Assembly: GCA_028704885.1 (NCBI GenBank)
Contig: JAQWEN010000001.1
Coordinates: 587,107 to 651,106 of the forward strand
Source of the DNA: Candidatus Shapirobacteria bacterium
GTDB taxonomy: Bacteria; Patescibacteriota; Microgenomatia; UBA12405
Length of the DNA stretch: 64,000 nt
Reading direction: 5' to 3'
This document shows positions 1 through 64,000 of the stretch, piece after piece. Under the pieces are notes generated by a model that saw nothing but the letters and a program-made list of their open reading frames with translations, had not been told where the DNA came from and ran no database searches. The position numbers and the translations under genes were made by a program. Every line of letters begins with the position of its first letter. Within the stretch, counting starts at the first letter, position 1.

Positions 1-1
1 A

Positions 2-148
2 AAAGAAAAAGGAGTTCATGGAGATGACGTGACTAGATTGTATAACGAAGGAGAATTTAATAAAATTGCTGATTATGTGGCTAGAGATGCAGTAGCTACA
101 ACCGAATTATATTTAATTTGGAAAAATTACATGAGCGGACAAATCTAG
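2..148 (+). CDS. 3' end (48 codons) of an ORF truncated by the window start. The C-terminus weakly resembles RNase H-like (YprB-type) exonucleases.
   Basis: Open frame from position 2 to TAG at 146-148; translation ...GVHGDDVTRLYNEGEFNKIADYVARDAVATTELYLIWKNYMSGQI*. Confidence 0.3.
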   Translation, partial: KEKGVHGDDVTRLYNEGEFNKIADYVARDAVATTELYLIWKNYMSGQI

Positions 149-351
149 ATTGTCAGTTATTCAGACTATCAGTTAATCAAATAAATAAGAATGGATATAG
201 AAAATAAATACGAACAAGAATTATTTTTCCAAATTGAGGTGGAAAATAAAAAAGAAAAGCAAAGTCATAAACAAAAAAAGGTGGTTAAATTGGCGTCGGA
301 AAACTTAAAAAAAATGGTAATGGACAGATTAGAAGGAAAAACTGGTGAATG

Positions 352-1080
352 TTAAAAAACAAAAAATAAGACTAAAGATAGGATAAAGGTGTAGATTCCA
401 AAAATCCAGAATTTTTTGCTGACTAAAACTTTTTTAAGAATCCCTAGAGTAAAAATCCCAACAATAAAAGTAAGTATAAAGGCTAATAAATATTGGGTGT
501 TAAAAAGACCGGCAGTTGATAAATCTTTGGCACTTAGAATAAGAGCTCCAAAAGAAGCGGGAATAAAAAGACAGAAGGAAAATTTGAAAGCTTGGGTAGT
601 GGAAAAACCTAATAAAAGGGCAGCAAAAATGGTAGCACCGGCTCGGGAGACCCCCGGTAAAATGGCGACGGCTTGAAAAATACCAATAATAAGGGCTTTT
701 TTATAATCTAATTTAGAATCTTTTGATTTAAAAAATTTGGTGGAAAAAACAAAAACAGAACTTAAAATAAAGAAAAATGGTAAAAGATTAATATTAGAAA
801 AAAGAGTGTCAATTTGATCTTTAAATAAAATTCCAACTAGAGCAGCCGGAATTGAGGCAACTATAATAAATTTTAGATTGGTGAAAAAATATTTGATTTG
901 ATTTCGAAAGAAAAAAAGAACTGATAAAAAAGTAGCAGTATTGAGAAAAATATCGAGAGTAAGAGATGGAGTTAGCCTTAAAAAATATTGAGCTAAATTA
1001 AGGTGACCAGAGGAAGAAATTGGTAAAAATTCAGCAACACCTTGGATGATGCTTAATATAATTGTTTGGATTAAAGACAT
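352..1080 (-). CDS. uppP: undecaprenyl-diphosphate phosphatase
   Basis: 242 aa polytopic membrane protein with UppP/BacA signature motifs (EFLPISSSGHL ... PGVSRAGATI). Confidence 0.85.
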   Translation of the reverse strand: MSLIQTIILSIIQGVAEFLPISSSGHLNLAQYFLRLTPSLTLDIFLNTATFLSVLFFFRNQIKYFFTNLKFIIVASIPAALVGILFKDQIDTLFSNINLLPFFFILSSVFVFSTKFFKSKDSKLDYKKALIIGIFQAVAILPGVSRAGATIFAALLLGFSTTQAFKFSFCLFIPASFGALILSAKDLSTAGLFNTQYLLAFILTFIVGIFTLGILKKVLVSKKFWIFGIYTFILSLVLFFVF

Positions 1081-1122
1081 AAAATATAATAACAGAAGAG
1101 TCGTTAAAATTAATAAATTTAA

Positions 1123-1151
1123 TTGACATTATAGGTTATTTTTGATAGAAT
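1123..1151 (+). promoter_or_regulatory. sigma70-like promoter (TTGACA-17 nt-TAGAAT)
   Basis: TTGACA at 1123-1128, 17 nt spacer, TAGAAT at 1146-1151; ~150 nt upstream of the 1300 ORF. Confidence 0.4.
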
Positions 1152-1299
1152 CTGCCTTGTTGATCGAATAAAATTGATCGAACATTAACATCGTAACTAA
1201 TCAATATTGCGTTGAAAAAGTTGCAAAGAAAAAAAATAAAGCAGCAAAGCTGTTTTTAGATATAGAGACAACAAAAAAACAATAAGGAGGATATTATTT

Positions 1300-1539
1300 G
1301 TGGAAATAATGACGATGGAAGAAAAAAGTGATGATAAAATCGAACCTAGTTTCCTTGAGGTTTATTGTCAGCTTGGATTTTTTATCAAGGAGTGTTCTGT
1401 TGCTCCTAGTAGTTTTATTGCTTCCATAAGAATAAAGATCGAACATACTCAAGATCCAACGGAAATGATGGAAGTGATTAAAAAATACAAAAGTGTATTG
1501 GAGGAAATCAAAAAAACTTATGTAAAGGAGAAAATATAA
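1300..1539 (+). CDS. hypothetical small protein (79 aa), first gene of a bicistron
   Basis: AAGGAGG at 1284-1290, 9 nt before GTG 1300; overlaps next ORF by TAATG. Confidence 0.45.
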   Translation: MEIMTMEEKSDDKIEPSFLEVYCQLGFFIKECSVAPSSFIASIRIKIEHTQDPTEMMEVIKKYKSVLEEIKKTYVKEKI

Positions 1540-1781
1540 TGTTGAACATGCTGAGAATTGCTAAATTAAAGAAAATGATTCTCAGGTTCGAAAAAATTGA
1601 CAAAATTGCTCCGCTAATCAGAAAATGTCACTTCTTACCGAAAGGATTGGGAAATAAATTTCTAGATCTTCAAAAGGAATACTCATTCTATTTGTTTGGG
1701 TACTCGGTTAACGACGGTTACGGATCGGAATATTCCCTTAGACAAAAAATTGGAAAAATACGACAGCTTCTTGCTGATTAA
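1539..1781 (+). CDS. hypothetical small protein (80 aa), translationally coupled to upstream ORF
   Basis: AAGGAG 8 nt upstream of ATG; TAATG stop/start overlap; followed by terminator hairpin. Confidence 0.45.
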   Translation: MLNMLRIAKLKKMILRFEKIDKIAPLIRKCHFLPKGLGNKFLDLQKEYSFYLFGYSVNDGYGSEYSLRQKIGKIRQLLAD

Positions 1782-1785
1782 AAAT

Positions 1786-1846
1786 GGCGGTCAGGATGAC
1801 GAATTTTACCCTCGGGTAATTTTCTTTTGTCTCTGACCGCTTTTTC
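1786..1846 (+). terminator. rho-independent terminator-like long hairpin (GCGGTCAG...CTGACCGC with internal TACCCTCGGGTA hairpin) followed by a T-run
   Basis: 8 bp outer stem 1787-1794/1833-1840, T-run 1841-1845. Confidence 0.5.
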
Positions 1847-1867
1847 TTGGAAAATTTAGATAAAACA

Positions 1868-1896
1868 TTGATAAATTAGGTTAATATTGATACTAT
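1868..1896 (+). promoter_or_regulatory. sigma70-like promoter (TTGATA-17 nt-TACTAT), paralogous to the 1123 promoter
   Basis: Spacer sequence similar to that of the promoter at 1123 (shared TAGGTTA..T.TTGA). Confidence 0.35.
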
Positions 1897-1989
1897 GGGG
1901 TATAAATAACAAAGTTTAGACGACTAGTGCCTTAATGGAGTTTTTATATAAATGTTCTTTGAAAGAGATGAGAAAGGAGGAGATGAAAA

Positions 1990-2079
1990 ATGCCAGATTG
2001 GTTTTATTATTTAACCATGTTTCTGAGTTTGTTTGTGGTTATCTATCGTTTCCATGATTGGCAGAGAAAAAATCAATAA
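1990..2079 (+). CDS. hypothetical 29 aa hydrophobic peptide
   Basis: AGGAGGAG 7 nt upstream of ATG 1990; MPDWFYYLTMFLSLFVVIYRFHDWQRKNQ*. Confidence 0.3.
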   Translation: MPDWFYYLTMFLSLFVVIYRFHDWQRKNQ

Positions 2080-2105
2080 ATGTCTTTGGTGATTGGAGGA
2101 GCGAA

Positions 2106-2255
2106 ATGGATGCTGTTTATGTTTCTATATTGGCAATATTGACTTGTGTCATTATCGAAATAATCAGATTGTTTATCGAAAAAGTAAAACAACACAAACA
2201 ACAAAAACATTTTTTATTATCCTTGGAAAAAAAGAGGAGAACAAGTGGAGTTTAA
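2106..2255 (+). CDS. hypothetical 49 aa single-TM protein
   Basis: GGAGGAG 5 nt upstream of ATG 2106; hydrophobic segment SILAILTCVIIEIIRLFI; terminator follows. Confidence 0.35.
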   Translation: MDAVYVSILAILTCVIIEIIRLFIEKVKQHKQQKHFLLSLEKKRRTSGV

Positions 2256-2268
2256 GGATCTTCGAGAA

Positions 2269-2322
2269 GCGGTCGAATGACCAAATTTACCTTCGGGTAC
2301 TTTTGACATTGACCGCTTTTTT
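2269..2322 (+). terminator. terminator-like hairpin, paralog of the 1786-1846 hairpin (GCGGTC...TACCTTCGGGTA...GACCGC + T-run)
   Basis: Same architecture and ~70% identity to the terminator at 1786. Confidence 0.45.
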
Positions 2323-2470
2323 CATGTAATTAGTGGTAAAATAGGCCTATATTAATAATATATTATTAATAAAATTATTTCGGCTAATTTGAACGAAGCG
2401 TTCAAAAGAGACGATTTATATAGAAAGTTCTTTTAAATTTGAAGAAAATTAAAAAGAAAGGACAATAATT

Positions 2471-2791
2471 ATGTGGATTTATTTGCCTTGGATTTTGGTA
2501 GCAGTTTTTTTTATTCTTATTGGTTGGTGGATGGTTATGTTTCACCTTAACAAAAAAAGAGTTAAAAAACTGGTGTGGATGATTCTAAGTTTTAATGGAA
2601 AAGATTCGGAAACACGAGAAATTCGCGAATTAATTAAAAAATGTTATCTTTATCCATATAAAAACGAAATTGTTATCTTCTTTTTAACTCTTAAAGAGAA
2701 AGCTTACGATTGTGAAGATATTTTTAGATCCAATATTTTTATGGCTCAATATTTATTAATGAAACCAGTAGATAACGAGGTAGTTATTTAA
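2471..2791 (+). CDS. hypothetical membrane protein (106 aa)
   Basis: AAAGGA RBS before ATG; N-terminal TM helix. Confidence 0.45.
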   Translation: MWIYLPWILVAVFFILIGWWMVMFHLNKKRVKKLVWMILSFNGKDSETREIRELIKKCYLYPYKNEIVIFFLTLKEKAYDCEDIFRSNIFMAQYLLMKPVDNEVVI

Positions 2792-2825
2792 AATTGGAGA
2801 AAATAATAAATAGGAGGATAAAAGA

Positions 2826-2960
2826 ATGGAAATGTGGTTGATTGTTTTTATTGCTATCGCTGTAATAATTTCTTTTATTTTTGTTTTTGTTTTGGCTTTA
2901 TGTAAGATATCTGGTGAGGCATCAAGGAAAGAAGAATCGATGGCAGAGAAGAAGAGGTAG
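2826..2960 (+). CDS. hypothetical 44 aa single-TM peptide
   Basis: AGGAGG 2813-2818, 7 nt before ATG 2826; MEMWLIVFIAIAVIISFIFVFVLALCK... Confidence 0.4.
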   Translation: MEMWLIVFIAIAVIISFIFVFVLALCKISGEASRKEESMAEKKR

Positions 2961-3000
2961 TAAAAATAGAAAATGGCTGAAAAAGAAGTAAAAAGAACAA

Positions 3001-3046
3001 AAACCGGCAGGAGTTTGCAAAAGCAAATTAGTGCCGGTTTTTTTTG
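3001..3046. terminator. bidirectional rho-independent terminator between the small-ORF cluster (+) and rpsI (-)
   Basis: AAACCGGC...GCCGGTTT stem with T-runs on both strands. Confidence 0.55.
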
Positions 3047-3053
3047 GAAAAAA

Positions 3054-3467
3054 TTAACGCTTTGGAGATTGCTTTTGGCGTCGGGATTTACCACCAGTAC
3101 CGACCATTCTTCTTTCTTTGACTCGAGAATCGACAGTTAATAAACCAGTTGGTTTAATAATTGCTTTGAAAGATTCATTGATTTTAACTAGAGCTCGGCA
3201 AAGGGCGAGACTAAGAGCCTCAACTTGACCGGCTTTACCACCGCCAGTGATTTTAGTTTCAAAATGATACTTAGCAACAGTGTCAGTGACTAAAAATGGT
3301 CTATCGTAGGCAATTTGAGCAGTTTTTCCAGGAAAATATTTATCAGCTGAAATTTTATTGACAGTTGAATCCCCTTTTCCGGAAAATAATTTAACTGTAG
3401 CAACAGCAGCTTTTCTTCTACCAATTGCGTAAGTATAAGTGTTTGAAGTTATTTTTTTTGTAGCCAT
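3054..3467 (-). CDS. rpsI: 30S ribosomal protein S9
   Basis: S9 family sequence (GGGKAGQVEALSLALCRAL ... RRQKQSPKR). Confidence 0.93.
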   Translation of the reverse strand: MATKKITSNTYTYAIGRRKAAVATVKLFSGKGDSTVNKISADKYFPGKTAQIAYDRPFLVTDTVAKYHFETKITGGGKAGQVEALSLALCRALVKINESFKAIIKPTGLLTVDSRVKERRMVGTGGKSRRQKQSPKR

Positions 3468-3472
3468 AATCT

Positions 3473-3889
3473 TTATTTAGTGAATTTTTCGGCGAATTTA
3501 TGATCAGCGCCAACAAAAACTTTTAATCTAGTCATTCTGACATCTCTTAATTTATTTTTTGGCAACATACCGTAGACACCATGAGTAATTACCTGACGAG
3601 CATCTTTTCTCATGAGTTCACCAAGAGTGAGTTCTTTCAAGTGACCAGACCAGGCAGTGTGATGATAATAAACTTTTTGCTTTAATTTACGACCAGTAGT
3701 GACAATATCAGCAGCATTAATGGCAACAACATAATCACCATCATCTCGATGGTAAGAAAAATCAATTTTACCTTTGCCCATTAGTAATTGAGCAATTTCA
3801 GTACAAATACGACCTAAGGTTTTACCCTTAAGATCGACTAAATGCCAACTTCTTTCGACTTGGCTACCTTTTACAACTGTAGTTTTCAT
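3473..3889 (-). CDS. rplM: 50S ribosomal protein L13
   Basis: L13 family sequence; conserved rplM-rpsI pair. Confidence 0.93.
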   Translation of the reverse strand: MKTTVVKGSQVERSWHLVDLKGKTLGRICTEIAQLLMGKGKIDFSYHRDDGDYVVAINAADIVTTGRKLKQKVYYHHTAWSGHLKELTLGELMRKDARQVITHGVYGMLPKNKLRDVRMTRLKVFVGADHKFAEKFTK

Positions 3890-4362
3890 TATTTGATCTC
3901 CTTTTTGGCTGCTTTAGTTTTTTTAGCAACAGTTTTTTTAACTTCTTTGTTTTCTTTCTTGACTTTGTTTTTAATATTTTCTTTTTTCTCAGGCAAAAAG
4001 TTGACAGTTTTGACGAAACTATATTTGACGATTAAAGCATCATCACCAAAACGTCGTTTGATTTTAGTAATGGTGGTAAAGTTTGATTTTTGATCACCAA
4101 AAACTGATTTGAAGTTAGAAACGACACGATTAACCCAAGTTTGATCTTGGAGAACTTTAAATAATTCTCTTTTGGCGGTTAATTCTTCTTTACTAATAAT
4201 AGTGTTAGCCAAAGCTTCTACCATAGGAATAATAGCTTTTACTTTTGCTTCAGTGGTTTCAATTGAACCATGAGTAAACATGGCTTTAGTTAAAGACTTT
4301 ATTAAAGCTTTTCTTTCATTAAAATTACGGCCTAATTTTTTTCCTGCCATTCGATGTCTCAT
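3889..4362 (-). CDS. rplQ: 50S ribosomal protein L17 with Lys-rich C-terminal extension
   Basis: MRHRMAGKKLGRN... L17 N-terminus; follows rpoA. Confidence 0.92.
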   Translation of the reverse strand: MRHRMAGKKLGRNFNERKALIKSLTKAMFTHGSIETTEAKVKAIIPMVEALANTIISKEELTAKRELFKVLQDQTWVNRVVSNFKSVFGDQKSNFTTITKIKRRFGDDALIVKYSFVKTVNFLPEKKENIKNKVKKENKEVKKTVAKKTKAAKKEIK

Positions 4363-4365
4363 AGT

Positions 4366-5283
4366 TTATTTCCAAGTGAAGCCTCTTTCTTTTAACCAGG
4401 CATCGATAACTTTTAATGATTTTTCACCAACATTTTTAGCTTTGCTGACATCTAAACGACCGGCTTTGATTAAAGCATCGATAGTTGGATAACCAGCTTT
4501 CTTAAGAGCATTGGTAACTCTTAAAGGAAGTTCAATTTCTTCAACAGAAATATCACTACCGTGTGGATTTGGAGAAGCTAAAAGAGTAATAACTTCTTCT
4601 TCAAATTCTTTTGGATCGACAATTTGAGAAAAAGAACTAATTAAATCTTTAGCAGCCATTTTTAGTGCATGGAGAGGATCAACAGAACCGTCGGTCCAAA
4701 TTTCCATGGTTAATTTGTCGTAATTTGATTTTTTACCTAAACGAGTTGGCTCAACGGTATAATTAGTCTTAATAACTGGAGTAAATGAAGCATCGAGAAT
4801 TATTTCACCAACAATATCAGTTTTTTGTTCTTTAGCTAGAGTATAACCAACTCCTCTTTCAACAGTCAAAGACATTTTAATAGATGACTTATTGTCGGCA
4901 AGAGTAGCAATAACTTGATCTGGATTGGAAACTTTACATAAATCAGTATCAGTAATATCAGCAGCGGTAACGATTCCTGGACCTTTCTTTTCGAGAGTTA
5001 ATTCAATAGGTTCGTTTTGATTATATTCAAATTTAATTTTTTTAAGGTTTAAAGATACTTCAACTAAATCTTCTTTAACTCCAGGAAGAGTGGTAAAAAG
5101 GTGATTAGCACCATCAACTCTGATTTTGGTAATAGCAGCACCAGGAATGGTAATTAATAAAACGCGTCGCAAACTGTTTCCAAGAGTGTGACCGAAGCCA
5201 CCAACTAATGGACTAAGCTCGAACTTACCGTATTTTTCTTCTGTCTTTACGGTTTTGACATTAAACTTGTTTGTTTCGATCAT
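4366..5283 (-). CDS. rpoA: DNA-directed RNA polymerase subunit alpha
   Basis: RpoA N-terminal domain motifs (ELSPLVGGFGHTLGNSLRRVLL), 305 aa. Confidence 0.93.
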   Translation of the reverse strand: MIETNKFNVKTVKTEEKYGKFELSPLVGGFGHTLGNSLRRVLLITIPGAAITKIRVDGANHLFTTLPGVKEDLVEVSLNLKKIKFEYNQNEPIELTLEKKGPGIVTAADITDTDLCKVSNPDQVIATLADNKSSIKMSLTVERGVGYTLAKEQKTDIVGEIILDASFTPVIKTNYTVEPTRLGKKSNYDKLTMEIWTDGSVDPLHALKMAAKDLISSFSQIVDPKEFEEEVITLLASPNPHGSDISVEEIELPLRVTNALKKAGYPTIDALIKAGRLDVSKAKNVGEKSLKVIDAWLKERGFTWK

Positions 5284-5301
5284 TGTAGCTCCTTTTTTTT
5301 A

Positions 5302-5934
5302 TTATCTTGAATAATATTCAATTATTAAATTGACATCAATATCTTGGCCAATTTCTTCTCTAACTGGAGTAGAAATGACTTTGACAGTAAGGTTTTTTTT
5401 GTTTAAATCAAGCCACTGAGGGGCTTTAAAATCACTTTCCATGGCAGGAAGGACATCTTTATAGTTATTAATAGTTTTAGCGTCAAAACTGACTAAATCA
5501 CCAATTTTGGTTTCATAAGAGGAAATGTTGAGTTTTTTGCCATTAATTAGGACATGTTTATGACTGGTTAATTGTTTAGCTAAAGATCTGGACAAAACCA
5601 AACCTGATTTATAAAGAACATTATCCAAACGTTTTTCGAGAAGAATCATTAAATTGTCACCGACTAAGCCTTTGAGTTTTTTGGCTTTGAGATAATAGTT
5701 TTTAAATTGGGTTTCTTGGACACCGTAAATTCTTTTAGCTTTTTGTTTAGCACGAAGCTGAATACCGTAGTCAGTAGGCTTGCTGCCACCTTTGGCACCA
5801 TGCATACCTGGTTTAACAGCACCTTTCTTTTCGATTGGACACTTAGAAGAGTTGCAACGAACACCTTTCAAATAAAGTTTAGAACCAGCAGTTCGACAGA
5901 GTCGACATTTTGTATTTAAAGTAATTCTTGACAT
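5302..5934 (-). CDS. rpsD: 30S ribosomal protein S4 (zinc-finger form); longest ORF extends to 5979 but likely start is MSRITL at 5934
   Basis: CRLCR...C..SKC zinc-binding N-terminus; internal Met avoids overlap with rpsK. Confidence 0.88.
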   Translation of the reverse strand: MSRITLNTKCRLCRTAGSKLYLKGVRCNSSKCPIEKKGAVKPGMHGAKGGSKPTDYGIQLRAKQKAKRIYGVQETQFKNYYLKAKKLKGLVGDNLMILLEKRLDNVLYKSGLVLSRSLAKQLTSHKHVLINGKKLNISSYETKIGDLVSFDAKTINNYKDVLPAMESDFKAPQWLDLNKKNLTVKVISTPVREEIGQDIDVNLIIEYYSR

Positions 5935-5944
5935 ATTTTTTTGT

Positions 5945-6355
5945 TTAAACTCTTCTTTGTTTTGGAGGTCTTGGACCATTGTGAGGAATTGGAGTGATAT
6001 CAGAGATCATATCGACATCAAAATCTCTTTTGGTGCGAAGATATCTAAGAGCAGCATCCCGACCTGAACCTGGACCTTTCAAATAAACAGCTAATTTTTT
6101 AACACCATGTTTTTTGGCTTCTTCTAGGGTTTTTTCAATGGCAGTAGTAGCGGCATAAGGAGTAGATTTTCTGGCTCCTTTAAAACCACAGTTACCTGAA
6201 CTTGACCAGGCAACAGTTTTACCCTTGGAATCAGTAATAGTAACAATAGTATTATTAAAAGTTGATTGAATATAAAGTCGACCTTCAGCAATATTTTTAA
6301 ATGTTTTCTTTTTGACGACTGTATTAGTAGTTGTTTTAGTTTTTTGTTCTGCCAT
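5945..6355 (-). CDS. rpsK: 30S ribosomal protein S11
   Basis: S11 family sequence. Confidence 0.93.
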   Translation of the reverse strand: MAEQKTKTTTNTVVKKKTFKNIAEGRLYIQSTFNNTIVTITDSKGKTVAWSSSGNCGFKGARKSTPYAATTAIEKTLEEAKKHGVKKLAVYLKGPGSGRDAALRYLRTKRDFDVDMISDITPIPHNGPRPPKQRRV

Positions 6356-6366
6356 TTTTTTATTAA

Positions 6367-6786
6367 TTATTTATTACTATTGATGCTAGCGTCTTTTTGG
6401 GCGGTTTCAATTTTTGCCCAAGCTTCTTTGGTTAATGAACCGACAGTCTTTTTCTTACCTTTTCGGGTACGAGCATTGGTTTTGGTTCTTTGACCATGAC
6501 ATGGAAGACTAACAATGTGACGAATACCACGATAAGCTTTGATGGCTTTTAAACGATCAATGTTTTCGCGGATTTCTTTTTTAAGATCACCTTCGACTTT
6601 AAAACCTTCGAGAGCTTTCATTAAATTAGAGACATCGTCGCGAGACAAATCTTTAATTCTAGTATTTAAATCGATTTTGGCTTTTTTGGCCAATTCAATA
6701 ACATTGGTTCGACCAATGCCAAAGAAACGGGTTAAACCAATTTCGGCTCTTTCATTATCTGGAATTTCAACACCAACGATTCTCAT
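6367..6786 (-). CDS. rpsM: 30S ribosomal protein S13
   Basis: MRIVGVEIP... S13 family. Confidence 0.93.
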   Translation of the reverse strand: MRIVGVEIPDNERAEIGLTRFFGIGRTNVIELAKKAKIDLNTRIKDLSRDDVSNLMKALEGFKVEGDLKKEIRENIDRLKAIKAYRGIRHIVSLPCHGQRTKTNARTRKGKKKTVGSLTKEAWAKIETAQKDASINSNK

Positions 6787-6792
6787 ATTTAA

Positions 6793-6906
6793 TTAACCCT
6801 GTTTTTGGGTATGTCTTTTGGTAGAACAAATAATACGTCGAACTCCTCGGCGGAGAACTACTTTACAGTTTTTACATCGACGTTTAATACTAGATTTTAC
6901 TTTCAT
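6793..6906 (-). CDS. rpmJ: 50S ribosomal protein L36 (37 aa; not in ORF track because <60 aa)
   Basis: Hand translation [37 protein letters not shown] matches the L36 C-x2-C...C...H zinc ribbon. Confidence 0.85.
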
Positions 6907-6963
6907 ATAGGAACTTGGATATTGTAACCTAAAAAGTCAGCAATATCAAAGAGTAAATTTAAT

Positions 6964-7167
6964 TTATATGCGATAGACAATTCTGCCCTTCTCTCCTTCT
7001 GGACTAAGGACTAAAGAAACATTGTCTCCAGCCATAACTCGGATGTGATGCATCCTAAGTTTGCCGGCTAAATGAGCAATAATGTCATTGCCATTTTCGA
7101 GTTTAACTCGATATAAGGAATTAGGCAAGACTTCGGTTATTTGACCTCTGACGGTTGGTTCTTTCAA
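6964..7167 (-). CDS. infA: translation initiation factor IF-1
   Basis: S1-like OB fold sequence, ...GKLRMHHIRVMAGDNV...GRIVYRI. Confidence 0.88.
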   Translation of the reverse strand: MKEPTVRGQITEVLPNSLYRVKLENGNDIIAHLAGKLRMHHIRVMAGDNVSLVLSPEGEKGRIVYRI

Positions 7168-7751
7168 TTTTGAGGTAAACTATTAACTTTTTGACAGATG
7201 TCTTCGAAAATTGGTTCGATAGGACGATTACCATTGACTCTAAATAAGAGATTTTTGGCTTGGAAATAATCCATAATTAAACCATTGTTATCGTCGTAAA
7301 ATTTTTGACGAGCAGCCATGGCCTCTGGAGTATTGTCGGTACGAGCGGCATCTTGAAATTCAACACCTCTGGCGGCGCGACGAGCTTGAATTTCCTCAAA
7401 GGTAACATCGAGATGAATAATTAGATCTAGAGGTTGATTTTGAGATGATAAATAATTTTCAATAAATTGACCTTGACTTAGCATTCGAGGGAAACCGTCA
7501 ATAATAAAATTTTGATTATTAATTTTGGTTAAATTAGTAGTTAAAATAGTAAACAAAATCTCGTCTGGAACCAAATTTCCGCCATCGATATAGGATTTAG
7601 CTTTTAAACCAAGTTCGGAATTTGCGGCTATTTCGTCTCGAAGAAGTTGACCAGTTGAATAGTGGGTTAAATTATATTTTTCAGCAATAAGTTTGGCCTG
7701 AGTGGATTTACCACAGCCTGATGGACCAATTATGAATAGATTTAGAGCCAT
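7164..7751 (-). CDS. adk: adenylate kinase
   Basis: P-loop GPSGCGKSTQ and Adk LID/NMP-binding features. Confidence 0.9.
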   Translation of the reverse strand: MALNLFIIGPSGCGKSTQAKLIAEKYNLTHYSTGQLLRDEIAANSELGLKAKSYIDGGNLVPDEILFTILTTNLTKINNQNFIIDGFPRMLSQGQFIENYLSSQNQPLDLIIHLDVTFEEIQARRAARGVEFQDAARTDNTPEAMAARQKFYDDNNGLIMDYFQAKNLLFRVNGNRPIEPIFEDICQKVNSLPQN

Positions 7752-7767
7752 TTTTTTTAATTAATAA

Positions 7768-9048
7768 TTAATAAGATAATTTGTCGTAATTTTGCATTTG
7801 AACGACATTTTCTAATTTGCGAGTTAATTCAATAACGACAGAGACAACGATTAGAACGCTGGTTCCACCAATAGTTAAAGTAGTTATTCCAGTAATCTTT
7901 TGAATTATAGAAGGAGCAACAGCAATTAGACCTAGAAAAACTGAACCAATAACAATAACCCGATTAATTAGATATTTAAGACGTTTCTCAGTGGAAATGC
8001 CGGGACGAATACCGGGGATGAAACCACCTGATTTTCGGAGTTCGTCAGCAATATCTTTTGGTTTGAAAATAACTGAGGTGTAGAAAAAAGTGAAACCCAT
8101 GACTAATAAAAAGTAGAAAACCATATAAAAATATCCATCGGTTCTAAAAATATTAGCAAAAGTGGTGGCAGTAGAGGCAATAAAATGATTTGGAACTTTA
8201 CCTAAAAATTGGCCTAAAAGAGAGGGAACAGTAGCAAGAGAGACAGCAAAAATGATTGGCATAACTCCAGCAGTATTAATTTTGATAGGAAGATAAGTGG
8301 ATTGACCACGCTTGGCGTAATTTATAGGAACACGAAGAATTGCTTCTTCGACCAAAACGATACTTAAAATTAAGGCAAAAGCCATAGCAGCAAGAATGAC
8401 TAGGTTTAAAGTATTTTGAGGATTAGAAAAATCGGTAATACTAAAAGTTTGAATAAAACTAATTGGCAAACGAGAAATGATACCGGCGAAAATAAGCATG
8501 GAAATACCGTTACCAACTCCATAAATATTAATCATTTCGCCCAAGAAAATCATTATCATGGTGCCAGCTAACATACTAAAAATCATACCAACAATCATAA
8601 TTGGATTTAAATCGGTAATGATATTTTGGGATCGAAGAATAGTAAACATACCAATACCATTAATGATGGCGAAAGGAATAGTGGCAATACGAGTATATTG
8701 ATTAATTTTGGCCCGGCCATATTCCCCTTCTTTTTGAAGTTCTTCAATTTGAGGGATAACTAGGGCTAAAAGCTGCATCATAACTGAAGCATTGATATAA
8801 GGAGATAAACCAAGAGCAGCAATAGAAAAATTGGCAAGAGTGCCACCAGAAAAAATATCTAAAAGAGAAAGTAATTGATTTTGAGAGAAAAACTGCTTAA
8901 GAAGAGTCAAATTTACACCAGGAACTGGGATGTGAGCAATGAGACGAAAAAAAATTAAAAGTAAAAGAGTGATTATTAATTTTTTCCTAAATATTGGGGT
9001 TTTTAAACCCTCAACATATAGAAGAAGAGACTTGGCTATCAAATTCAT
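7768..9048 (-). CDS. secY: preprotein translocase subunit SecY
   Basis: 426 aa 10-TM protein in the canonical position after rplO. Confidence 0.92.
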   Translation of the reverse strand: MNLIAKSLLLYVEGLKTPIFRKKLIITLLLLIFFRLIAHIPVPGVNLTLLKQFFSQNQLLSLLDIFSGGTLANFSIAALGLSPYINASVMMQLLALVIPQIEELQKEGEYGRAKINQYTRIATIPFAIINGIGMFTILRSQNIITDLNPIMIVGMIFSMLAGTMIMIFLGEMINIYGVGNGISMLIFAGIISRLPISFIQTFSITDFSNPQNTLNLVILAAMAFALILSIVLVEEAILRVPINYAKRGQSTYLPIKINTAGVMPIIFAVSLATVPSLLGQFLGKVPNHFIASTATTFANIFRTDGYFYMVFYFLLVMGFTFFYTSVIFKPKDIADELRKSGGFIPGIRPGISTEKRLKYLINRVIVIGSVFLGLIAVAPSIIQKITGITTLTIGGTSVLIVVSVVIELTRKLENVVQMQNYDKLSY

Positions 9049-9497
9049 TACTCTATATTACCACCCGCGGCAATAATTTTGTTTTGGGCAACTTTCGAAA
9101 GAGAAAGACCTTTAAATTTTAGAGCTTTAGTGATGTTACCAGTGGCAAGAATCTTAAAACTAGAATGAAAGTTTTTAAGAGAAGTTTTTGAGTTTTTAGC
9201 AAGTGAAGCAGCATCAACAATTTCATTGACTTTAAACCATTTTTCAATTTGATTTAAATTGATATTGACAATATTTTTTTGATTTTGGAGACGATGTTTA
9301 CCTCTCATAAATGGAAGTCGTTTGATCCAAGATTTTTTGTGTTTAGTGCCAGCAAAAGCTAGAGCCGTTGAACCTCGAGCTTTGTCACCTTTAGTGCCAC
9401 GACCAGAAGTGTGACCACCAAGACCTGAACCGATACCACGACCGCAACGACGAGCTGGTTTTTGAGTAATTTTAGTTAGTTTAGATAAAATTTCCAT
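9048..9497 (-). CDS. rplO: 50S ribosomal protein L15
   Basis: L15 family Gly/Arg-rich N-terminus. Confidence 0.92.
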   Translation of the reverse strand: MEILSKLTKITQKPARRCGRGIGSGLGGHTSGRGTKGDKARGSTALAFAGTKHKKSWIKRLPFMRGKHRLQNQKNIVNINLNQIEKWFKVNEIVDAASLAKNSKTSLKNFHSSFKILATGNITKALKFKGLSLSKVAQNKIIAAGGNIE

Positions 9498-9498
9498 A

Positions 9499-9966
9499 TT
9501 ATTTCTTTAGAGTAGAAAGAGCTTCTAAAGCAGCCCAAACATTAATTGATTTATTTTTAGAACCAATGATTTTACTGACGATATCTTGGATGCCAGCCAA
9601 TTCGACGACAGATCGAACTGGACCACCAGCAATAAGACCACTTCCTTTTTTACCAGGTCGAATCATAACAATAGCGCCTTTGAATTTCAAAGTGACAGCG
9701 CCAGAAATAGTACCGTCAACAATTGGAATAGTAATTAAACTTTTTTGAGCTTTTTTAATACCCTTTTGAATAGCATCAGCAACACTCTTGGCTTTACCTA
9801 AACCAACACCAACTCGGTTTTTTTTATCACCAGAGACAACTAGAGCCGTGAAATGGATTTGATTTCCGCCTTTAGTTTTTTTGGAAACTCTTTTAATTTC
9901 AACAACCTTGTCAGTAAATTCGCTGACTGGTTTTTCGTATTTTTGATATCTTTGATTATTATCCAT
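9499..9966 (-). CDS. rpsE: 30S ribosomal protein S5 (directly followed by rplO: no L30 gene)
   Basis: S5 family sequence; 1 nt gap to rplO. Confidence 0.92.
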   Translation of the reverse strand: MDNNQRYQKYEKPVSEFTDKVVEIKRVSKKTKGGNQIHFTALVVSGDKKNRVGVGLGKAKSVADAIQKGIKKAQKSLITIPIVDGTISGAVTLKFKGAIVMIRPGKKGSGLIAGGPVRSVVELAGIQDIVSKIIGSKNKSINVWAALEALSTLKK

Positions 9967-9970
9967 AAAT

Positions 9971-10315
9971 TTAAAAATTTAAACCTTTAGAGCGGGCGCC
10001 ATCAGCAAGAGCTTTAACTCGGCCATGGTAACGGTAAAGACCGCGATCGAATCTAACTTTAATAATCTTTTTTTCTAGGGCAAGAATAGCAATTTGTTCA
10101 CCAACGGCAGTAGCTTTTTCAGTTTTAGTACCTTTGGCTAATTTTAAACCTTTAGTAGAAACAGCAACTAAGGTTTTACCGTGTTTATCGTCAATAATTT
10201 GAGCCCAAAGATGTTGATTACTTCTGAAGACTGTTAATCGAGGAACGCCTGAATTAAGGGCTAATTTAGCTCTAACTCTGTTTTGACGTCGTTGTTTTGG
10301 GTTGTGTATAATCAT
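9971..10315 (-). CDS. rplR: 50S ribosomal protein L18
   Basis: L18 family. Confidence 0.9.
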   Translation of the reverse strand: MIIHNPKQRRQNRVRAKLALNSGVPRLTVFRSNQHLWAQIIDDKHGKTLVAVSTKGLKLAKGTKTEKATAVGEQIAILALEKKIIKVRFDRGLYRYHGRVKALADGARSKGLNF

Positions 10316-10323
10316 ATTATTTT

Positions 10324-10863
10324 TTAGGCTTTAGCTTTTTTACCAGCTTTAAGTTTAATAAATTCATCAGCATATCTAATACCTTTACCTTTGTAAGGTT
10401 CTGGTGGTCTGACTTTACGGATATTGCTGGCGATTTGACCAACTTTGGTTTTGTCAACGCCAGTAATTATAATTTTAGTATCTTCTGGAACTTCAAAGAA
10501 AACGCCGGTTGGAGCAGTAATATCGACTGGATGAATAAAACCGACATTAAGTCTAACTTTATTACCCATAAGAGTAGCTTTATAACCAGTACCTTTAATT
10601 TCCATAGTTTTTTTCCAAGGCTCGACAACACCTTTGATCATATTATTTAAATGAGCTCGGGTAGTACCGTGATTGGCTTTGGTTTTTTTATCTTCAGAAA
10701 GACGAGTAACGATAACCTGATTGTCTTTAACTTCGACATTAATTTTTAAAGGTAAAATTAGTTTTAATTCCCCTTTTGGACCAGTAACGGTAATTTCGCT
10801 AGAATTAACAGCAACAGCGACTCCGGCTGGGATATTGATTAATTGTTTTCCTATTCTTGACAT
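10324..10863 (-). CDS. rplF: 50S ribosomal protein L6
   Basis: L6 family. Confidence 0.92.
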   Translation of the reverse strand: MSRIGKQLINIPAGVAVAVNSSEITVTGPKGELKLILPLKINVEVKDNQVIVTRLSEDKKTKANHGTTRAHLNNMIKGVVEPWKKTMEIKGTGYKATLMGNKVRLNVGFIHPVDITAPTGVFFEVPEDTKIIITGVDKTKVGQIASNIRKVRPPEPYKGKGIRYADEFIKLKAGKKAKA

Positions 10864-10869
10864 AATTGT

Positions 10870-11259
10870 TTACCAGATTTCGGCAATAATTTCTCCACCT
10901 AATCCTTTGACCTTTGCCTCTTTTTGAGACATAACACCGCTGGAAGTGGAAACAATGATTAATGACTTGGGATTTTTACCCCAAGGAAGGGAAGACTTTT
11001 TTTCGTAAATACGACGACCAGGCTTGGAAAATAAACGAACGTCGTTGACGCGAGGTTCATTATTGTCATAAGCTAAAGTAATAGTCATATCTTTTTTAAC
11101 ATCGCCTACAATTGAAAAATCGGCAATATAGCCAGTTTTCTTCAAAAGAGCAGCCATGGCAGTACAAAAATTAGAAACTGGAGCAGAAATAGTTTTTCTA
11201 CCAGCTCTGTAGCCGTTTTTTATTCTAATTATAAAATCGATAGATGTTGATTGATGCAT
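10870..11259 (-). CDS. rpsH: 30S ribosomal protein S8
   Basis: S8 family. Confidence 0.92.
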   Translation of the reverse strand: MHQSTSIDFIIRIKNGYRAGRKTISAPVSNFCTAMAALLKKTGYIADFSIVGDVKKDMTITLAYDNNEPRVNDVRLFSKPGRRIYEKKSSLPWGKNPKSLIIVSTSSGVMSQKEAKVKGLGGEIIAEIW

Positions 11260-11267
11260 AATTTTAT

Positions 11268-11453
11268 TTACCAGCTAGCTTTTTTAACACCAGGAAGCAT
11301 ACCTTCATGGGCTAATTTGCGAAAGCAAAGTCGGCAGATGCCAAATAAACGAATAAAACCACGAGGTCGGCCACATATGTGACATCGATTGTGATGTCGA
11401 ACGCTATATTTTAATTTTTTGTCTTCTCGGACTATTTTTGCTGTGGTAGCCAT
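11268..11453 (-). CDS. rpsZ: 30S ribosomal protein S14 type Z (zinc-binding, 61 aa)
   Basis: [22 protein letters not shown] CxxC...CxxC motif. Confidence 0.92.
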
Positions 11454-11456
11454 AAT

Positions 11457-11996
11457 TTATTTTTTTTCAAAAGGGAAACCTAGGGCTGATAATAACATTT
11501 TTGCTTCCTCTTTTGAAGAGGCATTAATATTTAGAGTAACTTGAACAGATCTAATTTTATTAATTTTATCAAGATTTATTTCGGGAAAGAAAGTTTGATC
11601 TTTAATAGTTAGGTTGTAATTACCTTCAGAATCGAATGCGGTATCTGGTAAACCTTTAAAATCACGAAGTCTTGGCAAAACTAAATTGAATAATTTTTCA
11701 ACAAAATCATACATTCTGGCGCCTCGAAGGGTAACTTTAAGAGCTAGAGGATCATTTTGACGAAGTTTAAAAGCAGAAACAGCTTTTTTAGCTTTACAAA
11801 GCTTTGGTTTTTGACCGACAATAGCAATTAATTCTTCGGTGGCAGCAGTAAGAGCTTCTTGGCTTTCACGAGCTTCAGCAACACGATAATTAATGACTAC
11901 CTTTTTTAATCTTGGTAAAGAAAAAATATTACGATCTTTTGAAGTAGCCTTGATCAAATTTTCTTTAATAGTGGTATCAATGATTGTTTTTAACAT
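11457..11996 (-). CDS. rplE: 50S ribosomal protein L5
   Basis: L5 family. Confidence 0.92.
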   Translation of the reverse strand: MLKTIIDTTIKENLIKATSKDRNIFSLPRLKKVVINYRVAEARESQEALTAATEELIAIVGQKPKLCKAKKAVSAFKLRQNDPLALKVTLRGARMYDFVEKLFNLVLPRLRDFKGLPDTAFDSEGNYNLTIKDQTFFPEINLDKINKIRSVQVTLNINASSKEEAKMLLSALGFPFEKK

Positions 11997-11998
11997 AA

Positions 11999-12325
11999 TT
12001 ATTTTTTAGAAACAGGAGTATTTAAAACAGATTTACACTTTCGGCAAATTCTAGATTTTTCACCTGATTTATCGATTAAATAAGCAACTCTAATGGTTTT
12101 TTTACAACTAGGACAGATTACAGCGACTTTAGAAATAGTAATAGCTCTTTCTTTTTCAATAATTGATCCTGGTCGACCTTGGCTTGGTTTAATGTGTTTT
12201 TTATACAAATTTAAACCTTTAACTACAACCTGGTCTTTTTTAGGCATAGCTTTAACAACTTCACCTTCACGACCTTTGTCTTTTCCGATTAAAATTTTGA
12301 CTTTATCACCTTTTAAAATTTTCAT
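11999..12325 (-). CDS. rplX: 50S ribosomal protein L24 with C-terminal CxxC...CxxC zinc-ribbon extension; start MKILKGD with AGGAGG RBS
   Basis: KOW motif KGDKVKILIGKDKGREGEV; AGGAGG 9 nt upstream of ATG at 12325. Confidence 0.9.
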   Translation of the reverse strand: MKILKGDKVKILIGKDKGREGEVVKAMPKKDQVVVKGLNLYKKHIKPSQGRPGSIIEKERAITISKVAVICPSCKKTIRVAYLIDKSGEKSRICRKCKSVLNTPVSKK

Positions 12326-12326
12326 A

Positions 12327-12698
12327 TTAGTAAACCTCCTGAGCCATGGAAGCAATTTTATTGAATCCTAAATCTTTAATTTCACGAGCAATTGGTCCAA
12401 AAATTCTGGTACCTCGTGGGTTGTTTTGAGAATCGATAATAACACCAGCGTTGTCATTGAAACGAATGTAAGAGCCATCAGCTCGACCAAATTCTTTTTT
12501 GGTACGAACGATAACCATTTTGACTTTTTCTTTTTTCTTAACTAAACCATTTGGGATAGCATCCATAACAACAGCCATAACAATATCACCGATAGTACCT
12601 TTCTTGTGAAAAGAACCTTTGTAAACATGAATAACCTGAGCTCTTTTTGCTCCACAATTATCGGTTGGTTTAATAATACTTCTTAATTGGACAGACAT
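12327..12698 (-). CDS. rplN: 50S ribosomal protein L14
   Basis: L14 family. Confidence 0.92.
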
Positions 12699-12700
12699 AG

Positions 12701-12961
12701 TTATTTAGACTTTTTGATAATGGCTAAGGTAGTAAATCTTTTAAGTTTGCTTAAAGGTCGAGTTTCTCGAACTTTAACAATATCACCAGTTTTGGCTGAA
12801 AGATTATTTTCAGCATAAATATTTTTATGCTTTCTAAAAATCTTTTTATAAAGAGGATGGCTTTTAGTATATTCAAGAGAGACCACAATAGTGTTGGTCA
12901 TTTTGTCAGAAATGACGCTACCTTCGAAGGTTTTACCGTTAGTATTAATTTTGTTTGTCAT
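12701..12961 (-). CDS. rpsQ: 30S ribosomal protein S17
   Basis: S17 family. Confidence 0.9.
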
Positions 12962-13154
12962 TTTTCTTTTCTTGAATAAGAGTTGAGATTAAAGAAATCT
13001 CGTATTTAATTTTTGAGAAGACAGAAGTGTCCTTTTGATTACCAGTGGCTGATTTTGCCTTGGCTTCAATAAATTTCTTGCGAAGATCTAAAAGATTTTT
13101 TAATAGTTCCTCAACACTTTTTTGTCTGTAGGAAATTTTATCAGTTTTTTTCAT
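12945..13154 (-). CDS. rpmC: 50S ribosomal protein L29
   Basis: L29 family, 69 aa. Confidence 0.88.
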   Translation of the reverse strand: MKKTDKISYRQKSVEELLKNLLDLRKKFIEAKAKSATGNQKDTSVFSKIKYEISLISTLIQEKKNDKQN

Positions 13155-13165
13155 AAAATCTACCC

Positions 13166-13567
13166 CTATTTTCGATTAACGATTTTGCACACAACTGGTA
13201 ACTTAGCAGCAGCTAGATTTAAACCTTCTTTGGCTTCGGTTTCAGTGACACCAGAAACTTCGAAGATAATACGACCGGGCTTGACCACGGCGACATAACC
13301 TTTAACATCACCCTTTCCGGCACCCATAGTTCCAGTACCTTTTTCAGTAAATGGTTTATCAGGGAAAATTCGACACCACATACGACCGTTTCTTTTAGTG
13401 GCATGAGCAATGGCCTTACGAGCGGCTTCTAATTGATTGGCAGTAATCCAGCTACATTCGAGAGATTTGAGGCCGTATTCACCAAAAGCAACTAAGTTGC
13501 CTTTAGAATTACCTCTCATTTTGCCTCGGAAGGCTTTTCTGTATTTAGTTCTACTTGGTTGTAACAT
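13166..13567 (-). CDS. rplP: 50S ribosomal protein L16
   Basis: L16 family. Confidence 0.92.
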
Positions 13568-13573
13568 AATTAT

Positions 13574-14215
13574 TTAGCCTAAACATAAATAAACTTTAAC
13601 TCCGATATATCCGGATCTGGTTAGAGATGGACATTCGTGATAATCAATTATTGATCGAATAGTACTTAATGGTACTGTACCTTGAGAAAATTTTTCTCGG
13701 CGACCGATTTCGGCACCATTGATACGTCCAGAAAGAATAATTTTAATACCCTTAGCGCCAGAAGCAATTGATTTTTCCATGGCGGATAAAACAACTCGAC
13801 GATATGGCATTCTTTTGGTTAATTGGAAAGCAATTTTTTCAGCAATTAATTTGGCTGAAAGATCGGCATGTTTGAATTCTTCAACTTGAATTTCAACACC
13901 TTGTTTACCGCTGGCTTTGAAAAGTAATCTTTGAACTTCTTTTTTGATAGTCTCTAATTCTTTACCACCACGACCGATGACTAAACCAGGTCGAGAAACA
14001 ACTAAAATTAATTTCATTTTTTTAACAGAACGTTCAATTCTGATAGAAACGATACCGGCGGAATTAAATTTAGATTGAAGGAAATCTCTAATTTTTTTAT
14101 CTTCTAAAAGATAGATGGCGTATTTTTTAACACCAGCATACCAGGAAGATTGCCATTGAGGGCTGTTTTTGACAGTCTCTAATCTAAAACCAATTGGATT
14201 AATTTTTTGGCCCAT
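13574..14215 (-). CDS. rpsC: 30S ribosomal protein S3
   Basis: KH domain + S3 C-terminal domain. Confidence 0.92.
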   Translation of the reverse strand: MGQKINPIGFRLETVKNSPQWQSSWYAGVKKYAIYLLEDKKIRDFLQSKFNSAGIVSIRIERSVKKMKLILVVSRPGLVIGRGGKELETIKKEVQRLLFKASGKQGVEIQVEEFKHADLSAKLIAEKIAFQLTKRMPYRRVVLSAMEKSIASGAKGIKIILSGRINGAEIGRREKFSQGTVPLSTIRSIIDYHECPSLTRSGYIGVKVYLCLG

Positions 14216-14217
14216 AG

Positions 14218-14703
14218 TTACTTTTGATTACCTTTAACATGAATAATAAGTCGACTGTGTCTTTTTTGAATTAGACCTCTGGCAAATCTGGAACCGTGGG
14301 CTTTATCCATACGTTTCATTTTTAAGCCTTCGTCAACTTTGAGTAGATCGAATTTTAAAGTGTTAGTGTCTAAATTGAAATTATTTTTAGCATCAGCAAT
14401 GACATTTTGAAGAGCCTTGATCATGATACGAGCAGATTTGGTATTGGTAAATTTAAGTCTAGCTAAAGCATCAACTGGGGATAATTTTCTGATGTTATCG
14501 GCTAAAAGTCGCAATTTTCGAGGAGAGATCATAAGATCTTTATTGAAATATTTAGCAATTTTAGTGTGGGATACTTCAACCTTTGGAGTTTCGATAACTT
14601 TTGAAACTGCCTTAACTTCGACCTTTTTAATGTCTTTTTTAACAACAGCTTTTTTAACGGCTGGAGTTTTGACTTTAGTAATTTTTTTAATTTCTTTTGG
14701 CAT
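14218..14703 (-). CDS. rplV: 50S ribosomal protein L22 with Lys-rich N-terminal extension
   Basis: L22 family core. Confidence 0.9.
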   Translation of the reverse strand: MPKEIKKITKVKTPAVKKAVVKKDIKKVEVKAVSKVIETPKVEVSHTKIAKYFNKDLMISPRKLRLLADNIRKLSPVDALARLKFTNTKSARIMIKALQNVIADAKNNFNLDTNTLKFDLLKVDEGLKMKRMDKAHGSRFARGLIQKRHSRLIIHVKGNQK

Positions 14704-14709
14704 AATTGT

Positions 14710-14982
14710 TTACGTCTTTTCAATAACACGTTTAACGACACGTCCGTGACCTTTAAAGGTACGAGTAGCCGAGAATTCGCCTAAGCGATGGCCAACCATA
14801 TCTTCAGTGACATAGACATTAATAAATTTTTTACCATTGTGGACTTCAAAATTTCGGCCAACAAACTCTGGAGGAATCTGGCTTCTTCTGGCCCAAGTTT
14901 TGATGGCCTCATTGCCACCCTTAGCTACTTTTTCAAATAGTTTTTTGTCAATGTATGGACCTTTTTTGGAACTTCTAGACAT
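14710..14982 (-). CDS. rpsS: 30S ribosomal protein S19
   Basis: S19 family. Confidence 0.93.
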
Positions 14983-14983
14983 A

Positions 14984-15727
14984 TTACTTTCGATGCTTAA
15001 TTATTAATCGATTGGAGGCATTTTTACGTTTTCTGGTTTTTTTGAAGGCAGATTTACCCCATGGTGTTTTTGGATGCATACCAATAGAGCTTCGACCTTC
15101 ACCACCACCGTGTGGATGAGAGTGAGGATTTTGAGCCACACCTCTAACGGTTGGACGAATACCACGAAGTCGTGATTGACCAGCTTTAGTTAATTTTTGA
15201 TTTGAATGATCGGAATTACCAACTTGACCAATGGTGGCAAAAGAATCAGCGTTAAAAATTCTGATTTCACCAGATGGAAGTTTAATGGTGGCTTTGTTAC
15301 CATCAATACTTTGAATATAAGCAGCAGAGCCAGCACTTTTAATTAATTGGGCATCTTTGCCTTTTTGAAAAGATAAACAATGAACAGGAACACCAACTGG
15401 AATATTTTTAAGAGGTAAACAATTGCCGTCTTTAATTGGAGCATTAACAGAAGAAACGACAACGTCACCGACTTTTAAACCAGTAGGAGCTAAAATATAA
15501 GACTTAGCACCATCTTCGTAAATTAAAAGAGCAATATCGGCGGTTCGACCAGGATCATATTCAATAGTCGAAACTTTAGCATTAATATCAAGTTTACCTC
15601 TTCTCCAATCAATTTCTCTGATAAAACGCTTTTGTTCACCACCGCGATGTCGGATGGAAACATGACCTTGGTCGTCTCGACCGCTGGTTTTTTTCTTGAT
15701 AGTTAATAAAGATCTAATTCTGGTCAT
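14984..15727 (-). CDS. rplB: 50S ribosomal protein L2
   Basis: L2 family (...GGGEGR...), 247 aa. Confidence 0.92.
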
Positions 15728-15730
15728 AGA

Positions 15731-16027
15731 TTATTTAAGATTGAGTTTTAATAATTCAATTTTGGTATTTTTTTCGACACTAATAATAGCCTTTTTAAGA
15801 TCAGATTTTTTAATTGGTAATCTTTTTTGGCGATCGGTCTTCATTTTACCTTTAACAATAACAGTATTAATATTTAGGGGTTTGACACCGAAAACAGCTT
15901 CAAAAGAAGATTCAATTTGACCTTTGGTGGCATCTTTTTTGACCCAAAAAGCATATTTACCATTTTCTTGTTGTGACAAGGTTTTTTCAGTAAAAACTGG
16001 TTTTAAAACTATTAAATTTGATTGCAT
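15731..16027 (-). CDS. rplW: 50S ribosomal protein L23
   Basis: L23 family. Confidence 0.9.
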   Translation of the reverse strand: MQSNLIVLKPVFTEKTLSQQENGKYAFWVKKDATKGQIESSFEAVFGVKPLNINTVIVKGKMKTDRQKRLPIKKSDLKKAIISVEKNTKIELLKLNLK

Positions 16028-16029
16028 AT

Positions 16030-16665
16030 TTATTTAGATAAAATGTCTAGAGTATCTTGACTAAAAATCAAAAAGTTTTGATTAGAAAGATCGTAAACAT
16101 TTAAAGATTTAAGGGACAAAAGATTAGTTTTAGGAAGATTTCCAAAAGCTCTTTTGAGGTTAGGAATAGTTTCGGTTGTAATTATCCCAACTTTCGAACT
16201 TTTTGATAATACTTCATCTGCAGCTCTAAGTCCAGTGAGTAATTTAATTCCCTCTTTGGTTTTTGGAGCTAATTTTTCAAAAGAATCGATAATTATAATT
16301 TTTTTATCTTGAGCAAATTTAGTAAGAATAGAATTTAAAGCAACGACTTTCATTTTTTTAGAAAGATTAAGTTTGTAGTTTTGAAGACCATCTGGACCCA
16401 TAGCACTACCACCACCGACAAAGATTGGGGCGGTTCGATTACCATGACGAGCACGACCAGTACCTTTTTGGGCATAAACTTTTTGACGAGTACCAGCAAC
16501 ATCAGATCTTGTTTTTGCCTTAGCATAGGAAGATCTTTGGTTGGCTAAATAAACACGAATAGCTTGAGAAATTAATTTTTCGGAAATTTTGGTATCGAAA
16601 ATTGACTTTGGTAAGGCAATTTCTCCAACTTTTTCTGCTTTAATGTTATAGATTTGAGTTTTCAT
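16030..16665 (-). CDS. rplD: 50S ribosomal protein L4
   Basis: L4 family. Confidence 0.92.
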   Translation of the reverse strand: MKTQIYNIKAEKVGEIALPKSIFDTKISEKLISQAIRVYLANQRSSYAKAKTRSDVAGTRQKVYAQKGTGRARHGNRTAPIFVGGGSAMGPDGLQNYKLNLSKKMKVVALNSILTKFAQDKKIIIIDSFEKLAPKTKEGIKLLTGLRAADEVLSKSSKVGIITTETIPNLKRAFGNLPKTNLLSLKSLNVYDLSNQNFLIFSQDTLDILSK

Positions 16666-16667
16666 AG

Positions 16668-17288
16668 TTAGATGGTCTTTTTGAGAGTAATCCAGGAGTT
16701 GAAATGACCGGAAAATGAACCACTAATTAATATTTCGTTAGTTTCAGGATTAATAGAAATTATTTTTAAATTTTCAATGGTTTTATTAACATTACCAAAA
16801 TGACCTGGCATTTTTTTACCACGGACAACTTTACTTGGAGTTTGAGCACCAATTGAACCAGGATGTCGAACACGATCGGAAGCACCTAAAAGAGGTTGCT
16901 TTTTGAAGCCGTGTCGTTTGATAACACCAGCAAATCCATGACCTTTGGAAATACCGGTAGCATCAACTTCCTCACCAACAGTAAAAACGGTATCAATAGA
17001 AATATTGCTACCAATTTCAGGAATTTGGTCGGAAGTTAAATCAAATTCTTGAAAACCCTTTGGAAGAGTTTCAATTTTTAATTTGGTTAACTTGGTAGAA
17101 GTGGACTTATCGAGCTTTTTTCTTTCACCATAGGCAACTTGAACAGCTTGATAGCCATCTTTTTCTTGATTTTTAATTTGAGTGACAGTTAATGGTTTAG
17201 CAATACATTTAGTAACGGCAATTCTTTTGCCGTCTTCGGTGTAGATGCTGGTCATTTGACCTTTTTTGACAAGAAATCCTGAAATCAT
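16668..17288 (-). CDS. rplC: 50S ribosomal protein L3
   Basis: L3 family. Confidence 0.92.
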   Translation of the reverse strand: MISGFLVKKGQMTSIYTEDGKRIAVTKCIAKPLTVTQIKNQEKDGYQAVQVAYGERKKLDKSTSTKLTKLKIETLPKGFQEFDLTSDQIPEIGSNISIDTVFTVGEEVDATGISKGHGFAGVIKRHGFKKQPLLGASDRVRHPGSIGAQTPSKVVRGKKMPGHFGNVNKTIENLKIISINPETNEILISGSFSGHFNSWITLKKTI

Positions 17289-17292
17289 AGTT

Positions 17293-17604
17293 TTACATTT
17301 TAACTTCTATTTCCACACCAGAGGGTAAATCTAAATGCTGAAGACTATCCACAGTTCGAAGACTGGTATTCGAGATATCGATAAGTCGCTTGTGAGTAAG
17401 TATTTGGAAATGCTCACGAGCATTTTTGTCGGTATGAGGACTAGTTAGAACAACAATGGTTTTTCTCTCAGTTGGTAAAGGTATTGGACCTTCCACTTGA
17501 GCACCAGCAGTAACCACAGTCTCAACGATCTTCATCGCTGCTTCATCGATAATACGATGATCGAAAGATTTTAATCGAATACGAATGCGGTTACCTTTGG
17601 CCAT
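17293..17604 (-). CDS. rpsJ: 30S ribosomal protein S10 (start [12 protein letters not shown]; ORF track start at 17643 overlaps tuf)
   Basis: S10 family N-terminus begins at the internal Met, which removes the overlap with tuf. Confidence 0.9.
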
Positions 17605-17608
17605 ATAT

Positions 17609-18781
17609 TTATTTGATAATTTCTGTAATAGCACCGGCACCAACGGTTAAGCCACCTTCTCGGATAGCAAATCTTTGGCCTGGTTGCATAGCTACAGGTT
17701 TAATTAATTTAATAATAACGTTAGTATTATCGCCTGGCATAACCATTTCAGTACCTTCTGGTAGAGTAATGTCGCCGGTTACATCAGTAGTTCTGATGAA
17801 AACTTGAGGGCGGTAACCACTAAAAATTGGGGTATGTCGACCACCTTCTTCTTTTTTAAGGAGAAGAACTTCAGCTTTGAATTCAGTGTGAGGAGTAATT
17901 GAACCTGGTTTGGCTAAGACTTGACCTCTTTCGATATCATCTTTTTCAACTCCGCGGAGCAATAATCCAACGTTATCACCAGCTTGACCTTGATCAAGAG
18001 ATTTCTTAAACATTTCCACACCAGTAACAACAGCTTTTCGAGTGTCTTTTAAACCAACGATTTCAATTTCATCGTTGACTTTAACGGTACCTTTTTCAAT
18101 TCTACCGGTAGCAACAGTTCCTCGACCTTTAATGGAGAAAACATCTTCAATTGGCATTAAGAAAGGTTTGTCAAATTCACGGACGGGTTCAGGAATGTAA
18201 GTATCAAGAGCTTCCATCAATTTCTTAATAGATTCAACACCATCAGCATCACCATTGAGAGCCTTGAGAGCTGAGCCACGAATAATTGGAGTTTCGTCAC
18301 CTGGGAAGCCGTATTTAGTTAATAAATCACGGATTTCCATTTCGACTAAGTCTAAAAATTCAGGATCAGTAACGAGATCACATTTATTTAAGAAAACGAC
18401 CAAAGATGGAACGTTAACTTGTTTAGCTAACAAAACGTGTTCTCTGGTTTGAGGCATAGGACCGTCTGGTGCAGAAACGACGAGAATAGCTCCGTCCATT
18501 TGAGCAGCACCAGTGATCATGTTTTTGACATAATCAGCATGTCCTGGACAATCGATGTGAGCGTAATGTCTCTTCTCAGTTTCGTATTCGATATGAGAGA
18601 TAGCAATAGTAACGATTTTAGAAGCATCACGAACTGTACCACCCTTAGCAATATCTGCATAGGATTTTCCACCACCTTGAATTTTAGAAATAGCGGCGGT
18701 TAAAGTTGTCTTACCATGATCAACGTGACCGATAGTACCGACATTGACGTGTGGCTTATTTCTTTTAAAAGTATCTGCCAT
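17609..18781 (-). CDS. tuf: elongation factor Tu
   Basis: [10 protein letters not shown] ... DCPGHADY GTPase motifs, 390 aa; AAGGAG RBS. Confidence 0.95.
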
Positions 18782-18854
18782 TTGATTTTTCTCCTTTTTA
18801 TGTCTTTTTTTAGACGAAATACTAAATTAATAATTTAGATTAAAATGCTTTTAG

Positions 18855-18883
18855 ATTGTACCAGCTGTACTAAAGCTTTGCAA
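18855..18883 (-). promoter_or_regulatory. sigma70-like promoter for tuf (TTGCAA-17 nt-TACAAT on minus strand)
   Basis: -35 at 18878-18883, -10 at 18855-18860 (reverse complement). Confidence 0.4.
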
Positions 18884-18990
18884 CATACAAAACGTAGCAA
18901 TTTAATGCTGATTTTAGAAAATAATTTATCTAAATCGAGTTAACCAAAATTTTAACATAAATAAAGAGAAAAAGTTTGATGATGAAAATA

Positions 18991-19037
18991 AAAAAAAGGC
19001 CTCAAACGTTAATGTCAGTAAACTGACTGTTTGAGGC
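18991..19037 (-). terminator. rho-independent terminator after the 19056-19568 gene
   Basis: 9 bp stem GCCTCAAAC/GTTTGAGGC with nested hairpin, followed on the minus strand by T8. Confidence 0.6.
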
Positions 19038-19055
19038 ACTTTAAGTGGAATAAAA

Positions 19056-19568
19056 TCAGAAAGGAATGAGAGTGAAGTAAGTATAAGGGCCTTCATCGAG
19101 AAAGTCAGCATAGTAAAGAACCCCTTCAATAATACAAAGACTGCCAGGAAACATCAGATTCATTGAATAACTTTTAACAGTAGTTCTTTTGTTTTTTTTT
19201 GAAGGTAAAAGACTAAAATTGTTCGTAAGATCAAGATCATTAAAGTTAATGAAAGTTATTTTTATTTTAGGACTAGCTTCCAAAAAAACTCGAAAAGGTA
19301 AATATTGCCAACCACTGTTAAAAAAAGAGAAGACATAGCAGCCATATTCAATAGAGGAATGAACTCTAAAAAAATAACTATCATCGGTTATAAGAAAATT
19401 TATGTCATCGGATTTATCTTCTGGACGGGATTGATTGTTGGTTACCACCTCATCAGCGTTTTCTTTCTCAATGTCTTGATTGTCCTTGGAATTAGGCAAT
19501 TTTGATTCTAAAGAGAAATTATTTTTATTGATTTCGAACCAAACGCAAATGTCTGGATAATTTGCCAT
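19056..19568 (-). CDS. hypothetical protein (170 aa) inserted between fusA and tuf; start MANYPDI with AAGGAAGG RBS
   Basis: Own RBS and own terminator; acidic low-complexity middle region; no recognisable family. Confidence 0.55.
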   Translation of the reverse strand: MANYPDICVWFEINKNNFSLESKLPNSKDNQDIEKENADEVVTNNQSRPEDKSDDINFLITDDSYFFRVHSSIEYGCYVFSFFNSGWQYLPFRVFLEASPKIKITFINFNDLDLTNNFSLLPSKKNKRTTVKSYSMNLMFPGSLCIIEGVLYYADFLDEGPYTYFTLIPF

Positions 19569-19673
19569 GGGTGATAACACTTCCTTCCTTTTATATATTT
19601 TATTCTAGATTTTTAAGGTTCTTGCTGGCAAGTATATTCTTTTTAATTTTGATTGTGAAGAAGGTATTTAATT

Positions 19674-19704
19674 AAAAAAAATACCCCCGAATTAACGGGG
19701 GTAT
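19674..19704 (-). terminator. rho-independent terminator after fusA
   Basis: ATACCCCCG-loop-CGGGGGTAT hairpin followed on the minus strand by T7. Confidence 0.65.
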
Positions 19705-19725
19705 TCAAATTTCTAGAAATTTTAG

Positions 19726-21828
19726 TTAACCGTTGGTTTTGGTGGTTAATTTTTCTTGAATATCACGAGGAACGGGATCATAACGGCAAGGTTCCATGTA
19801 GAACGATCCTCGGCCTTGAGTTAAGCTTCTGATGACAGTAGCGTAACCACCGATGGCTTCTAATGGAACGAAAGCATGAATGGTAGTAAAACCATGACTG
19901 TCTTCAGTACCATTGATTTGACCTCGACGGCTGGAAAGATCACCAATGACAGAGCCTAAGAATTCAGATGGAGTATTAACTTCAAATTTCATAATAGGTT
20001 CGAGGATTAGAGGTTTAGCGGCAGCAAAAGCATCTTTAATAGCGTAATTTCCGGCTAGTTTGAAAGCCATTTCAGAAGAATCGACTTCGTGGTAAGTTCC
20101 ATCGTAAACAGTGACCTTAATATCAGTGGCTGGGAAACCAGCAATAATACCTTTTTGAAGAGTTTCTTTGACACCTTTTTCAATAGCAGGAATGAAGTTG
20201 GCGGGAATAGCACCACCTTTGACGCCATTAATGAATTCATAACCTTCCCCTCTTCCTTTTGGTTCAACATGAATTTTACAATGACCATATTGACCATGAC
20301 CACCTGATTGGTGAATATATTTACCTTCACCATCAGCCTTGGCAGAAATAGTTTCACGATAAGCAACTTGAGGAGAACCGGTCTTAACATTGACGCCGAA
20401 TTCTCTTTTTAAACGATCAACAATAATTTCAAGATAAAGTTCTCCCATACCGGCAATAATAGTTTGACCAGTTTCTTGGTTATAAGTGACTCGGAAAGTA
20501 GGATCTTCAACAGCTAAACGATTTAAAGCAGCTCCCATTTTTTCTTGATCATCAGCGGTAGCTGGTTCAATAGAAAGAGAAATAACTGGTTCAGCAAATT
20601 GAATTGGAGAAAGAGAAATAATATTGTTAGCATCGCAAAGAGTGTCACCAGTGGTGGATTCTTTTAAACCGATACAAGCAACGATTTCTCCAGCAAAACC
20701 TTCTTCAAGACCTTCTCTTTTGTCAGCATGCATCAAAAGTAAACGACCAATGCGTTCAGATTTCTGTTTAGTAGTGTTGTAGACTTCAGTTCCGGCTTTT
20801 AAAGTACCAGAATAGACACGAACATAAGATAAAGTTCCAACGTGTGGGTCGGATTGAACTTTAAATAATAAAGCTGATAGTGGTTCAGTTTTAATTGGTT
20901 TTCGAGTGATAACATCGTTGGTTTCTGGATCATATCCTTCAATTGGAGGTAAATCTAAAGGGGAAGGAAGGTAATCAACGATACCATCGAGAATTGGATG
21001 AATACCTTTATTTCTCCAAGCAGCACCACAATAAACAGGGAAAAGTTTTCGATCAATAGTAGCTTTTCTAAGAGTGGCTTTTAATTCTGGAATAGAAATT
21101 TCTTGATCATTTAAAAATTTTTCCATAAGAACTTCATCTTCACCAGCAATTCTTTCAACCATAAGAGCTCGAGCCTTAAGAGCTTTATCTTTGTATTCAT
21201 CAGTGACTGGTTTTCGAGTAAATTCCAAACCTTCTTCGTCCTTATCGTAGACAATCATTTCCATATTCATCAAATCGACGACACCAATATGGTCATGTTC
21301 TTCGCCGACAGGAATAACGACGGGGCAAATTGGGGCATGAAGCTTTTCAGTAATACTATCGAGAGTGCCTTGAAAAGAAGCACCAATTTTATCCATTTTG
21401 TTAACAAAAGCGATTCGAGGGACACCATATTTGTCGGCTTGTCGCCAAACAGTTTCAGATTGAGCCTGAACACCGGCATTAGCATCAAAAATCATAATGG
21501 CACCATCAAGAACACGAAGAGAACGTTCTACTTCGGCAGTAAAATCGACATGTCCCGGAGTATCAATAATGTTCAAACGATAATCTTTCCAAAAAGTAGT
21601 AATACAAGCAGATTGAATAGTGATACCACGTTCTTTTTCTTGAACCATAGAATCGGTGGTAGTTGAACCTTCGTCAACAGAACCAATTTTGTGGATTTTT
21701 CCAGTATAAAAAAGAATACGTTCAGTAGTGGTAGTTTTACCACCGTCGATATGGGCGATAATTCCGATATTTCGGACTTTATCCATAGGTACGTCGCGAT
21801 TTTTAGTAAGTTTAATTTGTTCAGCCAT
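19726..21828 (-). CDS. fusA: elongation factor G (start MAEQIKLT; ORF track extends to 21870)
   Basis: AHIDGGKTT ... DTPGHVDF GTPase motifs and EF-G domains II-V. Confidence 0.95.
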   Translation of the reverse strand: MAEQIKLTKNRDVPMDKVRNIGIIAHIDGGKTTTTERILFYTGKIHKIGSVDEGSTTTDSMVQEKERGITIQSACITTFWKDYRLNIIDTPGHVDFTAEVERSLRVLDGAIMIFDANAGVQAQSETVWRQADKYGVPRIAFVNKMDKIGASFQGTLDSITEKLHAPICPVVIPVGEEHDHIGVVDLMNMEMIVYDKDEEGLEFTRKPVTDEYKDKALKARALMVERIAGEDEVLMEKFLNDQEISIPELKATLRKATIDRKLFPVYCGAAWRNKGIHPILDGIVDYLPSPLDLPPIEGYDPETNDVITRKPIKTEPLSALLFKVQSDPHVGTLSYVRVYSGTLKAGTEVYNTTKQKSERIGRLLLMHADKREGLEEGFAGEIVACIGLKESTTGDTLCDANNIISLSPIQFAEPVISLSIEPATADDQEKMGAALNRLAVEDPTFRVTYNQETGQTIIAGMGELYLEIIVDRLKREFGVNVKTGSPQVAYRETISAKADGEGKYIHQSGGHGQYGHCKIHVEPKGRGEGYEFINGVKGGAIPANFIPAIEKGVKETLQKGIIAGFPATDIKVTVYDGTYHEVDSSEMAFKLAGNYAIKDAFAAAKPLILEPIMKFEVNTPSEFLGSVIGDLSSRRGQINGTEDSHGFTTIHAFVPLEAIGGYATVIRSLTQGRGSFYMEPCRYDPVPRDIQEKLTTKTNG

Positions 21829-21853
21829 TAGATTTATAAAATATAATAAAAAA

Positions 21854-21876
21854 CCGTTGCATTGAAGCAACAGCGG
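21854..21876 (-). promoter_or_regulatory. hairpin + T-tract on minus strand ~25 nt upstream of fusA start (attenuator, or terminator of antisense read-through)
   Basis: CCGCTGTTGCTTCAATGCAACGG followed by TTTTTTATTATAT on the minus strand. Confidence 0.35.
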
Positions 21877-21958
21877 ATGGACTTATGATACCATGGGTAA
21901 ATATAAAACAAAATCCCTCTAAATCTACCTTTGATAAAAGGGAAACTTATAATTAATT

Positions 21959-23167
21959 ATGAAAAAAAATGTGGCAATAATCGGGGCGGGAATTGGCGGA
22001 TTAACCGCCGGTTATGAACTGACTAAAAAAGGATATAAAGTAACTGTTTTTGAAAAAAATAAAGAAATTGGCGGTTTATTGTCGGATTTTAAAATTGAAG
22101 GCGAAAGTTTAGAAAAAACTTATCATCATATTTTTAAAACTGATAAAGAAATAATTGGTTTAATCGAAGAATTAGGATTAATTGATAAATTAAAATGGCA
22201 TAAAAGTTCCGTATCTCTTTTTTATAACGATAAATTTTACCCATTTTCAGGCGCAATTGATTTATTAAAATTTGGGGAATTGGATTTAATTTCTAAAATT
22301 AGACTGGGAATGATTTATTTGTGGTTAAAATTTGATGGAAATTGGAAAAAATATGAGAAAGTTACCGCTTCAGAGTGGATGGAAAAATGGGCGGGAAAAA
22401 GGGCTTATGAGGTGATTTGGAAACCGTTATTAAAAGGTAAATTTCATGATTATAACGATAAAGTATCAATGGCTTGGCTGTGGGCGAGAATTCATACTAG
22501 AGGCGGATCAAAAGGTGGGCCAGCCGACGCTAAAGCTATGGCGGGTAAAGAAGTGTTGGGTTATATGAATGGTGGATTTGGACAGATTAATAACAAATTG
22601 GCCGAAAAATTGGGAATAAAAACTGGAATTGAAGTTGATATTAAAAATTTAGAAAAAGAATTTGATTTGATAATCGATACTAGACCGATTAAAAATATTG
22701 ATTATATTGGAGCGGTGGATTTGATTTTTTCATCAAAACAAAGCTTAAGTAATTTCTATTGGCATAACATTAATGATTTAAAATCCCCTTTCTTGGTGTT
22801 GGTACAACATACCAATTTAATGGGGAATAAAAATTACAATGGCAAAAATATTTACTATTTAGGAACCTATGTGCCACAGGACCATAAATATTTTAAAGTC
22901 GATGACAGAGAAATTGAAAAAGAATTTTTTGATTATTTAAAGAAAATTAAACCGGAATTTGATGAAAAACAAATTTTGGAAAAGAATATTTTTAAGTTTA
23001 AGAATGCCCAGCACATCGTTAATACAAACTATAAAGTGCCGGATTATAAAGTTGGAGAAAAAATATACAATTTAAATTTTGCCCAAATTTACCCAGAGGA
23101 TAGGGGGATTAATTTTGCCGTAAAAGAGGCAAAAAGGTTGGTGGAAATGATTAATAAAGAAAATTAA
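21959..23167 (+). CDS. FAD-dependent oxidoreductase (amine-oxidase / UDP-galactopyranose-mutase-like superfamily)
   Basis: N-terminal dinucleotide-binding IIGAGIGGLTAGYEL...VFEK...GG; HHIFKTDKEI resembles the UGM HIFHT motif; 402 aa. Confidence 0.55.
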   Translation: MKKNVAIIGAGIGGLTAGYELTKKGYKVTVFEKNKEIGGLLSDFKIEGESLEKTYHHIFKTDKEIIGLIEELGLIDKLKWHKSSVSLFYNDKFYPFSGAIDLLKFGELDLISKIRLGMIYLWLKFDGNWKKYEKVTASEWMEKWAGKRAYEVIWKPLLKGKFHDYNDKVSMAWLWARIHTRGGSKGGPADAKAMAGKEVLGYMNGGFGQINNKLAEKLGIKTGIEVDIKNLEKEFDLIIDTRPIKNIDYIGAVDLIFSSKQSLSNFYWHNINDLKSPFLVLVQHTNLMGNKNYNGKNIYYLGTYVPQDHKYFKVDDREIEKEFFDYLKKIKPEFDEKQILEKNIFKFKNAQHIVNTNYKVPDYKVGEKIYNLNFAQIYPEDRGINFAVKEAKRLVEMINKEN

Positions 23168-24042
23168 GGAGCAGTAGTTCCAGTTAAAATCCAATTATAA
23201 AGAATGATTTGATTTAAAATCATGTCAGCAGATTTTTGCGGATCAATTTCAGCCATTAAAAGACCAGTTTTTATTCCATATAAAGAAGAAATGACCTCGG
23301 TATTTTGACTATCTTCTTTTAAGAGATATTCTTTTTCTACAATATGGCCAAGCTCGTGCATGCTAGTTTTAATAACAGATGGGTCATCTATCTTTAGTTC
23401 ATTAATCATAATAATATGTCCAGCTGGATTTTTGTGGTCTATTTTTTCTGAAAGTCCTTGTTTTTCAATATCACTTAAAATTTCTGGAGTTGAACTATAT
23501 CGGTCTTGATGGATACCTAAAATGTCCTTCATTCCTGAATTTAGATGACTATATATATTGCCATTTTTTAGTTGAGAGTAAAGCTTAGGGTAATCCTGAA
23601 ATGGTTCAATAATTACAGGCGTATCAGTATTATTAGTGATAGTTTCAGAAATTTTAGTGATGATCTCTAAATTAGAAGATTTTTTTGATTCGCTTATAAT
23701 TGATTCGATTTTTGGAAAAATTTTATAAGGATCAGGAATATTTTCAACAGCATCAATAACTGAAATATATTCATAAGATCCTTTATATTGACCAAATATA
23801 GTTTCTGTTATTGTATTTTTTTCAGCACATTTTGGAAAATAATGAATATTTGTAGATTTTGACGCTTGCTGATCATAATACTCATAATTTTGGTAAATAT
23901 CTGTTAAAACTTTACTTAAAACCTGATGATCTTTACGATTTGGATCAAGAGTGTCTAATTGTTTTTTAAGAGATTCTTGACGATTTCGATCAACTTCTAC
24001 TTCTTTTATTGGTGGTTTAAACCCATCCACATTACCTTCCAT
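23164..24042 (-). CDS. hypothetical protein with HExxH zinc-metallopeptidase motif (SMHELGHIVE)
   Basis: HELGH near C-terminus; start overlaps rfbD stop by 11 nt. Confidence 0.45.
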   Translation of the reverse strand: MEGNVDGFKPPIKEVEVDRNRQESLKKQLDTLDPNRKDHQVLSKVLTDIYQNYEYYDQQASKSTNIHYFPKCAEKNTITETIFGQYKGSYEYISVIDAVENIPDPYKIFPKIESIISESKKSSNLEIITKISETITNNTDTPVIIEPFQDYPKLYSQLKNGNIYSHLNSGMKDILGIHQDRYSSTPEILSDIEKQGLSEKIDHKNPAGHIIMINELKIDDPSVIKTSMHELGHIVEKEYLLKEDSQNTEVISSLYGIKTGLLMAEIDPQKSADMILNQIILYNWILTGTTAP

Positions 24043-24928
24043 AATTAGTTTGGTTTTTAATTTCTTCTAAACCTTCAGCAAGAGTTTTGAAATTTAGACC
24101 GAGAGATTTTACTTTTTCATTTGAAGTAATTAGAGTTTTTTGCCAAGGACGACTGCCTTCCGGTTGAGATTTTATAAATTCATCGAGACTGGAAGCAGAA
24201 ATTAAATTTTTATCAAAACCAAAAACTTCGGCAACTTTTAAACACATGTCATAAGGTGAATGAGAAGATGAACCGACTAAATGATAAATACCGGTAGTTT
24301 TGTGATCAATAAAATAAGCCAAAGCAGCGGCAATATCATCAATAAAAGTGTAAGTGCAAATTTGATCGGAAAACATTTTAACTTCTTCTTTATTCTTTAG
24401 TTTGGCAATAACTTTGCGGATAATATCGACTTTGGTTTCGAAATCAGAGCGATAAGGATAGGTAATACGAGAAATATTGTAGTTGTTATAATCAGAATCA
24501 GTAATTACTTTTTCGCCTAGATATTTAGTTTCACCGTACCATTCAATTGGAGTGGGAATATCAGTTTCCAGATAAGGAGTGGATTTAGTGCCATCAAAAA
24601 CAAAATCAGTGGAAATATAGATTAACTGTTGATTATATTTTTGGGCTAATTCTAAAATATTTTGAGTACCGACAACATTGAGTTGATAACAAAGACCATC
24701 CTTGTTATTACGTTGTTCCCAGGCAGCATTGGTATCGGTAAAAGCGGCCAAATGAAGGACAGCGATAGCATCACTGTTTTGGCTGAAAGCTGCTGAAAGG
24801 TTGGCGGCATCGAGAATATTAACGCCAGTATCAAGAGAAAAATCAACAAATTCAAATTTGTCTTTTAATAGTTCGACAATACGAGAACCAACTAAACCTG
24901 AAAGACCTGTTCCAATTATTTTTTGCAT
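24032..24928 (-). CDS. rfbD: dTDP-4-dehydrorhamnose reductase
   Basis: RmlD family sequence with N-terminal Rossmann GTGLSGLVG. Confidence 0.8.
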   Translation of the reverse strand: MQKIIGTGLSGLVGSRIVELLKDKFEFVDFSLDTGVNILDAANLSAAFSQNSDAIAVLHLAAFTDTNAAWEQRNNKDGLCYQLNVVGTQNILELAQKYNQQLIYISTDFVFDGTKSTPYLETDIPTPIEWYGETKYLGEKVITDSDYNNYNISRITYPYRSDFETKVDIIRKVIAKLKNKEEVKMFSDQICTYTFIDDIAAALAYFIDHKTTGIYHLVGSSSHSPYDMCLKVAEVFGFDKNLISASSLDEFIKSQPEGSRPWQKTLITSNEKVKSLGLNFKTLAEGLEEIKNQTNYGR

Positions 24929-25002
24929 ATATTAATCCTCTCTGTCCCTCGAAAAGCTCGGGACATCTCCCCTTAACAAAGGGAGAATTCTTTAATTATT
25001 AA

Positions 25003-25557
25003 CTAAAATATTTCTTGATTTTTAATTTCTGAAAGAGTGGGCCAGAGTTTATCTTTTTCTGACAAAATTATGTTTTCAATTTGAGGCCAGTCAATTTTTA
25101 ATTCTGGATCATTCCATAAAATTCCGCCTTCTGATTCTTTGTTATAAAAATTAGAGCATTTATATTGGAAATCAGCAATATCGGAAAGAACTAAAAAAGC
25201 ATGAGCAAAACCCTGGGGAATAAAAACCATCCTTTTATTTTCTTCACTAATTAAAATTGCTTCGTGTTGGCCAAAAGTTGGAGAATCTTGGCGAATATCA
25301 ACAGCGACATCGAGAACTTCGCCACGAGTACAACGAACTAACTTATCTTGAGCAAAGGGAGGTTTTTGAAAATGAAGGCCACGAAAAACACCTTTGGTAG
25401 ATTGGGAATGATTATCTTGGACAAATTCAATATCAATACCATTTTCGGCAAAAACTTTTTTGGAATAGGTTTCCATAAAAAAACCACGATCGTCAGTAAA
25501 AACTGATGGTTCAATTATAATCAATCCTTCAAGTTTGGTTTTGAGAAAATTTGGCAT
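25003..25557 (-). CDS. rfbC: dTDP-4-dehydrorhamnose 3,5-epimerase
   Basis: RmlC cupin sequence (...RGLHFQ...). Confidence 0.85.
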   Translation of the reverse strand: MPNFLKTKLEGLIIIEPSVFTDDRGFFMETYSKKVFAENGIDIEFVQDNHSQSTKGVFRGLHFQKPPFAQDKLVRCTRGEVLDVAVDIRQDSPTFGQHEAILISEENKRMVFIPQGFAHAFLVLSDIADFQYKCSNFYNKESEGGILWNDPELKIDWPQIENIILSEKDKLWPTLSEIKNQEIF

Positions 25558-26567
25558 TATTTATTTAAACTATTTAATTTAATGTAAAATTCTTCGGCTT
25601 CTTTTTTGGTTTCCTGCCACCAAATTTGATTCTGAGTATACCAATCGACGGTTTGTTTCATACCAGATTCGAGATCATACTTTGGCTCCCAACCTAATTC
25701 TTTATTAATTTTATCCCAATTTACGGCGTAATTATCATGAGCTGGACGATCGGCGACGTATTCCAAAGAATCTTCACCTTTATTCATTAATTTTAAAATA
25801 AGTCGGACTAATTCCATGTTACTAGTCCCTTTTTTAAGACCACCAATGCAATAAGTTTCACCTATTTTACCGTTTAATAAAATAGCTTCGATGGCCCGAC
25901 AATGATCTTCAACATGAAGCCAATCACGGAAATTTAGACCTTGACCATAAACTTTGATCTTGCCACCACTTAAAAGACTGGTGATAGAACGAGGAATCAT
26001 TTTTTCGGGATGCTGGAAAGGACCGTAGTTATTAGAACAATTACTAATAGTCACAGGCAAACCGAAAGTTTTAAAAAATGAGCGAACTAAATGATCAGAA
26101 GAAGCTTTGGAAGCGGAATAAGGGCTGGAAGGATCGTAAGGAGTGGATTCGTTGAATTGATCAGTAGAATCTAGCTCAATGGTACCAAAAACTTCATCAG
26201 TAGAAATATGATGAAAACGCTTGATTTGATATTTTTTAGCAGCCATTAAAAGATTGTAAGTGCCAAGGACATTGGTGCGGACAAAAAGAGAAGGATCATC
26301 AATGGAACGATCGACGTGGGATTCAGCGGCAAAATGGACAATAGTGTCAACTTGAGAAACTAACTCATCAACGATTTTTTCATCTAAAATGTCACCTTTA
26401 ACAAATTTGTAATTCGGAGAGTTTTCAAATTCAACTAGATTGCGAGGGTTAGCAGCATAAGTCATCTTGTCGAGATTGATGATGGAATCTTCGGGATGAT
26501 TTTTGAACCAGTACTTAATAAAATTTGAACCAATAAAACCTGAACCGCCGGTGATTAAAATTTTCAT
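25557..26567 (-). CDS. rfbB: dTDP-glucose 4,6-dehydratase (start MKILITGGSGFIGS)
   Basis: SDR extended family, GGSGFIGS and YxxxK (YSASKASSD). Confidence 0.88.
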   Translation of the reverse strand: MKILITGGSGFIGSNFIKYWFKNHPEDSIINLDKMTYAANPRNLVEFENSPNYKFVKGDILDEKIVDELVSQVDTIVHFAAESHVDRSIDDPSLFVRTNVLGTYNLLMAAKKYQIKRFHHISTDEVFGTIELDSTDQFNESTPYDPSSPYSASKASSDHLVRSFFKTFGLPVTISNCSNNYGPFQHPEKMIPRSITSLLSGGKIKVYGQGLNFRDWLHVEDHCRAIEAILLNGKIGETYCIGGLKKGTSNMELVRLILKLMNKGEDSLEYVADRPAHDNYAVNWDKINKELGWEPKYDLESGMKQTVDWYTQNQIWWQETKKEAEEFYIKLNSLNK

Positions 26568-26817
26568 AGTAAGCCAATTGTAATTCAAGAGAGGTGTCTA
26601 TTGCAAGTTTAGGTTTAGCCTTATAAATTGACTATTAACCTATTATAGGATATAATTGGTCTAAGTTTGATGTATTTTTAGGTTAAAAGCTGATTTAAAA
26701 AATTCATCAGTACATTTAAAATCAGATTTGTTGAATAGATTTTAATGAGCGGAAATGTGTTCCCCTATTTGAGGAATAGATTCCCGTTCATTAGAATGAG
26801 GAGAAAGAAGAGAAATA

Positions 26818-27120
26818 ATGGAAGATACTAAGATTTATGTCAAAGAAAATGTCTCAATGTTTTGTCCAGAAATAAACCCAGAAGAAAGAAATAATATTCC
26901 ATTGTCGTCATTGTTAGATCTTTCTTTTATTAATGTTTGGAAAAAAAGTGAATCGTTTATCCGATTCATGTGTTCTAGTTCTAAACTATATGACCATTTA
27001 ATGGTCGAATATGACATAGGAGGAATAAAAAATTTCCTGATTGTTGCAATTATTTGCCCAGGAAACGTCCTTCGAGAATTAGATCTGCCAGAGTTCAATC
27101 ACAAAGACTATCTACGATAG
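26818..27120 (+). CDS. hypothetical protein (100 aa)
   Basis: GAGGAG RBS upstream of ATG; no family recognised. Confidence 0.4.
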   Translation: MEDTKIYVKENVSMFCPEINPEERNNIPLSSLLDLSFINVWKKSESFIRFMCSSSKLYDHLMVEYDIGGIKNFLIVAIICPGNVLRELDLPEFNHKDYLR

Positions 27121-27271
27121 TAAATTTTTATTTCTCCTCTCTTGTCTATTTAACATTTTTGAAAAACCCCGGCGGGAAAGTGATGCATGAGCATTCATTT
27201 TTCTAGTCGGGTTTTTTATTTGAAAAAAAATCCCCCGCTTTCACGAGGGATTTAAATTGTTAGTTAAAAAC

Positions 27272-28693
27272 TTATTCTTCAGCTTCAGTCGGAGTAGCAG
27301 ACTTGGTTGAAGTCTTAGTGACAGTTGGAGTCACTTTGGTGGTTGCAGAAGCACCAGTGCTTAGATCGGTACCGATAGTGAAAACCGCATCATAGGTGGC
27401 AGTTTTAGTTAGATCAGTAGTATAAGTGGCTGGGAAATCGGTAACTAAAGCTGATTCAAAATAAGCTGAAGTACTGGCTGATTTAACACTAACTGAATTT
27501 TCAGTAGCATTGGTTTTAGCATTACCGACAGCAATATTTTCAAAACCCAATTTAGTTAACATGGCTTTGACGGTGGCGGCTTGACCATTAATGTCGGTAG
27601 CATTTAAAACTTGGATTTTAATGGTTTTATCTATTTCAGCAATAGTCGGAGTTGGAAGTGGAATTTCGGTTGGAGTAATAGTGGTTTCGACAATTTCGCT
27701 AGTATCAGCGGGAGTTTCAATTTCACTGGTATTTCGGTTTAAAACAACCCAAATTATAATTGAAGCGAGAGCAGCAGTAAAAATAAAAACTGCGATAATA
27801 GGGAGGATATTCTTTTTTTTGTTTTCCATATTTTTTTTAGGTGAACTAATATTGGTTGGTGATCCTATTATATCAGTATTATGGGTGATGGAGGTAGATA
27901 TTTCACCTAAGACTGGCAGAGGTAAATTGGAGGCTTTGGAAAGACTTTGGGCAATTTGAGATTCGTTATAAACGGTTTTGTCCATTTCAGTAGTGGTAAT
28001 TATTTCTAAATCGCGACCCTCGGGAATATAAATTTTCTTGGTAATACTGGAAAAATAAAAATTTGAATAATTGACTATTTTCTGGATGTCAAGACTTGGG
28101 CCTTTAAGATTGATAGTTAAATAAACTGAATTATTTTTGGAAAGAAGAAGAGTATATTCTTGATCGTTTAAAGGATAAATTAGAAAAAATTCTTGTTTAT
28201 AAATTGAAGAAATAGTATTGGAGATGGCAGTGGAAACGGAAGTTATTTGGCTAATTTTGACACCAATTACACTTAAATTTTCTTTGAGTTGATCTAATTT
28301 AGGTTTATCATAAATAAAAGACTGAATTATTGTTTTGTCGTTAACTTGGGTTATTTTGTAATCAAGTGCATCGGGATCGATTTTGAAATTGACTAAACTG
28401 GCAGCCAAACTAATGACTTCTTTTTTATCAATAGTTTCAATCTTAGTATCGTAAGTAAAAGACTTGGTAAAAACAACATCATCAGGAATTAAAACAGAAA
28501 CTGAATCAAATTTATTTTGTTTAAAATATAGGATTAGGGATTCGAGATCTTTGTCGCTGCATTTTTGCCAAAGATTAAGATCGAAACTTAAGGTGTTATT
28601 TTCCTTGCGATCAATATAAAGTTCGACCGTTTTAGACTTCGGCCACAAAGTGAGTTTTGGTTTGGAGAACAACGACATAGTTAAGTATAACAA
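27272..28693 (-). CDS. membrane-anchored hypothetical protein: cytoplasmic N-domain, one TM helix, extracellular LytR_C-like domain and Thr-rich tail
   Basis: TM ILPIIAVFIFTAALASIIIWVVL; C-terminal IKIQVLNATDINGQAATVKAMLTKLGFENIAVGNA resembles LytR_C. Confidence 0.5.
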   Translation of the reverse strand: MLYLTMSLFSKPKLTLWPKSKTVELYIDRKENNTLSFDLNLWQKCSDKDLESLILYFKQNKFDSVSVLIPDDVVFTKSFTYDTKIETIDKKEVISLAASLVNFKIDPDALDYKITQVNDKTIIQSFIYDKPKLDQLKENLSVIGVKISQITSVSTAISNTISSIYKQEFFLIYPLNDQEYTLLLSKNNSVYLTINLKGPSLDIQKIVNYSNFYFSSITKKIYIPEGRDLEIITTTEMDKTVYNESQIAQSLSKASNLPLPVLGEISTSITHNTDIIGSPTNISSPKKNMENKKKNILPIIAVFIFTAALASIIIWVVLNRNTSEIETPADTSEIVETTITPTEIPLPTPTIAEIDKTIKIQVLNATDINGQAATVKAMLTKLGFENIAVGNAKTNATENSVSVKSASTSAYFESALVTDFPATYTTDLTKTATYDAVFTIGTDLSTGASATTKVTPTVTKTSTKSATPTEAEE

Positions 28694-28734
28694 AAACGCC
28701 CCGAGTGGGGCGTTTTAAAAAGTTTTAAATATTT

Positions 28735-29217
28735 TTACCAACGGAGATGGGCAAAAGCCTTATTAGCATCGGCCATTCTTTCGATTTCAAGTCTTTTATT
28801 GACAGCAGCACCTTCATTATTAAGAGCAGATAGAAGTTCAGCCACTAATTTTTCAGCAAAAGAATGATATTGCTTGTTAGCTTTGGCACGAGCAGCAGAA
28901 ATGAGCCAGCGAAGAGCTAAAGAACTTTGACGAGTACCACGGACTGGAGTTGGAACTTGATAAACAGCTCCACCAATTCGGCGGGGTCTGACTTCGATTT
29001 TTGGTCGAATGTTTTCTAAAGCTCGATCGAGAACTTCAACGACATCTTCTTTAGGAAATTCTTTTTTAAGCAAATCAAGAGCATCATAAACTTGTTTTTC
29101 AGCAGCAGTTTTTTTGCCGTCTTTTAAACAAGCATTAATTATTTTGCTAATAGTAACATTGCCATAGATAGTATCTGGAAGTACTTCTCTAGTTTTATTG
29201 ATTCCTTTTCTGGACAT
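28735..29217 (-). CDS. rpsG: 30S ribosomal protein S7
   Basis: S7 family. Confidence 0.93.
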   Translation of the reverse strand: MSRKGINKTREVLPDTIYGNVTISKIINACLKDGKKTAAEKQVYDALDLLKKEFPKEDVVEVLDRALENIRPKIEVRPRRIGGAVYQVPTPVRGTRQSSLALRWLISAARAKANKQYHSFAEKLVAELLSALNNEGAAVNKRLEIERMADANKAFAHLRW

Positions 29218-29240
29218 ATTTTTTTATTTTATAAATTAAA

Positions 29241-29663
29241 TTAAGCGGTTTTGGCGACAGCTTTCTTGGCACCATATTTACTGCGGGACTGCATACGTCC
29301 AACAACGGCACCAGCGTCGTATTTACCACGAATAATACGATAACGAACACCTGGTAAATCTCTAACTCGGCCACCTTTGATACTAACGATACTGTGTTCA
29401 GCCAAATTATGACCAACACCAGGAATATAAGCGGTAACAGAAGCGTGATTGCTAAGTTTGACCTTAGCAATTTTTCGCAAAGCTGAGTGTGGTTTCTTTG
29501 GAGTCATAGTTTTGACAGAAATAACCACTCCTTTTTTAATTGGATTTATATTGAGGGTTGGTCGATTAGTAATGGTATTAAAACCATTACGAAGAGCAAC
29601 TGTTCTGAGCTTTTGAGTTCTCTTGGTTCGACCAGTTTTGATTAGTTGATTAAATGTTGGCAT
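29241..29663 (-). CDS. rpsL: 30S ribosomal protein S12
   Basis: S12 family. Confidence 0.93.
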
Positions 29664-29665
29664 AT

Positions 29666-32600
29666 TTATTTTTGATTTTTACTGACAGGGATCAATCGTC
29701 CGATAATAACATTTTCCTTGAGACCAATCAAGCCATCGACTTCAGCAAGTAAGGAAGCTTCGGTCAAAACACTGGTGGTTTGTTGGAAGGATGCAGCAGA
29801 TAACCAAGAACCAGTAGTTAAGGCAGATTGAATTAATCCGAGTAATACTTTTTTACCAACGGCAGCTTTGCCGTTGTTATTAGCTTTGGCTTTGTCGTTA
29901 GCAGCATGGAAAACAGCGGCGGTAACGATTTGACCATAAAGGAAAGTGGTATCACCTGGGTCTTCAATTTTGATTTTGTCACTCATTTCTTTAACCATAA
30001 CTTCTAGATGTTTATCATGAATACCAATTCCTTGAGATTCATAAACACCTTGAATGCTGTTGATTAAATATCTTTGAGCAAATTCAATTCCCTTAACATC
30101 CATGATTTCTCGAACATCGAGAGATCCGGAACAGAGCTGAGTTCCTTGAGCAACTAAATCACCATCAGCAATTAGAAGGGTAACGTTTGAAGGTAAGAGA
30201 TAAGTAATAGTTTTAGCATTATTATCTTGATCTTTACCGCTAAGTTTTATTTCATAGCCATCAACGGTTTCTTTAACTTTTACTTTACCGCTAATTTCGG
30301 CTAAAGGTGAAGGAAGCTTTGGAGTTCGGATTTCAAATAATTCCTGAACACGTGGTAAACCTTGGGTAACATCGACGCCGACGACACCTCCGGTGTGCTT
30401 GGTTCGGAGAGTAAGCTGAGTTCCTGGTTCACCGATGGATTGAGCAGCGATAACACCAACCGGAACACCAATTTGAACCATTCTTCGGGTAGAAAGATCC
30501 CAACCGTAACACTTTTGACATAAACCAGTTTCAGCATTACAAGTAAGAGGAGAACGGATATTAACAGAGCCGATTTCGTTCTTTTCAATTAAAGCAACTT
30601 CATCATTATTTAATAAAGTCCCCTTTTCAATTAATACTTTTTTGGTTTTAGCATCAATAATATCAGTGGCTAAAACTCGGCCTAAAATTCGGCGAGAGAA
30701 ATATCTTTCTCGGCCTTTTTCATTGGCATCAATAGTAATGAATTTTTCAGTACCGCAGTCTTCTTGTTTAATGATAGCGATATGAGCAGCATCAACCAAT
30801 CTTCGAGTTAAGTAACCAGCATCAGCAGTTTTTAGAGCGGTGTCGGCTAAACCTTTTCGGGTTCCACGAGCACCAGTAACGTATTCAAAAACTGAAAGAC
30901 CTTCTCGGAAATTGGATTTGGTTGGAAGTTGAACGATTTTTCCAGTTGGATCGACCATCAAACCTCTCATACCGGAAAGCTGTTTAATTTGATCTTTTGA
31001 AGCACGCTTGATACCAGCGGCAGAAATGATACGGATTGGAGAATCGATATCAAGAGTAGCCCAAGTTTTTTCAGCGATTTCTTCGGTTTTTTCCATCCAA
31101 ATAGCTTGAGAAAGACGTTTCTTTTCATCATTACTGATTAAGCCATTCTTGTAGTTTTCTTCGATTTCCAAAACTAATTTATTAGCTCCATGGATAATAT
31201 CTTCTTTTTCAGGTAAATTTCCACAATCAGCCATAGATAAAGAAAGACCAGAAAGAGTGAAACCAGCAAAACCAATGTCTTTGAGAGAGTCAATTAGTTT
31301 GACTGTTTTCCAACGGCCAGCAATTTCAATTGATTTAACAACTAAATCATTAACTGATTTAGAACCAGCCATGGCTTCATTTAAGAATGGGAATTCTTTT
31401 GGAAGGATTTGATTGAACCAAATACGACCATAAGTGGTTTTAGTTAAAACACCATTTAATTTGGCGACAATTAATTCTCTTAAGCCAATTTTCTTGGATT
31501 CGTAGGCTAATTCAACTTCAGCTTCATCGGCAAAAATTGATAAACCTTCGAAATTTTCGGTCTTTTCTTTGTCTAAATCTTCAGATCGGACAGAAGTGAT
31601 GTAATAACAACCAACGGCCATTTCTTGGGTTGGAACAGAAACTGGATTACCATCAGAAGGCTTGAGCAAGTTGTGAGATGGCAACATTAATCTTTGAGCT
31701 TCTCGTTGAGAGGCATCGGAAAGAGGTAAATGAACACCCATTTGATCTCCATCAAAGTCAGCATTGAAAGCTTTACAGACACAAGGATGAAGTCGGATGG
31801 CAAGACCATCGACTAAAATTGGTCGGAAAGCTTGGATAGAAAGTTTATGTAAAGTTGGAGCACGATTTAATAAGACATAAGTCTTTTTAGTGACTCTTTC
31901 CAAGATATCATAGACTTCGTTGACACGATGATCAATTAAGTTTTTAGCACTTTTAATGTTGGCAGCAATGCCAGTGGACATAAGTTCACGAAGAACGAAT
32001 GGTCGATACATTTCAAGAGCGATTTCTTTTGGAAGACCGACTTGATTTAGTCTTAATTCTGGACCGACAACGATAACTGAACGACCGGAATAATCGACAC
32101 GCTTACCGAGCAAATTGCGTCGGAAACGACCTTTCTTACCGCGTAAAAGATCAGAAAGAGAGCGAGGAACCCGCTTAGCACTTTTTCTTTTATTTTTAGA
32201 ACTTTTTTGAGCGTCAATTAAAATATCAACTGATTCCTGGAGCATTCTTTTTTCATTTCGCAAAATGATTTCTGGAGCACCAAGTTTCAATAATTTTTTA
32301 AGACGATTATTACGATTAATAAGACGTCGATATAAATCATTTAAATCAGAAGTAGCAAAACGGCCACCGGTTAATTGGACCATAGGACGCAAATCTGGTG
32401 GTACAACTGGAACTTGGGTAAGAACCATCCATTCTGGATTGATTTTATTTTCAATCATGCCGTTTAAAATACGGATTTTGTACATGATTTTCTTTTTCTT
32501 AAGTTTAGAACTGGTTTTGTTTAATTCCTTTTTAAGGTTTTTGACTGATTCAACTAAATCAATTTTTTTCAAAACCTCGTAGAGAGCTTCAGCTCCCATT

Positions 32601-33397
32601 TTGGCAGTGTAAAAAATATCGGAAGAAAATTGTGATAAATAAAAGCTTTCTTCATCGGAAAGAGTCGATAAAACCTGAATATTTTGGATTTTTTCTTCCA
32701 AATATTTCATTAAGCCATCGATACGATTTTTTTCAGATAAAGCTTTATTTTCCAATTTTTGAACATCCTGTTTTAATTTGATGTCGCGTTCTTCTTGAGC
32801 AATAAAAAGCTGATCTTTATTTTTAATCTTTGATTTAAGTTCTTTTTTCTCTTTATCGGTTTCTTCGGTTTTAATTTCAATAGCTTTTTTAGTATCGACA
32901 TTAATTTGATCAATTCTTTTTTTAGAATTGTTCATTAAATTGTCTAAAGCTTCTTTACGTTTGGAATCATCAACAGAAGTAATGAGATATTTAGTGAAAT
33001 AGACGACTGATTCGAGATCTTTTTGAGGAACATCGAGAATAACTCCGATTGGAGATGGAGTGTTTCTGAGATACCAAAGATGAGTGGCGGGAGCAGCCAA
33101 AGAAATATGACCCATTCTTTCACGACGAACCTTGGAAGTAGTAACTTCAACTCCACAGCGATCACAAATTACGCCCTTAAATCGGATTTTTTTGTATTTT
33201 CCACAGTAACATTCATAGTCTCTTGATGGTCCAAAGATTTTTTCACAAAAAAGACCGTCTTTTTCGGGACGCCAAGATCGATAATTAATAGTTTCTGGTT
33301 TTATAACTTCGCCAGTGGACCAAGATAAAATATCTTCAGGAGAAGCTAATTTAATTTGGAGACCGGTAAAGTCGATCATACTTTTAAATTTAAACAT
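29666..33397 (-). CDS. rpoC: DNA-directed RNA polymerase subunit beta'
   Basis: NADFDGDQM catalytic motif, zinc-binding N-terminus, 1243 aa; ATGA overlap with rpoB. Confidence 0.95.
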
Positions 33398-36300
33398 TAT
33401 TGTTCCTCCTTAATAACTAATCCTTCGACTTCAGCTTCCACTTCTACCGGAATTTCCGGTTCGATGTCTTCTGGTTTTATTTCAACCGGAGCAGAAGTTT
33501 CTTCCTCGACAGTGTCATCGATTTCTCGAAGACCAACTGGAGAAATATCGAGAGCTAAACCAGCTAATTCTTTGGTTAAAACTTTGAAAGACTCTGGGAT
33601 GGCTGGTTCTGGAATTGATTGACCTTTAATAATGGCTTGGAAGGCATGAGTACGACCTTCGATGTCATCGGATTTAATGGTCAACATTTCTTGAAGAGTA
33701 TGAGCAGCACGATGTGCTTCTAGAGCCCAGACTTCCATTTCCCCTAATCTTTGTCCACCCATTCTGGCTTTTCCACCGAGAGGCTGTTGGGTAACTAAAG
33801 AGTAAGGACCAGTAGAACGAGCATGAACTTTATCATCAACCATGTGGACGAGCTTTAAGATGTAACCAATACCAACAACGGATTGTTGATCGTAGGCTTC
33901 ACCAGTTCGACCGTCATAAAGTTGACTTTTGAAAGTGGTAGGTAAACCAGCTTTGGTTAACTCAGCTTCGATTTCAGCTTCAGAATATTTTTCAAAAACT
34001 GGAACGGCATATTTTTTACCAAGTTTGTAACCAGCGTAAGCAAGAGCAACTTCCAAAATCTGGCCTAAATTCATACGAGCAACGACAGAAAGCGGAGACA
34101 TAACCATGTCGATAGGAGTACCGTCGGCAAGATGCGGCATGTCGTATTGCGGCATAATTCGGCAAATAACACCTTTATTTCCGTGTCGTCCGGCGATTTT
34201 ATCACCTTCTTGAATACGTCGAATTTGAGCGACGTAAACTTTGACAACTTTATTAACGCCTGGATCAAGTTCATCACCTTTTTCTTTATCTAAAATATCG
34301 ACCTTAATAACAACTCCACCTTCACCATTAGCAACACGAAGAGAAGTATCTTTAACTTCACGAGCTTTTTCACCGAAAATGGCTCTTAAAAGTCTTTCTT
34401 CAGCGGATAATTCTTTTTCACCACGAGGTTCGACTTTACCAACCAAAATGTCATTTGGGCCAACAGTGGCACCAATCATAATGATACCGTCTTCAGTTAA
34501 TTTAGCTAATTCACTTTCGGAAACATTAGGAATATCTTTAGTTAATTCTTCGGAACCTAATTTAGTTTCAACAACTTGGGCAGAATATTCGTAAATTTGA
34601 ACATTGGTTAAAACGTCTTCTTTAACTAATCTATCGGAAATTAAGAAAGAATCTTCATAAGATAAACCATCGATGGAAGCATAAGCAACCAAAAGATTAC
34701 GACCGATCGATAATTCACCACCATCGGTGGATGGACCATCAATCAATAAATCACCTTCTTTAATAACATCACCGGTATTTACAACCACTTTTTGGTTATA
34801 ACAAGTACCATATGGTGAAGTTCTTAAAAATTTAGTTAAATTGTAAGTTTCAGTTTTGCCATCAGCACTAATTTCACTGGCTTCACAACCAGGTTCAGTA
34901 GCTTTTTTATCGAGAGCAACAATTATTTTACTGCCATCAACATAGGTAACTTTACCCGAATGTTTGGCTAAAACTGTTCGTCTCATTGAAGTGGTAACAG
35001 TGGCTTCCATGCCAGTACCAACATAGGGAGATTCTGGAGAAATTAAAGGAACAGCTTGAGTCTGCATGTGGGAACCCATAAGAGCACGAGTAGCATCATC
35101 ATGATCGACAAAAGGAATTAAAGAAGCCGAAGCACCAACGATTTGATTTGGAACCAAATCAATTAATTCAACTTGACTAATTGGACCTTCAATAAATTCA
35201 CCTTGATAACGAATTGGAACCCATTCTTGTTTGGCAAGGAAATTTTCGTCAAATTTAATACCTAAATGAGTGATTTTCTTTTCGTATTCATCTTCAGCAT
35301 CAACATAAATGAAATCTTTAGAAATGGTGTAACCACCTTTGGTTTTTTCTAGTTTTCTAAAAGGAGCTTCTAAAAAGCCATATTTATTGATTTGAGCATA
35401 AAGAGCAAGATAAGTAACCAAACCGATGTTTGGACCTTCTGGAGAACGAACGGCACAAATACGACCATATTGAGAACTGTGAACGTCACGGATTGAGAAA
35501 GCGGCACGTTCTCGGGTAAGACCACCAATACCAACAACAGTGACTCTTCGAAGTAAATCAAGTTCAGCTAGAGGATTGGTTTGATCCAAAATAGCAGAAA
35601 GTTGATTTGATCTAAAAAATGTATTGAGAGCAGAAATTAATGGTTGAGGATTAATCATTTGAGAAGGAGCTGGTTTTTCTTTGGTAGAAATTAAGCTCAT
35701 TCTTTCTTTAACCATTCTTTCGAATCTGGCTAAAGCTGGGCGAATAGCAATTTGAGAAACGATTTCGCCACTGCGTCGAAGACGACGATTAGCAAGGCTG
35801 TCGATATCATCAAGTCGTTTAACTTCACCTTTTTGGAGTTGGATTAAATATTTGACGGTAGCAACTAAATCTTCTTTTCTTAATACCCAATTTTCTTTGT
35901 CTTCATCACTAACTTTGAATCCAAATTTTTTGTTGATTTTATAACGACCGACATTACCTAATTCATAGGTTCGTAAATCAAAAAATCTTTCGTTGAAAAA
36001 TTTTTGAGCATTTTCGAGAACAACTGGTTCACCTGGACGAAGTTTACGATAAAATTCCAAAACGGCTTCTTCAGAAGTCTTGGAAATATCGGCTGAAATA
36101 GTAGCATTAATGAAATCACTAAATTCGGCAATTAATTGTTTGTCACCCATTTGGCAAGCGGCTCGCAAAATGATAGTGGCTGGGAATTTCTTTTTTCGAT
36201 CAATTCTGGCAAAAACAACATCTTTTTTACCAATGAAAAATTCGAGCCAAGAACCACGAACAGGTCGGATTTCGGCATTATAAAGAGTTTTGCCAGTGGC

Positions 36301-36741
36301 AGGATCAGTTTCACCAGTGAAATAAACACCAGGAGATCGGACCAATTGATTAATGACACCTCTTTCAATACCGTTGATAATGAAAGTTCCTTCATCGGTC
36401 ATGGTGGGGAGGTTTAAAAAGAAGACTTCTTCTTCACGGACATTACCGGTTCTTTTGTTGGTTAATTTGGCCTTAATACGGACAGGAACAGTGTAATTTA
36501 TACCTTTTCTTTTGGCAAGATCTGGAGAGACAACAATTGGATCGTAGGTCAATTGACCAAGTTCGAGCTCCCAGTTATTACCGGTGTAATCACTGATTGG
36601 GGAAATGGCTTGGACTGTTTCTATGAGTTCTTTTTCTAAAAATTCTTTCCAGGATTCTTTTTGAATTTGAATTAAATCTAACTTAGGAAGCTGAGGGTAT
36701 TTTTTACCCCATTGAGTTCTTTTTACGGAAGGCATCAACAA
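33397..36741 (-). CDS. rpoB: DNA-directed RNA polymerase subunit beta
   Basis: RpoB conserved regions, 1114 aa, acidic C-terminal tail. Confidence 0.95.
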   Translation of the reverse strand: MLMPSVKRTQWGKKYPQLPKLDLIQIQKESWKEFLEKELIETVQAISPISDYTGNNWELELGQLTYDPIVVSPDLAKRKGINYTVPVRIKAKLTNKRTGNVREEEVFFLNLPTMTDEGTFIINGIERGVINQLVRSPGVYFTGETDPATGKTLYNAEIRPVRGSWLEFFIGKKDVVFARIDRKKKFPATIILRAACQMGDKQLIAEFSDFINATISADISKTSEEAVLEFYRKLRPGEPVVLENAQKFFNERFFDLRTYELGNVGRYKINKKFGFKVSDEDKENWVLRKEDLVATVKYLIQLQKGEVKRLDDIDSLANRRLRRSGEIVSQIAIRPALARFERMVKERMSLISTKEKPAPSQMINPQPLISALNTFFRSNQLSAILDQTNPLAELDLLRRVTVVGIGGLTRERAAFSIRDVHSSQYGRICAVRSPEGPNIGLVTYLALYAQINKYGFLEAPFRKLEKTKGGYTISKDFIYVDAEDEYEKKITHLGIKFDENFLAKQEWVPIRYQGEFIEGPISQVELIDLVPNQIVGASASLIPFVDHDDATRALMGSHMQTQAVPLISPESPYVGTGMEATVTTSMRRTVLAKHSGKVTYVDGSKIIVALDKKATEPGCEASEISADGKTETYNLTKFLRTSPYGTCYNQKVVVNTGDVIKEGDLLIDGPSTDGGELSIGRNLLVAYASIDGLSYEDSFLISDRLVKEDVLTNVQIYEYSAQVVETKLGSEELTKDIPNVSESELAKLTEDGIIMIGATVGPNDILVGKVEPRGEKELSAEERLLRAIFGEKAREVKDTSLRVANGEGGVVIKVDILDKEKGDELDPGVNKVVKVYVAQIRRIQEGDKIAGRHGNKGVICRIMPQYDMPHLADGTPIDMVMSPLSVVARMNLGQILEVALAYAGYKLGKKYAVPVFEKYSEAEIEAELTKAGLPTTFKSQLYDGRTGEAYDQQSVVGIGYILKLVHMVDDKVHARSTGPYSLVTQQPLGGKARMGGQRLGEMEVWALEAHRAAHTLQEMLTIKSDDIEGRTHAFQAIIKGQSIPEPAIPESFKVLTKELAGLALDISPVGLREIDDTVEEETSAPVEIKPEDIEPEIPVEVEAEVEGLVIKEEQ

Positions 36742-36798
36742 ATTTAATTATTAAAAAAAGGGGCGAGTTATGTTCCAACGGCTCGACCGAATGAGGGT

Positions 36799-36827
36799 AT
36801 TATAAATCCTTTGTCAAGAACGGTCAA
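36799..36827 (-). promoter_or_regulatory. near-consensus sigma70 promoter for rpoB (TTGACC-17 nt-TATAAT on minus strand)
   Basis: -35 reverse complement at 36822-36827, -10 at 36799-36804; ~50 nt upstream of rpoB start. Confidence 0.5.
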
Positions 36828-36843
36828 CAGGCAGGTTTTAGGT

Positions 36844-37560
36844 TTATTTAGTAGTTGCTGATGGAGTGGCGGTTGGAGTGATTTTTTTAGCTGAAATAGT
36901 TGCTGTTGGAGTAACAGTCTTAGTCGGAGTAATAGTGGCGGATTTAGTGGCAACGGTTGGAGTGGCACAGGCTTTTTCGGTGCAAGTAATAATATCTTTA
37001 GACTCACAACTGCAAGTATTACAGCCATCGGCTGAAGCAAAAGATTCTCCTATTTGGTAAGTTTTATCATTTAAAAAGCAGGTACCAGAAACCAAAGTTG
37101 GGGAAGTTTCAATGGTATCAAAACTGGAAGAATCAGAATTATCTGTATTTTTTTGGTCTTTTAAGAAAACAAAAGCAAGGGCAACAGCGACAAAAAGAAA
37201 AATAATTAGAGCAATTATAAAAATAGCTTTAAAAAAGCCACCACCAGATTTGACTGGAACAGAAATACCAAGATTTTGGAGTTGTTCTTCTGGTGATTTT
37301 GGCGGAGTTTCGATTGGGGGAAGTTTGTCAGTGTTGGCAGAATATTGATTTAAAACCTGTTGATAATTATTGGAGGGAGCCGAGGTTTCTGGTTGGGGTT
37401 GAAGTTCTGGTTCTGGAGTGATTTCTATTTCTGGACGAGGTGGTACTTCGACAGGCTCAGTATTGACAGGTTCTTGAGGAACTGGCTCGGGATTAATAAT
37501 TGGAGTTTGATTAATAGGATCTTGATTTGGGATTTGATTTTCCATGTAATAGTTTCCCAC
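36844..37560 (-). CDS. hypothetical secreted/membrane protein: Pro-rich N-terminus, TM helix, small 6-Cys domain, Thr-rich tail
   Basis: PEPVPQEP repeats; TM FFKAIFIIALIIFLFVAVALAFVFL; cysteine pattern C-x18-C-x2-C-x-C-x8-C-x5-C. Confidence 0.5.
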   Translation of the reverse strand: MGNYYMENQIPNQDPINQTPIINPEPVPQEPVNTEPVEVPPRPEIEITPEPELQPQPETSAPSNNYQQVLNQYSANTDKLPPIETPPKSPEEQLQNLGISVPVKSGGGFFKAIFIIALIIFLFVAVALAFVFLKDQKNTDNSDSSSFDTIETSPTLVSGTCFLNDKTYQIGESFASADGCNTCSCESKDIITCTEKACATPTVATKSATITPTKTVTPTATISAKKITPTATPSATTK

Positions 37561-37585
37561 CTTTGAATGGTAGTGTCAATAAAAT

Positions 37586-38752
37586 TTGATAGAATTGGGG
37601 ATGAAATTTTTTATTAAAACATTTGGATGTATCCAAAACACGGCTGATTCAGAACGAATTAAGGCTTTTTATTGGAATAAAGGATACAAAGAAGTTGATA
37701 ATTGGCGAGAAGCTGATTTGGTGGTTATAAACACCTGTATTATCAGAGAATCGGCAGAGAATAGAGTGTACGGATTGATTAATGAAATCGATAAATGGAA
37801 TCGAAACCCACCTGCCCTGCGGGCACCCTCCCTTGACAAGGAGGGCTTAAAAAAAATTAGTATTGTAGTTACGGGGTGTTTGGCAGGATTGGCAAATAAA
37901 GATAAAACTGGGAAAAAGTTGGCGCAATTAAAAAGAGATTTTCCCGAAGTTTCGGAATTTTTACCGATTGAAAAAATCAGTTATAAAATTGATCCCATTA
38001 GGGATAAAAAAGATTTAGCATTAATTCCAATTAGTTTTGGCTGCAGTAATTTTTGTAGTTATTGTATTGTCCCCTTTGCCAGAGGTCCAGAAATTTCTCG
38101 ACCAATGGAAGAAATTTTAAAAGAAATTGATGTAGTGATTAAAAATGGATTTAAAGAAGTGTTATTAATTGGACAAAATGTGAATTCATATCTCAATCCA
38201 AAACCCCTCTTTAATTCTCCCCTTGATGAAAGGGAGAACACTAATTACGTTGTACATATGGGCAAAAAAAGACTTCATAGTTCGTTTCATATTTTATTGG
38301 AAGAAGTAGCCAAAAAAGATTTGCAAAAAATTTCTTTTGTCAGCAGTAACCCTTGGGATTTTTCTGATGAATTAATTGCCACAATTGCTAAATATCCAAA
38401 TATTGATCGCCTTTTACATTTGCCTTTTCAAGCTGGTGATGATGAAGTGCTTAAAAAAATGAATCGAGGATATACTCAAAAAGAATATTTAGACCTAGTC
38501 AAGAAGATCAGATCTCAGATTTCAGATGTCAGATTTTCAACAGATATAATTATTGGTTTTCCTGGTGAAGATGAAAAGGCTTTTCAGAATACAGTGAAAT
38601 TGTGTAAAAAAGCAAAATTTGAAATTGCTTATTTAAATAAATATTCTCCCAGAAAAGGGACTGTGTCGGCAAAATTATATAAGGACGAGATCCCTCAGAG
38701 TGAAAAGAAAAGACGATGGAATGTATTAAATGATTTGATTAACAAAAAGTAA
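37586..38752 (+). CDS. MiaB/RimO-like radical SAM methylthiotransferase (start probably MKFFIKTFGC); no C-terminal TRAM domain
   Basis: UPF0004 N-domain (FGCIQN), radical SAM CSNFCSYC. Confidence 0.75.
   Translation: MIELGMKFFIKTFGCIQNTADSERIKAFYWNKGYKEVDNWREADLVVINTCIIRESAENRVYGLINEIDKWNRNPPALRAPSLDKEGLKKISIVVTGCLAGLANKDKTGKKLAQLKRDFPEVSEFLPIEKISYKIDPIRDKKDLALIPISFGCSNFCSYCIVPFARGPEISRPMEEILKEIDVVIKNGFKEVLLIGQNVNSYLNPKPLFNSPLDERENTNYVVHMGKKRLHSSFHILLEEVAKKDLQKISFVSSNPWDFSDELIATIAKYPNIDRLLHLPFQAGDDEVLKKMNRGYTQKEYLDLVKKIRSQISDVRFSTDIIIGFPGEDEKAFQNTVKLCKKAKFEIAYLNKYSPRKGTVSAKLYKDEIPQSEKKRRWNVLNDLINKK
38711..38748 (+). repeat. 38 bp direct repeat, left copy (3' end of the MiaB-like CDS)
   Basis: AGACGATGGAATGTATTAAATGATTTGATTAACAAAAA, identical to 40083-40120. 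Confidence 0.85.
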
Positions 38753-38768
38753 AAATCATTTTTGCTTA

Positions 38769-39062
38769 TCATTCTATACTCAAATACTTCTTTATTTTAT
38801 CCAATTCTTCTAAGATGGAATTTAATTTTAGATTGGTTAAATTAACTTCATTTTCATCATTTTGGAAAAACATACCAATAGGTTGATTGGTAATTTCGGA
38901 AATTCTTTTAAGAGTAGGAATCGGAGGGATGGCGCGACCAGATTCGTAAGCACTAATGGTTTTATCAGATATGGAAAGTCTGTCGCCAAGCTCTTTTTGC
39001 GACAATTTAGCCAATTTTCTGGCTCGATTTATGGCTTTACTTAATGCTAAAACTTCGTTCAT
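38769..39062 (-). CDS. XRE-family helix-turn-helix transcriptional regulator (97 aa)
   Basis: HTH LSQKELGDRLSISDKTISAYESGR. Confidence 0.8.
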   Translation of the reverse strand: MNEVLALSKAINRARKLAKLSQKELGDRLSISDKTISAYESGRAIPPIPTLKRISEITNQPIGMFFQNDENEVNLTNLKLNSILEELDKIKKYLSIE

Positions 39063-39162
39063 AAAATTAAACCCATTAGTTTAAAAAATGGGAGGATTTT
39101 GATTATAACACATCTATTTTTATTAGATTAAATAATATATTTAAGTATATTTAATATAATTA

Positions 39163-39179
39163 ATCTATTGTAAATAGAT
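39163..39179. promoter_or_regulatory. 17 bp palindrome ATCTATTGTAAATAGAT in divergent intergenic region (candidate operator of the XRE regulator)
   Basis: Perfect 7 bp arms around GTA, located between divergent genes. Confidence 0.35.
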
Positions 39180-39356
39180 CAAAATAGTGTATTATTGGGT
39201 TAAGAATAAATTTATTGTTCAAAAATAAATTTAATACGCACCTTGACCAAAAAACAACAAAAAACTTACAGAACAATAAGCTGTTCTGAATAAAGTTTTT
39301 TGTCTATATAGAACCAATCTACGGTGTCGAAAACAAAACACCAGAAAGGCAATGCT

Positions 39357-39578
39357 ATGAACGGTCCTCGAGGTACTCTTTATCATCCCGACATGGGCAA
39401 CAACATCGAAAGCTCTGTCACTTTCAGAAGAGACGGATCTGCTCATCAAACAGTCTATGATCGTGACGGTGGCGGCCGCTATTCATGGGATGAGCGTGCA
39501 GATGGCACAGCCAGCGATCCTCATTTCACTGATCAAGACGGCAGAAATGAACGCGACAGGCACCCATTTGGTCGATGA
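39357..39578 (+). CDS. hypothetical small protein (73 aa) encoded in a conspicuously GC-rich (~50%) segment; longest ORF starts at GTG 39324
   Basis: AGAAAGG RBS 7 nt before ATG 39357; Asp/Gly/Arg-rich; contains GCGGCCGC; followed by a double hairpin and T-run. Confidence 0.4.
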   Translation: MNGPRGTLYHPDMGNNIESSVTFRRDGSAHQTVYDRDGGGRYSWDERADGTASDPHFTDQDGRNERDRHPFGR

Positions 39579-39616
39579 CCAAACAAAAATCTGCACTATC
39601 GATTAGTGTATTTTAT

Positions 39617-39702
39617 GGAGATAAATGATAAATTTAATCATAATTTATCTCCAGATGGAGGTTATTTATAATAATAATTAACCTCCATTCTCCCTTTTTT
39701 TT
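39617..39702 (+). terminator. tandem hairpins (10 bp and 8 bp perfect stems) followed by T8
   Basis: GGAGATAAAT...ATTTATCTCC and GGAGGTTA...TAACCTCC then CCCTTTTTTTT. Confidence 0.55.
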
Positions 39703-39708
39703 AAAAAT

Positions 39709-40080
39709 ATGCCAAAAATTTATTCAAATAAAAAAACTATAAACATTCCTTTTCCAAATAAAGTCTTTGATCTTTATCTTGATAAATTTAAGGTGAAATC
39801 AGAAGGTGAATTGAATGATCAAAATATCTTTTTTATTATTAAAGACTGTTATAAAGATTTTAAAGAGGGATCTTTATCTTTAGATAATTTTTCCAGTATT
39901 GGAGGATATCTTTTTGATAAATTAAAACCCAGTTCTAAATCCAGTAAATTTGGATCTGTTTTATTAGATATTGGTGAGTTAAATTTCTATGTCAGAAATA
40001 CAGAATCAAAACCAAAATTTTCAGAAATAAATAACTTTCTTTCAGATATTGAAGAATTTTTTGAAAAATACGAAAATTGA
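39709..40080 (+). CDS. hypothetical protein (123 aa)
   Basis: ORF only; no RBS; ends 2 nt before the right direct repeat. Confidence 0.35.
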   Translation: MPKIYSNKKTINIPFPNKVFDLYLDKFKVKSEGELNDQNIFFIIKDCYKDFKEGSLSLDNFSSIGGYLFDKLKPSSKSSKFGSVLLDIGELNFYVRNTESKPKFSEINNFLSDIEEFFEKYEN

Positions 40081-40082
40081 AG

Positions 40083-40120
40083 AGACGATGGAATGTATTA
40101 AATGATTTGATTAACAAAAA
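40083..40120 (+). repeat. 38 bp direct repeat, right copy (duplicated 3' end of the MiaB-like gene)
   Basis: Identical to 38711-38748; the flanks are degenerate. Confidence 0.85.
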
Positions 40121-40126
40121 ATAATT

Positions 40127-40894
40127 TTATTGAACTGCATTCTGAGCAGTGATGGATTCGAAGAAGAAGGAAGGAATTTGATAAATATTTCTGGTTTTAA
40201 TTTGAGTTTTAACTCCGTCGCCGGCAGTACCTACAGCAGTTAATTCTTCACCCTGAAGGGGAAATACGGAAGAACCAGATAAAGTTAAATTAGTAGAAGA
40301 ACCTAATGGAGTAACTACCAGTAATAAGGCATCTTCAGTCCCAATCGGAAAATTAATAGTTTTACTGGCACTGTAGGTATAGCCAGTAACAGCAGGAGCG
40401 GTATTACTAAAATTGTAACCAGAACGGCTAACACTATAGTTAGTACCAACTCTAGAATAATAATCTATTTTAACTGCACCAGTAAAAGTATCATCCACTT
40501 TCAAACTTAAAGTAGTACTTTTTGAGTAATAAACACTATCGATAGTACCATCATTATTATGGTTAACTAACCAAAATAATTGAGGAGTATTGGATGAAAC
40601 TTTACCTTCAGAAGTAAGACTGTTAGCATTACCGATAGATAAAGAACTGACGACGGCACTATTACCATCACCAGGATTATATTGAGTATTATTATTTAAA
40701 AGATAATTATTAATTCCGGATTCAGCAGTATTAAAAGCTTCTTTTAATAATTCTTCGTCAGTATCAACTTTAGTATCAGTAACTGTCTTGCGGGAAGCAG
40801 ACATACCCAAGGTTAAAAGAATAGCAGAGGCCAAAAGAACAATGATGGCAATTTGACCTTGGTTGGATTGATTATTTTTTATTTTGTTTGTCAT
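40127..40894 (-). CDS. PilX-like N-terminal-domain protein (minor pilin-like); start MTNKIK with GGGGGAA RBS (ORF track extends to 40915 via TTG)
   Basis: N-terminal hydrophobic segment followed by ...EELLKEAFNTAESGINNY resembling the PilX_N AEAG motif. Confidence 0.4.
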   Translation of the reverse strand: MTNKIKNNQSNQGQIAIIVLLASAILLTLGMSASRKTVTDTKVDTDEELLKEAFNTAESGINNYLLNNNTQYNPGDGNSAVVSSLSIGNANSLTSEGKVSSNTPQLFWLVNHNNDGTIDSVYYSKSTTLSLKVDDTFTGAVKIDYYSRVGTNYSVSRSGYNFSNTAPAVTGYTYSASKTINFPIGTEDALLLVVTPLGSSTNLTLSGSSVFPLQGEELTAVGTAGDGVKTQIKTRNIYQIPSFFFESITAQNAVQ

Positions 40895-40896
40895 GT

Positions 40897-43611
40897 TTAG
40901 TTCCCCCATTGCCAATTAGTTAAAACTTTGGCTAAAGATCCAGGAAGATTGAAAATCATTTGAGGATTATGATTAACAACTACGGCTGGATTTAAATTAT
41001 TATTTGATCCGCCTAGATCTCGACCGGAAAAATTAATATCACTAGCGGCATAAAGACTGCCATTAAAAGTTAAGGCAGTGGTATTGGTACCAGCAGCGGT
41101 AATATTGTTGGCAACTAAAATGCCATCGACTTGGGTGACATTGTTGGCAATAGAAATGTTGCCGCTAACAATTATCATTAAGAAGTTTCCACTTTTTAAT
41201 ATATTTCCATTAATAGTTAAATTACCATTAACAAAGAAAATATTATTAGGATCGGAACCAAGATCACTAAGACTGGTTATAGTTTTATCTCCTGTCAAAA
41301 TTGTACCAATACTGTTTTTGTTGTGATATTGACTGAGGAAGTAATTATAATTAGTATTATTAATAACTAATTTAGCAGCGGCAGATTGATAGTACCAAGC
41401 TTGAGCATTACTAAGTGGATCGCGACCAGCGTTACTAATATTAGGAGCGGAAATTAAACCACTGGGACTGATTTTACAATTGGCAGTGGTACAGGTAACC
41501 GGAACTCGATTGGCAATTCCAAAATTACTAACCACTCCACCACCAACCGTCTGCCACCAGGGATCTTGATTAACCACACCAGAAAAATCAACTGTCAATG
41601 AAACACTAGAGTCATAAGGACTAATTGGAGAGGTGCCAGTTAAAGCGATGTTTGACTGACAACTGGAGTTTCCATTAAATCTCATTTTTATAGTAGACTC
41701 ATTCATTTTTATATCATCATTAAAATCTAGAGTATAACTTTTACCCCAAACTAAATCATTTCCAGTACTGGAAAAGGAATGTAAAGAAGTAAGAGTCATA
41801 TTTTTATCGCCGGCAGCCGCATTTTTAAAAGTCAAATTCTTAAAATTAATATCATTAACATAACTGCTAAAACCAATAGAAGGAGAAGGACAATAAACAG
41901 ATGGGTTAGCACCACTGCCATCAAAAATATTTCCAGAAACAGGAACATTACAATTCCAATATTTGAATGAACGATTAGTATCAGTGGTAACGACAGAACC
42001 AGTATAAACATTAACATCAGAAGCTGAAACAGTGATTTTTTGTAAATCGGTCGAAGAAATCTGAGCTGTAGTGATATCAAAAATAGCTGTGACATTATTA
42101 CCGCTTCTACTGATTGATGAATAATTAAATACTTGAGAGCCAAGAGTTAATTGAATATTATTAATATCGGCTCCACCCTGAGCATCAGAATAAGTCACTA
42201 CAAATCTGGCCGTAGTCGGACTGGAAGTACTCGTAAAATCTGATTGACAAATATGATTACGATTATCAGTTTCAGCCGCAACTACAGTATTATTAATATT
42301 TTCAATTACTAAGGTGGAAAAAGCTGGAGGATTATCCCGAACAGCAGAACAAGGAGTATCTAATGTCTGAGCAGCAACACAAGTACCATTAGAACCACTG
42401 CAAGTCCACTTGTATAATCCATCAGATCCAATATTATCTGTCCAATTTATTGTGCCGACAGCACATAAGTTTGAAGCCGGAAGAGAAGAATAAGTGCCAC
42501 CATTAGCAGTTCCGCAAGCACCAATAATGTTATTAACCGGCGTTTTAGTACCAGTACAAGTTCCGCCACAACCATCATCAAAAGTCTGATCAGGGCAGTA
42601 ATCTCCGGAAATTGAACAATCAGCTGGACATTGTTTAACACAACGACATTTAGCTGCATTGGCACCAGAACCAGTACACAACCCAGTTAAATAAACTGGA
42701 TTAGAATAATTGGCTGGATCATCACAATTTCCTCCAAAAGCAGCACAAGTGGCCGCATCGGCTGAACTTCGAGATTCACAAACAAAAGAAGGGGTAATTG
42801 GAATTCGACAAAGACAAGCTGAAGTACTGGGACAAAGACCTGACTTAGTGGTGGTGTTGGCAATGGCAGTCGTACTGCAAGTTCCACCAGCATTAGCACA
42901 AGCCCCACCGGCAGGAGTGTAACAACCAGAAGAAGATGTTCCACAATCAGTGGAACAATAGGAAGAATTTAAACCGGGATTTTTACAACATCTACCAGCA
43001 CCACATACATTATCATTTTCACAAATAATAGTATAATTGTTTATATTTTTTTTATAACATTGCTGCGAGCTATTTCCACAGGGTCTACATCGATTATAAC
43101 TGTACCAACAATCGCCGGTAGGCTCATTTCCCCAAGCCGCGTCACAACTGCTATACCAACCAGCAGAATTATTACAATACAAATTACCAACACAACCAGA
43201 ACCGCCTTTCTTCCAAACATTATCACCAAGACAATTACAATAAGAATCTGAGTGCCACTTACATAGCCCAGTACTATTTCCACCTGGTAAAGGATCAAAA
43301 AGATGACCAGGTTCAGCTACTGTCGAATCAGCCCAACTTGTCCAGGCATAACAAGCAGAGGCTCCAGTTTCAAAACAAGCTGCAGAAGTAATACCATTTA
43401 CACCAGCAGCATAATCAATACCATTAAGGCCATGACAACCAGTAAATACACACTCGGCCTCAGGGCAAGAAGAACTGGAATAGGAAATAGTATAACCGGT
43501 AGGACAGTTTTCATAAATATTAATGCAATAAGCAGAGACATCATCTCTAAAGAGAAAAAAACTTGTGAATAAAAAAACTAAACAAAATAATATTTTTTTA
43601 ATTATGGACAT
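40897..43611 (-). CDS. large secreted protein (904 aa): signal peptide, ~430 aa extremely Cys/Gly/Ser/Thr/Asn-rich region, C-terminal parallel beta-helix-like repeats
   Basis: N-terminus MSIIKKILFCLVFLFTSFFLF; dozens of Cys; C-terminal N/G/T-rich repeats (NGNLTINGNILKSGNF...VANNITAAG). Confidence 0.6.
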   Translation of the reverse strand: MSIIKKILFCLVFLFTSFFLFRDDVSAYCINIYENCPTGYTISYSSSSCPEAECVFTGCHGLNGIDYAAGVNGITSAACFETGASACYAWTSWADSTVAEPGHLFDPLPGGNSTGLCKWHSDSYCNCLGDNVWKKGGSGCVGNLYCNNSAGWYSSCDAAWGNEPTGDCWYSYNRCRPCGNSSQQCYKKNINNYTIICENDNVCGAGRCCKNPGLNSSYCSTDCGTSSSGCYTPAGGACANAGGTCSTTAIANTTTKSGLCPSTSACLCRIPITPSFVCESRSSADAATCAAFGGNCDDPANYSNPVYLTGLCTGSGANAAKCRCVKQCPADCSISGDYCPDQTFDDGCGGTCTGTKTPVNNIIGACGTANGGTYSSLPASNLCAVGTINWTDNIGSDGLYKWTCSGSNGTCVAAQTLDTPCSAVRDNPPAFSTLVIENINNTVVAAETDNRNHICQSDFTSTSSPTTARFVVTYSDAQGGADINNIQLTLGSQVFNYSSISRSGNNVTAIFDITTAQISSTDLQKITVSASDVNVYTGSVVTTDTNRSFKYWNCNVPVSGNIFDGSGANPSVYCPSPSIGFSSYVNDINFKNLTFKNAAAGDKNMTLTSLHSFSSTGNDLVWGKSYTLDFNDDIKMNESTIKMRFNGNSSCQSNIALTGTSPISPYDSSVSLTVDFSGVVNQDPWWQTVGGGVVSNFGIANRVPVTCTTANCKISPSGLISAPNISNAGRDPLSNAQAWYYQSAAAKLVINNTNYNYFLSQYHNKNSIGTILTGDKTITSLSDLGSDPNNIFFVNGNLTINGNILKSGNFLMIIVSGNISIANNVTQVDGILVANNITAAGTNTTALTFNGSLYAASDINFSGRDLGGSNNNLNPAVVVNHNPQMIFNLPGSLAKVLTNWQWGN

Positions 43612-44774
43612 AATAAATTAACCAATAATGCGTTTTGAAGAAGACTCTTTGACCAAATATTACGTTCTTCAATTAGAAAAAAGCCGCCTTCACCGTTTAA
43701 TTTTCTAAAACTGCCATCACCATCCCAATATTTGGAAATAAAGACACTTAAAAGTTTTTCTTCACTAGACTGATATTTTGAGTTGTTATCATATTTAGCC
43801 AATTCCCGATTTAAAAAGGCACATTCAAGATTCATTCCTTCAGATTTTGCCCCCTGATCTGTAAAATAAAGACTATAAACATCTTTAGCCCAATCAAGAT
43901 ATTTTTGTTCTTTATTGACCGAATATAAATCTAATGAAGAAATAGCTAATAAACATTTATCATTGGCTGAAAAATTAACATAATCCAGATAATATCCCTG
44001 AAGGAGCTTATTAAAATAAGCATTGGCAACATCTAAATCATTCTGTTTTTGGCTGGACTTATATCGAGCCACGAAGTCACTCGGAAAAGTAACAAACCAT
44101 TTATAGTTCTGATTAATACTCTGGTCGCTTTTGAAAACTAAATCTTTCGTTTTATCAGGATTTTGCCAATCATAATAATCAACCTGAGAAATTACATTAA
44201 TATCAGACTTTGTCTTTTCACTATATATATTTTTTACTTCATCACTACTGATATAAGTGCTAGTCGTACAAAGCTTATGAACTTTATCAAGATATTCCTG
44301 ACTTAAAATTTTTTGATCAGTTATTTCCAAAAGCAATCGACAGTTCCAAAAATTATTTTGAACCTGCATCTTATCAAGCTGTTGGTAATAATAATCAATA
44401 TCTTTTTTAAGAATAGAAATTTCATCTGTATCACCAGTTTTTTGGATATATTTATATCTGGCCCAAATGGCAGGAATGGCATCATGACCACTTAAACCAG
44501 CCTCTTGAGGGCCATTACAAGTTTTTTTTTCAAAATCGCAGTCAATAAAACCAAAATATTTTCCATTTTCGTCTCTTTTGGAATTAATCCAAGTCAATGT
44601 TTTCTTGGCATAGCCACAATATTTCTTTTCAGCAGCAGTAAACTTGTTTTTAGGGCTAAGATCTTTTTTAAACAAACCAATTTTATTACCAATAAAAATA
44701 AAACCAACCGAAACAATTACTATCAAAAAAATCGAAACTATTTGAAGCAAACTAAAACCTTTTTTTGTGTCCAT
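43602..44774 (-). CDS. type IV pilin-like protein with class III (prepilin) signal (390 aa)
   Basis: MDTKKG/FSLLQIVSIFLIVIVSVG matches the KG-FxLxE prepilin cleavage pattern with Q at +5. Confidence 0.45.
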   Translation of the reverse strand: MDTKKGFSLLQIVSIFLIVIVSVGFIFIGNKIGLFKKDLSPKNKFTAAEKKYCGYAKKTLTWINSKRDENGKYFGFIDCDFEKKTCNGPQEAGLSGHDAIPAIWARYKYIQKTGDTDEISILKKDIDYYYQQLDKMQVQNNFWNCRLLLEITDQKILSQEYLDKVHKLCTTSTYISSDEVKNIYSEKTKSDINVISQVDYYDWQNPDKTKDLVFKSDQSINQNYKWFVTFPSDFVARYKSSQKQNDLDVANAYFNKLLQGYYLDYVNFSANDKCLLAISSLDLYSVNKEQKYLDWAKDVYSLYFTDQGAKSEGMNLECAFLNRELAKYDNNSKYQSSEEKLLSVFISKYWDGDGSFRKLNGEGGFFLIEERNIWSKSLLQNALLVNLLCP

Positions 44775-44819
44775 CTAATGAAACTATAAAGCATTTCAGA
44801 AAAAATTCAATTATTTGTT

Positions 44820-45950
44820 TTATTTAAGATCACCAGGATTCCAATCAGGCATGGATTTTCTATTTTTATTAATCTCATCGGCAGTACCGCCAAAAAAATC
44901 AACTAAACCTTCCTTAAATATTTTTTCAAATGAAACTTGAATTGTTTCGGATCTAAAAGGTTGGGAATATTTTTCTCCATAACGGACCTTGGCACCTATA
45001 TAACCAGCATGAGCCATTTCCTTACAAAATTGTTGACCGTTTTTACAATATAAATTCCACCAGCAATAAGCAGATAAACCTTCCTTAAAATAACCTGGAT
45101 ATTTAGCAAATTCTCCTCCCAAATTAAGCATCTTAATACCTACAGATTCTATATATAATGGTCCTCCTAATAAAGTATTCATATATGGAATTTCCGACTT
45201 TAAACCTTCTTTTGATAGATTCCAAACAAATTGACCTTCTTCATTGTAGGTGTAAACAAAACCCGATTTTTCATTAAATCGATTAATAATAAAAGATCTC
45301 ATACCATTATCTGTCAATAGTTTAAGATAATTCGAATCGTAAACTTCCATTTCTTTAATAGCTTTTTTGAAACCAGAGACAACATTATCCTGACAATTAA
45401 TCATAGCTATGGCTGGACTGCCATCTTTATGACTAATAATTGAAAAATTTTCAATATTACTATATTCTCCGGTTTTACCATATTCAATAATCTGCTCTCG
45501 AGTTAAATAATCATCCACCTTATTAAATTCATCTTCATTAGAAGATAAAGAATTTTCGTATATTTTTAATAAATCTTTGGTAAATTGAAGTCTTTCGGCA
45601 GGAATGCCGTCTAATTCTGATTTAGTTTCAGTGGTTGTCGGGGTAGGAGTGGGTTCAGGGGTAGGAGTGGGAGCCTCGGTATTATAAATAGTTTCAGTTG
45701 GAGTTGGATTTAAGGTGTCACTAGCAGCTATTGGAGCAACACCATAATCGCCACCTTCAGGTCCAAACAATTTACTTGAACCAACATAAACACCGGCAGC
45801 AACCACAGTTCCTGCAAGACCAACAGAAATAGCTTTAACTAAATTCACTCTATGACTTTTGTGTTCATCTTCATGATGACCTTGATGTAAACCTTTTTGA
45901 ACATCTGGGTGTTTCATTACACCTTGTCCTGTTTCGACTGTATTTATCAT
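44820..45950 (-). CDS. hypothetical membrane-anchored protein (376 aa) with His-rich N-terminus, TM helix, Pro/Thr linker
   Basis: TM LVKAISVGLAGTVVAAGVYVG; PTPTPEPTPTPTTT linker. Confidence 0.5.
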   Translation of the reverse strand: MINTVETGQGVMKHPDVQKGLHQGHHEDEHKSHRVNLVKAISVGLAGTVVAAGVYVGSSKLFGPEGGDYGVAPIAASDTLNPTPTETIYNTEAPTPTPEPTPTPTTTETKSELDGIPAERLQFTKDLLKIYENSLSSNEDEFNKVDDYLTREQIIEYGKTGEYSNIENFSIISHKDGSPAIAMINCQDNVVSGFKKAIKEMEVYDSNYLKLLTDNGMRSFIINRFNEKSGFVYTYNEEGQFVWNLSKEGLKSEIPYMNTLLGGPLYIESVGIKMLNLGGEFAKYPGYFKEGLSAYCWWNLYCKNGQQFCKEMAHAGYIGAKVRYGEKYSQPFRSETIQVSFEKIFKEGLVDFFGGTADEINKNRKSMPDWNPGDLK

Positions 45951-45988
45951 TTTTTCTAGATTTTATTATAACCTATAATCTAGTAAGA

Positions 45989-46017
45989 ATTATATCGTTT
46001 ATAGTTAATTTTGTCAA
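45989..46017 (-). promoter_or_regulatory. perfect-consensus sigma70 promoter (TTGACA-17 nt-TATAAT, minus strand) for the 45950-40127 operon
   Basis: Reverse complement of 45989-46017 = TTGACAAAATTAACTATAAACGATATAAT; 5' UTR contains the TCTAGATT...AATCTAGA inverted repeat. Confidence 0.5.
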
Positions 46018-46226
46018 TGTTTACCGTTGTATCTGATATAGTACACATTTATTACACACTGGCCGTATAATTTTAATATGTATCGATTACACATTAATTA
46101 CTGTGATTTTAGGTACAAAATGACAGTGGAAATTAGATTAATTATTAATTAATATAAAACAATCAGTTGCGATATATATTAGAGCAGATAGATATTGATG
46201 TTTCGCCTTTTATTCGGTTCTAGTTG

Positions 46227-46254
46227 TTGACAGAGTAGATTACTCTAGTATTAT
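46227..46254 (+). promoter_or_regulatory. sigma70-like promoter (TTGACA-16 nt-TATTAT) ending 6 nt before the KilA-N start (leaderless-type arrangement)
   Basis: TTGACA 46227-46232, TATTAT 46249-46254, ATG 46261. Confidence 0.4.
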
Positions 46255-46260
46255 TTTGGT

Positions 46261-47076
46261 ATGAAAAAAATAATTACACAGGGAATACAGATTGCTGTTA
46301 TAAAAAATAACAAAGAAGAATATATTTCTTTAACCGATATGGCTAAGTTCAAAAACCGTGAACTAACTGGAATTGTTATTGCTAATTGGCTATCAACTAA
46401 ATATACTATTCAGTTTATTGGAGCTTGGGAACAAGTTAATAACCCAAATTTTAATGTTATGGAATTCAATAACATTAAAAATGAAGCCGGATCTAATGGT
46501 TTTATATTATCTTCTTCTAAATTGATTCAAAAAACAAATGCCATTGGTATTAGATCATCCACGGGTAGATATGGAGGTACTTTTGCTCATCGCGATATTG
46601 CTTTTGAATTTGCCACTTGGCTATCTCCCGAATTTAAGCTTTATTTAATTAAAGAATTTCAAAGATTAAAAATTGAGGAAAATGAAAGATTAGCTCTTGG
46701 TTGGGATGTTAAAAGACAGTTGACTAAAATTAATTATCGTATTCACACAGATGCTATTAAAGAAAATTTAATTCCTGTTTCAATCACTAATAATCAGGCC
46801 AAAATTATTTATGCCAATGAAGCTGATGTTCTTAATATGGCCCTTTTTGGTAAAACTGCTAAAAATTGGCGAGAGGAAAACAAAAATAAAGAAGGCAATA
46901 TTCGTGATTATTGTGATGTTACCCAATTAGTAGTTTTAGCTAATCTTGAGGGGATAAATGCTGATTTAATTCATCAAAATTTATCTCAATCAGAAAGATT
47001 GATTAAGTTAAACCAAATAGCCATTTATCAGATGAGATCATTGATTGGTAATCCGTCTATTAAAAAATTGAAGTAA
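46261..47076 (+). CDS. KilA-N domain-containing protein
   Basis: YISLTDMAKF...GRYGGTFAHRDIAFEFATWLSPEFKLYLIKEFQRLK matches KilA-N/APSES-type DNA-binding proteins of phages. Confidence 0.75.
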   Translation: MKKIITQGIQIAVIKNNKEEYISLTDMAKFKNRELTGIVIANWLSTKYTIQFIGAWEQVNNPNFNVMEFNNIKNEAGSNGFILSSSKLIQKTNAIGIRSSTGRYGGTFAHRDIAFEFATWLSPEFKLYLIKEFQRLKIEENERLALGWDVKRQLTKINYRIHTDAIKENLIPVSITNNQAKIIYANEADVLNMALFGKTAKNWREENKNKEGNIRDYCDVTQLVVLANLEGINADLIHQNLSQSERLIKLNQIAIYQMRSLIGNPSIKKLK

Positions 47077-48012
47077 TTATTTCAGATAGTTGGCGATGTT
47101 GGAGTTGTGCTGATCAAGAGTGGCGGCATAGTGCATTTGATTGTCATTGCCGGTAAGGTAGTAAAGATAATTTGATTCGGTGGGATGAAAAGCGGCATAA
47201 ATTGAATCATAGCCAGGGTTACAAATGGGGCTGGGCGGAAGACCGGGATTTTTATAGGTATTAAAAGGAGAAAGAATAGAAATATCGGCAGCGTCTAAAT
47301 CTACCCAATATTTGGCTGGTTTCTCTTTAGAATCGCGGGCATATTGAACGGTAACATCTGATTGGAGAGGCATATTTATATTAATTCTATTCATTAAAAC
47401 GCCAGCAACCCCCTGTTTTACTTTTAAAGTTCGAGCTTCGTGTTCAATAATGGAAGCTAAAACCAAAATTTGTTTGTCGGTTAGTTTGGTATTGGTGGCA
47501 TCGACTTTGGCTTGGGCAAATTTTTTATCAAAATTAGTTTCAATAACTTTGAAAATTTGATCGGCGGTGTAAAAAGTGGGGATTAAATAACTGTCGGGAA
47601 AAAGATAGCCTTCTTTGCCAGTAAAAGAAGTTCCTTTAGGAAAAGAATCAATGTTTTCTTCGACACGAGTGCCTTCGATGATTTTTAACCAATAATCACT
47701 GACGCCGCCTTTGGAAAGTTTGGTAATTAAATCCTGATTAGACAAGGAAGGAGAAATACGGAAAGTCCCCGCTTGAATTTTACTATTTAATCCCAATTTA
47801 TAGGCATAAAATAAAAAGGAATATTTATTCCTAATTAAGGATTTTGATTTTAAATTTTGGGAAATATTTACCAAACTGTCACCCTCTTTGATAACAAACA
47901 TAATATTGTTTTTATCGGTAGAAACAGCTTGACTGTTGATTTTTAGATAGGAAAAAATGACCGCTAATAAAATAGCGACAGAAAGGGTGATAATTGTAAA
48001 AACCCGAGCCAT
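47077..48012 (-). CDS. mltG: endolytic murein transglycosylase MltG/YceG-like
   Basis: N-terminal TM anchor + YceG domain sequence. Confidence 0.75.
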   Translation of the reverse strand: MARVFTIITLSVAILLAVIFSYLKINSQAVSTDKNNIMFVIKEGDSLVNISQNLKSKSLIRNKYSFLFYAYKLGLNSKIQAGTFRISPSLSNQDLITKLSKGGVSDYWLKIIEGTRVEENIDSFPKGTSFTGKEGYLFPDSYLIPTFYTADQIFKVIETNFDKKFAQAKVDATNTKLTDKQILVLASIIEHEARTLKVKQGVAGVLMNRININMPLQSDVTVQYARDSKEKPAKYWVDLDAADISILSPFNTYKNPGLPPSPICNPGYDSIYAAFHPTESNYLYYLTGNDNQMHYAATLDQHNSNIANYLK

Positions 48013-48014
48013 TT

Positions 48015-48212
48015 TTAGATCTCGTCGAATAAAGCTCGACGATAAGTGCCCTTAGCACCGTCGTAAATAAAAATACGACCACACTTGCAGGTGACAGTGG
48101 TTTTGTCTCTGACATCTTTTTTGACACCATGAGAAAGTGGAGTACCACAACCAACACATCGACCTTGTGATAATAACCAGGCTTGGATGGGGGAAATTAG
48201 ATTTTTGATCAT
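48015..48212 (-). CDS. small zinc-ribbon protein (65 aa)
   Basis: CVGCG...CKCG cysteine pairs. Confidence 0.45.
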   Translation of the reverse strand: MIKNLISPIQAWLLSQGRCVGCGTPLSHGVKKDVRDKTTVTCKCGRIFIYDGAKGTYRRALFDEI

Positions 48213-48227
48213 AATTTTATTAAATTA

Positions 48228-48614
48228 TTAACCGACTATTCTTCTTAAGATAACTGCGGCAGCCACCGAATCAATTAATTTCTTATAATCTTTCTTTTTA
48301 TTCTTGTTTTGAATGTAAATTTGCTGAGCTTCGATGGTGCTGACAGCTTCTTCAACTGTCTCGATATTTAATTTTAACACAGAACGAAGCTTGTCGACGA
48401 AGGCCTTGGTAATATCAGCAAAATAGCCTTCAGAAACACCAACGTAAAGACCATCAATTTTATAATCAGCAATAATTTTTTGAAGATTGGCAATAACTTG
48501 ATCGTCGTTTTTAATGGCAGGAATGGGAGTGATGATATCAAGAATGGAAACAGCCAAACCAATGTTTTTAGTACCGTAATCGATGGCGAGATAGTTCATA
48601 GAAAGATTATACAT
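48228..48614 (-). CDS. ruvX: Holliday-junction resolvase-like RuvX/YqgF
   Basis: LAIDYGTKNIGLAVS N-terminal motif (start may be the internal MNYLAIDYG). Confidence 0.75.
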   Translation of the reverse strand: MYNLSMNYLAIDYGTKNIGLAVSILDIITPIPAIKNDDQVIANLQKIIADYKIDGLYVGVSEGYFADITKAFVDKLRSVLKLNIETVEEAVSTIEAQQIYIQNKNKKKDYKKLIDSVAAAVILRRIVG

Positions 48615-48663
48615 TATTAACCCACCCCAACCCCTCCCTTGACAAGGAGGGTTAAAATTATAT

Positions 48664-49206
48664 ATGTCATCAAAACGAGGCCCTTGGAGAGTAATCGATG
48701 TTAAAAATGTTTACAAAAATTCGTGGATTGAAGTAAAAGAAGATAAGGTGATTAGGCCTGATGGAAATAAAGGAATTTTTGGAGTAGTAAAAGTAAAATC
48801 GGGAGTATCAGTATTACCCATCGATGATAATAAAAATATTTATTTAATTGAACAATTTAGATATGTTTTGGGGAAAAAAAATATTGAAGCAGTTAGTGGT
48901 GGTATAGAAAACAAAGAAAAACCTCTAGACGCTGCTAAAAGAGAACTTAAAGAGGAAACTGGTATTGAAGCAAAAGAGTGGGTGGATTTGGGTAAAATTA
49001 ATCCACTTACAATAATAGATTCAACAAATTATCTTTTTATCGCTAAAAATTTGACTTTTTTAAACGCAAGTCCTGAAGGAACTGAAAACATTAAACTACT
49101 GAAAATACCTTTAGAAAAAGCAATTAACTGGGTTATGGAAGGATTAATTACTAACTCTCTCACAGCACTTTTGATTTTAAAAATAAAAGAGTTAAAAAAT
49201 TCTTAA
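48664..49206 (+). CDS. NUDIX hydrolase
   Basis: Nudix box GGIENKEKPLDAAKRELKEETGI. Confidence 0.8.
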   Translation: MSSKRGPWRVIDVKNVYKNSWIEVKEDKVIRPDGNKGIFGVVKVKSGVSVLPIDDNKNIYLIEQFRYVLGKKNIEAVSGGIENKEKPLDAAKRELKEETGIEAKEWVDLGKINPLTIIDSTNYLFIAKNLTFLNASPEGTENIKLLKIPLEKAINWVMEGLITNSLTALLILKIKELKNS

Positions 49207-49922
49207 TTAACTGCAAGGCTGGATTTGATGATGAGGCGGCGGAGATAGGTGCCAGGGGGGCTACAAGTTATAAGAGTAAGATTTTTTTGATCGAAACGCT
49301 GCTCAAGAACTGAAAGATCGGTAGGTTTGACTTCAAACATTTCATCGACAATGTATTTGTATTGGACGCTATCATAGTCAATAATTATTTCATCGCCCTG
49401 CTCAAGTTTATAAAGAGTAGAAAAAATAGTTAAATAGGATTTTGGATTGAAAAATTGAGGTAAAACGGAATGACCGAAAACAACAGCATTACCAAGTTGT
49501 CCAGGAAGAGCGGTTTGAGGATATTGAATTAAACTTTTTTTTAAGTCCATACTGCCAATAGTAACAACAGCATCTTTAATTTTTAATTTGGGAATAGATA
49601 TTTTATAAGTGGAATTATTATCATTGGAAAAAAGTTGATTATTATCACTGGAATCAGCGATAAACCAATTATTAATTTGAGTGTAATCGGTAGTAACGGC
49701 GCCCAAAATATTTTGAGAACCGTTGTAAGATTTTAGAGATAAAGGATTAATCATCTGACTGAAACTAAGAGAAGATTGAAGCTGAAATTTAAGGATAGGA
49801 AAAATAGCTGAAAGGAAAAAAAATAGACCGACAACCATGAGAAGGATGGCTAAATTTTTCTTTTTAGCAAAAAACCTACTTTTTGGGGAGGGTGGTGATT
49901 TTTTAAGATAAAGATAGCTCAC
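49203..49922 (-). CDS. sortase-family transpeptidase
   Basis: N-terminal TM; catalytic His (VVFGHSV), TLxTC (LTLITCSPPG) and Arg. Confidence 0.75.
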   Translation of the reverse strand: MSYLYLKKSPPSPKSRFFAKKKNLAILLMVVGLFFFLSAIFPILKFQLQSSLSFSQMINPLSLKSYNGSQNILGAVTTDYTQINNWFIADSSDNNQLFSNDNNSTYKISIPKLKIKDAVVTIGSMDLKKSLIQYPQTALPGQLGNAVVFGHSVLPQFFNPKSYLTIFSTLYKLEQGDEIIIDYDSVQYKYIVDEMFEVKPTDLSVLEQRFDQKNLTLITCSPPGTYLRRLIIKSSLAVN

Positions 49923-52090
49923 GGCGATTCATTTTTAACTTCAATAAAAATATTTTTGGGGCTAAAAGGCAAAATATTGAAAATTTTAAAAGTAATTTTT
50001 AAATTATAGTCGTAAACTCGACTAATAGTTTTTTTAATTATCTCTTGAGCTTTTTTGGTAGTCCTACCAGAAATGTTTTTCTTGAGCAATTCGGTATCAA
50101 TTTTAGGTAAAGAAGAGCCTTTAATATTTAAACTGCCGGTAGCTTTATTAGTATCTAATTTGTCGATTTTTAGGGTGAAAACAAAAGAATCAGGATTTAT
50201 TTCTGAATCAGAATAACCGGTCTCTTTGGATAAAAATTGAGCTAAAATTTTATCTTTTAATTCGTTCTTGAAAACAAAAACACTAACTGTAGATTCGGCA
50301 GAGGCGGTTAAATCATCGGTTTCCTCCCCGACTTCACGATTAAGCTCAGTTTTGCCTTTTTTGGTTTGAATAGTTTCTTCAATGGCATCGTTTGAAGTAT
50401 TAAAATCCTGATTTATTTTTTGATCCGCTTCTTCTTTAAGTTTTATAGCCAATTGAGATTCGGCATTAACTTTGTCCTGCTGGCTGACAGCACTAATTTG
50501 ATCTTTAGTGCCACCAGTAAAATCGACATTACTTTTAACAACAATGGATGTTTCGGGGAAATCTTTAAATCTTAAGACAGAATCCTTGGAAATATTAAAT
50601 TCTGGACCAATATCGGAAGCAGAAATAACGGTTTTTACTTGACCAAAATTCATAGTGCCGGTTTCAAAATTGGAACTACTGGAAGCAATTTGGACGGCGT
50701 TAATTAATTCAAAATTTTGATTTTTGGAATCAATTAAAATTGATCCTTTGGGAATATTTTGAACTTTTTCGACTTTATTAAAAATCGTAACTTCACCAGT
50801 GGCTTTATTGCCAACAGTTTTTTGACCAGTAGTTTTTACGGTAACAGAAGAATTAACAGTTATATTTTTTTTGTCGACAGGAATAATTGAAGAAGTAAGA
50901 TCAGCAGCATCAGAATCAAGGGTAATATTAATAGTTTTGTCGAATTCATAGGGAGTAACAAAAAGAATTAAATTGGCTTTGGAAAGTAAAAGAGGAAGAA
51001 GGAGAATAATTAAGACGGCAGGAAAAATAAATAATAAATATTTATTTTTTAATTTGGGTAATTTAAAATTTATTTTTGGGAGCTTAAAAGAAATTGGTTT
51101 TTTTTCTTCTTCAAAACCCTTCTCCACCAAAGGCGGATTCTCCCCTTGATGTAGGGGATAAATTATTTCTGGTTTAGGTAAATCTTTAATAAAACCTAAA
51201 TCTTCAAAAGGAACTTCTTCTAAATTTTCTTCGGGAATTTCGGCTGCTTCTGGCATTTCTTCAACTTCTTCCAAATCTTCAACTGTTTTTATTTCTTCTT
51301 TTTCCTCTGGTTCTTCAATTTCTGGTGACTCAACTGGAGGTACAGCTTGATGACTAGGATTTCCACCACCAATCATTTGGGAAGTAATGGCTTTGAAAAA
51401 AATATTTATCAAATCGTGATCTTGATAAAGTTTAATCTCGGGAAAATGGAGAAAAGTTTCAATATTTTTTTTACCAACCCAAGGAAAATTTTTAAGATTT
51501 TCAATAATTGAATCGTTAACTTGGCCGTAAACATAAATTTGAGGAGGAAGAGTTGATTCCAAATTTAACTCTAACAAAGAATCTTCGACAAGCTGGGCAT
51601 TAAAATCACCATCAAAAACTTTTCTGATTCGATTTTTAATTTTACCAAGATAAATTAGAGATAATTCGAAGGCGTTTGATTCTAAATAAAGATTGATAAA
51701 ACTGGCGGGAAAATCGTCTGGTTTGTTGGATTCTTCAATAATGGCTTCGTCGTTAGACATAAAACCGGATGGTTTTAAATCGAGTTCTTTTAAAAGAGGC
51801 AAAATAACATCGGATCTTTCTTTGGTAATTTTGCCGTCTTGGCCAACCCAGGATGAAGGAATGACTAAGCCAACAAAAATCGGTTCTTGATCTTCGGAAA
51901 TGTCGGCACTAGCGGCAGCACTAGAGAGAGATTCATCGGCGGCTTTTAAAATTGATTGATGATTGTTAATATCACATTCAACTCGAGGGCCAATTGAGGC
52001 GACATAATAGCGGCCATTACCCCAGTTAATTAGAGAAACCAAAATACTGTCGGCTTCAATATAAAATAGCCAAAAACTATTAATACCCAT
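49919..52090 (-). CDS. large membrane protein (723 aa): FtsA/PilM-like actin-fold N-domain (weak), acidic linker, TM helix, large extracellular region
   Basis: N-terminus FWLFYIEADSILVSLINWGNGRYYVASIGPRVECD; EEPEEKEE linker; TM LLFIFPAVLIILLLPLLLS; 4 nt overlap with sortase gene. Confidence 0.5.
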   Translation of the reverse strand: MGINSFWLFYIEADSILVSLINWGNGRYYVASIGPRVECDINNHQSILKAADESLSSAAASADISEDQEPIFVGLVIPSSWVGQDGKITKERSDVILPLLKELDLKPSGFMSNDEAIIEESNKPDDFPASFINLYLESNAFELSLIYLGKIKNRIRKVFDGDFNAQLVEDSLLELNLESTLPPQIYVYGQVNDSIIENLKNFPWVGKKNIETFLHFPEIKLYQDHDLINIFFKAITSQMIGGGNPSHQAVPPVESPEIEEPEEKEEIKTVEDLEEVEEMPEAAEIPEENLEEVPFEDLGFIKDLPKPEIIYPLHQGENPPLVEKGFEEEKKPISFKLPKINFKLPKLKNKYLLFIFPAVLIILLLPLLLSKANLILFVTPYEFDKTINITLDSDAADLTSSIIPVDKKNITVNSSVTVKTTGQKTVGNKATGEVTIFNKVEKVQNIPKGSILIDSKNQNFELINAVQIASSSSNFETGTMNFGQVKTVISASDIGPEFNISKDSVLRFKDFPETSIVVKSNVDFTGGTKDQISAVSQQDKVNAESQLAIKLKEEADQKINQDFNTSNDAIEETIQTKKGKTELNREVGEETDDLTASAESTVSVFVFKNELKDKILAQFLSKETGYSDSEINPDSFVFTLKIDKLDTNKATGSLNIKGSSLPKIDTELLKKNISGRTTKKAQEIIKKTISRVYDYNLKITFKIFNILPFSPKNIFIEVKNESP

Positions 52091-52124
52091 ACATAATAGA
52101 ATACTATATTTTCAGAGATTCTGC

Positions 52125-53903
52125 CTATTTTAGGACAGCATAGATACGGCGTTTACCAGATCCGGCGGATTCTTCTTTGATAATTTCAAATTGACTAAGT
52201 TGAGATAAATTTTCGACATGAGGGCCAGTGCAAACTTCTTTGGAAAAATAATTTTCTTTGGAACCAATGGTGTAAACAGTAACTATTTCGGGGTATTTAT
52301 TACCAAAGAAAGCAAGAGCCCCCTGTTTTTGTGATTCAATAAAAGGCATAGTTTCAACTATTACTGGCAGTTTTAATTTAATTTGGGCGTTAACCAGATC
52401 TTTGATAGTTTTCAGTTCATCAGTTGTCAGTTTGTCAGGGTGAGTAAAATCAAAACGAATTCTTTCACTAGTAATATTAGAACCGGCTTGCCCGACATGA
52501 TTGCCTAAAATTTTTCTTAAAGCAGAATGAAGTAAATGAGCGGCGGTGTGAAATTTAGTAATAATTTCCGAATTATCGGCTAAACCTGATTTAAATTTAC
52601 CAGCAGATAAAGTTTGTGATTGTTTTTGATGATTTTCTTTGGCTTGATTAAATTCATCAATATTTAAAGTTAAATTATTTTTGGCTAATTCTTCTTGAAT
52701 CATTTCGACAGGAAAACCAAAAGATTCGTAAAGAGTAAAAGCTTCTTTACCAGAGACAGAGTGATTCTTCCCAAGAAGTTTATTAATCTCTGCCAATCCC
52801 TTGTCTAAGGTTTTGCGAAATTTATTTTCTTCAGCTTCTAGAAGAGAAAGTATTTTGTCTTTATTTTGATTTAAAGATGGATATTCCCCACCATAATTAT
52901 CTTGATTGTCCAAAACGGCTTGAGCAATATTAAAAATAAAGTTAGTTTCAATCCCTAAAATTTTTCCTTGTCTAATTGATCTTCTGATTAAACGACGAAG
53001 AACATAACCAGCTTCTTTATTACTAGGCTCGACACCATCAGCAATAATAAAAACAGAAGCTTTGATATGGTCGGCAATAATTCTAATGGCTCGAGTGTAA
53101 TTTTGATCGGAATAATTTTTGCCAGAAATTTCTTCTATTTTTTTAATTATTGGCTGCCAAATGTCGGATAAATAATTATCCTTAAAACCGGATAAAATAG
53201 CGGTGGTTCGCTCGACACCCATGCCAGTATCAACATTTTTTTGAATGTTGGGTGAAAATTTACCAGTTTCGTCTTTATAATAACCCATAAAAACATCATT
53301 CCAAATTTCAATGATTCTCCCCTGTTGACAACCAGTTTCAAATTCGACTGGGCCAGCTTCTGGTTGAGTGTCAACAAACATTTCAGTGTCTGGACCGCAA
53401 GGACCAGCATTGCCAGCTGGACCCCACCAATTATCTTTTTTGGGTAAATAGTGAATATGATCTTCGCTGATGCCAGAATTTAACCATAGATCGTGTGATT
53501 CGATATCTTTGGGGGCATCAACATCACCTTCAAAACAAGTGACGTGCAGATTTTTGGGGTCGATATTTAATTCTTTAGTTAAAAATTGATAACTCCAGGG
53601 AATCATTTCTGTTTTAAAATAGTCACCTAAAGACCAATTGCCTAACATTTCAAAAAAAGTATGATGATAAGTGTCGCCAATAGCTTCAATATCACCAGTA
53701 CGAACACATTTTTGAACATCAGTTAATTTCTGACCAAAAGGATGAGGCTGGCCTAAAAGATAAGGGACTAAAGGATGCATACCGGCAGAAATAAAAAGAG
53801 TAGTGGGATCGTTTTGAGGAATTATACTGGCAGAAGGAATTTCGACGTGACCTTTTGATGTAAAAAAATCGATATATTTTTTTCTTAAATCTCTTGCATT
53901 CAT
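52125..53903 (-). CDS. alaS: alanine--tRNA ligase (short form, 592 aa, lacks C-Ala domain)
   Basis: AlaRS catalytic core and editing domain (HTAAHLLHSAL). Confidence 0.88.
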   Translation of the reverse strand: MNARDLRKKYIDFFTSKGHVEIPSASIIPQNDPTTLFISAGMHPLVPYLLGQPHPFGQKLTDVQKCVRTGDIEAIGDTYHHTFFEMLGNWSLGDYFKTEMIPWSYQFLTKELNIDPKNLHVTCFEGDVDAPKDIESHDLWLNSGISEDHIHYLPKKDNWWGPAGNAGPCGPDTEMFVDTQPEAGPVEFETGCQQGRIIEIWNDVFMGYYKDETGKFSPNIQKNVDTGMGVERTTAILSGFKDNYLSDIWQPIIKKIEEISGKNYSDQNYTRAIRIIADHIKASVFIIADGVEPSNKEAGYVLRRLIRRSIRQGKILGIETNFIFNIAQAVLDNQDNYGGEYPSLNQNKDKILSLLEAEENKFRKTLDKGLAEINKLLGKNHSVSGKEAFTLYESFGFPVEMIQEELAKNNLTLNIDEFNQAKENHQKQSQTLSAGKFKSGLADNSEIITKFHTAAHLLHSALRKILGNHVGQAGSNITSERIRFDFTHPDKLTTDELKTIKDLVNAQIKLKLPVIVETMPFIESQKQGALAFFGNKYPEIVTVYTIGSKENYFSKEVCTGPHVENLSQLSQFEIIKEESAGSGKRRIYAVLK

Positions 53904-53924
53904 AGGGAGATTATACCTTATTCC

Positions 53925-54212
53925 CTATTTTTTTGGTTTGACAAACATCTTGGGAGCTGGTTTTTTGGGAGCAGTATATTCAACTTCTTTTATTTCTTTA
54001 ATAACTTCTTTTTCTTTTTCGCCCCTAGTGGATGTTTTGATTTCACCGATTAAATCTTGAAAAAAATCTTTAACTTTTGATTCAAAATTTTGGATAACTT
54101 CTTTATCACTATTTTTATTAATCAAAATAGCCGAAAGAGCACCAACAGCAGCGCCAAGACTTAGACCAAAAAGAAAACCGGAATTAGTTTTTTCCTCTTC
54201 TTTATTCGTCAC
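53925..54212 (-). CDS. small membrane protein (YtxH-like GxxxG-rich N-terminus)
   Basis: GFLFGLSLGAAVGALSAIL. Confidence 0.4.
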   Translation of the reverse strand: MTNKEEEKTNSGFLFGLSLGAAVGALSAILINKNSDKEVIQNFESKVKDFFQDLIGEIKTSTRGEKEKEVIKEIKEVEYTAPKKPAPKMFVKPKK

Positions 54213-54462
54213 TTTTTTTATTTTTGTTTAAATTACTAAAAAAAGAAAAACCATTTTTTAAACCCATCAAAACTTCAGAAAAAGAAGAAATTGGTTTGGC
54301 CACAGAATCGGTAATTAAATGAGTGTCGTCGAGAATAATGTTGGTTTTTTTAAGAGTAACCGAAAGATCTTTTAATAAGCGAATAAAATAAATGCCAGCG
54401 ACAATAATAATGGCAGTAATGACAATTAGACTGACGATGATGACAATTTGAGTGATATCCAT
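54202..54462 (-). CDS. small membrane protein (DUF948-like)
   Basis: N-terminal TM IVIIVSLIVITAIIIVAGIYFI. Confidence 0.4.
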   Translation of the reverse strand: MDITQIVIIVSLIVITAIIIVAGIYFIRLLKDLSVTLKKTNIILDDTHLITDSVAKPISSFSEVLMGLKNGFSFFSNLNKNKKSDE

Positions 54463-54491
54463 ATAATCAGTATAAACTATTTTTGAAAAAA

Positions 54492-55097
54492 TTAATTGGT
54501 TTTTAAGACTTTTTCTTCAACAGTGGTTTTGCCACTGGGTGATTTTGATTCAACTGTAATTTTTAGTTCACCGCCAGAACTAGCTTGAATTTTCTTTTGA
54601 AAATTACCCTTATCATCAACGATAATCAAATCCTGATTAATACGAATAGTAGAATCTGGATCGGTGATACCGGAAAGATCAAAACTATTATTGGCAATAT
54701 TTTCCGGCCAATTAACCTTTAATTTTGGCGGACGATTAAATTTTAGGTATTCTGAAGTAAGATAAAAAATAAAACTGACAAGAATTAATCCGATTAAAAT
54801 ACTAAAAGTAAATTGAGGAGTAAAAGAGAGATTCTCTTTTTTAAGTGATTTGTTTTTTTTGTTTTGTTCAAAATCACGACGAAAAAAAGATAACATTTCC
54901 TGGCCGTTTAATCCCAAATAATCGGCATAATCTTTGATAATCAAAGAACAATAAGGCTCTTGAGGAAAACATTTAACCTCCTCGTCTTCGATGGCAATTA
55001 AATATTTGACGGGAATTTTTAATTTTTTGGAAACGTCCAATAAATCATATTCCTTGTCAAGACGGGTGTTTTTTAAAATAGATGAAGTTCGAAGCAT
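54492..55097 (-). CDS. RodZ-like cytoskeleton protein (HTH + TM)
   Basis: N-terminal HTH-like LLDVSKKLKIPVKYLIAIED, central TM. Confidence 0.5.
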   Translation of the reverse strand: MLRTSSILKNTRLDKEYDLLDVSKKLKIPVKYLIAIEDEEVKCFPQEPYCSLIIKDYADYLGLNGQEMLSFFRRDFEQNKKNKSLKKENLSFTPQFTFSILIGLILVSFIFYLTSEYLKFNRPPKLKVNWPENIANNSFDLSGITDPDSTIRINQDLIIVDDKGNFQKKIQASSGGELKITVESKSPSGKTTVEEKVLKTN

Positions 55098-55105
55098 AAT
55101 TAAAT

Positions 55106-57226
55106 TTATTCAACCGATCCTTCACCTTGATTATGAGGCATTAAAATGTCTCGGGCCTTAGCACCGTTTGAAGGACCAATTAAACCAGCACTTTCAATTT
55201 CATCTAAGATTTTGGCAGCTCTGGCATAACCAACACTTAATTTTCTTTGGAGATAAGTTGTTGAGGCTTTACCAGTGTCTTGAATTAATTTAACAGCACT
55301 ATCATAAAGAGGATCATGTGGACCACCATCGGTAGAAACCATAGTTGACTTACCATTGCCGGCAGAGACTGGCTGATTAGTAATTTCATCGTTATATTCA
55401 GTAGCTTTTTGATTTTTAAGGAAATCAATTAGAGCAACTAATTCTTTATCGGAGACAAAACAGCCTTGAATACGAACTGGTTTGGCTAGATCTGGGGGAA
55501 TGTAAAGCATATCTCCCCTGCCTAATAATTTTTCAGCACCAGGAGTATCAAGAATAACCCGAGAATCGGTAACTGAAGTAACAGCAAAAGAAATACGAGT
55601 AGGAATATTAGCTTTGATAAGACCGGTAATAACATTAACTGATGGACGTTGAGTAGCTAAAATTAAATGAATACCAACAGCCCGAGCCATTTGAGCGATA
55701 CGACAAACATTATCTTCAACCTCTGATGGGGAAAATAACATAATTTCGGCTAATTCATCAATAAAAATTAAAATGTAAGGCATGGATTGAAAGCCAGACA
55801 AATTATTGTAGGATTCAATATTTTTAGCACCAACTTCGGTAAAAGTTTTATAACGGCGTTCCATTTCAGCAACTGCCCATTTTAAAGCAGAAATAACTTT
55901 TTCTGGATCGACGATGACTGGAGTTAAAAGATGAGGAATGCCATTATAAGGAGTAAGTTCGACTCTTTTTGGATCGACCATAATCATTCTGACTTCTTGA
56001 GGTGAAGCACGGAAAAGAATATTAGCAATCCAAGAATTAACACAAACAGATTTACCTGAACCAGTTTGACCGGCAATTAAAACGTGAGGCATTTTGGTAA
56101 TATCGGCAACTCGAGGATTACCAGCAACATCTAGACCTAATGGAACAGTAATTTTATTCTTGGCATTTTTCATGGCATCAGACTCAATAATTTTTCGAAT
56201 AGGAACAACTTCAAGGGTTTTATTAGGAACTTCAATACCAACTAAAGAACGACCAGGAATTGGGGCTTCGATACGAATTTGACCACCAGGAGCCGACAAA
56301 GCCATGGCTAAATCATTACTTAAACTGATGATTTTGGCTAATTTAGTACCAAGAGCAACTTCAAGAGCATATTGAGTAACAGAAGGACTGTTGTTGTATT
56401 CGACAACTTTGGCGCGAATACCAAAAGATTCGAGAGTTTTTTCGATAGTATTGGCATTATAACGAACATCGCCTCGATCGGCTTTGGCGCCAGGGGTGGA
56501 ATCAAAAATTGAAAGAGGTGGATATTCCCAAATTTGATTATTTGATAAAGATTGAAGCGGCGAAGAAGATGAAAGCGGTAATTGGTTTGGTGATTTCATA
56601 ACCGGAGGAACATTAACAACGTTGGGGTCGTCTTTTTCTTTTGTTTCTTTTTCGGATTTAAAAGGAGAAAGCTCCGACAAAAATTTACCGACGTCTTTTT
56701 GAGGTTTTTCTTTTCTGTTTTTACTATTACCAATAGTGTATTTTTTAAGAGCTTTGAAAATATTAATAAAAAATTTAACGATTTGACCGATGTTAGTATC
56801 GAAAAGAATGACAAAACCAGCAATGCCAGAAAAGAAGAAAATGAAAAAGCTAGGTAATTCACCAGTTAAAATGGTAACTTGATTACTAAAAAATAGACCA
56901 ATAGTTCCCTGTTTTAAAAGACCTAAAAGAGAAATAAACATAATTAAAGATCCAAAAAAAACATTTAATTCTTTTAGAGGAATTTTAATTTTGGCAAAAA
57001 GAAAAGAAGTAAGTAGGAGCAAAAAAGGAACAAAAACGGAAATTAAACCAAAATATTCGGTTAGTTTAATATTGATATTAGTTAAAAGAGGACCGGATTG
57101 AAGAAAAGAAAAAAGAGTAAAAATAGAGAGGACAATAAAAATAATAAAAAAGATGGTTTTTATTGTCTCCGGTTTTAATCTTAAAACTGGAAATAGATGT
57201 TTTTTCTTGCGACCTCGTTTAGCCAT
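55106..57226 (-). CDS. ftsK: DNA translocase FtsK/SpoIIIE
   Basis: N-terminal TM helices, Walker A IAGQTGSGKS, C-terminal gamma winged-helix. Confidence 0.9.
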   Translation of the reverse strand: MAKRGRKKKHLFPVLRLKPETIKTIFFIIFIVLSIFTLFSFLQSGPLLTNINIKLTEYFGLISVFVPFLLLLTSFLFAKIKIPLKELNVFFGSLIMFISLLGLLKQGTIGLFFSNQVTILTGELPSFFIFFFSGIAGFVILFDTNIGQIVKFFINIFKALKKYTIGNSKNRKEKPQKDVGKFLSELSPFKSEKETKEKDDPNVVNVPPVMKSPNQLPLSSSSPLQSLSNNQIWEYPPLSIFDSTPGAKADRGDVRYNANTIEKTLESFGIRAKVVEYNNSPSVTQYALEVALGTKLAKIISLSNDLAMALSAPGGQIRIEAPIPGRSLVGIEVPNKTLEVVPIRKIIESDAMKNAKNKITVPLGLDVAGNPRVADITKMPHVLIAGQTGSGKSVCVNSWIANILFRASPQEVRMIMVDPKRVELTPYNGIPHLLTPVIVDPEKVISALKWAVAEMERRYKTFTEVGAKNIESYNNLSGFQSMPYILIFIDELAEIMLFSPSEVEDNVCRIAQMARAVGIHLILATQRPSVNVITGLIKANIPTRISFAVTSVTDSRVILDTPGAEKLLGRGDMLYIPPDLAKPVRIQGCFVSDKELVALIDFLKNQKATEYNDEITNQPVSAGNGKSTMVSTDGGPHDPLYDSAVKLIQDTGKASTTYLQRKLSVGYARAAKILDEIESAGLIGPSNGAKARDILMPHNQGEGSVE

Positions 57227-57242
57227 GAATTAGTATACCGTT

Positions 57243-58664
57243 TTAGTAGCTTTGTGCAAATAGCCAACGATGTTTTGACGGCTGTCCACAGTGAATACAA
57301 ACTCCAGCTTCATCTTTTTGACCATCAGGAAGACAACGAGTAGTGGCTTTAGTTTCTTCTTTAATTTTTGCCTCACAATCGGCAGATTCACACCAATGAG
57401 CGGAAATAAAACCACGAGTGGTGGACATTATTTTTTTGAATTCATCATAAGAATCAACTGAAAAAGTATTATCTTGAGTAAATTTCTGGTGCTTTTCTAA
57501 TAGATTGCTTTGGATGTCAATTAAAAGTTGATCAATAGTTTTTTCCAAATCGGCAATTTTGACAGTTTGTTTTTCTAGAGTGTCGCGACGGACAACAACA
57601 GCTGAATCAATATCGGCTTCTTTATCGCCTATTTCTAGACGAATAGGAACACCTTTCATTTCCCATTTATTAAATTTAAAACCAGCAGTTTCACCGGCTA
57701 AATCATCAATTTGAGAACGATATTTTGATTTTAATTGATCAAAAATAGAATTAGCTAATTTAATAGCTTTTTCATGGCCAGGAATTGGAACTATAACTAA
57801 TTGAGTTGGAGCAATTTGAGGAGGAAAAACTAATCCATTGTCATCCCCATGAACCATAATTAAACCACCGATTGATCGAGTGGAAAGTCCCCAACTGTTT
57901 TGATAAGGATAAAGTTTGTCACCATTTTGATCTTGAAGCGACCAATCAAAAGATTTGGCAAAATTTTGACCAAGATCATGAGAAGTACCAGCTTGAAGAG
58001 CTTTGCCATTTGGCATTAGGACTTCAATAGTATAAGTTTTGCTAGCACCACCAAATTTTTCTGTTTCACTTTTAATACCAGTAACACCATACATGGCCAA
58101 AAGATCGGAATAAGTTTTTTTATAAAGATTTAAAGCCCATTGAACCATTTCTTGATTTTCTTGGTCGGTGGCATGGGCACAATGACCTTCCTGCCATAAA
58201 AATTCAGTGGTTCTTAAAAAGAGATAAGTGCGTTGTTCCCAACGAACAACATTACACCATTGATTCATCATGACTGGTAAATCGCGCCAAGATTGAGTCC
58301 ATTTTTTGTACATTTCGTACATGATGGTTTCAGAAGTAGGACGAACAATTAGTTTTTCGGTTAATTCTTGACCACCACCGATAGTGACAATGGCTAATTC
58401 AGGGGCAAAACCAGCAACATGTTCTTTTTCTTTTTTTAAAAAACTTTCAGGAATAAACAAAGGAAAATAGGCATTTTGAACACCTTTTTCTTTGATAAAT
58501 TTATCCATAAAACTTTGGATTCTTTCCCAAATGGCATAACCATAAGGACGAATAACCATACAACCTTTGACTGGGGCATAATCGGCCAATTCGGCCTTAA
58601 CCACAAGATCGTTATACCACTCTGATAAGTCTTCGGATTTTAATTTTATGAATTTTTTAGTCAT
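57243..58664 (-). CDS. proS: proline--tRNA ligase (archaeal/eukaryotic-type, 473 aa)
   Basis: Class II aaRS motifs; no INS editing domain; C-terminal zinc-binding domain. Confidence 0.88.
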   Translation of the reverse strand: MTKKFIKLKSEDLSEWYNDLVVKAELADYAPVKGCMVIRPYGYAIWERIQSFMDKFIKEKGVQNAYFPLFIPESFLKKEKEHVAGFAPELAIVTIGGGQELTEKLIVRPTSETIMYEMYKKWTQSWRDLPVMMNQWCNVVRWEQRTYLFLRTTEFLWQEGHCAHATDQENQEMVQWALNLYKKTYSDLLAMYGVTGIKSETEKFGGASKTYTIEVLMPNGKALQAGTSHDLGQNFAKSFDWSLQDQNGDKLYPYQNSWGLSTRSIGGLIMVHGDDNGLVFPPQIAPTQLVIVPIPGHEKAIKLANSIFDQLKSKYRSQIDDLAGETAGFKFNKWEMKGVPIRLEIGDKEADIDSAVVVRRDTLEKQTVKIADLEKTIDQLLIDIQSNLLEKHQKFTQDNTFSVDSYDEFKKIMSTTRGFISAHWCESADCEAKIKEETKATTRCLPDGQKDEAGVCIHCGQPSKHRWLFAQSY

Positions 58665-58729
58665 GAGTGATTATAGCTTAAGAATTTAAGTTTCGCTTTA
58701 TATTAGTATAGACGTTGTTTATGTTATTA

Positions 58730-59353
58730 GTAGAGACGCCATGCATGGCGTCTCTACATTTATTATTTTTTATAATATTTATCTTTGTTCCAGTTTTTAA
58801 TATTATTTTTAATATATTGTTTGATGATTAAATACTCTTTTTCATTTTGAATAATGTGGTCATGAAAACGGGGTTGCCAGGAAAAAAATATGGTTTTTGG
58901 ATTTATTTGACGAGTAGTGGCGGATTTAAATTGTTTTATTACTAATGGAATTGTTTGAGAAGAACGAATAGCTATTCGATGATAATAATAATTATTGTAT
59001 TTTATTGATAGAGACGCATCATGATGCGTCTCTACTGAATTTGACAATGGTTTTGATAGGTTTAATAGTATATGAACATGATTTGGCATAACAATATATT
59101 CATTTAAAATTACATTTGAAAAATGTTTTGGAATATTAATTAAACATTGATTGGTAATAATTCCCATTTTTGATAATTCCATTTTATTGTTAATAATTTT
59201 TCCAAAGAAATTATTATGATTGTAGGTGCAGATAGTGATGAAATAAAATCCAGGAGTAGAATAATCCCAATTTAATAAGCGAGATGATTTTAATTTAAAT
59301 TTGTCAGCAAATTTGGTTGGATTATCGACAAGTGCCATATATGGCGTCTCTAC
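58730..59353 (-). mobile_element. IS200/IS605-family-like minimal element: Y1 HuH transposase gene flanked by GTAGAGACGCC-containing palindromes
   Basis: 28 nt perfect palindrome 58730-58757; partial copy 59334-59353; see the CDS below. Confidence 0.6.
58763..59338 (-). CDS. tnpA: HuH Y1 transposase (IS200/IS605 TnpA / REP-associated tyrosine transposase-like)
   Basis: HuH motif PNHVHILL; C-terminal QPRFHDHIIQNEKEYLIIKQYIKNN resembles the RAYT QRRFW(D/E)H motif. Confidence 0.7.
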   Translation of the reverse strand: MALVDNPTKFADKFKLKSSRLLNWDYSTPGFYFITICTYNHNNFFGKIINNKMELSKMGIITNQCLINIPKHFSNVILNEYIVMPNHVHILLNLSKPLSNSVETHHDASLSIKYNNYYYHRIAIRSSQTIPLVIKQFKSATTRQINPKTIFFSWQPRFHDHIIQNEKEYLIIKQYIKNNIKNWNKDKYYKK

Positions 59354-59367
59354 AATATAAAATTATT

Positions 59368-61116
59368 TTATACTTCGATAACTAAGGGTAAAACCATGGG
59401 TTGGCGGCCGGTTTTCTTGTAGATAATCTCTTCAAGAAAAGCTTGGATTTCTTCACGAATGAAATCCATGTTGGCTGGGGAACTGGTGGCTTGATTAAAT
59501 TTATTAGTAATTTCGAGCTTTAAAAAGTCGATAAGCTCGGTGTTTTCTTTCATAAAGACGAAACCTCGACTTAAAACGACCGGAGCTTTAACTAATTTAC
59601 CGGATTCTTTTTCAATCAAGAGAACAACAGAAAACATGCCATCTTCGGCGAGAGTTTTTCGGTCTCTTAAAACAGTGGTACCAACATCACCGACTCCAAA
59701 TCCATCAATTAAAACTTTTCGAATAGAAATATGGAAATTAGTGTCGACAGCGCCATTGCTATGAAAAGTGGCCGAAGCATCAAAATCGGGTAAAATTACC
59801 TGTTCTTCGGTATAACCTAATTTTTTAGACATTTGTTGATAATCTTTAAGATGTCGATAGTTACCACCGATTGGCAATAAAAATTTTGGTTTTAATAAAT
59901 TAATTAAAAGAGCATGTTCTTTTTGGTAACCGTGACCGGAAACGTGTAATTCTTCTTTTTCACCATAGACCACTTCAGCTCCCATTTTAGAGAGAAGATC
60001 GATCATATTGTAAATGTTAGAAGTTGTGCCAGGAATATAATCTGGAGAAGAAAAGATGACTTTATCGCCAGCTTTTACTTTTATTTTGTGTTTACCCATG
60101 ATCATTTTACTGAGAGCCGAATCTGGTTGACCAGCAAAGCCGGCAACTAAGAAAAGCAATTTGTTTTCGTTGAAGTTTTTGACTCTTTCGACGGGAACGA
60201 TATCAGTATCGTTTAAAGTTAAATAACCTAAATCTTTGGCAATTTTAATAGCTCGATCGACAGAAAAGCCGACAATAACTATTTTTCGACCAACACTTTT
60301 GCCGTATTCAATGGCTTGAGTCCAACGAACAATATTACTGGAAATTGAAGTAACAAAAACGCGACCTTTAGCGGAAACAATTTCTTGTTTAAAATTTTGA
60401 GCAATAGAAGATTCTGAAGGCGACCAACCTTCTTTATCGGCACCTAAACTATCCGACATTAAGGCAATGACTTTACCAGTTTGACCAACTCGAGCTATTT
60501 TTTGATAATCAGCGCCTTTGCCGTCTAGTGGAAATAAATCAAATTTGAAATCAGAACCATGGTAAAAAATACCCATAGGAGTAGTGATGGCAAAATGAAA
60601 AGTATCAGGAATGGAATGAGTAACGCGAATTGGGTCAATAATAAAAGGACCTTTGGTTATAGGTAAGGTGGTTTCATCATAAACCTGAAGATTAGCGCGG
60701 ATTTGAACTTCACCGAGTCGGGCTTCAATAAAAGCAGCCGCTAGTTTAGGAGCGTAAACTGGAATATTTTGGCCTAAAATCGGCAGAATAAAACGGACAG
60801 CTCCAATATGGTCTTCATGGCCATGAGTAATAAAAATACCTAAAATTCGGTCTTTTTTGTCTTGTAAATAATGAGTATCGGGAATTTGAAGATCGACACC
60901 AAAGGCATCTTCTTCAGGAAAACCGACTCCACAATCAACGATAATAATTTGACTTTTGGCAAGATCGCCATTGGGAATGAACTCATAAACAAACATGTTT
61001 TGAGTGACATCGCCAAAGCCCCCGAGGGAGCTGATTCGCACCGAATCATTACCGGATTTGTATTCTCGGACTTGATTTGGAGCATTAATAAAATTTGTGT
61101 TTTGATTTTTTAACAT
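59368..61116 (-). CDS. rnj: ribonuclease J
   Basis: Metallo-beta-lactamase HGHEDHIG + beta-CASP + RNase J C-terminal domain, 582 aa. Confidence 0.88.
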   Translation of the reverse strand: MLKNQNTNFINAPNQVREYKSGNDSVRISSLGGFGDVTQNMFVYEFIPNGDLAKSQIIIVDCGVGFPEEDAFGVDLQIPDTHYLQDKKDRILGIFITHGHEDHIGAVRFILPILGQNIPVYAPKLAAAFIEARLGEVQIRANLQVYDETTLPITKGPFIIDPIRVTHSIPDTFHFAITTPMGIFYHGSDFKFDLFPLDGKGADYQKIARVGQTGKVIALMSDSLGADKEGWSPSESSIAQNFKQEIVSAKGRVFVTSISSNIVRWTQAIEYGKSVGRKIVIVGFSVDRAIKIAKDLGYLTLNDTDIVPVERVKNFNENKLLFLVAGFAGQPDSALSKMIMGKHKIKVKAGDKVIFSSPDYIPGTTSNIYNMIDLLSKMGAEVVYGEKEELHVSGHGYQKEHALLINLLKPKFLLPIGGNYRHLKDYQQMSKKLGYTEEQVILPDFDASATFHSNGAVDTNFHISIRKVLIDGFGVGDVGTTVLRDRKTLAEDGMFSVVLLIEKESGKLVKAPVVLSRGFVFMKENTELIDFLKLEITNKFNQATSSPANMDFIREEIQAFLEEIIYKKTGRQPMVLPLVIEV

Positions 61117-61155
61117 AAAAAATTCTTGTGATTATATATATAAATAATAATAAAA

Positions 61156-61183
61156 TCTGAACGGCAACCACAAAATGTTCAGA
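61156..61183 (-). terminator. hairpin (TCTGAAC...GTTCAGA) followed on the minus strand by a T/A-rich run, downstream of the Lon-like gene
   Basis: 7 bp perfect stem. Confidence 0.4.
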
Positions 61184-61358
61184 GTAAATAAATAATTCTT
61201 ACTTAATTTTACTAAATAATTTCCAAATTAAATGGAATGATTTATTGAGGGATTAAATTGCTTGACCGTTTCTAAAACCAAATTGGGTGAACGAAGTCTT
61301 TAACCAAAAGTAAGATTCTTTAAAGTCATTTTAACAAAATTAAGAGTAAAAGGCAAAT

Positions 61359-62420
61359 TTACCATTGAGGCAAGAAAGTTTTGACGTTAGATTCGTCGAC
61401 AATCACCTGTCGGCTTTTACCTTCTAAAATGACTTTGGCAACCTTGCGACACATGCCTTCAATATTACGTTGGAGAGTACGAACACCAGCATCGAAACCA
61501 AGAGGACGGACAATTTGAGGCCATAAATTGTCGCCGATTTTTAAATCATCAGAAGTTAAACCGGTACTTTTTAGAGCTTTTGGTAAAAGATAATTTTTAG
61601 CAATAACTTCTTTTTCTTCGTCAGTGTAAGACGGCATTTGAATAATTTCTAATCTGTCCATAACAGCAGTGGCAATTCGAGAAGTGTTGTTGCAGGTGGC
61701 ACAAAAAATGACTTGGGAAAGATCGACTGGATAATCAAGATAATGATCGACAAAATGACCATTTTGTTCTGGGTCGAGAAGCTCAACGAGAACACCCATG
61801 ATAGTGTTTAAAGCGTCGTCGGCAACACGATCAATTTCATCTAACAAAATAACTGGATTGCGGCTTTTACAATTGACGAGACCTTTGATAATCTGACCTG
61901 GTTCAGAATCGGGACGAGTACGGGAATAGCCACGAAGATAATGAGCATCACCAAGGCCACCGAAAGGAATTCTGACAAGTTCGCGACCCATGACATTAGC
62001 AATTGATTTGGCCATAGTGGTTTTACCAGTACCAACCAAACCGACAAATAAAATAATTGGAGCTTGAATTGTTTCGTTGGGATTGCGATTTTTTTGCAAA
62101 GACAAAACAGAAATATATTCCAAAATTCTTTCTTTAATGGTTTCCAAACCATAGTGCTCTTGGTCTAATTTTTCTTTGGCAAAACGTAAATCTAAAATAT
62201 CTTTGGTTTCATTGAACCAAGGAATGGCAATAATCCAATCAATATATTTAGAAGCATTGTAATAATTTTGCCAAAAAGTTTCTTCGTTTTGAGAATTAAT
62301 TTCGAGTTGAGAAAAAAGTTCTTGTAATTTTATACCTAAATTATCGGGTATTTTGACAGCAGAAACTTTATCAACAAGTTTTTTAATCGCCTCTTTGGTG
62401 GTTAGAACAGTGGAATCCAT
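61359..62420 (-). CDS. Lon-type AAA+ ATPase module without LAN or S16 peptidase domains (353 aa)
   Basis: Aligns to the Lon AAA+ region: HYGLETIKERILEY, Walker A GLVGTGKT, Walker B ILLDEID; stop where the Lon peptidase domain would begin. Confidence 0.7.
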   Translation of the reverse strand: MDSTVLTTKEAIKKLVDKVSAVKIPDNLGIKLQELFSQLEINSQNEETFWQNYYNASKYIDWIIAIPWFNETKDILDLRFAKEKLDQEHYGLETIKERILEYISVLSLQKNRNPNETIQAPIILFVGLVGTGKTTMAKSIANVMGRELVRIPFGGLGDAHYLRGYSRTRPDSEPGQIIKGLVNCKSRNPVILLDEIDRVADDALNTIMGVLVELLDPEQNGHFVDHYLDYPVDLSQVIFCATCNNTSRIATAVMDRLEIIQMPSYTDEEKEVIAKNYLLPKALKSTGLTSDDLKIGDNLWPQIVRPLGFDAGVRTLQRNIEGMCRKVAKVILEGKSRQVIVDESNVKTFLPQW

Positions 62421-62524
62421 TAGAAAAGTATAAGCTATTTAGACACTAATGTCATGGCTAAAAACTTTAAAAACTTCATTCTAAAATAAAACGGAAAAAT
62501 TTTGTATTTTTTAAATCAATCTAT

Positions 62525-63115
62525 TTATTTATTTTTGCTTATATTATTGTTTTTAATCCATGATATGAATTCATCAAATACTTTAGGTTTCCATATCTTA
62601 TTGTCGTAGGACGTTTGTTCTTCTTTTGTAAATTCTGAATATGTTTTTTTATAATTTTCTGGTATAAAAATTCGATCAACTTCACGTACTTTGTTTATAT
62701 TATCTATTTTTAGACTGTATGAGACTATTCCTTTTAATTTTCCGTGAAAAATTTTAATTGTATTTTTGTTTTTATAACATATTACATTGTCAACTTCCCA
62801 AGTCCTATCCTTATTTCCTTTAAGTAGTTTTATTATTCCGTTAGCACCAATATATTTTTCAGCATATTTAACATATGTCTTAGGAAATCCATTAAGTCCA
62901 TTAATATAAAAAGCTGCATCAATAACAAACACCGGCTTCTTAATTTGACTATATGCGAATTCGGCTTTTTCTTTGGCAATTTCTTCAACATCTTCCGATC
63001 TGGATTCAGGTAGTTCTAAAGCAAATTGTTTTAAACCTATTCCATTAAGTTTAAAAAAATCATTTGCGTGATTAAATTTCCATGAATTTGATGTTGCAAA
63101 ATATAATTTGTTCAT
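62525..63115 (-). CDS. non-canonical purine NTP pyrophosphatase (Ham1/RdgB/ITPase family)
   Basis: N-terminus LYFATSNSWKF (ATxNxxK) and FIPENYKKTYSEF motifs. Confidence 0.65.
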   Translation of the reverse strand: MNKLYFATSNSWKFNHANDFFKLNGIGLKQFALELPESRSEDVEEIAKEKAEFAYSQIKKPVFVIDAAFYINGLNGFPKTYVKYAEKYIGANGIIKLLKGNKDRTWEVDNVICYKNKNTIKIFHGKLKGIVSYSLKIDNINKVREVDRIFIPENYKKTYSEFTKEEQTSYDNKIWKPKVFDEFISWIKNNNISKNK

Positions 63116-63122
63116 TTTATTT

Positions 63123-64000
63123 TTATGGATATATTTTTTTATTACGAAAAGGATATTTTAATATAAAAGAAAAAGTTCCAATTAAACTTCCTTCTAAACT
63201 TTTTAAGACATAAGACGGAGGTAGAGGATATTTTTTAAAAAAACTTTTTAATAAGTTTTTTATTACATATAGATGGTGCCCTAATAAACCCCAATAGAGA
63301 CTACGAAAATCAAAATGTTTAGCGAAAATATAAAGTTGATAGGCAGAATTGCCAACACCATAAGTATATAGTTTATTTTTGAGAGATTTTTTATCTGTTG
63401 GATGTTTATGATATATGATTGCGGTTGAATCGTATTCAACATCATAACCGGCTTTAATGACTCGATAAACAAATTCCAAAGAATTACCATGTCCGATTGG
63501 AGAACCACCGCCAAGAAAAGTAGCATAAGGGCCAACTTTATCAAATACTTTTCTACTTATCATATTGTTTGCTCCGGCAGCAATTTTATTAATTGGCCAA
63601 GGAATCATTTTGTAATCTTTTATTAAATCTATATTTTTATATAGTTTTGAATTAATACCTTTACTTAAACCACCTTTTTTTTCCCATAAATTGGCAACGT
63701 TATTTTTATCGTTGAAGATGCAAACATTTCCAGATACATAACCCAAATTTTTATTTTTTGTAAAATGTTGTAAAAGTTTTTCTACCCAATTTTTATCCTT
63801 TATTATTACGTCATCATCTGTATTAATAATATATTCACCATTAGAAACTTTCATTCCTGTATTTAAGGCAAAAGATTCACCTTTTCTATTTTCTTTAATA
63901 TAAACAACTGGATATTTATTACAAAGATCTAAAGTTGAATTGTCTGTTGAATTATTATCAATAATAACAACTTCAATATTAGGATCTCCTAAAATGTAAA
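63123..64000 (-). CDS. family 2 glycosyltransferase, 5'-truncated by window end (reading frame stays open to position 64000)
   Basis: Hand translation upstream of the track start gives ...VVIIDNNSTDNSTLDLCNKYPVVYIKENRKGESFALNTGMKVSNGEYIINTDDDVII (GT2 DxD region); no stop before window end. Confidence 0.7.
   Translation of the reverse strand, partial: YILGDPNIEVVIIDNNSTDNSTLDLCNKYPVVYIKENRKGESFALNTGMKVSNGEYIINTDDDVIIKDKNWVEKLLQHFTKNKNLGYVSGNVCIFNDKNNVANLWEKKGGLSKGINSKLYKNIDLIKDYKMIPWPINKIAAGANNMISRKVFDKVGPYATFLGGGSPIGHGNSLEFVYRVIKAGYDVEYDSTAIIYHKHPTDKKSLKNKLYTYGVGNSAYQLYIFAKHFDFRSLYWGLLGHHLYVIKNLLKSFFKKYPLPPSYVLKSLEGSLIGTFSFILKYPFRNKKIYP

Follow-up and report, generated by a model that had tools for sequence, protein, structure and literature searches.

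The BoxC/PIT/TM-ECO repeats of E. coli and other Proteobacteria (Hoyne et al. 2000; Holder et al. 2015, PMC4666352) are dispersed, GC-rich sequences of ~35-40 nt in which a pyrimidine arm, a purine arm and a G-rich reverse-Hoogsteen arm lie on one strand, a class II arrangement whose complement is class III/IV. TM-ECO, 5'-CCCTCNCCC-N3-6-GGGNGAGGG-N3-GGGNGAGGG, is a class II motif for which the triplex has been shown in vitro, and it is 'always located intergenically', showing neither an orientation bias nor a connection with transposases (PMC4666352). Under the ITxF definition, stems measure 6-15 nt and loops 1-6 nt (Holder et al. 2015, PMC4666352). BoxC/PIT/TM repeats have been known for ~25 years without a function, and their near-invariance in E. 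coli means that comparison there cannot tell whether the triplex fold is selected.

Rickettsia palindromic elements (RPEs) reportedly lie in frame in protein genes, where translation turns them into extra surface segments that seem to be tolerated, and also between genes, as Ogata and co-workers are said to have described in 2000 and 2002. RPEs are ~100-150 bp long and occur in Rickettsiales, and to our knowledge no mirror or triplex symmetry has been reported for them. The mobile GC clusters, double-hairpin elements and 'byp' elements of fungal mitochondria are GC-rich hairpins of 30-50 nt that invade AT-rich genomes, coding sequence included; some of these elements have two hairpins, and byps, which ribosomes bypass, can disrupt the frame. 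RPEs are also mentioned in passages of PMC1779305 and PMC10969869. Short GC-rich hairpin repeats of 20-40 bp are known as REP/REPIN, with RAYT (Di Nocera et al. 2013, PMC3733652), and prokaryotic MITEs are small, non-autonomous, dispersed elements that can lie in frame in genes (PMC10969869). REPs have a GTAG or CGTC tetranucleotide conserved at the palindrome's foot and are extragenic, often forming inverted pairs around a RAYT gene.

Here we describe a repeat of Candidatus Shapirobacteria and close Microgenomates whose closest kind, judged by analogy, would be the BoxC/PIT/TM-ECO intrastrand triplex repeats, with its location in genes as the unusual trait.

A dispersed repeat in Shapirobacteria

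The stretch of DNA analysed, here called the window, comprises 64,000 nucleotides of a Candidatus Shapirobacteria genome. As an earlier note on this DNA had claimed, the 20-mer CCCTCCCTTGACAAGGAGGG occurs in it twice, at exact sites on the + strand (Table 1), against 0 expected by chance (100 shuffles), and no further site was found in the window at up to 3 mismatches. It forms the conserved hairpin within a non-coding DNA repeat that is dispersed in, and specific to, Candidatus Shapirobacteria and close Microgenomates. A scan for the exact core through 596 Gb, a collection that lies outside the source genome and in which ~1 match is expected by chance, gave 75 additional exact cores in 69 loci of ~40 Shapirobacteria/Microgenomates genomes, nearly all of the cores being in MAGs of these groups, with 1-8 per genome. 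The sequence AACCCACC, which the note had seen 5' of both copies, does belong to the element, as a box present in 73 of the 77 exact-core copies, and the TTAAAA that it had taken for the 3' boundary varies among copies and is not conserved.

Read 5' to 3' on the C-rich strand, the element consists of AAA, a pyrimidine box (Y1), a linker, a pyrimidine arm (Y2), a TTGACAA tip and a purine arm (R), and its 5' side is AAACCCACCC. The linker is either 3-5 nt long (short form; 3 nt is the commonest linker length) or a GC hairpin whose sequence is free to vary (long form). The 73 copies with the box comprise 47 short and 26 long forms, and the ~18 different linker arms of the long forms are self-complementary, with a mean stem of 5.4 bp vs 2.9 bp in shuffles. 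The element measures 33-55 bp and is GC-rich, in host genomes that are AT-rich and small. Purine arms of the family include GGAGGG(G), GGGAGA, GGGAGG and others.

Table 1 Copies of the repeat and associated features in the window.
Feature	Position	Strand	Description	Parts
Copy C	24934-24986	+	long form, TCTCCC subfamily; 74-bp rmlC-rmlD spacer (both genes -)	box AATCCTCTCT 24934-43; linker hairpin TGTCCC-N11-GGGACA 24943-65; hairpin TCTCCC / CTTAACAAA / GGGAGA 24966-86
MiaB-like gene	37586-38752	+	MiaB/RimO-family radical-SAM methylthiotransferase, PF00919 + PF04055; carries copies A and D	
Copy A	37804-37845	+	long form; inside MiaB-like ORF, site 1	AAA 37804-06; box CCCACCT 37807-13; linker hairpin TGCCC-TGC-GGGCA 37813-25; main hairpin CCCTCC 37826-31 / C-TTGACAA 37832-39 / GGAGGG 37840-45
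20-mer, in copy A	37826-37845	+	exact site	
Copy D	38200-38238	+	short form, sister subfamily; MiaB-like ORF, site 2	box AAAACCCCTCTTT 38200-12; linker AA; hairpin TTCTCCC / CTTGATGAAA / GGGAGAA 38215-38
ruvX	48228-48614	-	neighbour of copy B	
Copy B	48619-48651	+	short form; fills most of the 49-bp divergent ruvX / NUDIX spacer	AA + box CCCACCCC 48619-28; linker AAC; hairpin CCCTCC / C-TTGACAA / GGAGGG 48632-51
20-mer, in copy B	48632-48651	+	exact site	
NUDIX gene	48664-49206	+	neighbour of copy B	
Copy E	51113-51158	+	doubtful, degenerate; strand opposite 723-aa ORF	possible box AAAACCCTTCTCC; imperfect hairpin CCACC-AAA-GGCGG; hairpin TCCCC(T) / TGATGT / (A)GGGGA 51141-58
Y1_Tnp/RAYT-like gene	58763-59338		PF01797, 25.4 bits vs cutoff 23	

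The two-hairpin sequence that had been proposed as a copy between rfbC and rfbD (rmlC/rmlD) is a member of a sister subfamily (copy C; fold z = -2.9), and its arms and loop were found identical in L018, L032 and L074 (MiaB site 1). Copy D had been overlooked, though it lies in the same MiaB ORF as copy A.

That no element exists, so that the MiaB segment would be a normal variable loop or a conserved peptide motif and the 20-mer would recur by coincidence, deserves almost no credence. MiaB loops do also take unrelated inserts, such as heptamer tandem repeats, but the chance expectation in the window is 0, the 75 further exact copies carry the same box, half of the copies are non-coding and the same DNA is read as different peptides; a peptide motif and chance were both rejected on the shuffles, the further copies and the multi-frame reading. 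Two other candidates were rejected as well: a known RNA family, with no Rfam match at the gathering threshold anywhere in the window and, over 37700-38300, none even at E <= 1, and a phage or viral vector, the 20-mer being absent from IMG/VR contigs and the 39-nt consensus from phage records.

Mirror symmetry and the proposed triplex layout

Among 18 distinct purine arms, the mirror match of an arm to its own box was 0.87 vs 0.73 for the boxes of other subfamilies (permutation p = 0.0002; the subfamilies share descent, so that this and the permutation p-values below overstate independence), while under a direct-repeat model the corresponding values were 0.76 and 0.72 (p = 0.04). By the purine-motif rule (G facing G-C, and A or T facing A-T), 87 of the 117 members of the family keep a perfect register through 6-9 triplets. 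Across these 117 elements the mirror register scored 0.92 vs 0.83 for the direct one (Wilcoxon p = 0.0009), and the comparison of own with other boxes gave permutation p = 0.0003 (mirror) vs 0.07 (direct). In copy D the arm GGGAGAA is exactly mirrored by the box CCCTCTT. As judged from the sequences, a box that co-varies with the purine arm as its mirror copy, and not as a direct or inverted one, is new here.

The family thus has what would be the blocks of an intrastrand triplex, namely a pyrimidine arm, a complementary purine arm and a mirror third arm. Short forms, with stems of 6-9 nt and a linker of mostly 3 nt, fall within the ITxF sizes, whereas the linker hairpin of long forms, at 9-28 nt, is longer than the 1-6 nt allowed for loops; loop 1 measures 8 nt, or 3-4 nt when TT and AA at the tip are taken as paired. 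The box was left unpaired in every ViennaRNA fold, in which Watson-Crick pairs only are considered, including that of copy A (-9.7 kcal/mol). In the fold that we propose, Y2 and R would pair as a Watson-Crick hairpin and Y1, because it is a mirror copy of R, could be placed in the major groove as the third strand. The G-rich strand would form a class II intrastrand triplex of the purine motif (G.G-C; A or T facing A-T) and the C-rich strand a class IV pyrimidine-motif triplex, and selection at the level of the fold would keep the three strands co-varying. We think it quite probable that the element is a dispersed non-coding repeat with this class II/IV intrastrand-triplex layout, which exists at the level of DNA and not of peptide.

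The selected structure could instead be a G-quadruplex (or a C-strand i-motif), built from four G3-4 tracts (GGG-A-GGGG ... GGGG-T-GGG) around a central loop that is short or a hairpin. Four G3+ tracts with 1-nt outer loops are indeed found in 74 of 75 core-subfamily copies, and in every case the central linker is short or pairs with itself, as needed for stable quadruplexes. However, four G3 tracts are missing from all but 6 of 47 non-core members, which still keep the mirror relation between box and arm, and a quadruplex offers no role for the invariant complementary pyrimidine arm or the TTGACAA tip. We regard this explanation as improbable, and as a unifying structure the G-quadruplex was rejected, since it holds for the core subfamily only.

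Returning to the triplex layout, at least 18 arm variants in which three strands change together would be the type of evidence that established RNA secondary structures, now for a DNA triple helix. More tentatively, and with rather more doubt than belief, we consider that the elements may be DNA structures under selection whose triplex matters in cells, either as a fold recognised by a structure-specific copying machinery or as a pausing or recombination device that time and again remodels surface loops of essential CPR proteins. If this were true, the co-variation, together with conservation above synonymous sites, would be natural comparative evidence for an in vivo intrastrand triple helix.

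The exact TM-ECO pattern has 0 matches in the window. Likeness is nevertheless visible at the level of sequence: the BoxC-type sequence of E. coli, CCCTCACCC-TAA-CCCTCTCCC, resembles CCCACCCC-TAAC-CCCTCC in the Shapirobacteria element, and in both a T on the G strand stands opposite an A-T pair. The element shares with BoxC/PIT/TM-ECO its one-strand arrangement of arms, conserved stems with variable loops, and the absence of an orientation bias and of a link to transposases or phages. It differs in having a conserved TTGACAA tip as loop 1 and a loop 2 that may be a 9-28 nt hairpin, in its many co-varying subfamilies where TM-ECO is nearly invariant, in being ~40% intragenic where TM-ECO is strictly intergenic, and in its host, an AT-rich CPR genome of ~0.7-1 Mb, unlike the E. 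coli of TM-ECO. Its triplet stems are short, with 6-9 triplets vs 9 in TM-ECO.

Expression signals and mobile elements as alternatives

The loop contains TTGACA, which the earlier note had read as a possible -35 element. As an expression signal, the repeat would act through this -35, through a GGAGG arm supplying or masking a Shine-Dalgarno sequence, or through a hairpin stabilising or terminating RNA. AAGGAGG is indeed present in the arm, an ATG follows several intergenic copies at a distance of 8-30 nt, and the rmlD ATG has the complement of copy C's box, GAGAGGA, 8 nt in front of it. At copy B, however, no consensus promoter uses the TTGACA at 48639: the site lacks a sigma-70-type match, and from a -10 placed there transcription would begin only beyond the NUDIX ATG. 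Between genes, copies turn up in every context (upstream of a start, 22 forward and 24 reverse; 13-16 beside gene ends), with no preferred orientation or distance with respect to gene starts, and intragenic copies are found in both orientations at the ratio expected from open frames. There is neither a T-run terminator nor an Rfam family, and BoxC/PIT elements, when tested, lacked promoter or terminator activity (PMC4666352). An expression signal is therefore, in our view, very unlikely; an intrinsic terminator was rejected for its missing T-run, and the supply of a -35 promoter or Shine-Dalgarno sequence for the lack of a copy B consensus promoter and of any positional preference.

The element had also been labelled as MITE- or REP-like. 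A MITE or REP/REPIN could be moved in trans by the IS200-like/RAYT Y1 transposase of the window (Table 1), the box being the recognition site of the enzyme; folded single-stranded hairpins are the substrates of Y1 transposases, and in L014 a triplex-type element is adjoined by a GTAG palindrome. Yet the RAYT-like gene of the window is flanked by GTAG palindromes of its own, which belong to another family (GTAGAGACGCC...GGCGTCTCTAC), and the flank profiles of the copies contain no GTAG/CGTC head. The ends are mirror-related and not terminal inverted repeats, with p = 0.04-0.07 for the direct/TIR model vs 0.0002-0.0003 for the mirror (subject to the shared descent noted above), and the box matched the reverse complement of the 3' arm at 0.76 in its own subfamily and 0.72 in others. 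Nor is there a target-site duplication, flank repeats of >=4 nt occurring in 18% of copies vs 18% with permuted flanks. Finally, ~40% of the copies are intragenic, unlike REPs, and most are singletons, and no mobilising enzyme for the element was identified. We consider this origin unlikely, and the label is not supported.

What the element has in common with REP/REPINs is the short GC-rich hairpin and a RAYT-like gene with its own GTAG palindromes in the same window, but it is neither confined to extragenic sites nor paired, lacks the GTAG/CGTC head and has a third, mirror-related block. Like prokaryotic MITEs it is small, non-autonomous and dispersed and can lie in frame in genes; it differs from them in having no terminal inverted repeats, target-site duplication or parent IS and in being smaller than typical MITEs. 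The distribution of the copies suggests that the element is mobile. Among the loci fetched, none outside MiaB offered a clean empty-versus-filled junction, relatives having other GC-rich sequence or rearrangements there. We infer that the element acts as selfish or structural DNA, and not as a peptide, promoter or RNA signal.

Copies between and inside genes

Copies sit at many unrelated loci, where they persist in intergenic spacers and in protein surface loops. Copy B has an orthologous copy in L055, upstream of ruvX, whereas in L079 both the spacer and the element are missing and ruvX is overlapped by EamA. Copy B thus lies at a synteny break (NUDIX in the window vs EamA in L079), a likeness to the rearrangement-prone TM loci.

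Roughly 28-36 of the 77 copies (~40%) lie within long ORFs, and about half of the copies are non-coding. Intragenic copies have the same orientation as the gene in 11 cases and the opposite one in 19, 2:3 being expected from open frames. They use all five stop-free frames and avoid the sole stop-containing one, so that the same DNA gives PSLDKEG, PPLTRR, PSLSREG, PLLVKGG and PPCQGR. Because both orientations and all five open frames occur in ORFs, the element is a DNA unit and not a peptide. With their frames intact, the intragenic copies are presumably translated; all of them keep the frame open, unlike byps, and the fungal mitochondrial elements are organellar. Orthologous copies match at 44/45, 40/42 and 42/43 nt in genes that are 79%, 76% and 85% identical, and their third positions are alike at 14/15 and 14/14 vs 64% and 58% across the remaining gene; they are better conserved than the synonymous sites of the host gene. 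The linker hairpin, which varies from paralog to paralog, was identical in three orthologs.

The MiaB-like protein of the window, identical to P0001 of Candidatus Shapirobacteria, carries copies A and D in two hypervariable loops. Site 1 is 42 nt long in the empty orthologs L070, L072 and L077 vs 78 nt in the window, and site 2 is 33 nt long in the empty orthologs L070, L077 and L078 vs 66 nt; filled sites are longer by 30 to 72 nt, each time a multiple of 3. The MiaB insert is therefore lineage-specific and in frame, as had been supposed, and these empty sites, together with the five frames read elsewhere, bear out the underlying claim of a nucleotide-level repeat that occurs both between genes and in frame within them. 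Copy A encodes N-P-P-A-L-R-A-P-S-L-D-K-E-G, with NPPALRAPSLDKEG in frame, and copy D encodes K-P-L-F-N-S-P-L-D-E-R-E-N. Site 1 of L075 and site 2 of L073 share one subfamily, and site 2 of L011 holds an exact-core copy. In the AlphaFold model, pLDDT falls below 50 only at residues 80-86 (site 1) and 207-218 (site 2), both coil, and the inserts are predicted to form floppy surface loops of this tRNA-modifying enzyme.

At both MiaB sites, a palindromic insert thus lies in frame and is missing from orthologs, as in RPEs. Compared by description, not by sequence, the element resembles RPEs as an apparently selfish palindromic repeat of a small AT-rich genome that occupies tolerated surface segments in frame and also has intergenic copies, and it differs in being modular and, at 33-55 bp, 3-4 times smaller. 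Triplex-type motifs would then be able to reside in essential protein-coding genes, a behaviour that recalls RPEs and has no reported precedent among triplex repeats, and 'protein-coding palindromes' would extend to the candidate phyla radiation, a group with reduced genomes generally deemed repeat-poor. Such inserts would account for lineage-specific loop expansions in CPR proteins and may cause errors in alignments, gene calls and domain models.

The loop of copy D (TGATGA) resembles the empty-site sequence of L078, a match that we judged too short to interpret. Other inserts in the MiaB loops (SQMSDVRSQ, FLISNDKK) were rejected as palindromes; they are heptamer tandem repeats unrelated to the element. 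The two permissive loops have been filled by different lineages with different subfamilies or with these unrelated repeats. The hairpin of the doubtful copy E, which has family-like arms and loop, sits in a hypervariable acidic linker of the 723-aa protein, and in the sole ortholog compared (L079) this site has equal length and unrelated sequence.

Copies of the element in the window

In the window, which has a G+C content of ~34%, the 20-mer CCCTCCCTTGACAAGGAGGG occurs twice, and no further site was found there at up to three mismatches, shuffled sequences likewise being expected to give none. The ORF holding the first copy encodes a MiaB/RimO-family radical-SAM methylthiotransferase, identical to P0001, a protein from a 735,491-bp Candidatus Shapirobacteria contig. 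Two scans of the window, one for GC-rich hairpins and one for hairpins whose 5' arm is all pyrimidine (six sites against ~0.3 expected), yielded three relatives. One of these was the rmlC/rmlD spacer copy already proposed in the earlier note. That note's in-frame insert in the MiaB-like gene was confirmed as copy A, while a second insert in the same ORF, copy D, had been overlooked. The third relative, copy E, falls within an acidic linker that is hypervariable; the ortholog at locus L079 of another genome (68% identity overall) has unrelated sequence of equal length there, which leaves copy E a putative insertion.

Copies of the element and other repeats in the window
Feature	Position	Strand	Context
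Copy A, 20-mer	37826-37845		In frame in 388-codon MiaB-like ORF (37586-38752)
Copy B, 20-mer	48632-48651		Most of 49-bp spacer between divergent ruvX and NUDIX gene
Copy C, relative	24934-24986		rmlC/rmlD spacer
Copy D, relative	38200-38238		TTCTCCC-CTTGATGAAA-GGGAGAA, encodes SPLDERE; same ORF as copy A
Copy E, doubtful relative	51141-51158		Hairpin within 723-aa ORF
Y1_Tnp ORF	58763-59338	-	191 aa
GTAG-headed palindrome GTAGAGACGCCATGCATGGCGTCTCTAC	58730-58757		Abuts stop of Y1_Tnp ORF
GTAG palindrome, half copy	~59339-59356		Abuts start of Y1_Tnp ORF
GTAG palindrome, third copy	59009-59034		In frame within transposase gene, encodes VETHHDASL

A dispersed repeat family inserted in frame

An exact scan of one genome per species (185,579 species, the source genome of the window being absent from the collection) returned 75 matches to the 20-mer at 69 loci, with ~1 chance match expected in 596 Gb. 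The carriers, with 1-8 copies per genome, are nearly all Candidatus Shapirobacteria or Microgenomates/Patescibacteria MAGs, and some of the records bear obviously wrong TPA labels. In the flank alignment, 73 of 77 copies have AAACCCACCC ahead of the core (two of the other four are in non-CPR genomes, one is at a contig edge and one is beside Ns), and the three A's of the element are conserved at 85-97%. TTAAAA, previously taken as part of the element, belongs to a 3' flank which is not conserved among copies. Short forms (n=47, ~35 nt overall) have a linker of 3-5 nt between box and core; in long forms (n=26) a GC hairpin takes its place, with ~18 arm sequences, all self-complementary, whose mean stem of 5.4 bp compares with 2.9 bp after shuffling.

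Among 120 MiaB-like orthologs (69-93% core identity) length varies at two places only, site 1 after NEIDKxN and site 2 after GQNVNSY. At the DNA level the empty sites measure 42 nt (site 1; loci L070, L072, L077) and 33 nt (site 2; L070, L077, L078), and filled sites are longer by 30 to 72 nt, each time a multiple of three, on a common building plan. The closest relative, L078 (85% nucleotide identity), has the site 1 insert in common with the window and an empty site 2. The subfamily AAACCCTCCCCCGCC-NNN-GGCGG-CCTCCC-TTGACA-GGGAGG occupies site 1 of L075 and site 2 of L073 and L079, and site 2 of L011 holds the exact-core short form. The earlier claim of a small palindromic repeat, both intergenic and present as an in-frame MiaB insert, is thus borne out, and the empty sites show the insert to be lineage-specific. 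That the element is repeat DNA, dispersed and placed in frame within genes, is essentially certain. In an AlphaFold2 model of the protein (mean pLDDT 78.8), values below 50 are confined to residues 80-86 and 207-218, the two hairpin-encoded peptides, both modelled as coil between secondary-structure elements.

In other Shapirobacteria lineages the MiaB loops are occupied by heptamers in tandem, (TCAGATG/TCAGATC)n or (AATTTCT)n, rather than by palindromes, and the loops are thus general dumping grounds for inserts. Loci L080 and L081 have such heptamers in frame at sites 1 and 2; one repeat is often found in both loops of a gene, which indicates that the current repeat family of a lineage colonises both permissive sites. 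At site 2, nearly all filled alleles of the 120 orthologs end in ...V(V)H-MGKK and empty ones in ...VS-MGKK, the two kinds being interleaved when orthologs are ranked by identity. This pattern points to recombination exchanging alleles, or to successive replacements within a loop that had expanded earlier, rather than to insertions that simply arose independently.

Depending on ORF calling, 28-36 of the 77 copies lie within long ORFs, 11 in the same and 19 in the opposite orientation, where the five stop-free frames predict 2:3; the sixth frame, which has a TGA, is unused. The element is read as PSLDKEG, PPLTRR, PSLSREG, PLLVKGG or PPCQGR in different genes. This use of both orientations and several frames rules out a peptide motif, and it argues against an RNA-strand-specific role.

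Several TPA metagenome bins carrying the Shapirobacteria element (L005, L012, L018, L021-L023, L025, L034, L035, L060, L062, L063) have titles which look taxonomically wrong, several being 'uncultured Gammaproteobacteria' and some 'Peribacteria'; on the L012 contig at least, a MiaB of Shapirobacteria type (P0054, L081) is encoded as well.

Mirror symmetry of box and purine arm

A relaxed search of the window and 77 loci added ~50 members which differ in their arms but keep the tip (TT-GAC-AA and variants), so that 18 distinct purine arms are known in all. The upstream box co-varies with the arms across subfamilies in a mirror relation: read 5' to 3', it is the purine arm 5' to 3' with G replaced by C and A by T (arm AAGAGGGG, box ATCTCCCC; arm GGGAGAA, box CCCTCTT; arm AAGGGGGGA, box ATCCCCCCT). 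Arms matched their own box at 0.87 and those of other subfamilies at 0.73 (5000 permutations, p = 0.0002), against 0.76 and 0.72 (p = 0.04) for a direct-repeat (terminal inverted repeat) model, and mirror was better than direct (Wilcoxon p = 0.0014); as subfamilies share ancestry, these p-values and those of the relaxed comparison below are optimistic. Permitting A or T at A-T pairs, as purine-motif triplexes do, accounts for the conserved 'A' of CCCACCC; on this rule 87 of 117 elements fit without a mismatch in register across 6-9 triplets, and mirror again exceeds direct (0.92 against 0.83, p = 0.0009; permutation p = 0.0003 and 0.07, respectively). The commonest linker is 3 nt.

Replication and recombination yield direct or inverted repeats and are not known to create mirror symmetry, but a triple helix that folds back on itself requires precisely this symmetry. 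The G-rich strand would supply pyrimidine arm, purine arm and reverse-Hoogsteen arm in the order of class II, and the C-rich strand Hoogsteen arm, pyrimidine arm and purine arm in that of class IV. Watson-Crick folding recovered the drawn hairpins, and in none of the copies did it pair the conserved box. A G-quadruplex could instead underlie the core subfamily, being possible in 74 of its 75 copies, but it is possible in just 6 of 47 other members and so is not a family-wide constraint. At the level of sequence, then, the layout is triplex-compatible and co-varying; triplex formation in vivo, a copying mechanism or any function we can at most infer.

Orthologous copies are far better conserved than their host gene, whereas the codons directly flanking them diverge normally. 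Site 1 of the window matches L071 at 44/45 nt (third codon positions 14/15), the remainder of the gene being 79% identical (third positions 64%); site 2 matches L076 at 40/42 nt (14/14), against 76% (58%); and site 1 matches L078 at 42/43 nt, against 85%. Either purifying selection on the fold or homogenisation by short ectopic gene conversion could account for this. We lean towards selection, as the three orthologous site 1 copies have one identical linker hairpin, while linkers differ among paralogous copies of one genome (e.g. JAQVSI01 loci).

Mobility, expression signals and known systems

Flank repeats gave no target-site duplication (18% against a null of 18%), and the MITE/REP label used previously is not supported. 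The suggestion that the element could supply a -35 box is not supported either; at copy B neither a sigma-70 promoter nor a terminator was found. The element matched no Rfam family and was absent from IMG/VR viral contigs and from phage records, and its copies favoured no particular position or orientation with respect to the genes around them.

In the rmlC-rmlD spacer (window 24929-24945, minus-strand mRNA), GAGAGGA, the complement of the copy C box, precedes the rmlD ATG by 8 nt, and copy B has a G-strand 3' arm that stops 4 nt short of the ruvX ATG. At some loci the third-strand arm may also act as a ribosome-binding site, or disturb one.

The in-frame behaviour resembles that of Rickettsia palindromic elements; these exceed the present element three- to fourfold in length and are not known to have triplex symmetry. 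The element has the architecture, at the level of sequence, and the behaviour of BoxC/PIT/TM-ECO, without belonging to that sequence family. TM-ECO, 5'-CCCTCNCCC-N3-6-GGGNGAGGG-N3-GGGNGAGGG, is a class II purine-motif intrastrand triplex which folds in vitro. E. coli K-12 carries 23 copies, in which stems are conserved, loops vary and neither orientation is favoured. The motif lacks promoter or terminator activity and any transposase or phage link; rearrangement of loci goes together with its presence, and its location is described as 'always located intergenically' (Holder et al. 2015, PMC4666352). In contrast, the Shapirobacteria element has a CPR host, permits a hairpin as loop 2, comprises many co-varying subfamilies and is frequently intragenic. 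No descriptions of such elements in Patescibacteria were found in the literature searched. The best-supported reading is a Shapirobacteria-specific family of intrastrand triplex-motif repeats, BoxC/TM-like in architecture and similar to the Rickettsia elements in behaviour, which presumably spreads and which persists in spacers and disordered protein loops.

Synteny with L079 breaks exactly at copy B (window 48615-48663 vs L079 12815-14070): in the window ruvX is followed by the element and, on the opposite strand, by the NUDIX gene; L079 lacks both spacer and element, the start of ruvX being overlapped by an EamA gene; and in L071 a NUDIX gene adjoins MiaB instead. The break at copy B, a single case, would fit the association with rearrangement that has been reported for triplex motifs.

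Other repeats in the window

A REP/RAYT-like system lies at 58730-59356, its ORF passing Pfam Y1_Tnp (IS200-like, HUH motif MPNHVHILL); at locus L014 the same GTAG palindrome adjoins a triplex-type element. Two perfect GC-rich palindromes, at 28693-28716 (AAAACGCCCC-GAGT-GGGGCGTTTT) and 19680-19705 (AATACCCCCG-AATTAA-CGGGGGTATT), have no relation to the triplex-motif family, and the former looks like a bidirectional intrinsic terminator.

Follow-up and report, generated by a model that had tools for sequence, protein, structure and literature searches.

A probable subclass 2.4 RAYT gene with flanking and in-frame REPs in a cassette between rnj and proS of a Candidatus Shapirobacteria genome

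The RAYT (TnpA_REP) proteins of subclass 2.4, equivalent to RAYT group 4 of Bertels (Quentin, Siguier, Chandler & Fichant 2018, BMC Genomics 19:475; PMC6006769), are recognized by an HuH motif of the form NH[IFV]H, a WQ motif and a YIxNNP motif, and have a median length of ~194 aa; the Tyr signature of class 2 as a whole is Y---NP (PMC6006769). Between strand beta3 and helix alphaC these proteins carry an insertion that is variable in both length and sequence (PMC6006769). Their REPs, searched for within +/-1000 nt of the gene, are described as “long, double foot”, with a 5′ GT[AG]G and a 3′ C[TC]AC, and Table S1 of the same study lists GTAGAGAC...GTCTCTAC REPs that are flagged as double foot (PMC6006769). 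Such REPs flank the gene and also lie in frame within it, between the HuH and Tyr motifs, and the in-gene REP has been proposed to be a copy lodged in a tolerant surface loop (PMC6006769). Group 4 RAYTs are accompanied by only ~14 flanking 16-mer copies per replicon (Bertels et al. 2017; PMC5581495).

Sequence-specific binding of REP ssDNA and cleavage at CT are known only for the E. coli enzyme, a member of subclass 2.2 (PDB 4ER8; Messing et al. 2012, Ton-Hoang et al. 2012), and both depend on GTAG and on the catalytic Tyr. In this enzyme, the latter is Y115, while N119 (Y+4) serves as a metal ligand, and changes of any kind in GTAG abolish binding (PMC3479197). The W-motif region of this protein reads the GTAG guide (PMC6006769). 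More generally, GTAG REPs disperse and enter genes (Di Nocera et al. 2013).

Here, we describe a locus in the genome of Candidatus Shapirobacteria (CPR), located within a stretch of 64,000 nucleotides (64 kb) of contig JAQWEN010000001.1 that is referred to below as the window. A sequence-only reading had proposed an IS200/IS605-like HuH transposase between proS and rnj, flanked by perfect palindromes and with a third palindrome in frame inside its own CDS. We consider it highly probable that the ORF is a RAYT/TnpA_REP of subclass 2.4, which together with double-foot REPs forms a REPtron inserted at rnj-proS, and that, jointly with this assignment, the 28-nt GTAGAGACG...CGTCTCTAC palindromes are the cognate double-foot REPs of the RAYT. 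The gene and its motifs are the following.

58763 to 59338, minus strand: probable RAYT / TnpA_REP gene of subclass 2.4, an ORF of 191 aa assigned by Pfam Y1_Tnp, NCBIfam, Foldseek and motifs
59072 to 59083, minus strand: HuH motif N86-H87-V88-H89; P85, N86, H87 and H89 are invariant among 50 homologues
58865 to 58879, minus strand: W motif W154-Q-P-R-F158, aligned to 4er8 residues 94-98; no variation at W154 and Q155 among the 50 homologues
58802 to 58816, minus strand: Tyr motif Y175-I-K-N-N179, aligned to Y115 and N119 of E. coli TnpA_REP; Y175 and N179 are likewise invariant

The translated ORF passes the Pfam cutoff for PF01797 (Y1_Tnp; 25.4 bits versus 23), and its sole NCBIfam match, the REP_Tyr_transpos equivalog NF047646, stays below the cutoff of that family (43.7 bits versus 80). 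E. coli TnpA_REP (4er8) was the only match in a sequence search of the PDB, with the WQPRF segment and Y175 aligned to W94-F98 and Y115. An AlphaFold (AF2) model of the protein (pLDDT 77) gave 4er8_A, the E. coli TnpA_REP in complex with a REP hairpin, as top match in Foldseek against the PDB (E 3.9e-6, TM 0.52/0.59), followed by the TnpA of ISDra2 and IS608. Motifs, Pfam and fold agree on an HuH transposase with a RAYT-like C-terminus, as first proposed, and by analogy with these enzymes the ORF probably encodes a single-domain HuH/Y1 enzyme, a predicted ssDNA endonuclease-ligase. The peptide QPRFHDHII, which had been taken for this C-terminus, belongs to the W motif (WQPRFHDHII comprises residues 154-163, NHVH residues 86-89), and the Tyr motif lies elsewhere. 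To judge from the alignment, the catalytic Tyr, absence of which would have counted against the transposase, is Y175 in QYIKNN; the Y+4 Asn N179 is a predicted metal ligand, and W154-F158 would correspond to the GTAG-guide recognition region of the E. coli enzyme.

Compared with the published description of subclass 2.4, the window shows NHVH, WQ, a length of 191 aa, a variable beta3-alphaC loop, a double-foot REP and an in-frame REP, and at the level of sequence the only departure is at the end of the Tyr motif (Y175-I-K-N-N-I180), where Ile stands in place of the Pro of YIxNNP; members of the closest RAYT clade have P, V, I or A there. The stretch from NHVHIL to IKQFKS is hypervariable in length among the homologues. 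In the AF2 model, it holds a loop (residues 100-111, including the palindrome-encoded peptide) with a pLDDT <50, situated between the HuH strand 87-94 and the helix 117-126. With E. coli TnpA_REP, the window protein has in common the fold, the HuH motif, the single Tyr with its Y+4 Asn, the WQPRF segment, a GTAG-footed hairpin as type of substrate and a gene flanked by REPs, at an identity of ~18%. However, unlike those of the window, the REPs of E. coli form imperfect, bulged hairpins with one foot only, on the 5′ side, and are present in hundreds of copies, never inside the gene, and the inhibitory C-terminal tail of the E. coli enzyme (E161) is without a clear counterpart here.

Four REP copies or remnants, for which no strand is assigned, were located at the gene.

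58730 to 58757: REP on the 3′ flank, a complete double-foot palindrome of 28 nt (GTAG...CTAC), GTAGAGACGCCATGCATGGCGTCTCTAC; DNA hairpin of -13.8 kcal/mol, z -8.35
59008 to 59035: in-frame internal REP, translated as VETHHDASL (V102-L110) and reading GTAG...CTAT along the coding strand; DNA hairpin of -11.1 kcal/mol, z -7.3
59334 to 59353: 5′ half REP, GCCATATATGGCGTCTCTAC (GTAGAGACGCCATATATGGC on the coding strand), which contains the ATG start codon and has lost its second arm
58706 to 58716: decayed arm of one more REP, GTATAGACGTT, with the 3′ REP on one side and the proS promoter on the other

The first three of these are the palindromes of the sequence-only reading, and all were found where it had placed them, the third being a half copy that overlaps the ATG. 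The REP GTAGAGACGCCATGCATGGCGTCTCTAC is a perfect palindrome (14+14 nt) 5 nt beyond the RAYT stop codon, and the internal copy contains the perfect palindrome TAGAGACGCATCATGATGCGTCTCTA (13+13 nt, i.e., 26 nt, at 59009-59034) within a 28-nt GTAG...CTAT unit in which one foot base is mutated. In contrast, the 5′ copy consists of one arm and the centre only and has no stable fold (DNA -3.1 kcal/mol, z -1.45), so that the description of a gene flanked by perfect palindromes holds for the 3′ side and is to be reduced to a half copy on the 5′ side. Like the published REPs of subclass 2.4, those of the window share the GTAGAGAC core of Table S1, flank the gene, sit in frame within it and are low in copy number. 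The 10-mer GCGTCTCTAC, allowing at most one mismatch, has 5 matches in the 64-kb window, all at the RAYT locus, versus 0.74 expected, and 0 of 100 shuffles gave 5 matches; the only long, perfect, G+C-containing palindromes of the 64 kb are also those at this locus. No REP copy was found outside the cassette in the 64-kb window, which therefore does not show the dispersal by which REPs are classically defined. A search of the whole window against Rfam for known RNA families yielded nothing at the gathering thresholds.

More than 546 relatives of the RAYT were found in GTDB genomes, among them Bacteroidota, CPR, Nostoc, Ignavibacteria and others, and 80 GTDB loci (1.3 Mb), including members of these four groups, were fetched for comparison. 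A double-foot REP occurs at nt 246-349 of the gene in 48 of the 80 loci, or in 62 with relaxed criteria. Hairpins are concentrated at the gene, with 82 of 99 located in it or at most 300 bp away, a 62-fold enrichment, and 17 of 99 farther off. This result bears on whether the palindromes might be ordinary terminators, a finding that would have spoken against the first reading, or sites of a restriction type, such as the type IIS site CGTCTC, in either case unrelated to the gene. The 3′ palindrome does look like a terminator on the plus strand, where a T-rich tail follows it, but this strand is antisense to all local genes and the sense strand is without a T-run. Moreover, the motif has no further match in the window, is enriched at RAYT genes across phyla, co-varies between internal and flanking copies and is catalogued as a REP; the RAYT enrichment and the co-variation refute an origin as terminator or restriction site, to which we assign a nearly negligible probability.

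The co-variation itself is evident from the inner stems of the hairpins, which are identical between the internal and flanking REPs in 10 of 16 loci, versus 2.6 expected (P<1e-4). The outer 8-9 bp of the REP show conservation from phylum to phylum; changes in the inner 5-6 bp are fully compensated. At the protein level, REP-encoded peptides are present in 114 of the 120 closest homologues (protein clusters), where they appear in the two open frames, VETxxxASL and xRDVxxxVST (the remaining frame would read TAG); 116 of the 122 occurrences fall between HuH and WQ, and VETPCMASL and VETPYMASL of the homologues are exact translations of the flanking palindromes of the window. The VETHHDASL segment of the window protein, for which an alignment with the TnpA and RAYT families had been recommended, lies in the variable beta3-alphaC insertion. 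Chance or a codon artefact as the source of the internal palindrome is ruled out by the shuffles and because the palindrome is unique in the window and conserved in homologues. The proposal that the element has a copy of its recognition hairpin nested in its own gene is borne out by both the published description of subclass 2.4 and the relatives. The arrangement as such is an already described hallmark of this RAYT subclass and is not peculiar to the window locus.

The inverse question, whether a hairpin predicts a nearby RAYT, was put to 120 metagenomic contigs for which the outer 9+9 nt of the palindrome had been the sole criterion of choice. It does not: on these mostly short contigs, 121 of 135 hairpins had no RAYT on their contig, from which it follows that such REPs disperse in other genomes; the result is compatible with the 62-fold enrichment at RAYT genes and does not contradict it. 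The same 28-nt REPs were found in frame in unrelated metagenomic genes, namely those for TatD, Vsr, an MmeI-like enzyme (four copies) and a protein with a T9SS tail. Intragenic REPs and the Rickettsia palindromic elements (Di Nocera et al. 2013; Ogata et al. 2000) are likewise palindromic repeats that lie in frame and are translated as surface peptides, but in the window the gene that hosts the repeat codes for the very enzyme that presumably acts on it, at an insertion site that is conserved in the family.

Alternatively, the internal palindrome might be a selected cis-element instead of a passively tolerated insertion, i.e., an autoregulatory DNA or mRNA hairpin, a self-target or a “seed” REP that is carried along with the gene. 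Its position is constant in RAYTs that belong to many phyla and have only 33-59% identity; it is almost universal in the closest clade (114/120), travels with the gene and co-varies with the flanking copies, and it stays a perfect palindrome even though its inner 5-6 bp change by compensatory pairs; in addition, it is best preserved where the flanking copies have decayed (the window, L084 and L214). Nevertheless, the copy number (0 to 3 or more), the frame (two) and the position within the loop vary among homologues, which fits repeated insertion or duplication in a tolerant loop, and the internal REP is absent from 18-32 of the 80 loci. Identical REPs stand in frame in the TatD, Vsr and MmeI-like genes, where such a role is implausible, and gene conversion from the flanking copies would equally keep the internal REP perfect. 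We therefore regard selection for a cis-element as improbable, though still worth weighing, and the internal REP is most simply explained as a copy lodged in a tolerant surface loop. When the REP was considered as a recombination breakpoint between the N- and C-terminal halves of the gene, the correlation of pairwise identities across the REP boundary (N2-C1, 0.25) did not fall below those within the halves (0.23 and 0.11), although these values are noisy.

The centre of the palindrome provides a further hint on how REPs are formed. Among 70 unique 28-mers, the two central base pairs are complementary in 81% and 77%, versus 25% by chance, and are thus complementary as often as the outer variable pairs. 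Hairpin stability alone does not explain this central symmetry, because a hairpin cannot pair the central bases, and it suggests that the arms are copied from each other (hairpin replication or snap-back) or that a symmetric duplex or cruciform is the functional form.

The gene and its REPs are delimited as an insert by comparison with related genomes.

58678 to 59362, minus strand: inserted cassette (probable REPtron) of RAYT gene and REPs; 685 bp as the widest estimate, from the empty sites in relatives
59363 to 59370, minus strand: left flank, TAAAATAA, the rnj stop codon plus AATAA; in L210 it abuts the proS promoter directly
58665 to 58677, minus strand: right flank, GCTATAATCACTC, a -10-like box just upstream of the proS ATG, from the spacers of relatives

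The junctions of the window read TAAAATAA[685 bp]GCTATAATCACTCATG. The empty proS-rnj site that the sequence-only reading had suggested looking for in relatives was found in L085, L088 and L210. In L210, the closest relative with the same proS type, this site reads TAAAATAA|GCTATAATCACTTATG, and the whole 18-nt spacer is TAAAATAAGCTATAATCACTTATG; the rnj-proS spacers of L085 and L088 measure 35 and 24 nt. RNase J is 88-92% identical in relatives of the L085/L088 type, and the gene order AAA/Lon-lid, rnj, proS, ftsK is kept. As the spacer between rnj and proS is empty in close relatives, where it measures 18-35 nt, the cassette of ~0.66-0.69 kb is an insertion into this spacer. The comparison with L085 suggests narrower limits for the insert, from ~59353 to ~58691 (about 660 bp), and the left boundary lies at, or at most ~9 nt from, the GTAG foot of the 5′ REP. 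The proposal of a small element between proS and rnj had thus been right, with its size now revised from ~630 bp to about 660-685 bp.

Homologous cassettes occupy two other intergenic sites, mgsA|GIY-YIG-ogt (P0002, P0003 and P0008) and mscL|queA (P0010), and the mscL-queA spacer is empty in L084. When the window was aligned with the mgsA-site cassettes L081 and L084, DNA homology did not extend beyond the CDS. L081 holds a homologue with 80% identity at a different genomic site, and its internal REP is identical to that of the window including the CTAT foot, which implies that the internal copy is inherited or moves with the gene. In L214, flanking REPs exist only as GCCAT-type remnants similar to those of the window, and ACGCCATAAT lies upstream of the homologue. 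The alternative offered for the internal palindrome, a target-derived scar, is excluded, as the empty sites in L085, L088 and L210 are without palindrome-like sequence and the internal REP of L081 shares even the foot mutation. Carriage by phages was set aside, since among 2.9 million viral contigs 1 relative only was found.

An insertion polymorphism as clean as this one, at three intergenic sites in related genomes, is also what an autonomous insertion sequence of the IS200/IS605 type would leave, the hairpins then being subterminal ends and the whole 0.7-kb element being moved by the peel-and-paste ssDNA pathway. The window shares with IS200/IS605 elements such as IS608 and ISDra2 the Y1 HuH fold of TnpA, the recognition of ssDNA hairpins as a type and the organization of a small element with hairpins near both ends; the closeness of the left boundary to the GTAG foot and the GCCAT-type flanking remnants common to the window and L214 cassettes point the same way. 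However, TnpA of IS200/IS605 has DH[VI]H and Y[IV]ENQ (Y-x-x-x-Q) and only a core of ~150 aa, whereas the window protein shows the class 2 motifs NHVH, WQ and YIKNN (Y-x-x-N-N) and 191 aa including a loop, and its best structural match is the monomeric TnpA_REP rather than an obligate dimer. IS200/IS605 elements have distinct left and right ends (LE/RE) with hairpins, guide and target (cleavage) tetranucleotides, are multicopy with near-identical copies, often carry tnpB and have no hairpin inside the transposase gene. In the window, both ends belong to the same family of self-complementary REPs, tblastn gave a single match, i.e., one copy in the 64 kb, the gene stands between rnj and proS with no tnpB, and DNA homology between cassettes at different sites is limited to the CDS and short REP remnants. 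An autonomous IS is consequently a very unlikely description; of the first designation as IS200/IS605-like, the HuH/Y1 relation stands, and the classical insertion sequence gives way to a RAYT by its motifs.

For the subclass 2.4 REPtron that we favour, a mechanism can be proposed along the lines of the E. coli enzyme. The REP would fold into a hairpin on ssDNA, and the protein would bind this hairpin together with its 5′ GTAG foot, with a divalent metal held by the two His of HuH and N179. Y175 would then cleave at a CT dinucleotide to form a 5′-phosphotyrosyl link, and rejoining of the strand to another 3′-OH would move or copy REPs. For double-foot REPs, we infer that the 3′ foot CTAC could supply the CT in cis, as its pairing with GTAG would place CT opposite A3-G4 of the guide; each REP may accordingly carry its own predicted cleavage site. 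The internal REP would be a copy that sits in frame in the loop of variable length joining strand beta3 (HuH) to helix alphaC, translated as a disordered surface peptide and inherited with the gene.

Several findings count against the assignment or against present activity of the system. The NCBIfam score lies below its cutoff, the Tyr motif ends in Ile and dispersed REPs are lacking in the 64 kb. The loss of an arm of the 5′ REP and the mutated internal foot may mean that the REPs of the window are no longer a functional set of substrates. Taken further, the cassette could be a decaying relic that was inserted in the past, its enzyme and REP system now being inactive and its palindromes functionless leftovers. 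The armless and unfolded 5′ REP, the additional arm that persists only as a remnant, the internal foot mutation (GTAG changes abolish binding in E. coli) and the lack of dispersed REPs in 64 kb would all fit such a relic. On the other hand, the ORF is intact and keeps its invariant residues (H87, H89, W154, Q155, Y175 and N179), the 3′ REP is perfect, and the internal REP retains, on the coding strand, GTAG and the CT of the 3′ foot; CTAT is common to the 80%-identical homologue and has therefore long been tolerated. We consider the relic doubtful, with roughly one chance in four, and the partly decayed cassette of the window may still be mobile.

In comparison with what has been published, the locus extends the known range of subclass 2.4, whose published set comes mainly from Cyanobacteria and Bacteroidetes, to the small genome of a Candidatus Shapirobacteria (CPR) host. 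It differs from that set in the Ile that ends YIxNNP, in a truncated 5′ REP that holds the start codon and in a cassette that is demonstrable as an insertion against close relatives, with dispersed REPs not seen in 64 kb. Precise excision of this cassette would join TAAAATAA directly to GCTATAAT. The presence or absence of a RAYT-plus-REP cassette at three intergenic sites argues that some “domesticated” RAYT cassettes still move as units. Overall, the finding leaves current views standing and adds testable hints on the origin and maintenance of REPs, namely that the internal REP is the best conserved one and that REPs are symmetric at their centre. If true, a selected in-gene REP that acts as a portable seed or self-regulatory site, or a central symmetry due to arm copying or to a symmetric functional form, would change the picture of how RAYT-REP systems persist.

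Among 70 unique 28-mers taken from the metagenomic contigs L090-L209, the palindromic symmetry continues across the two central base pairs, which are complementary in 81% and 77%, against 25% by chance, and which the loop of a hairpin is unable to pair. The 29-mers carry a single free base at the centre, which differs among copies within one locus. Palindromes of 28 nt (GTAGAGACG...CGTCTCTAC), the same as the REPs of the RAYT cassette, also lie in frame within unrelated genes, where they encode VETxxxASL or xRDAxxRVST; these genes specify a TatD DNase, a Vsr endonuclease, an MmeI-like type IIG enzyme (DUF7149/DUF7814) and a T9SS Por_Secre_tail protein.

In-frame 28-nt palindromes in unrelated genes
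L111: 3261-3288
L114: 666-693
L113: 171-1520, four copies
L140: 6553-6580

Read on the + strand, the 3' REP and the ATTTATTATT that comes after it (window 58730-58767) were scored as resembling an intrinsic terminator. All local genes lie antisense to this strand, and such a site could block antisense transcription entering the RAYT gene. Rfam at gathering thresholds found no family on either strand of window positions 1-64000.

A RAYT cassette, 68% identical, is located between queA and mscL in a relative, where it overlaps the queA stop by 11 nt and retains the internal REP as its only intact REP; the same spacer in L084, another relative, is empty and measures 23 nt.

RAYT cassette at queA/mscL
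L214: 2956-3600, antisense; compared with L084: 1447-1471

Small insertions seem to have a hot spot in the short rnj-proS spacer. Three relatives carry a different insert there, an ORF of 88 aa that runs on the opposite strand and has no match in Pfam or NCBIfam.

Alternative inserts in the spacer equivalent to window 58665-59367
L087: 6750-7016
L211: 3688-3954
L212: 408-674

At the proS start, GCTATAAT (window 58670-58677, minus strand) holds a position common to L085, L087, L088, L210 and L211. In all six it lies just 5-6 nt upstream of the proS ATG, which leaves no space for a ribosome-binding site and suggests a leaderless mRNA for proS.

proS genes compared
Window: 57243-58664, minus strand
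L085: 6779-8026
L087: 7062-8762
L210: 4001-5422

The window proS encodes a family-I, archaeal/eukaryote-like prolyl-tRNA synthetase (TIGR00408), a family present in other relatives. In relatives whose RNase J is 88-92% identical, exactly the same rnj-proS-ftsK position is occupied by a family-II proS that shares just 23% identity with that of the window. The pattern has the appearance of a non-orthologous displacement in situ, within Candidatus Shapirobacteria, of an essential gene directly adjoining the RAYT cassette.

Follow-up and report, generated by a model that had tools for sequence, protein, structure and literature searches.

The 64-kb stretch of Shapirobacteria DNA analysed here, called the window below, encodes what its sequence identifies as a member of a selected, ancient, Lon-derived family of the Patescibacteria (CPR) that consists of the ATPase only, with an intact catalytic site and arginine finger. 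The protein is probably a working stand-alone ATPase of LonA descent, and would act as a ring-forming, non-degradative, ATP-dependent remodeller or chaperone with changed client specificity. Judged from sequence relationships, the family is large, old and conserved within the Patescibacteria (CPR), with members in Shapirobacteria and Woesebacteria (Microgenomates) and in Dojkabacteria. Searches of open-access papers and bioRxiv for Patescibacteria/CPR and Lon protease found no paper, and searches of the same sources for protease-less Lon returned unrelated papers only. Within this literature, the family is so far undescribed.

A Lon ATPase module without LAN and protease domains

The open reading frame runs uninterrupted within the window, and a preliminary description of this DNA had delimited it correctly (Table 1). 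Pfam recognizes an AAA core in the 353-aa protein (residues 123–261, 3e-17) and a Lon_lid domain (residues 284–337, 3e-11), and nothing else. The S16 peptidase domain with its Ser-Lys dyad (Lon_C, PF05362) is absent from this protein, as are the N-terminal, substrate-binding LAN domain (PF02190) and the coiled-coil region. The alignment to the “lon” model TIGR00763 (endopeptidase La, NCBIfam) pairs residues 9–339 with model positions 251–572 of 795, and thus begins only at position 251. The central proposal of the preliminary description, a stand-alone Lon AAA+ module lacking both LAN and S16, therefore holds. Scores fall well short of the curated cutoffs, at 326 bits versus 608 for TIGR00763 and 243 bits versus 891 for NF008053.

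A search of the PDB returned LonA proteases as all of its top matches, aligned over residues ∼11–350 with E values of 1e-65 to 9e-77, the best being B. subtilis Lon (3m6a, 9e-77). An AlphaFold (AF2) monomer model built from a 60-sequence alignment has a pLDDT of 90.6 and a pTM of 0.84. When this model was compared with known structures by Foldseek, the TMq was 0.82–0.87 to LonA structures and the TMt was 0.87 to 6n2i. The Pfam, TIGR00763 and PDB alignments take in the three-helix bundle, the lid and, between them, the large AAA+ subdomain, so the match to LonA is limited to these parts. In sequence terms, the motor is unmistakably LonA-type.

The boundaries of the protein were also largely anticipated. 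A Lon-like stretch does precede the HYGLE motif, although it measures ∼88 residues (HYGLE is at residues 89–93) rather than the roughly 100 first estimated. As had been claimed, the protein stops where the peptidase domain would begin: its end lies three residues past the point at which the Lon alignments stop, in the AAA-protease linker. At the other end of the gene, a promoter-like element terminates 7 nt 5′ of the ATG and no Shine-Dalgarno sequence is visible, so the putative lonAAA mRNA may be leaderless.

Table 1. Features of the lonAAA gene and its surroundings, in window coordinates
Feature	Position	Strand	Basis or remark
Complete CDS, protease-less LAN-less LonA-type AAA+ ATPase	61359..62420	-	ATG to TAA, 353 aa + TAA
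Promoter-like ATGACA-17-TATACT	62427..62455	-	10/12 consensus matches, consensus match only
Three-helix bundle = LonA NTD-3H, residues 8-65	62226..62399	-	PDB alignment, AF2 model, residue mapping
Segment between the three-helix bundle and the lid	61638..62189	-	Pfam, AF2 model
Walker A GLVGTGKT, residues 127-134, K133/T134 invariant	62019..62042	-	residue mapping
Pore-loop 1 region RGYSRTRPDSEPG (Lon counterpart: RGHRRTYIGSMPG)	61896..61934	-	alignment to Lon
Walker B VILLDEID, residues 190-197, D194/E195 invariant	61830..61853	-	residue mapping
Post-Walker-B segment, pore-loop-2 region	61791..61829	-	alignment to Lon
Pre-sensor-1 beta-hairpin region, E218 (=bridging E447), Y227 (=Y456), D229 (=E458)	61710..61775	-	mapping; roles from PMC7239648
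Sensor-1 Asn245 (=N473), invariant	61686..61688	-	residue mapping
Arg256 (=R484), the trans-acting arginine finger, invariant in all 80 sequences	61653..61655	-	residue mapping
Alpha-helical lid (Pfam Lon_lid), residues 264-340	61401..61631	-	Pfam, residue mapping
Sensor-2 Arg314, invariant, within lid	61479-61481	-	residue mapping
C-terminal tail TFLPQW-COOH	61362..61379	-	place of Lon AAA-to-protease linker start, [FY][LI]G...
Non-coding spacer between ATPase gene and rnj, 242 bp	61117..61358	-	no ORF, no S16 remnant
RNase J (rnj), conserved downstream neighbour	59368..61116	-	same strand as ATPase gene
Ham1/ITPase-like gene, upstream of ATPase gene	62525..63115	-	part of window-specific insert

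The short form is conserved and under selection

Taken alone, the domain architecture would fit a lon pseudogene that was truncated recently, as had been suggested, or a remnant in decay, in that the lon model is matched over its middle 40% only and its cutoff is not reached. The comparative evidence refutes this reading, which we regard as so improbable that it can be set aside. All of the best 120 database relatives measure 352–353 aa, at identities down to 71%; they come from Shapirobacteria and Woesebacteria MAGs, and none has a Pfam match to Lon_C or LAN. When one genome per GTDB species was scanned, the gene turned up in 46 species-level genomes at 56–94% identity, and in every complete case the reading frame ends in alignment with the last residue of the query. 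This identical end point in 46 species and in the best 120 clusters is not what is expected of a decaying gene. Nor did we find the full-length lon that would be expected in relatives with the same flanking genes, all of which carry the short form instead.

Substitution rates lead to the same conclusion. By the Nei-Gojobori method, the window gene differs from its homolog at related locus L001 with a dN of 0.048 and a dS of 0.64, giving an omega of 0.075. Omega is 0.03–0.08 for the closest pairs, and its median is 0.18 over pairs with dS below 1.5. These sequence comparisons indicate that the gene is under strong purifying selection. The invariance of its catalytic residues (see below) and the depth of the clade to which it belongs, with internal identity down to ∼42%, likewise argue against a pseudogene.

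We also searched for leftovers of the lost domains. Six-frame translation of the spacer downstream of the gene encounters stop codons in all six frames. Searches by tblastn with four S16 domains and four LAN domains found no match in the spacer, in the 64-kb window or in 50 related loci, so that the check for frameshifted remnants in the spacer, advised in the preliminary description, came out negative. A weak tblastn match in rpsO, the sole recurrent one, was judged to be due to chance. Within ∼10 kb of the gene, none of the 50 genome loci encodes S16 or LAN, neither domain is encoded in seven further gene contexts examined with precomputed Pfam annotations, and no peptidase gene adjoins the ATPase gene at any locus inspected.

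The spacer had been described as holding only a hairpin. The absence of any reading frame or remnant is borne out, but the hairpin is not: the fold z score of the 242-bp spacer is +0.97, and 170 of 200 shuffled sequences fold equally well or better. Rfam gives no match in the whole window, and no terminator-like site was found on the coding strand.

A clade of protease-less ATPases

An exhaustive HMMER search yielded, among cluster representatives, further short forms of 343–507 aa with 45–57% identity. In a distance-based neighbor-joining (NJ) tree of 200 Lon-type AAA+ modules, comprising 35 short forms and 165 other modules, all protease-less forms group together and no S16-bearing Lon falls among them. 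Bootstrap support for the protease-less clade of 33–35 representatives is 88–89% (176–178 of 200 replicates), while its inner core of 31 receives only 32%.

The clade is also set apart by its motifs. A Walker A of the form G[LVI]xGxGKT occurs in 32 of the 35 short forms versus 1 of the 165 other modules, and a pore loop of the form ‘..EPG’ in 27 versus 2. Conversely, the canonical Y[VIL]GAMPG is found in none of the short forms and in 91 of the other modules.

A profile of the non-Shapirobacteria members retrieved at least 120 further clusters of 366–632 aa that lack Lon_C and LAN, the longer of which carry N-terminal extensions without a recognizable domain. Those that are named are assigned to Dojkabacteria or to “Patescibacteria group”; taxon names here are those given in MAG records, and several of these records clearly carry the wrong label. 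In databases, members of the clade go by “AAA family ATPase” or by the incorrect “(ATP-dependent) Lon protease”. Full-length Lon representatives ranked by AT-rich amino-acid composition, as candidates for a canonical CPR Lon, belonged to Mesoplasma, Spirochaetota or Pseudomonadota where they had a name.

Catalytic residues are kept and pore loops are rewritten

Residue numbers for Lon follow the E. coli and Y. pestis proteins; the E. coli sequence used agrees with PMC7239648 at each residue whose number that paper gives. Conservation was assessed over 80 sequences, 45 of Shapirobacteria type and 35 of Dojkabacteria type. Invariant in all 80 are K133/T134 (K362/T363 in Lon), D194/E195 (D423/E424), N245, R256, R314 (R542) and E218. 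Walker A (residues 127–134) and Walker B (190–197) are intact, as the preliminary description had noted.

In Lon, the nucleotide site is coupled to pore-loop 1 through Tyr456, Glu458, Arg396, Tyr294 and Trp297, and the NTD-3H sits atop the ATPase pore (PMC7239648). The Tyr456 position (Y227) is Tyr in 76 of the 80 sequences and Phe in four, the Glu458 position (D229) is Asp in 77 and Glu in three, and the Arg396 position is Arg in 67 and Lys in 12. Both aromatic residues of the three-helix bundle, Y59 (EcLon Y294) and W62 (W297), are kept. The pre-sensor-1 β-hairpin is present as well, in the conserved segment DPEQN...DHY.D...DLS. Preservation of these coupling residues suggests that movement of the central loops is still tied to the ATPase cycle.

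The loops themselves have been changed extensively. Alongside a derived Walker A signature, GL.G.GKT in the short clade versus GPPGVGKT in canonical Lon, the pore-loop 1 sequence RRTY[VI]GAMPG of Lon is replaced by S-R-x-[H/Y/N/R]-P-[E/D]-A-E-P-G. The position of Tyr398 is His in 22, Tyr in 14, Asn in six and Arg in three of the 45 sequences of the Shapirobacteria group, and Glu, Ser, Tyr, Phe or Ala in the Dojkabacteria type. That of Ile399 is Pro in 41 of the 45 and Leu, Ile or Val in the Dojkabacteria type. The window protein has Arg-Pro here, and so does not carry the aromatic-hydrophobic Tyr398-Ile399 pair with which Lon grips its substrate. A family-wide loss of the pore-loop aromatic was considered and rejected: the aromatic is missing from the window protein and from its closest relatives, but the 14 sequences above keep Tyr.

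Acidic residues have been gained nearby. The Gly400 position is Glu or Asp in the Shapirobacteria group and Asp in the Dojkabacteria type, and the Met402 position is an invariant Glu in both. At the Arg395 position there is Ser in the former, and Pro or Ser in the latter. In the pore-loop-2 region, the ‘..MRGDP..’ of Lon gives way to a family-conserved DDALNTIMG (ALNTI/LLNDV across the clade).

The C-terminal tails that occupy the place of the ‘[FY][LI]G’ interdomain linker of Lon are of fixed length and near-invariant within each subclade. All 120 of the best relatives end in LPQW-COOH, 79 of 89 members of the largest Dojkabacteria group end in L[PA]DQGPLS-COOH (the other 10 differ by one residue), and 30 of 30 members of another subclade end in [YF][ML]PE[GD].G[TV]LS-COOH.

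Such tails could serve as docking elements. ClpX, HslU and the proteasomal ATPases dock onto separate peptidases, and the short ATPase might in the same way be half of a split AAA+ protease, feeding a peptidase encoded elsewhere (a free S16 domain, or a chamber of other descent, for instance ClpP or HslV) to which its tail binds. This is the main rival of the remodeller reading. Retention of the machinery that couples ATP hydrolysis to the pore loops would suit it as well as the near-invariant tails do. However, gene fission usually leaves both halves side by side, and the searches of the window, the 50 loci and the seven further contexts disclosed neither S16 nor LAN. Moreover, the Tyr/Ile threading pair is not conserved. 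On balance, we consider a split protease unlikely.

Genomic context

Downstream of the ATPase gene in the window, and on the same strand, are genes for RNase J, a 191-aa ORF, ProRS, FtsK and an HTH protein. Upstream is a Ham1-like gene followed by a GT2 glycosyltransferase gene that runs off the end of the window. Related genomes show the order dnaK-dnaJ-nusA-infB-x-rpsO-pnp-LonAAA-rnj-proS-ftsK, with all genes co-directional and with variable small genes inserted on either side of the ATPase gene. Genes for PNPase and RNase J occur in 44 and 40 of the 50 loci, respectively. No PNPase gene is visible inside the 64-kb window. Because the Ham1-like and GT2 genes have no counterpart in related loci, where pnp directly precedes the ATPase gene, they represent a local insertion.

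This context raises the possibility that the ATPase is a component of an RNA-decay or RNP module, in which it would remodel PNPase/RNase J complexes or RNP substrates and replace the helicase partner of the degradosome. The arrangement rpsO-pnp-LonAAA-(0–4 small genes)-rnj is co-directional, with short gaps, in 46 Shapirobacteria-type genomes. It recurs at loci L082, L084 (a Dojkabacteria genome) and L086, despite the fact that these proteins are only ∼50% identical to that of the window. The distance from pnp to the ATPase gene is typically 15–68 bp, and 8–105 bp across the Shapirobacteria and these three loci, the gap at L082 being 8 bp. One other subclade follows yidC-jag-rplY, and therefore also neighbors a KH/R3H protein gene (jag) and a ribosomal one (rplY).

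However, in the largest subclade the gene follows folD-glyA-thyX-dcd and is accompanied by a convergent VirB4-like gene, another subclade is divergent from groES, and yet another sits between recJ/tsaB and tsaE. A link to pnp and rnj that extends to the whole family was accordingly rejected, since the link is common to three subclades and missing in others (thyX-dcd, jag-rplY, groES and recJ/tsaE). The string nusA-infB-rpsO-pnp is ancient and conserved, and retention of the ATPase gene beside it may be historical. In addition, the acidic pore loop speaks against direct threading of RNA, and in the window two unrelated genes intervene between the ATPase gene and whatever is upstream. We therefore rate membership in an RNA-decay module as possible but rather improbable. 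In those lineages where pnp and rnj do flank the gene, RNA-decay or ribosome-associated machinery may supply the client; alternatively, this adjacency may be simply inherited gene order.

A role in anti-phage defence, BrxL-like or as some other AAA+ defence ATPase, had been mentioned in passing in the preliminary description, and is very improbable. A PADLOC scan of the protein and its neighbors gave only matches to the generic AAA core. These weak similarities, to DolB (the best, at 48 bits), IetA and TRIP13, are what can be cited in its favor. There is no match to BrxL, as against 326 bits to the lon model. The neighbors are housekeeping genes without PADLOC matches of their own, and the chromosomal position is stable over dozens of species, unlike that of defence islands.

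A possible ATP-dependent remodelling function

From the pattern of kept and rewritten residues, the likeliest function seems to be that the protein uses ATP to remodel a specific client, possibly a basic one. According to this proposal, a LonA ancestor lost its LAN domain and S16 peptidase, and kept its AAA+ module complete, along with the three-helix bundle. The product would assemble into a Lon-like ring that hydrolyzes ATP, and hydrolysis would drive movement of the central loops of the ring. The ring could then remodel or pull on a macromolecular client without degrading it. Clients would plausibly be basic partners, engaged through the conserved acidic pore-loop motif.

Several lines of reasoning bear on the individual steps. 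An arginine finger acts only across a subunit interface, and its conservation implies an oligomer, most likely a Lon-like, ATP-hydrolyzing ring. Against ring formation by the isolated module stands the fact that the Lon hexamer is normally held together by its protease ring. Loss of the Tyr-Ile grip, the gain of acidic residues and the lack of a proteolytic chamber together make remodelling likelier than general unfolding or degradation. A chaperone-like role is plausible, because proteolytically inactive Lon reportedly retains chaperone-like activity in yeast mitochondria.

The alternative to a pseudogene offered in the preliminary description, a lineage-specific unfoldase or chaperone derived from Lon, thus survives as a general category. 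It needs amendment in two respects. The family is spread over both Microgenomates and Dojkabacteria rather than a single lineage, and classical unfolding by threading is not assured, because the pore loops have been rewritten. A strict “unfoldase” label may be wrong, given that the threading aromatic is variable or absent.

A more far-reaching form of the RNA-decay reading is that Microgenomates and Dojkabacteria turned the universal Lon protease into a non-proteolytic motor integral to RNA decay, encoded in an rpsO-pnp-lonAAA-rnj unit. The acidic pore loops of this motor would engage PNPase/RNase J complexes or, alternatively, RNA-binding proteins that are basic. We hold this reading to be distinctly unlikely. 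If it were true, the protein would be an AAA+ “degradosome ATPase” without a known counterpart, and these lineages might also lack any Lon-type protease.

Comparison with known systems

The short protein resembles LonA (MEROPS S16, TIGR00763; Lon of E. coli, Y. pestis and B. subtilis, and human LONP1) in having an NTD-3H and an AAA+ module of the HCLR clade, with 37–46% identity. The two share Walker A and B, sensor-1, the arginine finger, sensor-2, the bridging Glu, the Tyr of the pre-sensor-1 β-hairpin and the Lon_lid. In contrast, LonA possesses a LAN domain and an S16 Ser-Lys peptidase, neither of which is present here. Peculiar to the short protein are its GL.G.GKT motif, an x-P-[E/D]-A-E pore loop, a rewritten pore-loop 2 and a free, conserved C-terminal tail.

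Other members of the Lon group have altered accessory parts. LonC and LonBA/LonB are variants of the Lon architecture that, unlike the short protein, keep ATPase and protease in one chain, and in all Lon subfamilies (A, B, C and BA) an ATPase domain is followed by a protease domain in a single chain (PMC9569914). With no protease domain in its chain and with scores short of the curated cutoffs for lon, the short protein does not qualify for the name Lon protease.

The tandem-AAA Lons (for example P0121, Dependentiae, with three Lon-type AAA modules and Lon_C) are a likewise unusual rearrangement of the AAA+ unit, and in the NJ tree no other modules lie nearer to the short clade. Unlike the short clade, they keep the S16 peptidase and a Walker A of canonical type.

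Lon belongs to the HCLR clade (PMC9569914). ClpX and HslU belong to the same AAA+ clade and are precedents for an ATPase that is made as its own polypeptide and docks on a separate partner, but their sequence similarity to the short protein is remote (E 0.006 for the ClpX model) and no peptidase partner was found nearby. BrxL of BREX and other AAA+ defence ATPases have a P-loop ATPase in common with it, and differ in that the short protein has no specific PADLOC match and a housekeeping context.

The closest structural parallel in extent is 6n2i, the E. coli “Lon protease AAA+ domain”, whose boundaries are nearly identical (query residues 18–347 correspond to residues 17–336 of the chain). That construct, however, is a laboratory truncation of a protease, whereas the short protein is a natural, selected product with altered pore loops. 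As a natural counterpart of 6n2i, it would offer a convenient system for studying a Lon AAA+ ring that acts alone. Preservation of the ATPase site together with rewriting of the substrate-contact loops further suggests that selection can act on the Lon motor for tasks besides the supply of substrate to its own protease.

In the genome-reduced Mycoplasma, Lon is one of only two essential ATP-dependent proteases (PMC7737663). Metagenome resources label hundreds of the proteins described here “ATP-dependent Lon protease”, so that Lon proteolysis may be wrongly attributed to CPR bacteria when their metabolism is reconstructed.

Upstream side of the ATPase gene

Among relatives of the protease-less Lon-type AAA+ protein (ATPase), the gene directly follows pnp, a junction whose place in the window is taken by two genes, one Ham1/ITPase-like and one for a GT2 glycosyltransferase (see table). 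Neither has a counterpart in any of the 50 related loci. Because the GT2 reading frame runs beyond the window end, its 243-aa ORF is partial. The best promoter-like match in this region, ATGACA-17-TATACT, ends 7 nt upstream of the ATG at 62420, with no Shine-Dalgarno sequence visible in between. The ATPase mRNA may be leaderless; promoter-like sites are no more numerous in this region than expected by chance.

Coordinates of features in the window and in related loci
Feature	Location	Positions	Strand	Remarks
904-aa ORF	window	40897-43611	(-)	no Pfam family at E <= 1e-5
723-aa ORF	window	49919-52090	(-)	no Pfam family at E <= 1e-5
Alanyl-tRNA synthetase, 592 aa	window	52125-53903	(-)	catalytic core and SAD domain
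191-aa ORF	window	58763-59338	(-)	
Promoter-like ATGACA-17-TATACT	window	62427-62455	(-)	
Ham1/ITPase-like and GT2 genes	window	62525-64000	(-)	
infB-rpsO ORF	L024	5566-6465		
infB-rpsO ORF	L082	4210-5472		
infB-rpsO ORF	L084	3012-4340		
infB-rpsO ORF	L086	3246-4268		

Tandem-module Lon proteins

In the NJ tree of Lon-type AAA+ modules, the nearest neighbors of the protease-less clade are Lon proteins with modules in tandem. Two to four such modules occur in P0121, P0123-P0133 and other cluster representatives; P0121 (Dependentiae, 1113 aa) carries three AAA+ modules followed by a Lon_C peptidase. To our knowledge, the usual Lon classification does not include tandem-AAA Lon proteases.

Related loci

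The Shapirobacteria-type gene and its synteny occur in many GTDB-representative MAG records whose titles read “uncultured Gammaproteobacteria”, “Pseudomonadales” or “Candidatus Methanoperedens” (loci L004-L008, L010, L011, L013, L016, L018, L027, L028, L032, L033 and L037). These titles are evidently placeholders or mis-assignments.

Four loci from CPR genomes share a conserved ORF of 299-442 aa between infB and rpsO, for which Pfam gave no match. In many bacteria this interval is occupied by rbfA-truB.

The 191-aa ORF near rnj gave no match in Pfam or PADLOC. Its “MPNHVHILL” motif recalls, on our reading, IS200/REP-type tyrosine transposases. Homologues are found around rnj in L003, L004, L008 and L023 with varying position and orientation, which suggests that this ORF is a small mobile gene.

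Other genes in the window

Searches of positions 1-64000 returned no tRNA genes and no Rfam families at the gathering threshold, ribosomal-protein leaders included. The alanyl-tRNA synthetase is apparently a short form that lacks the usual C-terminal region. Going by nothing more than the size and order of its ORFs, the window appears to contain the large ribosomal-protein and rpoB/rpoC clusters.
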